Below the pieces are notes generated by a model. The model searched no databases and was not told where the DNA came from. It worked only from the letters and a program-made list of their open reading frames with translations. A DNA stretch of 64,000 nt, taken from NCBI RefSeq assembly GCF_000315625.1, contig NW_005434668.1, positions 115,184-179,183 of the forward strand, written 5' to 3'. The position numbers and the translations under genes were made by a program. This DNA comes from Guillardia theta CCMP2712 (taxonomy: Eukaryota; Protista; Cryptophyta). Of the stretch, positions 1-64,000 are shown piece after piece. Position 1 is the stretch's first letter. Every line of letters starts with the position of its first letter.

Positions 1-1417
1 CTTCGAGAAGTCAAGTAGTTTGAACACGCCGTCACTGCGAGGCGTTGTGTTACAATAAATCAATCCCGTGACCATGCACCGTTGTGACTGAACCACACCA
101 GTGGCTGAGTCGATTCGAGTCAAATAACAGCAACAGAATCTAGAGTCGAGCACTGACTGTCGGATGCAAATACGATCCGATGTGAGGGGAGACCACTTGC
201 ACAGTCTGTGTCGGACCTGCTCTGTGACTCGCCTTGGAGTCCGGGCCGGGCGGCGGCACCGTGTGGCCGGTGTGAGCCTCCGGGGCCCGCCCGGCAAACT
301 TTCAAGTTACTATTTGATCTCAAGGGATCGCAAGCGGACGTTCAAGTGACACGGTGCGGGGGAAGAGGGGGGCATACAGTACTGTAGTAAATGCTCGATC
401 AAGAGCACAAAGGCGACTGAGGTACGAGAGACTGTACCGCTATTACCGATGGTAGAGATCGGATTGTATCGCTCAGACTTTTGGTTTGTACTCGATATGC
501 ACAAACTGGATCTCGTGGTACAAACATGGGAGTTGAATTCTTGTACCTATGCATACAACTCTCCAGTACCTTTCCCTCGTACATAGATTTTAATTTGAAC
601 TTATATTATTGTACATTTTCTTTTCGTACACCTTGATAATTATTTTTATTTAAATTATTTTAGTTGGTAGTATTTTGTCCTACTACGTATCTAACTATCT
701 TTCCATTCAATAAGTATTTTTGCTAGCCCCGCTTTCCCGCCTACAAAGCGGCAATTTTCCCCAAAGGGTGTCTCCAGATATTTATATTCAAATATTCAAT
801 ATTTGACTTCAAATAGGTATTCAAAAGTTCAAAATTTAGAGATAGTTTATTAAATTATGGATATATTTCGATTGACCTCAAAATTCTCCACCCACCGCCG
901 ACAAGAAAGGCAAACTTCGGAAAGGTTTCGCGCGCTCTTAACCTTCCCGCCCCCTTGCCCCTCCCATTCTGCTCCTCCCCCCTCCTGCTGTCCACGCACC
1001 ATCCTCTTTCCTCCTTCCCTCTGGTCCTTCCCTCTCCTCCTCCTCCTCCCTCATCCCTGCTCTTGCTCTTCTGCTGCTTTCCTGATCTCCCTCTCTCTCG
1101 CTTGCAAGCATTGCTTGCACTTTCCCATTTCCTTGCAGTCTTGGCTTCTTCCGAATCCAGATGCCATCGTATTGCTTCTCCCCGAACCTTGATTCACAGT
1201 CCTTTCTTTGCACCTTGCTGTCGCATCTGTTCTCACCCTTCGATCGCATAATTGTTATGTTGCTGTGTTGCATATGCATCTTCATCAAAAAGTTGTTCAC
1301 ACGCCTCGTACACATTTCTCTCCTTCAAGATCTCTGCGCTTTCCAATCCTATGGCAGTTCTGTGCTTGAATTGCTCTCTGACACTCTTCCTTCAGGTTCT
1401 CCACAGCCGTATCAAAC

Positions 1418-4027
1418 ATGTATGTCGTCAAGCGCAATGGCAAGATGGAGCGAGTTCAGTTCGACAAGATCACCTCAAGAATCTCGAAGCTCTCCTACGG
1501 CCTCAATCTCAACTTCGTAGAGCCCCTTGTAATAGCACAGAAATGCGTCAATGGTCTCTACTCTGGTGTCAAGACTTCCCAGCTGGATACCTTGGCTGCT
1601 GAAACTGCGGTATGTTGTTGTTGCGCGCACTCTCGATCTCATTTGGTTGGGACAGGCCTATCTCACGACAGAACATCCTGATTACTCCATTCTTGCTGCA
1701 CGTATTGCGGTCTCGAATCTCCACAAGCAGACCAAGAAGGTAAATGTCGTCGCTTGTCGATGCTCTCCTGACACATTGCTCAAGGTTTTCTCGGAAGTCA
1801 TGACCGACTGCTACACTTACGTCGACCCCTCCTCGGGAAGGAAGTCACAGTTGATTGCTGATGACGTGTACGAGATCATCATGGCAAACAAGGATCAACT
1901 TGACTCTGCTATCATCTACGACCGTGACTATAACTATGACTACTTTGGATTCAAGGTGCTTTCATCACTTTTCATCTATTTCATTTTCGTTGATCCTGCC
2001 TATGCAGACTCTTGAACGATCATACTTGCTCAAACTCAACGGCCAAGTTGCTGAACGTCCACAGCACATGCTCATGAGGGTTGCGATTGGAATCCACAAG
2101 CAAGACATTGCTGGCGCAATCGAGACCTACGAGTACATGTCACAGAAGTATTTCACACATGCTAGGTAGACGTGATGGTGCTGTGATGTGGGTATTCTAA
2201 CGTTCCTGCAGCCCGACTCTCTTCAACAGTGGAACCCCGCATCCTCAGATGTCTTCGTGCTTCCTGCTTCACATGAAGGATGACTCGATCGAAGGCATCT
2301 ACGACACCCTTAAGGTCTGTGCCCAGATCTCCAAGTCGGCCGGAGGGATTGGTCTTAGCGTGCACAACATCCGATCGCGAAACAGCTACATTCGAGGAAC
2401 CAACGGAACGTCAAACGGCCTTGTCCCCATGTTGCGAGTCTTCAACTCCACTGCTAGGTATGTCGACCAAGGCGGAGGGAAGCGCCCTGGGGCCTTTGCG
2501 ATCTACCTCGAGCCATGGCACCCCGATGTGTTCGAGTTCTTGGACCTGCGCAAGAACACTGGAACGGAGGAGAATCGCTGCCGCGACCTCTTCCTCGCCC
2601 TCTGGATCCCCGACCTCTTCATGGAGCGTGTGGAGAAGAACGAGGACTGGTGCCTCTTCTGCCCTTGCGAGTGCCCGGGGCTGAGCGACACTTGGGGCGA
2701 GGAGTTTGAGTCCCTCTATTTGAAGTACGAGAAGGAGAACAAGGCCCGCAAGACCGTTAGGGCTCAGGAGCTCTGGTTTGCCATCCTGGAGGCTCAGACT
2801 GAGACCGGAACCCCTTACATCCTCTTCAAGGACCACTGCAACCGCAAGAGCAACCAGCAGAACCTTGGCACGATCAAGTGCTCGAACCTCTGCACTGAGA
2901 TCGTGGAGTACACATCCCCTGACGAGGTGGCCGTCTGCAACCTGGCCTCCATCGGACTGCCGATGTTCATCCAGGACGGTCAGTTCAACCACCAGAAGCT
3001 CATGGAAGTCACCCAGGTGATCACCCGCAACTTGAACAAGATCATAGACGTCAACTACTACCCCGTCGAGGAGGCTCGCCTCAGCAACATGAGGCACCGA
3101 CCCATCGGCATCGGCGTGCAAGGCCTGGCCGACGTCTTCCAGAAGCTCCGCATGCCCTTCGACTCCGAGAGCGCCAAGGCCCTGAACCGCGACATCATGG
3201 AGACGATCTACTACGGTGCCGTGACTGCCTCCATCGAGCTCGCCGAGAAGTTCGGGCCCTACGAGACCTACCAGGGCTCTCCTGCCAGCAAGGGTATTCT
3301 TCAGTACGACATGTGGGGAGTCGAGCCTTCCTCGAGGTGGAACTGGGCTGAGGTGAAGGAGAACCTTGCCAAGCACGGAATGCGCAACTCCCTCCTGCTT
3401 GCTCCCATGCCGACCGCCTCCACCTCTCAGATCCTCGGTAACAACGAGTGCTTCGAGCCCTACACCTCCAACATCTACACCCGCCGCGTCATGTCTGGCG
3501 AGTTTGCCGTCGTCAACCCTCACCTGCTCAAGGAGCTGACCGAGCTCGGCCTGTGGAACAAGGATATGAAGAACCGCATCCTCGCCGCCCAGGGCTCCGT
3601 GCAGGGCATCTCCGAGATCCCCGAGGATGTGCGGGAGATCTACAAGACCGTGTGGGAGCTCAAGATGCGATCGCTCATCGACATGGCGGCTGACCGCGGC
3701 GCCTTCATCGATCAGAGTCAGTCGCTCAACCTCTTCATCGCGGCCCCCAACCCATCCAAGCTTACCTCCATGCACTTTTACTCGTGGAAGAAGGGACTCA
3801 AGACCGGTTGCTACTACCTCCGCACCAGGCCTGCCGCCGACGCCATCCAGTTCACTGTGGACAAGTCAGCCCTGCAGACCTCGAACAAGGAGAACGTGAT
3901 GCCCTCCAACACCATGGGGCAGCTCATGAAGAATGTCGACGACGACATCCGTCAGACTCAGTTGGCCGCCGCCAAGCTCGCCTGCTCCCTCAAGAACAAG
4001 GACGAGTGCCTGATGTGCTCCAGCTAA
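1418..4027 (+). CDS. RRM1: Ribonucleoside-diphosphate reductase large subunit (class Ia R1); 5 exons (GT-AG introns 1610-1655, 1740-1784, 1956-2007, 2166-2211)
   Basis: ATP-cone start [45 protein letters not shown] active site, [18 protein letters not shown]-terminal CLMC. All four introns splice in frame. Confidence 0.98.
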
Positions 4028-4110
4028 ACCCTCGTGCTGGCTCAGTGAGCTGGTGTTGTAATTTTCTCCCTGATTAAATTTATTAACAACGTGACTAAGT
4101 AGCTCCTCCG

Positions 4111-12506
<8,396 letters not shown>

Positions 12507-12727
12507 ACTTTTACAAACCCCATCAACCTTTTTTAGCTCTTTTTTTCTTTTACAGATCGGCGAGGCGGGTTGGGATGACCGTTCGGTGAACCGGAAGCAA
12601 CACCCCTACCCCGAATATTCCATCTCAAACTATTTCAAACTACCCGGTCCTGGAAGATCCACTCCCGTACCCACCCCTCCAATTAACCAAGAACCACCCT
12701 ACCCCCAATTGGATCCCCATAGGTGCA

Positions 12728-13561
12728 ATGCTACGAGGATTGGTGATGCTGAACGGCGGCTTCTTGTCGGGCCCGCACGAGTCGATCATGGGAGGAGGAA
12801 CACCGCTCTGCCCCTACGACAGCAATGGCGTCTGCTACTCTGATGGCACGGTAAGGTGCATGCAGCAGTTTCGCAGAGTAGTTTCCTTTCAACACGGCAA
12901 GGGTCGCGATGAGAGCTGTAGTCGTGCTGCTGTGCTCAGCATTGCTTGCATGCCTTTGTGTCTGCTGCGCTCTGCACTGTCGGTGAAGTGATAAAACGCG
13001 CTATCAAGAGCTTTGTAAGACTTTGAACATGATCTTTTGTTGGAAATGCTGTGCTGAATCGAGAACAATTGATGTGCACTCGTCCACTTGTGCGAACAGC
13101 TTTCAACATTTTCCTTGTTTCTGTTGCTGTTTTTGATATTTGGGCAGTTGCCTTACTGTGAATGCAACACTGGAAAGATTCCAGCAACCAGGGACACTGG
13201 CAACGGTCAAGTTTTGTGGGCGATTATCGCCTAGGTCATGTCTTTTATGTATGTTTGCAGAGCTAGAGAAGGTCGAGCCTGAAGATCTTCTGATGGAATA
13301 AAAGGGCGCTGTAAGATGAGCTGTTTAGCATCACGGTGGCTGAATGTTGCAGTGACGATCGAGTCGTTAGTGACAAGGTCTTGCAAACTTGATCTGGGCC
13401 ATAGAGGGAGGAGAATGAGTGCAGCACATAGAAACACTCACAAGGGAAAATGTATGCTGAGCTGAATAGTGGTGTCCATTCTTACAGCCTGTGGTGATGA
13501 CCACAGCAAGAATTTTGATGACGAGGAGGAGATCACGACATCGTTCTTTGAGATCGTGAAA
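12728..13561 (+). CDS. Hypothetical small multi-exon gene divergent from BTAF1 (3' extent uncertain)
   Basis: ATG-started exon MLRGLVMLNGG..LCPYDSNGVCYSDGT ends at a strong GTAAG donor (12851). A later AG/GT-flanked segment reads GDDHSKNFDDEEEITTSFFEIVK. No recognisable family. Confidence 0.3.
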
Positions 13562-14431
13562 GTGAGGAGAAGGAAGTGAAAGTTTTGCTGCGTTGCGAAC
13601 TGAGGAAATGAGCAAGAGAGGCAAGGCATAAGATACTGTTACTCCTGATATCTATCGGCAGACAAAGATAATTTGATGCCCCTCGTGTTGCCATTGTTTG
13701 AAACATCGAGTTGGGACCAGCGCTCAGTCCGCAGGAGAGAGTAGCCACAGCATGCACCACCGGCGAAGAAACTAACAGACACGGGACAAGAGGTTATGAA
13801 CTTTAGATGTTAGAAGAGTGACAAACAATGTTGTAGCGACGAAAAATACCGGTGAGGTTGGATACGATATCGTAACCTCAGGAAACGAACTGGACATCTT
13901 CAAACGACTTCCTTAGTCCGCGCGTGAAGTTTGAACGATGATATCTCTTGTCGGCATTCATTCATGTGAGATTGAGATGTGATTATTTCAGAAGATTGGT
14001 TGGTACATCTTCACTCAAAATGTCTTTTACCCATCTCGCGAAATGTCTTTTACTACAGTTCAACAACATTCGATCTCCGAGGTTCAAAATCCAATATGCT
14101 CTGACGTCTGACAACATTTGTTCCATCTTCAGGATCTATCCTCGTTCATCATTCATCATTCCTCTCTTCCCCTCCCCTCCTCTCCCCTCCTCTCGTCCCG
14201 CTTCTCATGGGGGGATAGCTTTGACCAGTTTACAAATACAGTTTTAATTTCCATTGTACAATACTTATTCAAAGGCGAAGGCTTAAAGGGAGAGCGAGTG
14301 AGGGAGAGCGAGTGAGGGAGGAAGCAAGTGAGGGAGGATGCAATATGCGTCAGAAGATTGTTCTCAGACTCCTCGCACCCTTCCTGCTCCTGCGGCATGA
14401 TAAAGAGTGATTGAGTATCCCATCTGCCGCC

Positions 14432-19676
<5,245 letters not shown>

Positions 19677-19789
19677 CGATCATATTGTAAAAATGTTGAA
19701 ACAAAACCACAAATCTATGAAAGTAACATGTCAATAACTTTCATCTTGTCGTCCTCAGTCACTCAGCGTCAAGTCCTCAGTACGACTGT

Positions 19790-20230
19790 CAAACTTGAAA
19801 CCCGGTTCAGAGAACGAGTCGGTTTCAGTGACAGTGACTCGGTGACTGCCAGGCAGTGGGCCGCCGGGCCGGGTGACCGTTGGCGACTTTGTGAGCCGTG
19901 ACAGGCGGTGAGTTACAACCGTGACTACATTGTCAGATCCTTGGAACTTCGGAAGTTCCGATGGGCTCGGTGCCCGGTCCGGTCCGAGTCGGAACTCATT
20001 TCGGGAGCTGACTCACTCTCACTGACCGTCGTGAGCCAGTGGCCCCTGACCGTCACTCTCAGTCGGAGCCAGTGGCCCCGGCCGCCGGTCGGGCCCGGGC
20101 CGGGCCCGGCGAGCGCCGGTGCCGGGCCCCCGGCACACGCCGCCCGGTCACGGGCAACTCAGTCGGACCTTTGCCGACCACAAAAAAATTTCTAGTTGGC
20201 TGGTGGGGCGGCCGGCGGCAATGACTTCAA
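19790..20230. other. Intergenic GC-rich palindromic motif island
   Basis: Dense CCGGG/GGCCC, GTGAC/GTCAC and GAGTC/GACTC words; contains GAACTTCGGAAGTTCCGA (19944-19961), repeated exactly at 54617. Confidence 0.6.
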
Positions 20231-21072
20231 AGGCAGAAGGAATGGATGATCATCCCCCTAGCTCAAGGCAGGGATAGAGGCTGTTCCTGATGAACACTTC
20301 TCACCTTCAAGGGTGGTAAAATCATGTAACTTCTGATGAGTCTTCATAGTAAAGGAACTTTTAACTTAGAATGTTGTAGTTGTTTTTAGTCAAATTTTGA
20401 TCACTCTGCAAAAAGAGACGAAATTTAGAACCCCTGTCGATAATTTCAAGGCGATCTGAGTGGGTGCGAGGAGAGGCCTTATGTGTTGGAGTTTATTGGG
20501 GAATGCGGTTGACACTTAATGAAAAACTGTTGATTGACAATAAACACAGACATAAAGCTTAAAACATGATAGGAGAATTTATAGTAAAATGTTTCCACAG
20601 AAGGATTTTTAATGTTTATACACCACCCCACGCAAACCTTGGAGGGACCACCCCCTTGGTTGTGATACGACTGGAGGGGTAGTGAAACGTGGGAATGCGA
20701 CTACCCACCCCGGTCATCAGTCGTCCGTGTCGGCAGACCCTGGCTAAAACCTTTATTTGGAGTCTGGCCTGCTTTAATATACTTATATATAAAACATCAT
20801 ACAAACACTCTAAAGTATGTACTTGCAAAAGAACTATGACTAATTGAATTTTAATAGAAATAACACAGATCAAAATCACAGAGAGCACGATTTTGATATA
20901 AAGTTTAAAAATTGATATAATATCGAGAATTGTGGTACTGAATCAATGCTATAACTATTTTATTTAAAAATGAAGTACTAATCTTTGTACTTTACAGCCA
21001 CTACCGAACATTCCCAGGGGGCCACTTCACTTACGGTGAGGGGGGTGGTAGCACATAAACACCTCAGCCGCC

Positions 21073-22367
21073 ATGCTCAAACGCCTTCTCCTCGTTGTCG
21101 CAGCCGCCGCTCCTGCCTTCTCGTTCGCGCCTTCCTCCTCCCTTCCTCTTGGAGGATGTGCAAGGAGAACTCCTTCGGTAAGCAGTTTCATGTGCAGCCC
21201 ATATCTCCCGTGTGAGCTCAGCGGAGTTGATCCTGACAAAAAATGCTTTCGGCTCGATGTTCTTTGTTCTCCCCCTCCGTTGTTCCTTTTTATGAGATGT
21301 CTTGGAACTCAAATCCACCTTGAGTTTGATATCATGAGCAAGCAAAGTTTTTCCGTCTCAGGAAAGATTGCAATCACGCCAATGTACATGCGAAATATTA
21401 TGTGTCATTCTTTGAAAGACGGAATTCTCATCATGTCTCTCAGCGTGGTTGATATTGCGTGTGACTGTGATTGAATGAGAATGTATGTGCATGGCATGAC
21501 TGGTTTATCAGGCCATGCCTTTGAAGGCTGTCATGTCCACCCCTACCGAGGAGAAGGTGAACTTGGGTCTCGCTAAGATCTGGGCCGAGGACGTTGATCA
21601 GGTGGGCACAGAGAGGAAGTTCAGTGGTGTGCCTTGCTGATTGCTTTGCAGGCTAAGGATGTTTTCTCCTTCCTCCAGTCCAAGACTTACAGCAAGGAGA
21701 GGGAGGGATTCTTTTTCGGAGACGTTTTCGCCGATGGCGTGATCAGGAACGGAGGGTTCACTGAGTTCGCCGAGACTGTCAACGGACGCGTTGCCCAGCT
21801 TGCCTTCCCCCTTGCTATCGGAGAGACCTTCAACGGCGATCTCTTGACCCAGATCGCTGACCACCCCCTCAAGGTTCGGGTTTTGGCACGGGTTCTCCTG
21901 GGAGTGACAAGCTGACTTAGGTTCTCCTCCTTTGTGCGTTCGTCACCTATGCCTCCCTCCCCCCCTTGTTTGAAGCCCGTCAGGACGATCGCAGGGGAGC
22001 AAGGTACCTGCTGTGCGCTGGTGCGGGGGAATGCGCTGATATGACACCTGCAGTGTGTTCAAGGCCGCTGTGCCTCCTGAGGTCAGGAAGGGTCTTGTCA
22101 GCGTCTTCGAAACCTTTGAGCTGAACAAGTGAGAAACATTTTCCCATTTAATTCTCCCTCTCTCTGTCTCTGCTTTCTACTTCTCTTTCTCCTTCTCTTT
22201 CTCCTCTCTTCCTCTCTGTCTTCTCCCTCCCTCCCTCCCTCTCTCGTCCTCACTTGTATTGATGAATGTGAACTTTCAGGGTCTTCAGCCCGGAGGCTGA
22301 GCTTACCAACTCCCGTGCCGCCATGGTTGCCATGGGATTCTACCTCTTTACCGCTGCACTCTTCTAG
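21073..22367 (+). CDS. Plastid-targeted light-harvesting-like protein (ELIP/LHC-like, two chlorophyll-binding motifs), multi-exon
   Basis: Leader MLKRLLLVVAAAAPAFSF; motifs EFAETVNGRVAQLAF and PEAELTNSRAAMVAM (ExxN-x-RxA); stop at 22365-22367. Confidence 0.85.
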
Positions 22368-22836
22368 ATCGATAAACCTTATGCCCTCGAAATGTTGCCT
22401 TCGATTCCACGTCATCATTGCCTCGGACCACTCATCCATCATGGATCAAGGCTCGACAAACTGAACTATAAAGCTATCCAGCATAGCTTTCAACGTCTCG
22501 AAACCAGTACTGCAGACATGCAAGAGAATGCGAGGAAGATACTGTCATCACTGAAAATGATTCGCTCTACATTTGTTGTGTACGACGCCCAAGAAAACAG
22601 AACCTTTCAGGTGAGACGTATAACAAGGTACATGCACTACTTGTGAGACAAGATGTCAATGAGTCCGGAAGCTGTGTGAGACCGTCGCACAGATATCAAC
22701 GCGATCGACATCGCACAGATATCAACGCGATCAGACATAAAAAGAGCAAACGATCTCGCTGTCTTCATTCATTCATTTCACCAATCTTGAATTTAAGTTT
22801 CACTCCCTCACATATTGTACAATGAACATACAATGT

Positions 22837-23884
22837 CTACCAAGACCCGATGGTTGTGCTTGGAGCAAGGTTCATTTGAACACATGTCAAGGCCATTGGT
22901 CTGTTGCTCAGCAATGAAAGAATGTTCAGCTGGTTGGATTTGGCAAGAAAATTGATCTGCTGCTGAAGCAGACTGCTGTTTAGCTGATTGCCGAGAGGAG
23001 CAGAAAGGGGCAGATGCAGCTGAGCTAGCGATGAACAGGCTTGAAAATTTGGAATGCTCCTTTGCGTGCAAGCGAGAAGTTTGCTCAAATCGATAGCCAG
23101 CTCTGGTCTGCTGGTAGAGGATACCTCAGTCTTGACACCACAGGGAACAGAGGGTGACGTCGCAAACGACGGGAGACAGTCTTTGCTCGAGCTGAGGTCA
23201 GACGACGGAGAGCTCACTTCTGAAACGGGCGACTTGGAGTCATCGCTGGCAGAACAAGCGGATGTTGATCCGTTGTCCTTTCCCTTGCCGGCCTTCCCTC
23301 GGTTCTGGACGTATCGCTGGCTCCCATCCCACTGAAAGCTTCGGCTGCCCTCGAAATCAAAGCCATGGCTCGCTCGCTTGGTGCGCTCCGTGGGAAAGAA
23401 CCCCAGCCTTCTCAGGATCTGATACAACGAGTTCGGCTTGTATTCCTTGCCCTCCTTGCCCTCCATGAACCATTCCCGTCTTCGCCTCTGCCACTCTTCC
23501 ATCATCCCGTCATTGACCGTCCATCCAGCTATCCCTCTCAGCGTAGGAGGAACATCGCCCATATGTCTTGTCACAACACCGTCCTTCTCTAGCAGCTCCA
23601 GAAACTTAAGAAAGCTCGGTCCACCACCATTCTGGAAAGAAAGCGTGAGAAAAAAGAACCAAAGTCAACAACGTCATGCACACCTCTTTGCCTTCCTTCT
23701 CGCCATCCGAATCAGAGCTTGACCTCGAGCGCTTGGCAGATCGATGAGTTCCTGCCGGCAGGTCTTCCAATGCCGTCTGGTAGGAGATCTTGCGCTTCGG
23801 GCCGACATGCGCACTAGCGTCCACAGATTCTAGGTTGATCGAGCATTCCACAGCATCAACGAGGCCGTTCAACAATCCCGTCAT
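22837..23884 (-). CDS. Hypothetical protein, possible divergent HSF-type DNA-binding domain
   Basis: Intron 23683-23632 joins two ORFs in frame. SFLKFLELLE...NSLYQILRRLGF loosely resembles the HSF helix1/helix3 pattern; Ser-rich tail. Confidence 0.55.
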
Positions 23885-26389
23885 GATCGCTTCTCCACCA
23901 GGATGAAAGAGTGCAGCGATGAAGGCAGATCAGGAACAGGAACAATGAAACAAACCGTGCAGGCAGGTTTCGAAAGATTGTTTGCAGGTATGAACAAGTA
24001 AAAGGCCAGAAAGAAGAGCAGGAGATAATCTGGGAGGAGTTCGTAGCCTAGCAGCAAAGGAAGAGAGAGGGGTAGACGGGGAACGCGTGGGCACGTGGCG
24101 ATAGGGCGGCGGCAGCAGAGGATGGTGGCAGGGAGACAGACTAGGGGAGGTGAAATAAAGGAAAGTGGCCCAAAGAGTCTGAGACGCGCACGGGATCAGC
24201 TAGTCGGGGTGGGTGGGGGTGTCCTGGTAAAGTGGCGGAATGGGTAGGGTATGTTTGACCCCAGGGTATGGATTACGCCCTTTTTACTGGAGGACCGGTA
24301 CAGCTTTTTCGAGGTACCTAAGTTGACCGGTGCAAATATGGTTCGAATGATCTGCTCGAAGACTGGGGTGATCATTGGTAAATTTGGGGGTCTAACGGAA
24401 CATGAGCACAGCAAGTGAGATCAATGGTAGGGGTCAGGAGGACCAGGAAGGAATAAAGTGGGGGGTAAAAATATTTGGATACGGTGGTAACTCGTTAGGG
24501 TGGGGTAGTCTGGAGATGGGGTGGGGTTGAGTTTGCAATTGTGGTACCGGAGACCCGAGACCTAAAAAAAAGAAAGCAGTTGGGGATGACACCGGACCTC
24601 CGGGAATAAACTAAGGAAACCATAGCTTTTCGTATCTTAAAATCATTTTGAAGACTGAGAGCACAACCTTTCGTGTTCAATGGGTGTCCTCACTTTACTA
24701 CCTTACATGCTGACTAGCTTTACCTGCTTGGTACCCCTCCCCAGTTCAAAGGATAAGCGATTCCCACATCCAGAGGATCCAGCTGCCAAGTCCGAGCACC
24801 AGCTGTACCTCACCGATTTCCTTCACTTACCCCTAGTCTAGAAGGTATGGCCACCTCCCCATGGTATGAACCCCTGGTTGCATTACACACGCCAAAAGGG
24901 CACCCCCCACCCTCCAGATACACTACAAACATAACCTCCACCTGATCCTTCTGATTCCTTGACGGAAAAATGTTCATAGTACTAATATGCCCGTGACAAC
25001 TTCCTGGAGCGATGCGTTTGCTGTAAAATAATTTCAGTTCTTGACGGTAATTTTGAAATAATCAAATGTTTGACCGAATGACATATTACATGACTAGATG
25101 TTTCAAAGGGTCAGAGGAAATTGACTGCGCCGTGCCCAGGCCCTTCAAGCTGTATAGATTCTTACTGCTGCCGTGACTGAGCGATCGCGGCCATGTGACA
25201 TAGCACCCCTCGGAGCTCCGCAAGAGTTGACTGGACGCAATCTTGCAGCCCCTCCTGATCTTCTTGCGAAGCGTTGTGGAATTCTGTTAGGGAAGACTGT
25301 GAATGACGGACGTGACGGATCATCCCCGCAAGGCCCACCCAGCTTACAGGTGCCGTAGTGTACCCCATGTCGACGACCACTTGCCAAGAGCCTCGTCCCT
25401 GCAATGGTTGATTACGGAGGGGAGGCCCGACATTACATCGGATATAAACTCAATAGGATGTCCCACCCTTGGGTAGGACCTCGATATGGCTTTCTATGCC
25501 GTGACGACCTTAAGAAGTTTACTGCCTGGCACGGCGCGGTAGTGTGTGGGATCGATTCGGAGTTCATTGTTAGAGTACCCTACCCCCTGTCGCACGTCCA
25601 TATTGAGGGTGGTGATTACTTATCACCCCTACATGTTTTACTTCGTTCCCGTGCACACTTTTAAAAAGTATTTATAAAATCATTTTACAGGCTCGTTTTT
25701 AAACTATAATTTCTGCAACTTAAAACTGAGTCACGGCACGAATTGGAAGTTGGCCTCTAAGTTGTTTTTTCTGTTTTTTTTCGTCATGGGAGCAGGGAAC
25801 AAACAAGTTGCGAGTCAAGTTGCGAGGGAAGTGGCAGGCGTCCGCGGCCGAGGGCTGGCGGCCCATGCCATGTCATCATTGGGAAGAGTTGATCAGGGTC
25901 AACGAGGACAAGGACGTGGTGATGTAGTATGTCACTTCGGATAAGAAGGGACCCAACGCTGTAGATTTCAGTTTTTTACTAGAATTCATCATGAGAGAAG
26001 AAAAGCACTTCTGGATTTGTCTACGATTCTACAGCATTCTTGGCAGGATAGCCGCAACTTAGGGGTTCTAGTAATTCAGTCAAGAGTGCAGGAGGGAGCT
26101 ATTAGTGATAAACAATGTAAAACAGGAAATAGATCGGATCATCTAATTTGTAACATGTGATTATCTTGGAGACATGCTTTCTGTACGCCACCAAGTAACC
26201 TCTCCCATGTCTTGGAATTTGTCTTCAATATGTTGCACTGCAGATACAAGATTAGCGGCACAATGCACATTGGCTTGCTTGAAGATGTTGATGTCTCAAA
26301 TATCATTTGTTGTTGTGAAACATCACATGTTTGTTTCATTGTTCCACAAATGCATGCTAGGGCGCTTGTGTTGGACTCTATTTTAAACT

Positions 26390-26817
26390 TGTTACGATGT
26401 AGCCAGAAATTGCAGTATTTCGATACTGCAATAGACAGAGTAATTTGTCTGTCCCACATCCCAAATGAAGGAGTGATGGGTTTTATCCGGGGTCATGACG
26501 GAGATTTTTGCGCGAGACAACAACTACCCCACAGCATGTAGTCTCTTGAATAAAGTTCTGCCCCGACTACCAAGTTGTGTGCAGATCAACATCTCCAAAA
26601 GCATTCATGCCTTAACCTTCGAATTTTACTGATCCGATGATAAGAAATACCATCCCGCATCTGCCCATTGTGCTGGCATCAACCATGGTGATGTAGTAGT
26701 TCTGTTCAATGATAGTCTGTGATGATTCAGCCACGGAGAAAAAGTTTTCAAGTCTTTTAGCCATCGTTTTCTGGCACCTTTGCTATGACTATTGGCCTGG
26801 CAGTGCGTGATCATCAC
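26390..26817 (-). pseudogene. Possible degenerate BIR (IAP repeat)-like sequence
   Basis: LKTFSPW...PAQWADAGWYF, then CCG...P*NP..H and SKYCNF in BIR-like order, but interrupted by stops. Confidence 0.25.
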
Positions 26818-27529
26818 TGATATCCGTGGCCGCGACGGATCACCGTGTAACCGCCTTTGACCGCTCTTTGACTTTGGTCTAGGTGCGAGTTTGCGGGAGC
26901 GTATCAGAGCAAAGAAAGCGAAGTTTTCTGAGTCCTGAGCACTCCAAGAAAGCGCAGAAAGAGCGTATCAGAGCTCATAGGATAGCGAGCCCAACACAGG
27001 AGTGGTCAACACTCGAAATGTGGACAGCACACAAGGATAGCCTCTACAACTATCCAGACGAAAGACAGTGATTCTCTAACGGCTACTTTGGTTCAGAAGT
27101 CGGACCCCTCCGGGACGGCTTCCCTATCAAGCACCGGTGGAGCTCTCCTTTCTGGTAGAAACAAGAACAGGAGCAGCGCATGGACCAAAGGGGCCATAGC
27201 GACGGCACGAGGCAGGAAGACTCGTGCAAGCGAGGACCACTACCCCTGGGACTTCCACAGGGCTATAAAAGGATCAAGATCTTCATCTCTAGGTGGTCTG
27301 TCTTCCCTCCCTCTGTGTACCACGCATTTCCCTGTGTTGGTGTGGTTGCTGCAATAAAGCTTGATAATACTGTCTAGCACCTTCTGTGTGATCCAGCGGA
27401 GGTTCTTTGAGCATTCGCTTGGCTTGTGTGCAACCCGTAAAGCTTCGGGGTGTAACATAAATTGGTCACCGTGATCATGACTGTGATAGACAACAGTTAA
27501 GTTATAGTACAAACAATGGCCCGCGCCAG

Positions 27530-28310
27530 TCACGGACCGGCGGCGGGCCCGGGCAGTCCGATCCCGGCGATCACCCGGTCACGGTCCGATCGCCCCCGGC
27601 CGGACATCGGAACCGTCTTCGACGGAGGCCGCGTGTGACTGCCGGCCCCGGTTCATTGAACTGGGGCCGCTGACTCTGAGTGATCCACCGGGAGTCACCG
27701 TTCCGGCCCCGGCGCCGACGATACGGTAGTACGGTCCGTCAGTCCGAGTCAGCTGCTGGTCCGATCCGGCGCTGAGGAGTCGGCCCGGGCCGGGCCGCCG
27801 GGGCCGCCGCGGGGCGGCCGCCGGGGCCGCAAGCCTCAGTGTGTTCGGACTCGGACTGGCCGGGCGACTCGGCACGGGCCGGCGACGGCTCAAGGCTCAG
27901 TGACCGTACTACGGCGACTCCGTCCGGGCCGATCGGCCGGGACTGATCGGACCGTACCGTCACTGTATGAGTCAGCCGCGGGCGGCGGGGCCCCGGCGGG
28001 GGCCGGGCCGCGTGACCGTACTGGCCCCCAACTTAAAACTTTGAGTAACAGGCCCCTCGGACTGGCCGGGCCCAGTGCACTTGGGCCGCCACTTCAAGGC
28101 CCGTCCGAGTCATCACGGCGTGCGGTCCGATCATCCGGGCCTCCCGGCGGCGGTTGGGCCCGCCCCAGTGGCTCTCACTGCGGCCCGGGCCGGCCGCGGG
28201 GCCGGGCCGCATCACGCGGCTGGCCCATTGGGGCCCCCGGCGTCACGGCCGGGCGAGTCAGTTGATCCGATGATCGGCGGACTCGGCGGCGGCGGAAGGA
28301 CTCAATTGAT
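27530..28310. other. Intergenic GC-rich palindromic motif island
   Basis: Same word set as the other islands; AACTTTGAGTAA at 28037-28048 is the reverse complement of the core motif at 51571 and 54550. Confidence 0.6.
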
Positions 28311-29205
28311 ATTTCAAATATTATTGAATATTTCAAATTTTATGATCAATATTTAGATTTTTTCCTGAGACCCTCAAAAAGGACAACGAAAGGCGAAGGT
28401 TCAAACTGAGCGACTCGGGGTGGGGTGGTAGCTGAGCACAACCGCTTTAGAGAAGGCGATATCAATTTTACATTAGTATCACACTTAGGAAAACATGTGT
28501 GTAGATAGGGGGGGATACAAAGTCTCAAATGTCAGATGTGGTTTTGTAGCAGCTACAAAAGAAATATGGGAGGGAGGAGAAAGGGTTTTTACTCAAAAGT
28601 AGGAGAAAGACTTGAACGAAGATGCAGGAGAAGGCGTAGGGATGGAGGGGAAGGTGAGAGAGGAGGAGAAACAATGCCAGAAGAAGAAATGATAGGCGAA
28701 CCAACGTTCATGCACCAGTGCGGTGTAAGGGTGTAAGAGAAGGACGATAAAGATCGGCAGAGCAAGGCAGCATTTTCATTGAGCGAAGGTACGATGTCGA
28801 TACTGATGCAGGAGGCCCGAGGCTCAAGTTCAGGATAGACTGTGCAATCAAGGAGGTTGTGTTCGAAGATTGAAAGAGACCTATAGAACATTATGCATGA
28901 TGCATGGACGGCATTTGTCAGATTATATAGCGAACATTTCCTGATATCTTACATCCTGGTACTCGTCGATGCTCTATATCTCTTATCTCTTGCCCTCATG
29001 TGTTCTGATCTCTAATCTGGTGGGCAGAGGAAAACTTGTAGCCTGCCGTCAACTTGGCAGCACGGATACGAATCAGTGTAGACCGGAACAATGGAAGATT
29101 TCTTCCTGCACGGCAGGGGTCCTTTCCTGCCAGCTGAAGGGAGGGCAGGGTAGCTATCATCAGGCATGAGCGAGCATCGCTGAAGGAGCAGAGCAACATC
29201 ACTAG

Positions 29206-31323
29206 ATGACCGACCGATCCGATGGGAGGGAGGGGAGGGAACACTATGACGACGAGACGGCCGACCCCCCCCGAAGGAGATACGGCCCTCTGAGGAGGGT
29301 TATGGGGGCAGGATTCAACAGGGAGGGAGACAACAGAAGGGTGATGTTGTAATTGTCTTCTGATCCACTCTTGACGACTTGTTCAAGGTCACGAGGGTAA
29401 CCTCCTTCGTCTCCCTCAACAGCGCCTCGCTCTGGAACCTCCTCCTCGCGGACCTTGCGACCCAGCTGCTGCCATGGCATCGCTATGTGGTCGCTCTTCA
29501 CCTCATTGCCGTCCTCTTCCTCCCCACACAGTCAGTCTTCGCTCTCTGCATCTGCGACTTCTTCCTCCTCCCTGCCAAGGCGTTCCTCACCTGCCTGCTC
29601 GTCCTCTCCATCGTCGAGCTCTGGGAGGACCTTCAGGTCGCCCTCATGCTTGTTGCTCTGATCTTGGGCCTCTGGTCACTCCAGCGGCTGTGGAGGATGT
29701 TCATCCGGCAGTGGGCCAAGACGCTCCTCCTCCTCTGCGCCAAGTCAGCCTACGGCAACTGCGAAGACTACTCCCACGTCTCTCCCCGCATCCGCAGGTT
29801 CGTCCTGTTCACCCTCAGCAGCAGCCAGCAGCTCTCCATCGCTCGCTCCCCCAGCTTTGTGCAGGCAGAACTTGCCATCCTCTTCAAGCTGGCAAGTGCT
29901 TCCTTGAAGGAGCGGGAGCTCTTGCGCCATGCTCTCCAGTCTTGTCTGCGGCTGCTCATCACACTTGAAGACTCCATGCTTCTCCTCGACGTCTGCGACA
30001 AGCTGGTGCAGTCCGGCGTCGTTTCCTCACTGTCCAAGATGCTGCTGGTGGAGGACATGGAGGTGAAGAAGATCGCTATCGAGATCCTCGGGATGATGAG
30101 CAGGACGGAAGACACCAGCTCCATTCTCATCGGGCAGGACCGGGAGATCCTGACTAGCATCGTAGACACGCTGCATCGCTACAAGCTCACCTCTCCCCAC
30201 CTCGCCTCCTCGGCCTGTGCAGCGATCGCAGATGTCTGCTCGCATGACGTTGTGCACGAGTTTATCCTCGCGACCAACGCTTGCTCCGTCCTCCTTGAAG
30301 CCGCGCGGCTCCCTGGCATCTCCAACCTGCAGGTCTATGCTGCTCGCTCGCTCCTCAGCCTCAGCTGTGGCGTCGCCATGCAGCCCTCCTCCTCGCTGGA
30401 GGATGGAGGCGGGTTGAAGGAGGAGCATGCAAGGAGCCAAGAGGTCGAGGAGAGGGCACGAGACATTTACGACCTCTTCTTCGAGTTCCTGACCTCCAAA
30501 CCTCCTCCTCCTCCCTCTCTCTGCCATCTTGCCTGCCAGTACTTCCGCAAGCTGCTCAGCAGGGGGCACCACGACCCTCTTGCTCGCCTCGCCATCTCGC
30601 AGGGGATCATCCGCATCCTCTTCCTCACCCTGAGAGATGCGGGTGAGACCGCGATCGTCATGGAGGCGCTTCCCGCCCTCGCTTGTATGACCATGACAGG
30701 AGAAGATCCTCTCCTCGACTCCATGAAAAAGCTGGTGAGTTAAGGACTCCTCCCTCCTCCCTCCTCCCTCCTCCCTCCTCCCTCCTCCCTCCTCCCTCCT
30801 CCCTCGTCCTCGTTCTTCCTCTCCATTTGCTTCCTCCTTGGTTTGCCTACAACACCTTTCTTGTCCTCGCACCTTTCCTCAGTACTCTGCAAAAGCTCCA
30901 GCTGCCTCCCTCCTTTCTCTAATCTATCCATATCCCCTTCAACGATATGGCTCTGCCTATGTGTCTGCTGATTCTATTCGCTAGCATGGTTTCCTTCCTG
31001 CCATACATCGCCTGCTCACACATCAGGTCAGGAGTCACTTTTTTCTCCTCCCCCTTCTTCCCCTTCCTTCCCTCCCTCCCTCCCTCCCTCTTCTACTTCC
31101 TCCCTCACAGTCAGCAGGACGGAGCCATCCGCAGGCATGCATGGATCGCGCTGCTCTATCTCCATGGGCGGCTGCTCTGGTGCGGAAGCGCATCTCTGTG
31201 ACTCTGCTCATGCTCCTGCAGTCGCTCCTACGGCATGATCTCAAGGCGCCACTGCGATGAAGAGCGATGTCCCATCTGCTGGAACGACTACACCTTGGAT
31301 GGTGAGAAACGGGCTCATCTTCT

Positions 31324-31356
<33 letters not shown>

Positions 31357-31873
31357 CTCCTCCAGCAGCTCCTCTTCCTCCAGCTCCTCTTCCTTGTACC
31401 CGGTCTTTCCTTTCTCTTCTTCCCGTTCTTGTCCTCCATTCCCTCCGCCTCCTCTTTTCCTTGCTTTTTCTGTCGTCCCTCTTTCCTGCGCCTTTCTCTT
31501 GATCACCTGCTACCTTGCGAGCGGATGGATCCTCTTCCTGCCCTCCTCTTCTCGTGCTGTTCTCATATTCGTACAGACACAGTTGTCGTCCTCCCCGACT
31601 GCCATCATGTTTTCCATCACGCCTGCATCAATTCTTGGTTGGTGGGCAAACAGGGTCAGTACCCTCCATCGCTTCCCTCTTCCCACTCCTTGCTGCTGCT
31701 CGCTGCCTCCCTGCTTCTTCCGTTCCCCTCCTGTCTCTCGCCTTCCCTCACTCCTCCTCTGCCTCCTCCCCACCTGCGACATCCTCTCATGCTTTCTTGC
31801 AGGGACGAGCTCCTCTGCCATCAATCACGATTGCCCTCTATGCAAGCGAATCATCTCTGTTGTGCCACTATGA
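29206..31873 (+). CDS. Membrane-anchored ARM-repeat RING-H2 E3 ubiquitin ligase, multi-exon
   Basis: Hydrophobic N-terminal segments, ARM-like helical repeats (LVQSGVVSSLSKML, AISQGIIRILFL), RING-H2 CPICWNDY..LPDCHHVFHHACINSWL..CPLCK across three exons. Start exon 29206-29340 is inferred. Confidence 0.8.
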
Positions 31874-31903
31874 TCCCTCCATTGTATTTTAATAAATGTC
31901 AAT

Positions 31904-31907
<4 letters not shown>

Positions 31908-31957
<50 letters not shown>
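31908..31957. repeat. (GCT)n microsatellite between convergent genes
   Basis: Perfect trinucleotide run. Confidence 0.9.
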
Positions 31958-31960
<3 letters not shown>

Positions 31961-32063
31961 GCCTGCTGCCTTTCTCACCACCTACTTCCTCACATTCACC
32001 ACACTTCACGAATGATGTCGGGATCATATCCCCTCCCCCCCCGTTCCTTGCTTTACTTCGGCT

Positions 32064-34841
32064 TTACTTCGGCTTTCCCAGCACGATGATTTTGTCTCGC
32101 TGCGCAAGGCTGAACACTTCATCCTGCTTGGGGATCAGGCTTAGAGTTAGTTTCCCTCCTCCTGCCTCCGTCGGGGTCACTCGCAGGACCCCCAGCGCCA
32201 GCTGCCGATTGCCCTTGACCCTCCTCTGAATCTCCCGGAAGCTTCCAACGAATCCATCCTCCTCCTTGAAGAGGTCCCCGACGCTCTTGATCTGCAGCTC
32301 CGCCCGGTCCTTGCTGAGCAGCGAGTGAAAGATCTGCTCGAGCTTCGGCTGGAGGAGGATGTGGACGAGAGCGCCGGACTCGATCTTGTCGGCGAGGATG
32401 AGGTCGTACTTGAAGCCTGCTTTCAGGCACAGCGAACGGATCGAGACATAGTTCTCCAGCGAGTAGACGGTCCCAACCACTCGAGGACGGGGCTTGCTCG
32501 GGTGCCAGTGGAGCTTTGAGAGCGTGTCGATGGTGGAGAAGAGTTCCGAGTCGGAGAACTGGTCCACGTTGGAAGGAGCGTCAGTGTCAGACAGGATCAG
32601 GATGCAGTCTGCCTCCAGCACCCCTGCCTGCTCCAGGTTCGAAGGCTCCAGGGTGTTGCCCCGCCAGAACTTGACCGGCACGCGACGGCGGGGAAGGGGA
32701 TGATTGTCATTGTACCCCAGCTCCTCCATGTTCTTCTTGTCTGTTAGCACGTCAACCCGCGCTCCTCTCGGTGCGTTCTGCCGGATCTCGTCCACAGTAG
32801 TCTGCCCACGTTCGTTCCAGTTGAGGACCAGGATATTCTTCGGCCTCCTCTCCTCCCCCAGCCCCTTCCCAGCAGCCGCTGGTTGCGCTGCCTCCGTGAG
32901 GAGAGGGACCGGGCTGTCCCGCGCGAAGAACCTGGAGAACAGCTGGGGTCGGAGCTTCGTGTGGTCGGAAGCCATGGCGATGATGCGGTCGTCGTTCTGG
33001 AGCTCGGTCTCGTCCTCCGGCATCATCATCAGCTCCTCTCCTCTCAGGATCCCGCACACCACGGCTTCAGGGAAGTGCTTCTGCAGCTCCGCGTACCTCT
33101 TCCCCACCAGCCACCTCCTGGAGCTTCCCAGCGTCTCCTCTGAGTACATGAAGTGGCAGCCGCCCTGAGTCAGCATGATCTTGTTGTACAGGACGGCGAG
33201 GCCGTGCTCGGGGGACAGGCAGCACTGGGTGAGCAGCTTTCCTACAAACTCCTGGTCCTCGCAGATGGTGAAGCCCTGCTCCAACTCCGTCCAGAGCTCC
33301 GCCTGCCCAGGGAGGGAAAGGACGGGAGCTTTCATCCCCTCCTCCTCCATCGGCCTCAGCCTCTCCAGCAGGGAGGTCTTGGTTCTGATCTCCCGCAGGA
33401 GCAGGGGACTCGCTTCCCCGTCCACCACCTCCTCCCTGTTCTTCTGGCAGCTGAGCATCAGGACATGCGCCGCATCTTTCACGCAGACATTCTGCAGGTC
33501 CTCGAGGCTCTTAGGATCCCCCTGCCTCGTCACGATGTTCAGCGGCCCGTTACCCCACATGTCCGGCCGCAGCCCCTCCCTCCCCATCCCCTTCTTGATC
33601 TCTTCGTACACCTGGAGCTTGTCCTGCGGGGTCATCACAACAATCGGCTCATTCTTGAGGATCGAAAGCGCGTTGCCCTCCTTGGAGGCATGGCCGAGCG
33701 TGCAGACTACTGAGACCACCTGGGAGCAAGGGTGAGAGAAGAGAAGAGGAGAGCGACAAGGGGAGGAGAGAAGGAGAGCGACGAGGTGAGAACAGGAGGA
33801 TGGGATGGATGAGGAAGTAAAAGGCAGAAGGGGCTGGGGAAGAGGTAGGAGAAAGAGCACGGGGAAGAGGAAGAATGGGAGGAGATGAAAGAGCGCTTTG
33901 AATATTTTTTGACAACGGAGCCAGCAACAAGACCGGGAAGCGAGGAGAGGAGTGAAGGTAGCAGGATACACACATGAACACTGAGTATGTTGACAGAGAA
34001 CAAGATTTCTCGACGACTCACTTGATCGTTGAAGACGTCGGAGAGGAGGAGGATGTGACCTTTCTCTACAACAGGACCGTTGTTCATGATGATTCCGTCG
34101 ACTGAGAGTTTCACCGTAAGAGCTACCACTCCACATATCCCTGCCAGCTTCAACCAACCTGTCAGTATCAACGCCCAGTATTCCCTCCTCATAAACATCA
34201 AGACAAGACAAGCAACGTCAGACAAGGGATCAGCTGCTTCATCAGAGGTAGAGCATACCCAGAGGGTGATGTTCAGTCCTGTCGCTTTCTCCAGCTTCTT
34301 CAGCCTCGTCCGGAGAGCAAAGACGGCCTGAACGAACGAATCCACCTTCGAGGTTCCCCACGACTTGGATGCTTGCTTGTCAAATTTCTTCTCCTGCTCC
34401 TATCATCAACCACGACACGATCCTCTCCTCCTCCTTCACCATCCGCTTGTTGAATAGCCCTTGCACTGACAGCGTCAAGGTCCGCAACAGCAGGAGCAGC
34501 AGAGCCCCGACGCCCGTCAGCACAACGCTGATGCAAAGAAGGGCCAGCACTTGTCCAATCAGCCCTCCCATCAAGATCCGCTGCATGAAGTACAACCCCC
34601 ATGGCCCCAGGCCGTACTGCACGATCTGACTGGCAGCCTCGAAGGCAGGAAGCGACAGTTGCATCGCCGTCCGTCCCTTCTCGCTCCTTGACTGAAGCGC
34701 TACAATCGCCCTCTTGGCGAAGGAAGGAGACAACCCGATGGGCTTCACGAGCGGAGGATGGAAAGTCTCCGCCAGCGGAAGCAGGACAAGATTGATCACG
34801 AGGAGCTGCTGCATTCGCACGGGTACGACAAACTTCCCCAT
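32064..34841 (-). CDS. Divergent CASTOR/POLLUX(DMI1)-like cation channel protein with tandem RCK-like domains; bipartite leader
   Basis: Leader LLVINLVLLPLAETF; TM segments; GPVVEKGHILLL, RQGDP, FPEAVVCGI, NILVLNWN, ADCILILSD, C-terminal DKIIVLG, colinear with the paralogue at 36134. Confidence 0.75.
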
Positions 34842-36133
34842 CGTCTACCGTGCAACCCTTGCGGTCCAGAGTTACGCCCTCCTACTTTACAGAGACGGAG
34901 ACAGGGGTCGGTGCGCTTCCACGAGGGATAACAGAAGGAGAGGAAGTGAGACGAGGATGAGTAGCGAGTATAAGTCAAGAAAGCAGCAGGCGAAGCAGCT
35001 TGAAAACTCAAACTCCAGCGCAAAACGTTCAGGCCAAGTTTGATGTGACCAGCGAAGAGGCAGTTGATGCTTGAGAGGGCAAGGATGAGTCCACAATGAG
35101 AGCTCGGGGAGTTAGAAGATCATCCAGAAAGAAGAGGAGAGAGAGCACGAGCGGGAGGGAGGGGGCGTGAGAGGACGGTACTGCTTACCCGCCGCCGCTC
35201 CTCCTTCAATCCGCCATGACAGGATCCGGTCGAGCGGTGACAGAGTTATAAGAGGTATATGGGTACATAAATGGGGTGGGGTAGTCTACCACGAGGGGTG
35301 AAGATCTACAATAAATACTTCGTCTAGGTGAAAGAACAAGGGTGGGTCCTCTAAAAGGGACCAGATGAAAGGAGGGGTGGATCGGGGGTTCAGTTCTAGA
35401 GAGGTGGGTGGGTACTTCGGTAAGGGGGTTCCCGCTTTAAAAACAGTCATTATAAAACTGGTTCGGGTGGTCAGTGGGAGGGGATACGGAAGGGGTATCA
35501 ACCTTTGTACCGGTAGTACGAAAGGAAAAAATGGGTGGAAGTAGGGGGTAGAGAGAACTCGATCTCGTGGGGAACGGGGGGTGGTCAAACCAGGGGTGAC
35601 AGAAAAGTAAACTGTCGATGCGGAAAAGTGTTCTTTGGAGCGAAAGGACAGAACTTTACAATATATTTTATATAAAAGTTGATCTTGTGGATACTGTGTG
35701 TAACGGGGGTGGGTAGTCTTGCATTGGTGGGTTATCAATCAGAATACTGCCAATGTACCCTCCGGTCACCAGCGGAATTGGGTCTTTTTCTGGGTGGGAT
35801 TAATTTGTCAGTTCGAGTGGGGGTGGGTATCACGAATGAGAGGTGGGTCCGAGAAAGCTGGTGATTGTTGAATGCTTCAAAACATTTTTAGAAACGAAAA
35901 CCTCTATTTTCATTGAAGATAAAACATTTTGTGGAAGTTGAGGCTACGAACGAAACAAAAAAGTCTTTCCATGTCTGGAAGAGGTAAAAGAAAAACAACC
36001 ACCCCACTCCATTCCTTCATGTCAACTTTGGGGTACAAAGGGGTAAACCAAATTAACTCTGTACTTGTCATCAAAGCGTTACCCCGCCCCCATCTCGGTG
36101 CAGCGCTACATGGCTTAATAGCGTGGAGAGGCG

Positions 36134-39100
36134 ATGAAGGGGAGAGGAACCGCAACAGGCGGCATGCGCGCTGCTGCTGCTGCTGCGATGTCCTGTGTTC
36201 TATCCTGGACCCTTGTGGTTCCGTCCTCGGGGTTTGTCCATCACGCTGGTTACCCTGCCCTCCCGCGTCCCTCTTCGCCCCTCGTGCATGTCGGGCGGAG
36301 GTTTCCCGGGTGCCGGGAGATGCCCTTGTGCACAGGGAGAGAGAAGTTTGACCGATCACCTAGAGTAACTAGAGTAAGACTTTCTCAGATGGAGACTGAG
36401 GAAGACCGCGGGTTCTTCGAGGACAAGTTGGGCAAGGAGGTGAGCAAGAAGGGACTTTCAAGGAGGACATTTACAAACCTGCTCTTCCTGTCTCTCGGAC
36501 TGTTCTTCGGGAACCTCCTGGGCAGGATGTCGAGGTCTTCGATGACCGAGGACTTGCAAGAGATCCAGCTGCTGGAGGAGAAGACCAAAGAGGAGATCTC
36601 GATGCTAAAGGATCTCAGCAACAACCTGTCAAGCGTCTCACAGGAAGAAAGGAAGGCGGTTCTGGATCAGGACTCTGATTCCGACTCCTCCTCTACTCCC
36701 ATCGCCCCCTTAGCGTTCATCGGAACCGTCATCACCTCCCAGGCCGCCTTCTTCATGCGCGAGTACCAGCGGATCAAAGATGGGTTTGACCCCAAGAACG
36801 ACTCGGACGTCACGTTAGGGGAGATTGTACAGTACAGGCTGGACTACTACCTGTCCACCAATCCTTACGCCAAGGCTCTCCTGCTCCTGAACTCAACCTT
36901 CCTTGTCATCCTCTTCGGAGGGATGATCCTGTCTCTGACGCAAGGGGAGGACATCGGCAGTGCCCTGTGGGAGTCTTGGACGTACGTCGCTGATCCAGGA
37001 ACGCAAGTCAACGCTGAGAAGCCCGGACTTCGCGCCATTGCGCTTGCGATCACCGTTGGAGGACTCGTCGTGTTCGCCTTGATGGTTGGTCTGATCACAG
37101 AGTCCGTCTCGGAGCAGGTGGAGGATTTCCGCAAGGGGAAGAGCAGAGTGCTGGAGCACGGGCACACGCTGATCCTTGGCTTCAACGACAAGTGTCTGAG
37201 CATCATAGAGGAGCTTGCGATCGCCTTTGAGAGCGAGGGAGGAGGGACCATGGTGGTGCTATCGGATCATCCCAAGGAGGAGATGGAGACGATCCTCCAG
37301 GGAGCGATTGACAGCAAGGAGCGCAGACTGAACCTGAGGGGCTCTCAGGCCAGTCCCGCCCCTCCCGTATGTCAGGGTGTGACGATGTGTGACAGGTTAT
37401 CTTTCGGAGCGGGGACCCCCTGCTAGAGCAGGAGCTGTTCAAGGTGGGAGTGACAAGGGCCAAGTCCATCATCGCCCTGACTCGAGAGGATCTGGATCCC
37501 GACGAGGCAGACTCCCTTATGCTCCGACAGGTGTTTCTGCCTTTCTTCTCTGCTCCTGTCGCCTGAGGCAGCTGCTCAGGTCCTGTCGCTCAAAGGGACC
37601 ATGTCGAGCAGGACAACAGCCAACGCGCCCCACATCACGATCGAGCTCCAGGTCTGCAACGCTCTCGAGCCCTGTCTTCTCAGCGTGTCTTGTCAGGATG
37701 TGGACAACAAGAACCTAGTTCAGCTCGTCTCGATCAAGACGGAGATTTTAGTGTCTCACGACTTGATCGGTCAGCTCATGATCAGCTGCTCGAGGCAACC
37801 TGGCCTGGCCTACGTAGTGGAAGCTATCTTCAGCTTCGATGGATCGGAGTTCTACTTCAAGGAGTGGCCGGAGCTGATCGGCAATCGGTTCGGCGACCTT
37901 GTCTGCCGGTTCGATGACGCCATTGTGATGGGGGTGAGGAGATGGAAATGTACGAGCTGGAGGGGCTGAGATCTTGTGCCAGGTCCGCACGAAAGATGGG
38001 GAGGTTATTCTGAATGCCGACAGGAGCTACGTGAGATTTTTCCCTCTTTCTCCCTTCTCTTCCTCCCTCACGCTCACTGCAGAGGATTGCACCCGGCGAC
38101 GAGCTGATCTGCATAGCCGAGGACGACGACTCTTACTCACTCAACGACGGCTTCTTCATGCAGTCACGAGCTGAAATCCTGGGAAGGTTCGAGGAGGAGA
38201 AGGAAGAGGTGCCGCAATTGCAGGGGAAGCGATCAAAGCTCAAGTATCTGGCTACCCGTACGCTATCTCGAGCCATGGACACGTTTTCAGGGGCGCCAAA
38301 GAACAGGAGGGCGAGGAAGCAGCCGGAGAGGATCTTGTTCTGCGGGTGGAGGAGAGACATGGCGGACATGATTAAACACCTGGATGGGATCGTAGAGCCA
38401 GGGAGTGAGTTGTGGCTGCTCAACACGGTACCTGTGACAGAGAGGAATGAGATGCTGACAGACAAGGGGAACAAAGAGAAACTCAAGCTGAAACGCCTGG
38501 TGATCAAGAACGCGCAGGGCAACCCGACTGTTCGCCGCGACCTGCAGCGAGTCCTGGCACTTGATGAGTTTGGTTTCGAGACAGGAGAGTACCGTCTGCT
38601 CACAGAGTATGACAGCATCCTGATCTTGGCAGACGAAGCCATCACTGATGGATCGGATCTCAAGAGCACGGACGGCCGTTCCCTTGCGGCCTTCCTCCTA
38701 ATCTCAGACATCAGAAGCAAAATCTTGGCTGAGAACAGTGATGAAAGGATGCAGAGGGATGGCGGGAGGGAAAGAATCATCAGTGAGATCCTGGATGCTG
38801 CTAACACCAAGAGCCTGCTCCGGGAACTTGACTGTAAGGGGTACGTCATGTCAAACAAGATTATCAGCAACGCTCTTGCTCAAGTGGCAGAGAACTCAGC
38901 AATGAACATAGTGATGTCCGAGCTGCTGGCGTCAACGGGCAATGAGCTGTTCCTAGAGGACGCGAGCGAGTTTGTGGATACGCAGGAAGGAAGTGCTGTT
39001 CCGTTCTGGGAGATTGCGCTGAGGGCAAGTCAGAGGAACTTCGTGGCGATTGGATACAGGGCAAAGGGGATTGACTTCGCATTGGACAATCATATCAAGA

Positions 39101-39186
39101 CATTGGTAAATCCTACAGGCAAGGATGTTCCAAGAGTCTGGGAAGAAGGAGACCAGATTGTCCTCATGGGCAGAAGAGATGGTTGA
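36134..39186 (+). CDS. CASTOR/POLLUX(DMI1/SYM8)-like ion channel; bipartite leader; multi-exon
   Basis: YRLDYYLSTNPYAKALLLL, pore LWESWTYVADPGT, RKGKSRVLEHGHTLILG, RQPGLA, FDGSEFYFKEWPEL, ERILFCGWRRDM, YDSILILADE, IISEILD, YVMSN; leader ..VPSSG-F. Confidence 0.92.
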
Positions 39187-39392
39187 TACCTCTCCTTCCG
39201 AGAGATTACCGCTTTTTGCAGGCAGTTGCTTACCTGGCCGATCAAATCTTATCCTCTTTTGATGTAAATCTCGTGAATTTATAAATTTGATTGATGAAGA
39301 CCATGAAATGAAAGTGTTTCAACCCAAAAGAGAAAAACAAATGCTGCTCAAGCTCTGACAGAATTTATGGTAATTTCACGATCTATGCGGAA

Positions 39393-40734
39393 TTACTTTG
39401 ACTTATGAAGAGACAATCTGTCATGCTTCCTTTTTTTCATCGACAAGAGCCTGCTTTCATCCAGGGTTCTAGTTTTGATGCCCGGGTCATAACCACTGTT
39501 GAAAGTGTGCGGGTCTCCCTTAATCCAAAAAGAGTTTGAGTTCGTGAAAGATGCACCAAGAATTACCTGCCGCAACTTCCCGCCCAATGATGGTTCTTTG
39601 TAACTCACAACAGAGTGTCTACGGGACGCCTTTTCTCTTGGGGGATAGAAGTTTTCCATGTCATCGATTTCTTGGCTCGGGCTTGTCTGTCTTGACCCGC
39701 CTTCAACGGCTTGCTCTTCCAACGCGTCGTCCCTTAGGGGACCTTGAAAAAGTTCTCTCCTCGAATTTGCAGAAGTGGTGCTCCTCCGTGATTGGTCAGC
39801 AATATCCTGCAGAGCTGGTCTTGACTTCTTACATGCAGATTCAGATTCATCCGACGACTCTTCCTCCAGCGCTTTCAATGCACTTTTCGAGTGCTTGGAA
39901 ACATTTTTCGAGGAAAAAGATGATGATGTTGATGATCTCTTGCCTACGATAGAGCTGAACTCATCAAGAAATTCTCTTTGTGAAAACTTCCTGTCTATGC
40001 AAGGGCTGAATCAGAAAATTGTGTGATGGAAAATCCTATACCTCGAGAATGTACGGTCTCTTCGTTGTTTACAGACCTTCGGCCCAAACCCAGATCCGTT
40101 CCGCCATCACGCTCTCTTGCGTTAGAGATCTAAATTCAATTCAAAACGATGGTACCAGACTTGTAATTGAGGTACCATCAACTGCATCTTTAGGCGGTTG
40201 TTTTCAGCCTGAAGCTCACCAGCCATCATTTCGACTGAAAAGAATGAAATGATTGAGTCTCTTTTCATCGTTGTGGCATCAAATTCAAGACAACCTTTTC
40301 GTTTTTGGTCTCTTAGCTTGCTATTCTCTGATATGAGCTGATTGTTTTGTTTGGTGAATTTACACAAAGCTCTGTGCAATTCTGTCTCTTTCACCCTCTT
40401 CACCATCTCGATTTCTCGTTGGTGTTTTGCTAGCAGATGCTGTAAACTCATGGAGTCTTTCAATGACGCTATGCAATTTGAGTTCTCCTTTCCAGACGGT
40501 TGCTCCATCTGCAAAACTTCAAAGTCAAAAACGAATTATCGGAAAAGGCAGTTGATAAAATGATGAGCATCAAAACAAAATGCGATGATTCCTTGCAAGA
40601 ATATCTATCTCACTCGATCTTCCTTTTGAATCATCCATCCAAGAGTGTTATCATCTATGATTGATCTATTTCCTTCAGCTCGCATGCCCTTCCCTTCCCC
40701 GCTACTCCAGGCCCCATCGCCCCCTCCGAGCCAT
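39393..40734 (-). CDS. SGO1: Shugoshin-like protein (start uncertain)
   Basis: N-terminal coiled coil KFTKQNNQLISENSKLR and C-terminal basic SGO motif RRHSVVSYKEPSLGGKLRQ-GDPHTF, joined across an intron. Confidence 0.75.
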
Positions 40735-40973
40735 CTTCGCGCCAAAAAGTTTGTGGCGTCTCGCGGCGTGTAAAGATAATTTTACTCATTTCCTTTCCAG
40801 GGCCCGCCTCACTTCAATAACAACCGTTTCTTTTGGTAACGTCCTTGATGGGCTTGGCGGGGAGGAGGATCAGCAGGGTGGACGGAATGCAGGGAAAGCG
40901 GTGCGGTCGGGCTGGACAGGGGAGGAGAGACAGAGAGTAGCGTGAAGAGAAGGAGAGGAGAGAAAGGAGGGAA

Positions 40974-43657
40974 ATGTTGTCGTCTGCCTGCTCATTTTAC
41001 TTGGCTCTCGTTGCGACGGTAAGTCATGGTTGTGGATGCTGTTTGATTGACCATCGAGAATGGCTGTCAGGTGTCGTGCTGGGGCCAGGGATCCGATGCT
41101 GGGAGGATAGGGCTGAGGGGAGGCAGTCGTCTGATCCTGCCAAGGTATATCATGTTGACAGCGAGATGACGATGATCAACTCAACTGCATGGCAATAGCA
41201 GGATAACATCTCGCCTGCGAGGCGGGGCACAAGAAATCACAATCCCGAAGGACTATGCTTATCTCTCACAGGTTTGACTCCTCTGATTCCAATGCTGCTG
41301 TCCTCATATGGTGCTTGGATAGGCTCTAGAAGAATTTGTACCCACGAAGGCCAGATCCCTCTGTGCTGAGTAACCCGTGGGCTGACGGGATCCTTCAGAT
41401 GGAAGACGAGTGCATCGAGTTTCATATCGAGGACGGAAACCATACAGTGGGGCCAGAGGCATATGATGGTGCCTTAAGATCTTCCCAAGCCTACAAATCT
41501 GATCAGCTCTGGTGCAGAGCTCATGGCAACTTTCAACCTCAGCTCAACGGTGAGAGTGTACGGGACAAGAGAAGCAATGATGTGAGTTAGAAGAGAGATG
41601 AAGGGTGCCGGCTGTCCGTAGAAGCTGACAGTAGGGAATGTGGTCACATAGGTGGGGGACGTTGGACCTCAATGGTGCTGGAGGGACATTCGAGGGCATG
41701 AAACTGGTAGATCTTGCCGTCCCAGGGGAAGGGGTCGAACTGGTAAGAGGTGTCAGCAAGTAGGACGAGACGGGCTGAGATTGGACGCATGACTTGCAGC
41801 AATCCCTCGGGGACAACTGCATTTGTGTAGAGGAAGGTGAATGGCGCTTCACAGATTGCGAGGTGCCTTCCTTTTCTGTCGCGTCGATGCCATGATGACG
41901 TATTGGACAGATCCAATGCAGCGGGACAGCAATGCGCGTCGCAAATGAAGCAACAGCAACATGGTTGGCAGTCAGCCAGATGATGTGAGAGATTCTGAGT
42001 GGTGTGTAGGGAAAGATGCTTCACGGGAGGATCAGACCTGTCGAAGCCACCTCCTATCAACTTGACGGAGCTCGGTCTGGAGATAAGCGCAATGCAGTTC
42101 TTGCTCGAGCAAGGGCACAGGTTTGATTCTTGCAGTCTCAAATCATGATGCAAACTTGAAGCTCCACATTGTTGTTTTGTCTCGCTGACATGCACTTCTT
42201 CGTTCTGCAGGAACAAGACAACGGGCTATCCCATCACTGAGCACACATCGATGCCACGGTGACCGCAGCTTGCCTTCTCGCTCGAGACCTCCGTTGACTT
42301 GCAACAGATACGCTGTCACAGCATGGGACAGGGCAAAAGTCAACATTTTATCTTGCACAATTCAGAACATGTCATATAATGGAATATGCTGCCTGGAGAA
42401 CTCCACCTTTTGGATTGAGGTTGGTGGAGATGTTTTCATTCGCAGCGCTGAATCCTTTAAAATTTGCAGAATTGCTCGATCACGGGATCCGGAATGTCTG
42501 GTGTCTTCATGGAGTCTGCTTGCAATGTCACCCTGATCGGATGTTACCTTGCGGACAACTACGCATGTTTGACGTGATAGAGCAACCTCGGGCCTTGATG
42601 CCATGGGCTCCTGACCATCTTGTAGGGTTTGGGGAGGCCTCAGTGAAGAGAGGTATGCTCTAACGGGCCCGTATTCGTCTGACTCCGATCTGGTGATCTC
42701 AACATGGATCTTGAGACTTGAGGGCTGGTGTGATTCTTGTGACAGGAGCTCGTGGTTGAACCCGAGTGCACCTTGACGGCTTTCAACAACCGGTCTTGTG
42801 CCAAGATGAATGTTGAATCTGTGCTGACTTTCCTTCAAGACTCTCGGGAATGATATGGGCGGGGAGACAGAGGCCAAAGCACTTTGTGGAAGACAACAAC
42901 GAAATAGAAGACGGTGATCTGACTGTTCCCCTGCTTGCTCTGACCTCCATCCACAGAGATTATTCCGTCCGAGGACGAGGGGCCATTGCAAGGGTAAGGA
43001 TCTGTTGACTCGGGTAGTCCCCCCCTCACTCTCCTTATCTCAGCCTTCCGGAAGTCCCCTTCATGAACTTTGAAGGAGGGGAGAATAAGACTCTCTGGAC
43101 CATCGATGAACCGATCCCAATGCCGAGATGGGCCCGGAAGGACAGGCCGGGAGGCGATGGAGTGTACATGTGGGGTAAGCTACTGCTGGTTTTCAGTTTC
43201 CCCTCTGCTCCCTCTACCTCCTGCTGCTAATTTCCTTCCACACCCTGCCGGTCCTATTGCTCCTGCAGATTCCTTCTCCTGTTGCTGCTGCTGCTGCTGC
43301 TGCCGCCGCTGCTGCTGCTCCTCCTCCTCCTCCTCCTCCTCCTCCATTTTCATGGGGACCTCGATACCCTCCTCCTACTCCGTAACTCCTGCCACTATCA
43401 CCTCGAATCTCTCCATGGATCTTTCCCCTCCTGCCTCCGCCTCCTTCAGCGCCAATGATTTAATCTGCGCTAGATCCACAAGACCAGAAGACCGAGGACG
43501 AGACGAAACAAGTTTTCCGGGACCTGAAGCTCCGGGACGGGGACTACGAGAAGGTGGCGAAGGCTATCGAATCTTACAACATCAAGAACAAGAGGTCCAA
43601 GAAGAGTCTATCGAGCGACCCTCCTCCAGGGGAGTTCGAAGACTGAACTTTATCTAG
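40974..43657 (+). CDS. Hypothetical many-exon protein with signal peptide followed by GLRGG; possible beta-helix fold; 3' end uncertain
   Basis: Exon 40974-41018 spliced to 41071 gives MLSSACSFYLALVATVSCWGQGSDAGRIGLRGGSRLILP; a series of short AG/GT-bounded segments follows. Confidence 0.5.
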
Positions 43658-44175
43658 TGATAACTGGAAATACAATGAACCTTCATCATGTGGCGGCGGT
43701 TGGGCCGATACTCAAAGTCGCATCGGGTGCATACAATGCTCCGGTCCCGGGCCCGGGCCCGGGCCCGCCTGTCACTGAGCGTTCAACGTGAGTCTCTCAT
43801 GGCACGTTTTCGGGCTGCTGGGGCTCAGAGGACGTAGGAGGGGTCTGTTACGCCTTGTGAGTGCGGGTCAGGGGGTGGGAGGTCAAAGTGGGGGGGTGGG
43901 GGTAGGAAAGAGCAGGGTGATGCAGCTTGAATGACTCAGAAGTACCTGTCAGAGTCGGGTGAAAACAGGTCAAATGTGGGGTACATGGTACGGAAAGGGG
44001 TGGGGGTGGGATAAAAAGATCTCCGGTGACGGGGTTGGCAGTTTGGAGGGGATGAGGGGTCTCGATATTTTGTAGAGGGGGCCGCCATGGGATCAGGGAG
44101 CGGCGAGGGAAGCGGCGAAGGAGGAGAGAGGAGGTAGAGAGGAAGGAGAGAGGAGGAAGGAGAGAGGGCTACAAG

Positions 44176-45542
44176 ATGGAGAACACTCTCTTGCTGTCTC
44201 TCGCTCTCATGATGGCGCAAGTCGCCGGGGGCTCTCTACACACGCACTCAACTTCTTGTGGGTTTGTCGCCCCCTCCTCGGCCATGGTGAACAAGCACCA
44301 CTGCATGGTCGGAGCTCGAGCGAAGGGATGCACGTCGTATCCTGCTCTCTCTCATAGCAGCCAGGTGTCCATGGCGCTTAGGGCACCTAGGATGAGCATG
44401 GACCCGATGCCGAGCGCGCCCAACCCCGTCTCAAAGCTGTGGGGGGAGTGGACAGATATCGAAGTCAAGGCTGCGACAGTGATCTGGGTGAACCGTCTTG
44501 TCATCGGTCTTGATCTCTGTCCCTTTGCCTTAGCGTCCATGCCAGGGCTGAGAGTTGTTGTGTCTAGCGCCATGGACAAGGAGCAAGCGCTCGATACGCT
44601 GGCGGAGGAGATGGGGTACCTTGCTGAGACCCCAAAGGACAAGCCAGCGACGACACTCGTTGTGTTTCCTCCTGCTCTCTTCGACAAGGAGCAGAACGTC
44701 ACCATGATGCTCAAGGGGCTGGAGGACCCAGCGGAAGGGGAGGGGAGGATGGGGAGCCTGTCGCCAGGTGAGGACAACTTGGCGGCGCCTGCAATGGAAG
44801 TGAGGATGAAGGGGGAGATTATGGCGGAGGACGGGGGCGCTGCACCGGTCGCTGCGATGGAGAATTTTGTTGCGGAGGAGACGCAGCTGGGGGAGGAGGA
44901 GGGGGTGAAGGAGCAGTTTTTCAACGAGGTGGAGGTGGACGAGGAAGAGCTCAGGGCGGAAAGCAACTTTGCGAATTTCATGGAGATGGCGTACGAGGCG
45001 ATAGCTCTTTCCCAGGACCTCTTCGGCGACGACGCAGCCAGCGAAATGCTCCTGCTTACCTTCCACCCCAACTCCACCTTCAGCTCCGTCCCCTTCGACC
45101 CAGCGGACTTTGCGCTGCGCTCTCCCTTCCCTACTGTTCACCTGCTGCGGGGGGTGGATATCCGCAAGGCGGAGGAGTCTTGCGAGCGACGGAACAGCAC
45201 GACAGAGGAGATTGCGATGAGAAATGAAGCAAGATTGAGGTAGGAGGAAGGGGAGGAGGGGGAGGGGGGACGGAGGAAGGGGGGGGAGGGGATACAGGAG
45301 AAAAGGGAAGGTGGAGGTAGGGAGGGAGGACTACAAAAAGAGGGATGAGAGGAGGGGTGGAGGGGTCATGGGAGTAGGGGAGGAGAGAGGATGAGTGGGG
45401 AAAGGCTGATGGGGGAGGAGGAGCAGGGAGGAGCAGGGAGGAGGATATGACGCTAACTGAAGATGTCAGGGGCATGGGATACCGCGAGCTCGTGGAGATG
45501 CTGGGCGATATCTACGTGAGAGCCAAGGGGGTGACAGCATGA
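44176..45542 (+). CDS. DUF1415-family protein with organelle-targeting leader and acidic insertion; 2 exons
   Basis: WVNRLVIGLDLCPFA, TTLVVFP, FHP..DPADFALRSPFPTVHLLR; hydrophobic leader MENTLLLSLALMMAQVAG. Confidence 0.8.
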
Positions 45543-45727
45543 GAAGACGAAGCCTGAGGAAGACAAAGACGAGACACGGAGAGGAGACGGGGGGGGAAGC
45601 GGCGGCAGGACGAGGACGAGGACGAGGAGGGAGGGCAGCTTGTTTGGCTAAGTTTTTCGTTGGATGAACATGTCAATACGCGTCTGACTCCTCTCGCTTC
45701 CTCGTTGTTGCCCCTTCTGCGATTCCA

Positions 45728-48700
45728 TCAGAGCTGTGGCCAGTGCGACAGGAGGGGAGGAAGAGGAAGGGAGCAAGAGAGCTAGAAAGGGAGGAAGGAA
45801 GAAAGGAGAGGATGGGAGAGGAGGATTGGAAAGGGACCGGTGAGAAGAGAAGAAGCAAGGAGAGCATCTGTAAGTATGCAGGATCGGATGAGAAAGGAGG
45901 GAGATGGGGTAGGGAAGGGGCCGAACAAGGGGAGGAGAATGTCACGCACCTTTCCCGCTACCTTGGGCTGCTCACCTTGAAGGAGGATAGAGACTGCCGC
46001 CTCCACGTTACCCCGCGCTGCAACGCCCAGGTTACTTCCTCCCTGTCCTTTCCTCCTCGCTCCCCCTATCCTCCCCATTAGCTTCTCTTTCCTCCCCCTC
46101 CTTTTCTCCTCCTTTTCTTCCCCCATTCATCCGCCTCCGCCTCTCCCTCTCCCTCTTCATCTCCTTCCTCCTCTCCGCCTCCTCCTCCTCCACAACCTCC
46201 ATCCCATCCTCCTCTCCCTCCTCCTCTCCCTCCTCTCCGCCGCCTTCTCTCCCTCCTCCTCTCTTCTTCTACCTCCCCTTCCTTTCTTCTACCTCCTCTT
46301 CCTCCTCCTCTACCTCGTTCAAGTGATCGCTGAGCAGCTTCCTTGCCGAATCCCATCTCCATGATTGATTTCACAGCCTCTTCACGTCGGACGTCTTCTC
46401 TGCTCCTCCTCCCCCCACCTTCCTCTCCCTGCTCCTCGACTTCTTTCCTCTTCTCGGCAAGACCCGACGGACTTGCAAGAAGGAACCTCTTCATCAGTCT
46501 CTGAGCATGTTCTCCTGCTTCTCCTCCTCTTGCCTTGGCGCTCTTCCCTTCCGTCTCAAACAGGAACGCCACCGCCACCCTCGTCACGTTCCAGGGGACG
46601 GGGAGTTGCATGCTCTCAATCCCCAGCATCGCTGCTTCCTCCACTCCGCGAGCAGCTTCAGCAATCGCTTCCTCCTTTCCCACGTTGGAGCCAGCTCCTC
46701 TGCTCCTGCTGCTTGCCTCCTCCTCCTGCCCCCTAGCACGAAACGCGAGCCCGTCCTCGAGGCCCCGCTGGAGAGAGCAGAAGGCTTGTGGCACAGCGAC
46801 GCTCTTCGAGCGCATGCCCTCGTACTCCCTGCGAGCATGCACGACGAGCTTGGCAGGGGAAGCATTGCTTCTCCTCCTCTCCTCTATCCACCTGGATACC
46901 AGCTGGCGCGACAGGAGGGAGACAAGCGCCCGCAGGTGACCCGGGGAGGGAGCAGGGGGCAAGAGCGCTCGACGAGCATGCTCTTGGCTCCTCCTCTGTC
47001 CTTGACTTCCTCCCATCGCCCCCCAGAGGGTAGCGAGCAGAGGAAGGAAGCTCTCTCCTTTCCAAACTTCTCCTCTATCACCCTCCGTTCCACCTTTCCC
47101 AGATCCCCCACCAGTCGCACCCCGAGAGCCTCGCATACGCTTCCTCCGAGCTTGCCGCGGAGCGAAGGGATCTGCATGAGAGGGATCGAGCCCATGAAGG
47201 AGGAGACGTGGGGAGGAGGGAGGAGGGTTATCCCGTTAGGTTTGTGAATGCCTGACACCAGCCGCGCTTGCAACTTGTTCCCTCCTATCCCGATGCTGAC
47301 TGAAAGGCCCATCCTCTTGCTCAACTTCTCCTTGATCTCCGTGGCGATTCTGCAGGCTCTCCGCAGGGGAGGAGGGAGGAAGGAAAATGTCACTTCCCCA
47401 AGGATGAAGAGTCTTTCATGCCTCCCCTCCTCCTGCTCCTGCTCCTGCTCCTCCAGCCGCTGCTCCTCCCCTTGACCTGCCCCCTCCCTCCTTCTCACCA
47501 TCTTGGATACATCAAGGTAGAAATCATCATAGGAAGTTTTTTCCACCTCCCCCCACTCCCTCAGTTGTTCCTGCAGCTCCCGCGCGACCTCCCTGTACCT
47601 TTCTGTCCGCATCGGCAGCACGCGCAGGCCAGGGCACTTGACTTTTGCCTCCTCCATGCTCACACGCCCGACCAGCCCCTGCTCCGCATGTTACTTCCCT
47701 TCTTTTTCTCTCTCCGTTCCTCCCCCCATCCTCCTCCTCCATTCCCCCCTCCCCGCCGTCCTTTCTACCCTTGGCGCTTCCTACTTGTCCTTCCCCCGCC
47801 TTCACTTTCTCCCTCTCCCTCTCCTCGTCCTCCTCCTTCCTCATCTTCCCTTCTCACCTTCAGTCTCTCGTTCCCTGCTCGCGCCGCTGCCCGTCCGCCT
47901 GCTCCTGCTGTCAGCCGTGCGACAGCCCCTCCTCGCGCTCTCACCGGCTCCCACCCCATCGCCCTTGCGGATTCCCTTGGCCTTGGCCTCGTAGCTCACA
48001 GCAACAAAGCCTGAGGAGGGTTGAGGGGAGGAAGAAGAGATGGATGGAGGGGAGGAGGAGGAGGAGGAGACAAAGGAGGAAGACAGGCTGAGAAGAAGAG
48101 AGGAAGAGAGGAGCGGAGGAGACACGGAGGATAAAGGGAGGGGATGAACGCAGAGGAGCGGAGAAGCGTTCGCAGGGGGTCGAGCACAGACTCACCTCCG
48201 CTGTTGAACTGCTGGACTGCGATGGGAACATGCAGGAGGGAGGGGTCGTCCATCCTCTCTACCGCACAGTAGAATGCGTCCACATCAACGTGCAGGACGA
48301 CTCGAAGTCGATCCTCCTCCTGCCCCCCCTCTTCCTCCTCGTGCTCCCCCTGCTCCTCCTCCTCCCGACTTCGCAGCATCATGACTCTGCTTGCTGTTTG
48401 ATCCTCGTCCTCGTCCTCTACCTCAGTCTCGCTGACCCTTCCTCCTCAAAAGAGTCCATCTCGTGCCAACATGCGTCAAACTTCTGCTGAAAACGCTCTG
48501 AGTTGCTGTACGAATCTCGGACTCCCTCTCCCTTACCTACCTCCTCCTCCTCCTCCTCCTCCTCCTCCTCCAGGTCCCCTCTACTCCTCTCGTCCTCGCT
48601 TGGATTTTCAGCACGCCCCTCCTGCTTCTTCACTGTCGGATCAAAGATAAAGTCCCGCTCGCCGTCCCCAGCGTCACTGTCGAGATAAATTTCCTCTCCC

Positions 48701-51412
48701 TCCTCCTCTCCCTCCTCCTCTCCCTCCTCCTCCTCCTCATCGTAAAATTCATCCATCGGGCAGATCTCAAAGTCGTCAAACTTGATCTCGCATCCCGCGT
48801 CTCCTTCCATGGCTTCACTTCTGCCTGCATCTTCCCCTCCCTCTCCCTTCGCATCCCCTCCCTCAGCTTGTCCATCGTCCCCGACCCCCTTCCCCACGAG
48901 CCTTGGGGTCATCCCCTCCATCCTGTCGCCCCGCAACAATGCAGATCGTTCTGCTACCATCCGCTCCTGCCTCTTGGACAACAGCCTCTTGTCCTGCATG
49001 CTCTCCAGCCTCTTATCATAGTCCCTCCTCTGCTCAGCCTGCTGCCCCGCAGGGCATCCTCTCCCTTCCTCCTCCGCGCTCTCAAGGCCTTGTTGGAAGC
49101 TCCGAGACTGCAGGAGGGTGCAGGAAGGGATCTTGATGAAATTCATGACTGCAAGGTTGATGAGAGTGAGGTGAAACGGCTCGCTAACGTTCCTCCTCAG
49201 CACCGTCATCGCAACTGCAACCACCTACAACAGAGCATTCACCTTTGTCGGCTCTCCTCATCACATAACATCCTCCTCACCTGCCTCACTGCTTCCTCCT
49301 CCCTCTGTCCCCTCTGCTGCAGACGGCAGGCAAGAACGGGCGGCAGCCGCGTGCTTGCACTCTGTCGTCCACCATGATAAGACGACTTGTGCCGCCAGGT
49401 GATGATCAGGCACTCAGGGACCCTCCTGTTCTCCTCCGCATCCTCCAGCACGCGAGCGATAAGGTCAGGAGCAAGCACTTGCAGGACAAGCTCAGCCTGA
49501 GGATCAGAGTCAGAGTCAGAGTCAAAGGAGGAGGATGAGGAGGAGGAGGAGGAGCAGTAGGGTTTGGAAAAACTCCTGCAAAATCGGGGAGAGCAGCGGG
49601 GTCAACAAAGAGGAGGGATGGGGATATAGCACACGGCAATCAGCTGTTGGAAAGGAGGAGGGAGAAGAGGGAGCATGAACACGAAAGGGAGGGAGGGAGG
49701 GAGGGAGGGAGGGAGGGAGGGAGGGANNNNNNNNNNNNNNNNNNNNNNNNNNNNNNNNNNNNNNNNNNNNNNNNNNNNNNNNNNNNNNNNNNNNNNNNNN
49801 NNNNNNNNNNNNNNNNNNNNNNNNNNTCAACCATGTTGAAATACAACTAAGAGAAGGAGATCGCTTACGGGCTTTAAAAGCTTAAGTGAGAAACTGTGAA
49901 GGTTATTTCAGACGGATTTCGTTTTATGCAATGCATGTGATGCAGCTGCGGATGTTGTACGTGTTGTTTGACTTGTATTTGAAACAGGCCGCTCCAGCAA
50001 ATACATCCATGCTGCGCATTTTCCGGACAGTGCCTTTGATCGTCTTGCGGGGAGATTCTGGCTGTTCAGATTGCTTTGATACGCCACCTGCTGTTGTCGG
50101 GTGGGATCTTGGATTTCCTGACGTCACGAATCCTACCTATCAAGTCGAGCCGTACTCGTGGAAGTATATTGATGATGGTCGTGACAAGTACTGTTCCGAA
50201 TGCTTTGAGGGAGGGAGGGAGGGAGGGAGGGAGAGACTAGGAGGGAGGAATAGCTCACAGCAGAGAAGGAGGAGCAGGACTTGAACGAGTCCTCAACGCT
50301 AATCCTCTTGGGAGCTCCGTTGGTGACCACGGGGCTCTTGTCTCTTCCCCGTGCTGCCTCGTACAACTGTATCCCCGCCCTCACCCCGAGCTGACTCGTC
50401 AACTGCTCCCTCCTCATCCTCCTCAGGTCTCGTACAAGCTCCACTCCCATCTCCTGCAGGAGCGAGCACGTCTTGTACCCCGCTCCTCGTATCGCCCGGA
50501 TTGAGAGCGGAGCGATGAACTCAGCTGCCTCCGAGGACGGCAAGCTCGTCTGATCGTCCGGCTTGTGCAGACCCGACGCAAGTTTCGCAAGCAGCTTGTT
50601 GTGTGCGATGCCTGCTGATGTCCGGATGCCAGTCTCCTCCTTCACCGCCCCCTCGCCTTCCGTGCAATCTCGCTGCCCAGCTGCAGAAGAATGTCGGAGG
50701 CAGACGCGGCCCCCTCGTCGCAAGTAGCCTCCTTCCTCTCGCTCTTGTTGCTCACGCGCACATCCATCGGCCGGTACACGTTGTCACTGTGAACTGCCTC
50801 GCTGCTCCTGTGCACGTGCCCCTGCCATCGTCTCTCCGCGTTCTCCTCCATCATCTTCTTGCATGCTGCAGTGACGTCTACCCAGACCTCGTCCATCCCT
50901 AGCCGTTCAGCAGCGCTTCCGAACCTCTGCAGCACGGAGAAGATCCTCCTGCTGGTCAGCCTGTAGGGCGTCAGGTCCTCGCCACTCACCAGCACGAGCC
51001 CAGGACATTTCTTCTTCGCATCCTCGATCGCCATGAGCTTGGTGACTCCTGCTCTCCGTGCCGGGTAGTTGCACGTCACCACCAGAAACTTCTGCGTTAT
51101 CCCCAGCGGAACCTCCCTCAGCTTCGGGTCCCGTAGCTCCTCCACTTGCGCGTAGAAGCAGTCGGCATCGAAGTGCAGGATGACACGGTCTGTGTCTGGC
51201 TCCCCGATGTCCAGCGAGAGGGATGGATCGTCCTGCAGCTCGTCCCTGTCGCTTTGCTCCTCATACTCGCAGCTTCCATACCCCTCATTGCATTCGAAGC
51301 TCGCTTCCTTCCCTTGGCTGCTTCTTGCAAACTTGTGCGCGCGGAAGTCTTCATAGCCTCTCTTCGACAACCTGGTGCTCTTCATTGAAAGCGGATGCTT
51401 GAACGAGGCCAC
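45728..51412 (-). CDS. Y-family DNA polymerase: Pol iota-like domain + acidic linker + second Y-family domain + C-terminal UBA; two apparent 1-nt frameshifts
   Basis: Domain 1: ILHFDADCFYAQVE, QKFLVVTCNYPAR, GEDLTPYR, LGMDEVWVD, GIAHNKLLAKL, FHLTLINL. Domain 2: VLHVDVDAFYCAVE, AVSYEAKAKG, EKTSYDDFYLD, GIGGNKLQARL. UBA: SIMEMGFGKEAAQRSLERARGNVEAAVSILL. Confidence 0.8.
49727..49826. other. Assembly gap (100 N) following a (GGGA)n repeat
   Basis: Run of N characters. Confidence 1.
50009..50210 (+). CDS. Short Cys-motif ORF antisense within a polymerase intron (nested gene or misassembled fragment)
   Basis: MLRIFRTVPLIVLRGDSGCSDCFD...KYCSECFE with an internal CSxCF repeat; runs into (GGGA)n without a stop. 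Confidence 0.35.
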
Positions 51413-51567
51413 GACTTTCTACGTCCCTCTATCCCCTGTATCCCATCCAAACTCTCTCAACTTCCTCCTTCCGCTGCCTTGTAGGAAGGGGGCAGGTAAG
51501 GAGAAGCAAGAGGACCTCTCCCTGTTCCCTCACCAACCTATCATCTTATGTGTCTCCATGGCCGACT

Positions 51568-52230
51568 TCTTTACTCAAAGTTAAGTTAAAGATCGGTACG
51601 AGGACAATCATGCCACTAGTCACATCGCTACACTGAGCCGAGCCTCGAGTCACCCGGGCCGGCGCAGCGCCGCGCCCGCAGCCGGGCCGGCGCCGCCTGC
51701 CCGGCGGGCCGCTCCGAGGCTCAGAGTCAGGCTCCTGACTGATGGATCGCATGCCAGCCGTGCCTCAGTACTTGTCACAGTGCTCCGTCTCTGACCGTGA
51801 CACTCAGGGTCTGACCGTGACTGGTCCGGGACTCGGACTCTGTCGGAGAGGCCGCGGCCGACTCGGCGAGGCCCGTTAACTTGATGCCAAGGTCCGAGCA
51901 AGCTGCCCAGGCTGGCAGTTGCCGGGGGTTGCGCCAAGTGGCTCCTGGCCGCTCCGTGATGGAGTGCCCGGCCCGGGAGTCCGTTTGCCGCAGTGGCCGT
52001 TACTGCAAAAAGTAACTGAGTCACTGAGTTGCGACCGAATAGAACTTACACTGCCCCCCCGCGGCCAGTGGGCCGGGCAGTGACCGTGACTCGCGGGGTC
52101 ACGAGTATCACAGTTCCGTTTGCTGCACTCAGGCTCAGTGAGGCGCCCCCCGGGACGGTCAGGCTACCGTAGTAACCGTTAGGGAAAAATACAAAGATAG
52201 TTCTCCTGCAGAAGCTTTCGGAAGCGTCCG
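51568..52230. other. Intergenic GC-rich palindromic motif island
   Basis: Starts with TCTTTACTCAAAGTTAA (51568-51584), identical to 54547-54563; rich in GTGAC, GAGTC and CCGGG. Confidence 0.6.
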
Positions 52231-53055
52231 ATTGAATGGCAGACGCCAAGTCACTGGGGGGGAGTGGGACAGGAGAATCGTCATCCACCTAAGTTCCACA
52301 GGACTAGCGGAACCGAAGGAAGTCAAGAAACTTTTTAACTAGAGTCGCACGACGCGAGGAAATTCAATGGCGAGATGGAAGTGGAGTTCTCAGTTGTCAC
52401 CTGGTTGGCGACGTTGGAGTTCCAGCTGATGTCTCAAGCGACTCCACAGGAGCAGTGGGTCAACTCTGCTAAAGGCCTCATGGGTGAGAATGTGACCAAC
52501 AGGATTACTTCGTAGTAGCGAAATTTGTGGCGCCATGTTCCGCTTGTTTACAAGCGAAGGCGTTCAGTCAGAGATCAGCAGCCTTGTTCATGCGCAATTG
52601 GACCCAGCGGCACGTTTTGACAAGGTAGTGGTGGACATGATGTCAGGTTTACCTTTGTCTCGACGTAACTTTCGCAATGATGCAGTCTTGGTTTTTGTTT
52701 ACCGTACGTATGGTCAAATCGGATCATTTTATCTCCTTGCAAGAAGAATTCGGATTCTGCTATGAGAATGCTTATCGCGTGCAAGGAATAGCTTCGTATG
52801 AAATTCATTGGACCTTTGATGATCCTGGAAAAACCGTCTGACAGTACAGTACGTATGTCTTTTCCTCCGCGCTTTCCGCAGCTCAGGGATGCTCTTTACA
52901 ATATTTCAAAGTTGCGTCCTTACTGATTTCGCAATCCTACGATGGATGTTGCCTGACTGACCCTGTCCAACCCAACGACGTCCTCGGTCCAATCTCATTT
53001 CCCTGCAAGCTGAAATGACTTTCATCGTGCTCCTCGTCCTTCTCTTCCTTTGCCC

Positions 53056-53850
53056 TCACATGCCGGCAAGCAGCTCCTCCTCGCTGCTCCTCACAAACCA
53101 CGACACCCACTCCCTCTCCCCCGCTATCCCCTCTCCCACCCCAAAGATCGCCTCCTCAAGCCATGCTTGTCCTGGCTCGCAAGGATCAGGCTGCACGTCC
53201 CTCCCGCTGCTTCCCTCCTCCTCTTCCTCCTCCTCCTCCTCCTCCTCCCCTGCCTGCCTGCACGTGTGCCTGCACGGGCTCTCCTGTCCCCCATCTGCAT
53301 CGGACGATGACAGCAAGACAACAGCCAACGCTCCATGTGTGCTGCCTACTCCGCTCGTCCCCTCCTCCTGCACTGGCAAGGGGGATGGAGACGGCGGCGA
53401 CGCCGGGGCGTCTGCAGGGGAGCCTTGTAGCCCGTTGTTGAGCCATGGGGGTCCCGCCCTGTTGCGCTCGTAGGGCCAGCGGGCGAGGCCGAGGCGACGG
53501 CAGGCAGACTTGAGGCTGGTGAGGGAGAGGCCCTGCATAAAGACACGGGGCGTCAGGGAGAGCGGGCTAGGAGGATGCAGGGGATAGAAGTTAGGATATG
53601 GGAGGAAGGAGGATAGGAGGGAGGTAGGGATGAGATAGGAGATTAGCGATCGGAGATAGAAGATATGACGCACGAGGTGGTGAGCGGCGTCCTGCTGGCG
53701 CATGGAGAAGAGGGGGTGAAGGTCGGGAAGGGTGATGCGGATGAGGCGGGGAGGCTCATCGCGGGAGTCCTTGCGGGTACGGGCCTGGACGAGAACAGAA
53801 GGGTAGGGGGGATGGAAGGGAAGAGGGTTGCTGTAGCTGACAGTCATCAT
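53056..53850 (-). CDS. RWP-RK domain transcription factor (one intron within the domain)
   Basis: ITLPDLHPLFSMRQQDAAHHL|GLSLTSLKSACRRLGLARWPYER. Confidence 0.88.
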   Translation of the reverse strand: MMTVSYSNPLPFHPPYPSVLVQARTRKDSRDEPPRLIRITLPDLHPLFSMRQQDAAHHLVRHIFYLRSLISYLIPTSLLSSFLPYPNFYPLHPPSPLSLTPRVFMQGLSLTSLKSACRRLGLARWPYERNRAGPPWLNNGLQGSPADAPASPPSPSPLPVQEEGTSGVGSTHGALAVVLLSSSDADGGQESPCRHTCRQAGEEEEEEEEEEEGSSGRDVQPDPCEPGQAWLEEAIFGVGEGIAGEREWVSWFVRSSEEELLAGM

Positions 53851-54469
53851 GTGCCAGGCCCGAGGTCAATCGCTGTCTGTATGAGTTGCGAGGAGGAGCG
53901 CGCGACCCTGGCTGCAGCGCGCGGCGGTGATCACCGGATCATCCGCGTCCTACCCTGACCCCCCTCTTTAATGGGGTCAAGTACCGGTCCAAGATTATCA
54001 ATCCATGAAAAAGGGCCATATGGCCGAATGAGTTCAATGTCAGCTACGGCTTTAACTGGTCAAGCTCGAGCTGCCGTCTGGCCATGCCCTTGGGAGATCT
54101 TCTAAGTCTACCATTAAGTGCAAACGGTCTTGATGTGTGCCGCTTTAGGCTTCCCCTTTGACAGCCCGGCCTGAGCCACCCCACCCCCCTTTTAACAACA
54201 GCATGCGCGCATGGATAAGACCTCTTTGTTACCCTGCCAAACGCGTCGATTCAGAACTACATGTCTCCCTGCAGGCTCTCACCCCCTGCCGCCAACTCCG
54301 TCAGCAGGGGTAGATCGCTTAACGGATTGCCGCCGTTTGGGAATCTTGGAGAGTCTAACTGCGTCCGTGACCGTCAGAACCAGTAGTAATGATGCTATTT
54401 ATGTCACGTGATGACCTGCTGATTGAATTTCGTGTCATCGTCAGGGTACTACGTGCCCAGTCACCCGAC

Positions 54470-55160
54470 TGCTTTCGGAGTTCCGTATCGTAATTCATAA
54501 AACTTGATATCCGATGATCGCCGAGTCCCTCGGCGGCGGGATCGGATCTTTACTCAAAGTTAAATCAGTACGGCGGTTTAGAACGGAAATCATCAATTTC
54601 CAATCAACAAACCGGCGAACTTCGGAAGTTCCGAAGTTCCGGGCCGTTCAGCCTCAGCCGCTAGTATCAGTCGCCGCATTCCGGAACGGAGTTCGGAAGT
54701 TCCGAACGTTCCGGCGAGCGGGGGCCCGGCATCACGGATGAACAGTCCGATCACCGGGGCTGCCGCCGCCGGTCACCTGCGCCGCGATTCGGAGGTTCCG
54801 GCGCGGGGGCCGGCGGGCCGATCCGCCGATCAGATCCGATCCGGGCCCGGGACACCGGCGTGACTCGGCGGACCGTACTCTGGGATGCACCGAGGCGCGG
54901 CACCGTCCGCCGGGCCCGTGACCGTCGGACCGTCGCCGGCCGGGCCTGGACTTTTGCCGCGTGACCGTTCGACGGTGACGGTGACGCCGGGCCCGAGTTG
55001 CCAGTGAACCGCCGGTCCTGCGGACGGTTCAACGGTTACCGGGTCTTGCGGCTGCTGCGCACGGGCGCGGCGGCTCCTTTGTAGCCTAGTAGTGTGACTA
55101 AACTTGACCGTACCCGAGTCCAGTGACTAGGGGGCGGCGCCGGCGGCGGTATCAGTCTTG
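54470..55160. other. Intergenic GC-rich palindromic motif island
   Basis: Carries both shared motifs (54547-54563 and 54617-54634) plus several TTCGGAA/TTCCGAA words. Confidence 0.6.
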
Positions 55161-55228
55161 CATTGCCACCAGTGCGGCTCCGAAACGGTTGTCAAAATGA
55201 AATGGCCCGAGACATCGGATGAATTTTA

Positions 55229-56717
<1,489 letters not shown>

Positions 56718-57109
56718 GGCGCCTTGAAAAGCCTACAGGTTTTTCGATTTCTATAGGGTGAGGGTAGTCATCATACCCCCGATTGTCAGACCAAAAGTAG
56801 TGATATTTGATTGGTAAGGTACTGGGATGAACAGGTGGGTCCTTTCTGAAGGGTTGTCTTTCTGGGTACTGGAAGGGACTAGCAAGAACGATTAGTTATA
56901 CTCCGGGGTAGGGTATTCTTGCAGGGTGGGTGCCAAAGTACCCCCACCCCATACATACCGTGAAATGTAGGGAAAATTAGGTGGTAGAGGAGAAATCTGG
57001 ATACAATATCGGGGTGCCACGGTGGTTGATCTGGGAATTTAGGGGGGTCAGGGTAGATATAACGGCGCGGCTTGCAAGGATACTAGACGGTACCCGGCCC
57101 ATTGACCCT

Positions 57110-57420
57110 CAGCATGGCGCGGGGCACCGGGGCCCCGCCGCCGGGCCCCGTGAACTTGGAAGGTAAACTGAAGTCACTGAAGCTTTCGGACCGAAGCTGA
57201 GTAATCAAGTAAGTTCCAGGCCGCAAACTTTCCGAAGCCTGAAGAGCCGCCCCCAGTTTCGAAGTTCAAAGGACGAGGACAATCAGGAGAGTAGAGGAAT
57301 GGCGATCCGAGTCCGATCATCCCGAGTCACGCCCCGGCGCGGCACTGAGAGTCACGCGCGGCGGCCGACGGCGGCCCGGGCCGGGCCCGCCGATTGGAAT
57401 CGACTCACTGTCATGTAGTG
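57110..57420. other. Intergenic GC-rich palindromic motif island
   Basis: GGGCCC, GAGTC, GTCAC and TTCGGA/TTCCGAA words as in the other islands. Confidence 0.5.
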
Positions 57421-57582
57421 GTCATGTAGAGGAGAGTGTGTGGGATGAGGGACAGGTGTCTCAAGTCTTTTGATGAACTCGAAATGCTCTTGGAGCCAAT
57501 GGCGAGGACGAGGACGAGGACGAGGACAAGCGGGAGGGAAGAAGTGGATGATGAAGAAGAGAGGAGCTCATGTGAGTAGCTG

Positions 57583-57722
57583 GGAGGAGCAGGAGGAGCA
57601 GGAGGAGCAGCAGGAGCAGCAGGAGCAGCAGGAGCAGGAGGAGCAGCAGGAGCAGGAGGAGCAGGAGGAGCAGGAGGAGCAGGAGGAGCAGCAGGAGCAG
57701 CAGGAGCAGGAGGAGCAGGAGG
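57583..57722. repeat. GAG/CAG mixed trinucleotide repeat
   Basis: Tandem GAGCAG/GAGGAGCAG units. Confidence 0.9.
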
Positions 57723-58099
57723 TATTTCAAAATGGGGTATTGGTCAGTGTAAAGGGGATCTTATGTATATAACAACCATGAATGCAGCAGAAAAGTGGAG
57801 CGGACCTGGTTGATATCATTGTTATGGAGATTGAGATGTGCATGGTTGATATTTTCCTTGAAGGAGATTGAAATGTACAAGGTTGATATCTTCGTTGTGA
57901 AGATATGCTCAATGTTTTCTTAGTGAGGATTGAGATGCCATAACCCAATCAACGAACGGAGGATATAATTATGATGGTGAGGAGGGGATTGAGGCAAGAG
58001 TAGCGACGAGTCAAATGTGACATGTTCATTGAGGAACATGGCTGTCGTTTTGACATTTTTTCTGCTGAAACACTTCTTATGCAGAATTATTCCAAAATC

Positions 58100-58847
58100 A
58101 TGTCTTCGGAGGCCGAGATCAAGGACTTGTCTCCTCTGTTCGACATGAATTCTTTGGAATGCTTGAATCAGGATTCGTCACATGTTGTCACCAACTGCAT
58201 GAAACAGGTTCATCATGACGCACAGTGCCTGTGCAGCTGTTCTGTTGTGAAGATAATTCTGTTCTCTAGGGACCTCGTGACGACGATGCAGTCTTTCTTG
58301 CCAGCGATTGTGACGAGCAGCTCCTAATCAATCTGCGCTTCAAGCAGGCAGTGAGACTGCATTCCATCGCTGTCAAGGCAATAGACGCGGACAAAGGTAG
58401 CCTGAGACATCCACAGCCTTCATGGTCTCGCTGACATCGCCCTTTTCTATAGCTCCAAAGCATCTGAAACTCTTTTCGAACCCTGTGAACATGAGCTTCG
58501 ATTCTGCTGTTCGATTCTGTTGATTGAGGATGGGCGATCGCTGATTTTTGGGACAGGAATCTGATCAATGCACTCAAGAAGTGGAGTTCACCCCCGAGCA
58601 AGTCGCGGATGGGACTGTGATTAATCTTCGATACGTCAAGTTTCAAAACGTAACTTCGCTTTCTGTGAGTCTCTTGCCATCTTCACATCTGCTTGCTCAC
58701 AACATTTCACAGCTTTTCGTTGGCAAGAATTTCGGAAACGAAGACCAGACTGTAATACACAAGCTTATGCTGTATGGGACTGCAGGAAACAACACGAACA
58801 TGGGGGACTGGGAAAAGGTTGCGAAGAAGGCGATGGAGAATCAATAG
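58100..58847 (+). CDS. PITH-domain protein (TXNL1 C-terminus/PITHD1-like); multi-exon
   Basis: LECLNQ, LASDCDEQLLINLRFKQAVRLHSI, APKHLKLF, LRYVKFQNVTSLS, LYG..TNM. Confidence 0.9.
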
Positions 58848-58980
58848 TGATCTAGATACTGGACTTTGAAGTGAAGTATGAGGACTGCTCGTAAGTCGAA
58901 GAATATCCGTAGAACATCCTTCCATGTACCCTCATCCAAGGGCATCTCGCTCAGACATGATAGACCTGCACACCTTGTCT

Positions 58981-60349
58981 TTATTTCCGAAGAAGTTTCA
59001 GAATGTTTGGAACAAGCAACGGCGTGTTTGCCTTGTATAAACGATAATCTTCGTCACTGCCAAACCTCTTTTCCATCTTCTTCTCTGCAAGAGGTACGCC
59101 ACTGACTGAGATCAGCAGCCAGGAGATGAAGGCCGGGGAGAGAAAGGAGAGCAGGATCTCGTTTAGAGATCTGAGTCCCGACGCATCCAGTGCGCACAAA
59201 GCTGTCCAGACAAGGATCTCTCCAAAGTAGTTGGGGTGCCGCGAAAGACTCCACAATCCACTCCTGCAAAGAGTGTGTGCTGACTCCTTAGAGCGCTTGT
59301 GAATCCACTTCTGCCAGTCAGCGACAGACTCGATCGCAAACCCGGCGGCGAAGCACGAGGTCATAAGCCAGTCTACACCCCGCATCGCTACCTCTTCCTT
59401 CTGAAAGCAGAGCATCGAGTGCGGGATGAGACAAACGAACCCCCACATGGCGGAGGCGAACCAAAACAACATCATCTTGAAAGGGGTTGAGAAAACCTCG
59501 GACAGCCGGGCGTCCTTCCTGCGGCAAAGACTCAGTTTGCGATAAGACTGCAAGTCTTATCGAAGCAACTTTGTCTTCAATATCCGCAGGAACAGGAAGC
59601 TGGCTAGCCTGATGCTCCAAGTGGTGATGCACACAGTCGACACAAGGGCTCTCGTTCCTCCTCCATGCCCGATCAGCAACGACGCTATGGATGAGATCGC
59701 GAAAGACCCTACCAGACCTCTGTCACCATAAAAGTGTATCGCACAAAAAATCTCATGATCAGAGAATTGGCTCTTACCAGTCCCAATCAAGTCCGTCACC
59801 TGTCATGCAACGTCACAAATGTGCACTTCCTTGCATGAGTGCATCACCAGGTGTGTTCCCGTCAGAGCTGTTATCGCAAACCCGACTACATTCATCCCTC
59901 CAACAATCGCTGCGCTCGTCACAAGACCGCCAGCATTTGCCAGCGATGAGATAGTCATCTTGATCAGCCCTCCTCCTCGCAGCCTCATGGGTGCTTTTGC
60001 AACCTGGTGTTTTGCATGCAGAGGCAGAGGATTGGCAGAGGTCGGATGGAAGGCAAGAGCCTGGTAGGAACAGAACATCAGAGGTTCGTAGATCGGAGCG
60101 GAGGACGGGAGCAGAGCATGGGAAGAGGAGCACAAGTGACGCAGGAGGGACTGATAGCTCCTGTCATGTGATAGTTCGAGGCAACATGAGAAAGAGCAGA
60201 AGTGCAGCATGCCAGCTGAATGCGCGCGTCATGTGAGTAGAGGGCAGCATCGAGCAGTGGGGACCCAGGACAAACATGCGCTGTACGAGCATGAAGAGGC
60301 TAGCAAGTGGCTCAAAGAGCAAGAGCATGGCAGCGCAGTCCATCGGCAT
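58981..60349 (-). CDS. DUF1295 / steroid 5-alpha-reductase-like membrane protein with ALA-F transit-like leader ending RLRGG (first exon uncertain)
   Basis: TDLIGTG, WSIRLASFLFLRI, DARL, IESVADWQK, GLWSLSRHPNYFGEILVW, SGVPLAEK, YKANTPLLVP. Confidence 0.85.
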
Positions 60350-61001
60350 TAGAGTATGCTCCTCACTCCCTCGTTCCGCATCCTCCTACCTCTGCGCCCG
60401 CCATGAATCCTAGCAAGCAGATTGCGACCGCCCGCCGCATCGCCATTAGGATAATTGAGTAGGTGGTCAACTCGAATCTCGAGGGGTAGGGGTAGTCTCA
60501 AGTAAGGGCGCAACAAAATGACAAGGGTACAATAGATGGATTTTGTAGTATGAAAAGTACCGGTCTTTTACGTAGGTGGGTTGATAAGGGGGGTAGGGGG
60601 TTTCGAAAACGAAGACTAAGGGCGGGGGGTGGGGGGGGGGTCAATAGATTTTCAGAACAGGGTAGGGTAGGGTGGGGGCAGGATCCGTCGGGGACGATGT
60701 TGCAAGCACGGATGCACAAACTTGAGGCCATAAGAAGAGCTTACAGGTAAGGAGGAGGAGGAGGTGGAAGAGGAGGAGGAAGAGGAAGAGGAAGAGGAAG
60801 AGGAAGAGGAGGAAGAGGAGGAGATGAAGTGGAGGAGGAAGCGGAGGAGGAAGAGGAGGAGAGAAGGTGGAGACAAAGAGAGGACGGGGCGAGAAGATGA
60901 GAGGAGGATGAAAAGTTTGTGTCATCAGCACTAACTGGCCCGGACGATGATAAAGTGGTCCTATAAGTGATTGGCCGGAAAGAGATGCTGCAGTTCTGAA
61001 C

Positions 61002-64000
61002 ATGGTCTTTTGTCCATGCGGCATCTTGCTCACAGGGTCCTCTCGCTGGCAGATGGCTGACGGATGCATACCTGGTCGAGTTCTTCTCAGCGGACCATTG
61101 GCAACTGCTTCCAACCTCATGGCAGCACTTCTTCAAACTTCTTTCCCCATCCTCCTGTCAAAGAATCGCGTCGCAATGCTCTTCTCCTCTCCTCTTTCTT
61201 CAGGCTCTTCTTGCCGAGGCTTCTTTTTCCAGGTTCCAGTACATTCCTGCAACCATGCTTCCATGAGACTGCCCTTGGCTCTCCTCCAGTACCCGTCAAC
61301 ACGCTCCCCCTCCCCCCCTCTTCCTTCCTGTGCTCTGGTACTGACTTGCGTCTCCTCTCTGATCTGTCCCCATCTACCACCTTCCATACTTCCCTTCGTA
61401 GCGCGGGCCCTCCCCCTCTTTCCCTGCAGGCTTTGCTTGTCCTCCTCGACCAAACTTGTTTGCCGAGGGCATGCGATGAAGGGCAGGACATGCTGTGTTT
61501 CGATGTACATGGGAGAGCGGACACGTTTCGTCTGAATATGGAAGAGATCGGGGAGAACAGTGAGCTTGACAGCCTGTTGAGCTGGAAGATGAACTCAAAG
61601 AAGAAGTACGAAGTCGTCAGGTCGATGCAGAAGAATGAACATCTGGCTGCTGATATCGTGTTTGTTTGCAATCCCAGATTAGCCAAGTTTATAGACTTGA
61701 TGATCAAACGGGTGGGAATGTGCTTTTCCAATTATGGAGTGTAAACATCTTTATTTCAGAGGCGACCAGACGATTCAGGACGCGAACTCTGTGTTGTTGA
61801 TGTTGGTTCTGGGCAGAGTCATTTGAGCAGGTAGAGTTTGAGCTTGACGAAACGAGAGAAATGAGTTCCACACAGAGTTCTTGCATGGAAGTATGGATAT
61901 GATGTCAAGACACTCGAATCCAACTCCTGCAACGTAGCGACTGCAAGACACATCGACAAGCATGTCTGTGGTTGATCGCGCGAGATTTACAAGTGACGCA
62001 CCGTTTGCCTTCAGTTTCAGTACGAAAGATCCAAGAGAGAAGAAGATCAAGTCGATGTAAAGATTGATGATTCCAGCGTGAAGAGGGGAGAACTGCATCA
62101 TATCAAGTGAGTTCGGACAATTGCTGGTGTGGTTGCTCACTATCGTTTGTTTTGAAAGCTGTGAGCTGCAGGCCTTTGTGGAACCAACGAAGTTTCTCAA
62201 GATGTTGGGTATGCGCGATCGTTGCAACCAAGTCATGTGCTTGACAAAAAACGAAGATGATCGTCAAGATGAGTTGTCTTCATTGTCAAGTACAAGAGTC
62301 TTGCATGTCGTCTTACATTCAGAGTTACAAGTCGGGTAGATGATGATTGGAATCTGGCGCTTGTTGGGTTGCACCCTTGTGGAGATCTCATTCCAACAAT
62401 GCTCAACCTGTTCTCTCAGCTGAAACAGGTGAACATGGACATGTTGTAAGATCCGACAATGATGTTTGACAGGTCAAGCTTGTTTGTGCGGTTGGATGCT
62501 GTTACATGTGGTTGAGTGAAGCTACGGGAGAGGAGTGGAAACATGGAAATCATCACAACTTGTATGGATTTCCGCTGAGCAAGGCACTCAAAGAGTTGAA
62601 TGAGAAGCATGAAGATAATGACGGTCTCGGTTACCTTGCAAGAGAACTTGCCTGTCATTGCAACGAGAGGTGAGATTGTAAATGTTTCTTCTCATATCGG
62701 TATCTGTTGCGTATCATGTTAGAGGGCAGAATGCCTGTGCTTGAGCTGCTACTGCCGATGATGTCATTTATGATGATGCCGATGATGATTCTTATGATGC
62801 TGCTGGTGCTGGGGCTGGTGCTGGTGCTGGGGCTGGTGCTGGTGCTGGCGCTGGTGCTGCTGTTGTAGTCATTGATGATGATGATGATGATGGTAGTGAT
62901 GGTGGAGGTGGTGGTGATGGTGGTGGTGATGATGATGGTGGTGGTGGGGAGGAGGAGGAGGAGGTGGTGGTGGTGGTGGTGGTGGAGGAGGAGGAGGAGG
63001 AGGAGGAGGAGGACGAAATGACCATAATTCAGATATTCTCAACGAGCCATGCGCGAGATCGACGACGAATTGTCATCGTCGAGATGCCATTGTTACCGGG
63101 TGAGATCAATATGAAAACCAAGGACTACACATCGGCTTCAATGCTTATGTAATGGTCATGAAGATGATGATGAAGGTGATGGTGGGGATGATGGCGATGA
63201 CGGAGACAACTGCAATGATGTAGGAAAGTGTGAAGATGGAGATGTTGGTGTTGGTTGAAGCTGCTCGTGGTGATTGTTTGTATTGGTGAAGGCAGCAGAA
63301 TGTATTGTGGAGGTATCATGATGATTGTCTTTGCAGGCAGTCCTGCAGCTTTTGATTTCAGATGTTGTGAAAGTTATCGAGCACGAGCGAGAAAAGGCAA
63401 AAGAGGATGGGACGGAGGAAGAGAAACGAAAGCAGAGGATGGCGAGGACGGAGCGAGGGAACAGCGGGCTAGCGAGGAAGTAGGAGAAGGAAGAAGAGGA
63501 CATGGAAAAGATTCGGAAGAGACTGATGGTGAAGGAACGGAAAGGCCAGGAGAAAGAGCGGGGGGGGGAGGCAGGAGCAAAAACAACAGCAGCACAAGCA
63601 AGAGCAAGGGCAGAAGGATCACCAGGAGAAGGAGCAGGAGGGGGAGGGGCAGAAGGGGGAGGGGCAGAAGGGGGAGGGGCAAGTGTTTCAACGGCAGACA
63701 AGAAAACGTTTGACCGACTGGTGGAGCATGTGAAGAGTGGGGGAAAAATCTCAAGAATCCAAGGGATCAACCGAGTGAAGATGAGGAGGTAGAGGAGGAG
63801 ACTCAAGGGAGCGAGAGTGAGGTCAGGGGGGGGGAGGGGGAGGAAGGGGGGAGGAAGAGCGGGAGGGAAAGATAGATGCATGGATGAAGGGAAGAAGGAC
63901 GAGGGAGGGAGGGAGGGAGGGAGAGAGAGAGAGAGGAGGGAGGGAGGAGGGAGGGAGGGTAGGTTCGTTACGGAAAGGGAAGAAGTGGGAAGGAACGCAC
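61002..64000 (+). CDS. METTL25/RRNAD1-like SAM-dependent methyltransferase; multi-exon; ends not resolved
   Basis: MNSKKKYEV, VVDVGSGQSHLS (~61793), LVGLHPCGDL (~62360), AVGCCY (~62490), later YRAR. Confidence 0.75.

What the first reader, a model, noticed from the sequence alone, without database searches (positions are those of the whole stretch)
45728..51412. Two Y-family polymerase catalytic domains apparently in one polypeptide
Seen: a full Pol iota-like unit (palm to little finger) is followed by an acidic linker, then a second unit starting VLHVDVDAFYCAVE and ending in a UBA domain. A 53-nt GT..AG intron (48421-48369) removes the only stop between them in frame. Otherwise just 35 nt separate the stop (48418) from the next ATG (48382), too short for an intergenic region. 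Unit 2 has SYDD in place of the usual SIDE motif and a GDGVGAG fingers insertion. Known: translesion synthesis often uses inserter and extender polymerase pairs, with ubiquitin-binding domains for recruitment. Inference: a fused two-polymerase TLS enzyme, or an active plus regulatory pair.
Basis: partly seen in the sequence, partly recalled or inferred. Interest (0 to 1): 0.75.

Follow-up and report, generated by a model that had tools for sequence, protein, structure and literature searches.

The report
Two translesion DNA polymerases, one gene
This cryptophyte alga (almost certainly Guillardia theta) carries its copy of an undescribed algal gene that puts two complete damage-bypass DNA polymerases, one Pol iota-like and one diverged Pol eta-like, into one protein, but in this assembly the two halves are separated by a stop and each half has a one-base frame break that I could not check against reads.

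Summary
Two complete Y-family polymerase cores lie head to tail on the minus strand, 51385 to 45648. Unit 1 is Pol iota-type. Unit 2 belongs to a separate, strongly supported clade nearest Pol eta; S[Y/C]DD replaces SIDE and there is a KGDGVG fingers insertion. It ends in a split UBA and a PIP-like box. The assembly gap lies inside an intron and hides no coding sequence.

The same iota-like then eta-like order occurs in single proteins of many green algae, including uninterrupted 1112- and 1124-aa ORFs on metagenome contigs. Both window units are orthologous to their halves.

Two things are not settled:
- **The join here.** The 53-nt intron is one of 55 frame-joining GT..AG pairs. Its donor matches another donor in this gene, but its AAG acceptor is atypical.
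- **The frame breaks.** They are either assembly errors or real lesions.

I put about 0.65 on one ~1,300-aa protein in this alga and about 0.95 on a fused family. I found no paper describing it.

The parts
51618..51750 (.). GC-rich, strand-balanced island upstream of the gene; promoter-type region (inferred)
   Evidence: It is the only such island near the locus, and none lies between the two units. Earlier scan notes call such islands promoter-side; I did not verify that.
50259..51385 (-). Exon 1, unit 1: fingers, palm and thumb of a Pol iota-type core. The start is the first ATG of the open frame (inferred).
   Evidence: IMS 4e-30 and IMS_HHH_1 4e-10. Human Pol iota 5e-39 against Pol eta 2e-16. 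Coordinates.
50648..50652 (-). G5 run where the unit 1 frame breaks; one extra G would restore ...ARKARGAVKEETGI...
   Evidence: Frames. There is a gap-free match in length to L010 (GARARAAVREQVGV) and to the Y-family palm helix.
49497..50258 (-). Intron 1 (762 nt as assembled), holding the assembly gap 49727-49826 flanked by (CCCT)n
   Evidence: GTGAGC...CCTCAG. The flanking exons are colinear with uninterrupted P0003.
49281..49496 (-). Exon 2, unit 1 little finger (first part)
   Evidence: tblastn with P0003 345-406 and P0173.
49225..49280 (-). Intron 2, 56 nt
   Evidence: GTGAGG...TTGTAG. A frame change is needed to reach ...EPFHLTLINL....
48422..49224 (-). Exon 3: end of the unit 1 little finger, then a ~240-aa acidic linker with the motif RRDY..LSKRQER
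   Evidence: One open frame of 268 codons. The motif is shared with the Pleodorina fused protein (E 7e-4) and with L010.
48369..48421 (-). Junction: TAG 48420-48418, a second unit-1-frame stop at 48381-48379, and the candidate 53-nt intron. The unit 2 frame is open from 48445.
   Evidence: The donor GAG|GTAGAGGA is identical to the intron 6 donor. The acceptor AAG differs from the 7 of 7 YAG acceptors.
48196..48382 (-). First unit 2 exon (from ATG 48382, or from 48368 if spliced): motif I, VVLHVDVDAFYCAVE
   Evidence: IMS positions 1-30. 44% identity to P0151.
47945..48010 (-). Unit 2 exon: FVAVSYEAKAKGIRKGDGVGA
   Evidence: 76% identity to P0151 353-385.
47858..47898 (-). 41-nt mini-exon continuing the fingers insertion (GRAAARAGNERLK)
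   Evidence: 88% identity to P0151 375-390. Flanked by a 46-nt and a 179-nt GT..CAG intron.
46314..47678 (-). Main unit 2 exon: rest of fingers and palm (SYDD), thumb, little finger, spacer and the first half of the UBA
   Evidence: IMS 2e-19 and POLH-Rev1_HhH 2e-8. 70% identity to Hanusia phi P0001. Human Pol eta 4e-20.
46955..46959 (-). C5 run where the unit 2 frame breaks; one extra C would give SCPPAPSPGHL, as in Hanusia (SCPPAPSPAHL)
   Evidence: Two tblastn segments in different frames abut here. Frames.
46018..46313 (-). Intron 6 (296 nt, 90% purine), splitting the UBA.
   Evidence: The donor and acceptor restore a UBA with the same spacing as the uninterrupted UBA of P0004.
45976..46017 (-). 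Exon with the second half of the UBA (RGNVEAAVSILLQ)
   Evidence: Frame reading. Colinear with P0004, which reads SKGSVSAAIQLL.
45648..45733 (-). Last exon: PIP-like box QTRIDMFI and TAG 45650-45648
   Evidence: Frame reading. Relatives end in QRGIASFF (P0004) and QTLIASFL (L010).

Best explanation
The locus is one transcription unit on the minus strand, about 51385 to 45648, with nine exons by my model. It is the cryptophyte orthologue of a conserved algal gene for a double translesion polymerase.

Inferred product:
- The protein is about 1,300 aa.
- The N-terminus is a complete Pol iota-type core (fingers, palm, thumb, little finger).
- A ~240-aa acidic, probably disordered linker follows.
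- Next comes a second complete core from a separate Rad30-type clade nearest Pol eta. It has S[Y/C]DD instead of SIDE and a ~25-residue KGDGVG insertion in the fingers.
- The C-terminus carries one UBA and one PIP-like box.

Inferred mechanism:
- The single ubiquitin-binding and PCNA-binding tail brings both active sites to ubiquitinated PCNA at a stalled fork.
- The two polymerases, which have different lesion preferences, can then act in turn or as alternatives without a separate recruitment step. This hard-wires the Pol eta-Pol iota partnership that human cells achieve by protein-protein contact.

State of this assembly:
- The reading frame is interrupted three times. There are one-base breaks in a G5 run and a C5 run, and a stop plus frame change at the junction.
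- I think the junction is most likely removed by a short intron starting at GT 48421, or else is another one-base error.

Shown: the two cores, their orthology, and fused orthologues elsewhere. Inferred: the single product in this alga, activity of both cores, and the recruitment model.
For: 1. Both cores are present, with acidic catalytic residues. Unit 1 has DADCFY and GMDE; unit 2 has DVDAFY and SYDD.
2. Unit 1 matches human Pol iota at 5e-39 against Pol eta at 2e-16. Unit 1 of the orthologue P0003 gives 4e-72 against 2e-43.
3. Single proteins with two IMS domains in the same order occur in Pleodorina, Edaphochlamys, Volvox, Astrephomene, Apatococcus, Botryococcus, Micractinium, Nannochloris, Auxenochlorella and [Myrmecia].
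4. P0006 (L008:1976-5314, 1112 aa) and P0003 (L009:8001-11375, 1124 aa) are uninterrupted ORFs on eukaryotic metagenome contigs.
5. In the tree, the window's unit 1 pieces fall in the U1 clade (100/99) and unit 2 in the U2 clade (100/100), with Hanusia phi as sister.
6. The nearest genomic relative, L010, has the same tandem order. Its 320-aa linker and unit 2 lie in one open frame.
7. The window's post-little-finger extension shares RRDY..LSKxxER with the linker of the Pleodorina fused protein.
8. Only 35 nt separate the stop from the ATG, and no promoter-type island lies between the units.
9. The junction donor GAG|GTAGAGGA is identical over 11 nt to the donor of the UBA-splitting intron. 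That 11-mer occurs 4 times in the window against 0.06 expected.
10. Introns of 46 and 56 nt exist in this gene.
11. Exon phases close only if each homopolymer break is given one extra base.
Against:
- As assembled, a TAG and a frame change separate the units, and an ATG follows 35 nt later. That is also what a gene fission would look like.
- The 53-nt candidate ends in AAG, whereas all seven homology-supported introns end in CAG or TAG.
- 55 GT..AG pairs join the frames, so finding one is not significant.
- In the unit 2 frame the same 11-mer reads as ordinary coding sequence (EVED), as it does at 11468.
- Two one-base frame breaks inside conserved core sequence could mean the gene is decaying in this strain.
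Confidence: 0.65

Rival explanations
1. Gene fission. The ancestral fused gene has split in Guillardia. Unit 1 ends at TAG 48418 with an acidic tail. Unit 2 starts at ATG 48382 and is made from an internal transcription start or by reinitiation, giving two separate polymerases.
For: Stop, frame change and an ATG-ATG 35 nt downstream. Members of the unit 2 clade that may stand alone exist, such as P0010, which starts with Met. The AAG acceptor is atypical.
Against: 35 nt is too short for a 3' end plus a promoter and 5' UTR. No promoter-type island lies upstream of unit 2. The unit 2 frame is open for 21 codons upstream of the ATG. Every relative with enough sequence has unit 2 preceded by at least 300 in-frame codons or by unit 1. 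P0010 groups tightly with unit 2 of the Nannochloris fused protein, so it may itself be a partial call.
Confidence: 0.15
2. Decaying gene. The three interruptions are real mutations (two one-base deletions in homopolymers and one in the linker). This laboratory strain no longer makes either polymerase intact, and the fused gene is functional only in relatives.
For: Two frame breaks inside conserved core sequence. Earlier notes of this scan report real one-base frameshifts in other genes of this genome (unchecked by me).
Against: Apart from the three sites there is no in-frame stop or other lesion in about 3.9 kb of coding sequence. Unit 2 is 70% identical to Hanusia over both frames. All three sites need the same correction, one missing base, which is also what a systematic sequencing error gives. 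Other scan notes report one-base assembly errors in this genome, contradicted by mRNA (unchecked by me). Runs guessed to be RNA hold up to 64% of the sampled words of 46400-49700.
Confidence: 0.15
3. Chance neighbours. Two independent Y-family genes happen to lie in tandem, and the fused proteins elsewhere are gene-prediction merges.
For: Many of the named green-algal entries are automatic gene models from intron-rich genomes.
Against: P0003 and P0006 are single uninterrupted ORFs. The P0006 cluster has five members from separate ENA and Logan records. Both halves are orthologous across cryptophyte and green-algal copies. The same order and strand recur in every case.
Confidence: 0.03

Closest known systems
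DNA polymerase iota (POLI/Rad30B), e.g. human Pol iota, PDB 2dpi
   Same: Unit 1 is about as similar to it as a distant orthologue would be: 5e-39 over the first 120 core residues. It has the Pol iota thumb family PF21999, the GxDE motif, and QKFLVVTCNY against human QKYLVVTCNY. Published work reports POLI genes in green algae and microalgae (PMC8595933).
   Different: It is followed by a long acidic linker and a second polymerase instead of the UBM1/UBM2 tail. No UBM or PIP was recognised in the linker.
DNA polymerase eta (POLH/Rad30A), e.g. human Pol eta, PDB 3mr6
   Same: It is the best solved match of unit 2 (4e-20; 8e-30 for the L010 orthologue). Outside its own clade the next hits are annotated Pol eta of animals and a liverwort. 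Unit 2 has the POLH-Rev1 HhH thumb and a C-terminal ubiquitin-binding module plus a PIP-like box.
   Different: S[Y/C]DD replaces SIDE (Glu116 to Asp). There is a ~25-residue insertion after the position of Arg61, which is Lys here. UBA replaces UBZ. The clade is separate, at 100/100, from the Pol eta references, and its position relative to them is unresolved. The genome already has a plant-type POLH (contig 13) and a second eta-like gene (contig 22) with SIDE.
Unnamed green-algal two-IMS proteins (e.g. Auxenochlorella protothecoides P0178, Edaphochlamys debaryana P0171, Pleodorina starrii GLC60262), filed as 'hypothetical protein', 'UmuC domain-containing protein' or 'DNA polymerase eta'
   Same: Same domain order, and both halves are orthologous to those of the window.
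   Different: They are green algae and this is a cryptophyte. Their linkers are 120-600 aa and differ in sequence. In the window the join is not a plain open frame. I found no paper describing them.
Human Pol eta-Pol iota partnership (Kannouche et al. 2002 EMBO J 21:6246; McIntyre et al. 2013 NAR 41:1649, as listed in PMC4904029)
   Same: The same two kinds of polymerase act together. [quoted passage not shown]
   Different: In humans they are two proteins that associate. In these algae they form a covalent fusion with a single recruitment tail.
Pol epsilon catalytic subunit (two tandem family-B polymerase modules in one chain; from my own knowledge)
   Same: It is the best-known case of two polymerase folds in one polypeptide.
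   Different: It is family B, and its second module is catalytically dead and structural. Here both modules are family Y and both keep their catalytic acids.

Membership tests
Y-family DNA polymerase (Pfam IMS, PF00817), unit 1 | IMS palm/fingers domain above Pfam's cut-off | tested here: met
   105 bits against a cut-off of 23.2.
Y-family DNA polymerase (Pfam IMS, PF00817), unit 1 | Catalytic acids: DxD in motif I and DE in motif III | tested here: met
   HFDADCFY and LGMDEVWVD in the open frames.
Y-family DNA polymerase (Pfam IMS, PF00817), unit 2 | IMS domain above the cut-off, plus thumb and little finger | tested here: met
   70.4 bits and POLH-Rev1_HhH 34.7 bits. The orthologue aligns to human Pol eta up to residue 384, inside the little finger.
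Y-family DNA polymerase (Pfam IMS, PF00817), unit 2 | Catalytic acids: DxD and D-E | tested here: inconclusive
   DVD is present. Motif III is D-D, not D-E. The pair is invariant in 7 of 7 aligned clade members and in all unit 2 sequences scanned, which argues for function, but activity with Asp is untested.
Pol iota subfamily (unit 1) | Closer to Pol iota than to any other Y-family branch | tested here: met
   5e-39 against 2e-16 for Pol eta. PF21999 thumb. Orthologue P0003 gives 4e-72 against 2e-43.
Pol iota subfamily (unit 1) | C-terminal ubiquitin-binding motifs (UBM) and PIP/RIR of animal Pol iota | tested here: not met
   No Pfam family in the 268-aa extension. No LP-centred UBM was seen by eye.
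Pol eta subfamily (unit 2) | SIDE motif, with Glu116 as the third catalytic acid | tested here: not met
   SYDD.
Pol eta subfamily (unit 2) | Groups with bona fide Pol eta in a tree | tested here: inconclusive
   It forms its own clade at 100/100. The branching among the eta, U1 and U2 clades is unresolved. Against PDB, eta and iota are nearly tied for some members.
Pol eta subfamily (unit 2) | UBZ zinc finger plus PIP box at the C-terminus | tested here: not met
   The window has a UBA-like domain instead and a PIP-like QTRIDMFI. The prasinophyte member P0005 does have a UBZ.
Algal double Y-family polymerase (iota-like + S[Y/C]DD unit) | Both halves orthologous to the halves of the fused proteins | tested here: met
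   U1 clade 100/99 and U2 clade 100/100.
Algal double Y-family polymerase (iota-like + S[Y/C]DD unit) | Same order and strand, with no other gene between | tested here: met
Algal double Y-family polymerase (iota-like + S[Y/C]DD unit) | One continuous coding sequence (one mRNA, one protein) | tested here: inconclusive
   As assembled, a TAG and a frame change intervene. A plausible intron or a one-base error would remove them.

The most novel reading that the evidence does not exclude
A widespread but undescribed class of eukaryotic translesion enzyme exists in green algae and cryptophytes. In it, two catalytically active Y-family polymerases (Pol iota-type and a new S[Y/C]DD Rad30-type clade) are covalently tethered and share one ubiquitin/PCNA-binding tail. 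The polymerase switch between inserter and partner would then happen within one molecule. This would be a natural 'Rosetta stone' for the Pol eta-Pol iota partnership of animals.
Probability: 0.55. Interest if true: 0.75.

Novelty: new variant of a known kind. Interest (0 to 1): 0.62.

Why it matters
Translesion synthesis is usually explained as a relay between separate polymerases that compete for ubiquitinated PCNA. A natural protein with two complete Y-family cores and one recruitment tail would be a ready-made test of that model.
- Each active site can be mutated on its own, to ask whether bypass of a given lesion needs both, in which order, and whether tethering changes fidelity.
- It gives independent, evolutionary support for a functional link between Pol iota-type and Pol eta-type enzymes.
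- It defines a new, conserved Rad30-type clade (S[Y/C]DD, KGDGVG fingers insertion) whose lesion specificity is unknown.
- For annotation, dozens of algal entries now labelled 'hypothetical' or 'DNA polymerase eta' are in fact double polymerases.

Tried and rejected
There is therefore no read evidence. By my model they lie in intron 6.
- **Linker ORF word search:** blank.
- **Search with Hanusia P0001** found no protein of this species of 258-820 aa. The region search with P0019 found none of 685-2179 aa.
- **Exact look-ups of two window ORFs:** nothing on record.
- **Metagenome scan with the single exon:** nothing. With alignment A1 it gave 12 loci, none closer than L024. L024 turned out to be of the P0008 type, and its upstream little finger was not confirmed by Pfam, so I do not use it as junction evidence.
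- **Linker similarity between the window and L010's 320-aa linker:** not significant by BLAST. I dropped the transitivity argument built on an acidic-aromatic motif.
- **Programmed -1 frameshifting:** no X XXY YYZ slippery site in 48445-48421 (read).
- **Joined models:** All searches were exon by exon, by reference. The 1,306-aa length is arithmetic on coordinates. Only a local script joined up to 270 nt around the junction, to enumerate splice candidates.
- **Literature searches:** no description of fused Y-family polymerases.

Full report
**What is there**

The finding lies on the minus strand. Pfam finds two separate IMS (impB/mucB/samB, PF00817) cores.
- ORF 50642-51412 scores E 4e-30.
- The next frame (50133-50723) holds the IMS tail and the Pol iota thumb family PF21999 (4e-10).
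- ORF 47996-48382 holds the first 30 IMS positions.
- ORF 46884-47663 holds the rest (2e-19) plus the Pol eta/Rev1 HhH thumb (2e-8).
- ORF 46078-47136 holds a UBA-like half-domain (2e-4, just under the cut-off).

Against solved structures, the first exon of unit 1 matches human Pol iota at 5e-39 and Pol eta at only 2e-16. It reads QKFLVVTCNY where human Pol iota reads QKYLVVTCNY. From memory, that is the fingers segment that shapes Pol iota's narrow active site. Unit 2 matches Pol eta at 4e-20 and Pol iota at 1e-17.

The window is contig 6 of an 87.1-Mb, 669-contig genome. Its closest protein relative is from the cryptophyte Hanusia phi (71% identity). Earlier notes of this scan name the genome Guillardia theta.

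**Gene model**

I built the model exon by exon from frame translations and local tblastn with orthologues.
- Exon 1: ATG 51385 to 50259.
- Intron 1: 50258-49497.
- Exon 2: 49496-49281.
- Intron 2: 49280-49225 (56 nt).
- Exon 3: 49224-48422. It holds the end of the little finger and then a ~240-aa acidic linker.
- Junction: see below.
- Unit 2 exons: (48382 or 48368)-48196, 48010-47945, a 41-nt mini-exon 47898-47858, 47678-46314, 46017-45976 and 45733-45648.

The UBA is split by a 296-nt, 90%-purine intron. Splicing it gives the same helix spacing as the uninterrupted UBA of relative P0004. The last exon encodes a PIP-like box (QTRIDMFI) before TAG 45650-45648. Relatives end in QRGIASFF and QTLIASFL.

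**The assembly gap**

N 49727-49826 lies inside intron 1, between (CCCT)n tracts. The flanking exons read SSFSA|AELVLQVLAPDL. The uninterrupted orthologue P0003 reads SSFAAVDKVIDCLAPDL, with the same number of residues. Both splice sites are phase 0. No coding sequence is hidden in the gap, and the frame is consistent across it.

- *G5 run, 50652-50648.* The unit 1 frame runs into TGA, and the conserved palm helix continues in the next frame. One more G gives ...ARKARGAVKEETGIRTSAGIAHNK.... This is gap-free in length against L010 (GARARAAVREQVGV...GIAHNK) and against the Y-family consensus.
- *C5 run, 46959-46955.* The Hanusia protein aligns in one frame up to ERSCP and in the next frame from PAPSPGHLRAL. 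One more C gives SCPPAPSPGHL, and Hanusia has SCPPAPSPAHL.

With one base added at each site, all exon phases close, and the total with the 53-nt splice is 3,921 nt, or 1,306 codons (arithmetic). I cannot tell error from mutation. Earlier notes of this scan report both one-base assembly errors contradicted by mRNA and real one-base frameshifts in this genome. These are unchecked leads only.

**The junction**

The unit 1 frame ends at TAG 48420-48418, with a second stop at 48381-48379. Unit 2 is in another frame, which is open from 48445. Its first ATG is at 48382, and exactly 35 nt lie between stop and ATG.

It is not special statistically. 55 GT..AG pairs of at least 30 nt (95 with GC donors) join the frames without a stop, 8 of them no longer than 80 nt.

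In its favour:
- Introns of 46 and 56 nt exist in this gene.
- Its donor context GAG|GTAGAGGA is identical over 11 nt to the donor of the UBA-splitting intron.
- That 11-mer occurs 4 times in the window against 0.06 expected.
- A third copy, at 63786, also ends an open frame with an immediate TAG.

Against it:
- Its acceptor is AAG, while all seven homology-supported introns end in CAG or TAG.
- In the unit 2 frame the same letters read as ordinary acidic coding sequence (EVEDEDED), as the copy at 11468 does.

The alternatives are a 35-nt intron to the CAG at 48387, or one missing base within 48445-48422, the same kind of defect as the two breaks above. I saw no slippery site for programmed frameshifting.

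**Evidence from elsewhere**

A full HMMER search with the main unit 2 exon returned long proteins in which the match lies in the second half. Pfam shows two IMS domains in each, the first with the Pol iota thumb and the second with the Pol eta/Rev1 HhH. Named sources:
- Pleodorina starrii (1245-1683 aa)
- Edaphochlamys debaryana (1463 aa)
- Volvox africanus
- Astrephomene gubernaculifera
- Apatococcus (1067 and 1952 aa)
- Botryococcus braunii (1628 aa)
- Micractinium (1475 aa)
- Nannochloris (1256 aa)
- Auxenochlorella protothecoides (1142 aa)
- [Myrmecia] bisecta

These are gene models. However, P0006 (L008:1976-5314) and P0003 (L009:8001-11375) are single uninterrupted ORFs of 1112 and 1124 aa. 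They sit on intron-poor eukaryotic metagenome contigs with eukaryotic neighbours (THOC7, FKBP/NPL, XPD-type helicase). The P0006 cluster has five members from separate records. Unit 1 of P0003 matches Pol iota at 4e-72 against Pol eta at 2e-43.

In a maximum-likelihood tree of 35 rows:
- The two unit 1 pieces of the window fall in a clade with the first halves of the fused proteins (100/99).
- Unit 2 falls in a clade with their second halves (100/100). Within it, the window, Hanusia and two metagenome lineages form a subclade (100/97).
- Rows left out: P0184 (no second motif I by my pattern), the Volvocales other than Edaphochlamys, and animal Pol iota (none held as a file).

The nearest genomic relative, L010, has 48% identity in unit 2. 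It has iota-like exons followed on the same strand by a 774-aa open frame that contains a 320-aa linker and unit 2 without interruption. The window's post-little-finger extension shares RRDY..LSKxQER with L010 and with the linker of the Pleodorina protein (E 7e-4).

**What unit 2 is**

All members read EK[TA]S[YC]DDFY, where Pol eta has ERASIDEAY. The two Asp are invariant in alignment A1. All have KGDGVG followed by about 20 more residues, inserted just after the position of human Arg61, which is Lys here. Outside the clade the next hits are annotated Pol eta of insects, an ascidian, sea urchins and a liverwort. Against PDB, eta and iota are nearly tied for some members, and the tree leaves the order of the three clades open.

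I therefore call it a separate Rad30-type clade nearest Pol eta, not Pol eta itself. The genome also has a plant-type POLH on contig 13, a second SIDE-type eta-like gene with a UBA on contig 22, and a Rev1-like gene on contig 10. Unit 2 is therefore an extra paralogue.

**How it most likely works**

Shown:
- Two complete cores, both with acidic catalytic residues.
- One ubiquitin-binding-type domain and one PIP-like box, only at the far C-terminus.
- A long acidic linker without recognisable domains.

Inferred:
- The tail docks on ubiquitinated PCNA, as for other Y-family enzymes (PMC4904029), and brings both active sites to the stalled primer end.
- The flexible linker lets either core engage, so the two cover different lesions or act one after the other.
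- Human Pol eta and Pol iota localise together and interact physically (Kannouche 2002 and McIntyre 2013, as cited in PMC4904029). The algal fusion would be the covalent version of that partnership.
- The 'active plus regulatory' reading has no support, since neither core has lost its catalytic acids.

**Novelty**

Four full-text searches found no description of fused or tandem Y-family polymerases. A survey of POLI distribution notes POLI in green algae and microalgae but mentions no fusion (PMC8595933). The proteins sit in public databases as 'hypothetical protein', 'UmuC domain-containing protein' or 'DNA polymerase eta'. I rate it a new variant of a known kind.

**Verdict**
- Observation: partly confirmed. 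Everything described is there, the gap is harmless, and two frame breaks and a mini-exon were missed.
- Interpretation: partly supported. The fusion is real as a family (about 0.95). One protein in this alga is likely (about 0.65) but unproven. The specific 53-nt intron is only one candidate.

Noticed in passing
window 46306-46316, 48414-48424, 11468-11478 (all minus strand), 63786-63796 (plus strand): The 11-mer GAGGTAGAGGA occurs 4 times against 0.06 expected. One copy is a homology-supported splice donor, one ends an open frame with an immediate TAG (63786), and one reads as coding EVEE (11468). GTAGAGG may be a common donor type in this genome's purine-rich genes.
   Followed up: partly
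own genome G000: C22:6858-7553 (L001), C13:183727-184511 (L004/L006), C10:206575-207024 (L002): There are three further Y-family genes: an eta-like gene with SIDE and a C-terminal UBA in a 681-codon open frame, a plant-type POLH, and a Rev1-like gene. The IMS search returned no DinB/Pol kappa-type hit, but it scores only the best candidates.
   Followed up: partly
P0008 (1045 aa), L024:721-1419; also P0038, P0091, P0097: Other double Y-family architectures exist. In P0008 an eta-like first half, not an iota-like one, precedes an S[Y/C]DD unit. P0091 and P0097 (1381-1475 aa) carry an eta-like motif I and a second, Rev1-like DMDCFF motif. Their sources and reality were not checked.
   Followed up: no
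window about 48930-49020 (minus strand); L010:9583-9810; P0019 about 545-575: A short basic motif, RR(D/E)Y...(I/L)LSKx(R/Q)ERxx(R/A)E, is conserved in the linker of cryptophyte, L010 and Volvocales copies. Its function is unknown.
   Followed up: partly
P0001 (Hanusia phi, EukProt) residues about 437-469, against window intron 46313-46018: The transcript-derived Hanusia protein reads on past ...ALERG into Gly-rich sequence instead of the second half of the UBA. This could be a retained intron or an alternative C-terminus.
   Followed up: no
window 51618-51750; also 216-295, 20026-20181, 27517-28270, 54740-54967, 57306-57410: These are short, strand-balanced islands of at least 78% G+C with recurring GAGTCAC/CAGTCAC-like words. 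One lies 230-365 nt upstream of this gene's ATG. Earlier scan notes describe such islands as promoter-side.
   Followed up: no
window 49690-49726 and 50205-50235 (minus strand): (CCCT)n microsatellite tracts lie at both ends of the gap-bearing intron. They probably caused the assembly gap.
   Followed up: no
window 44176-45243 (plus strand): A 355-codon open frame converges on the 3' end of the polymerase gene, about 400 nt from its stop. It was not examined.
   Followed up: no
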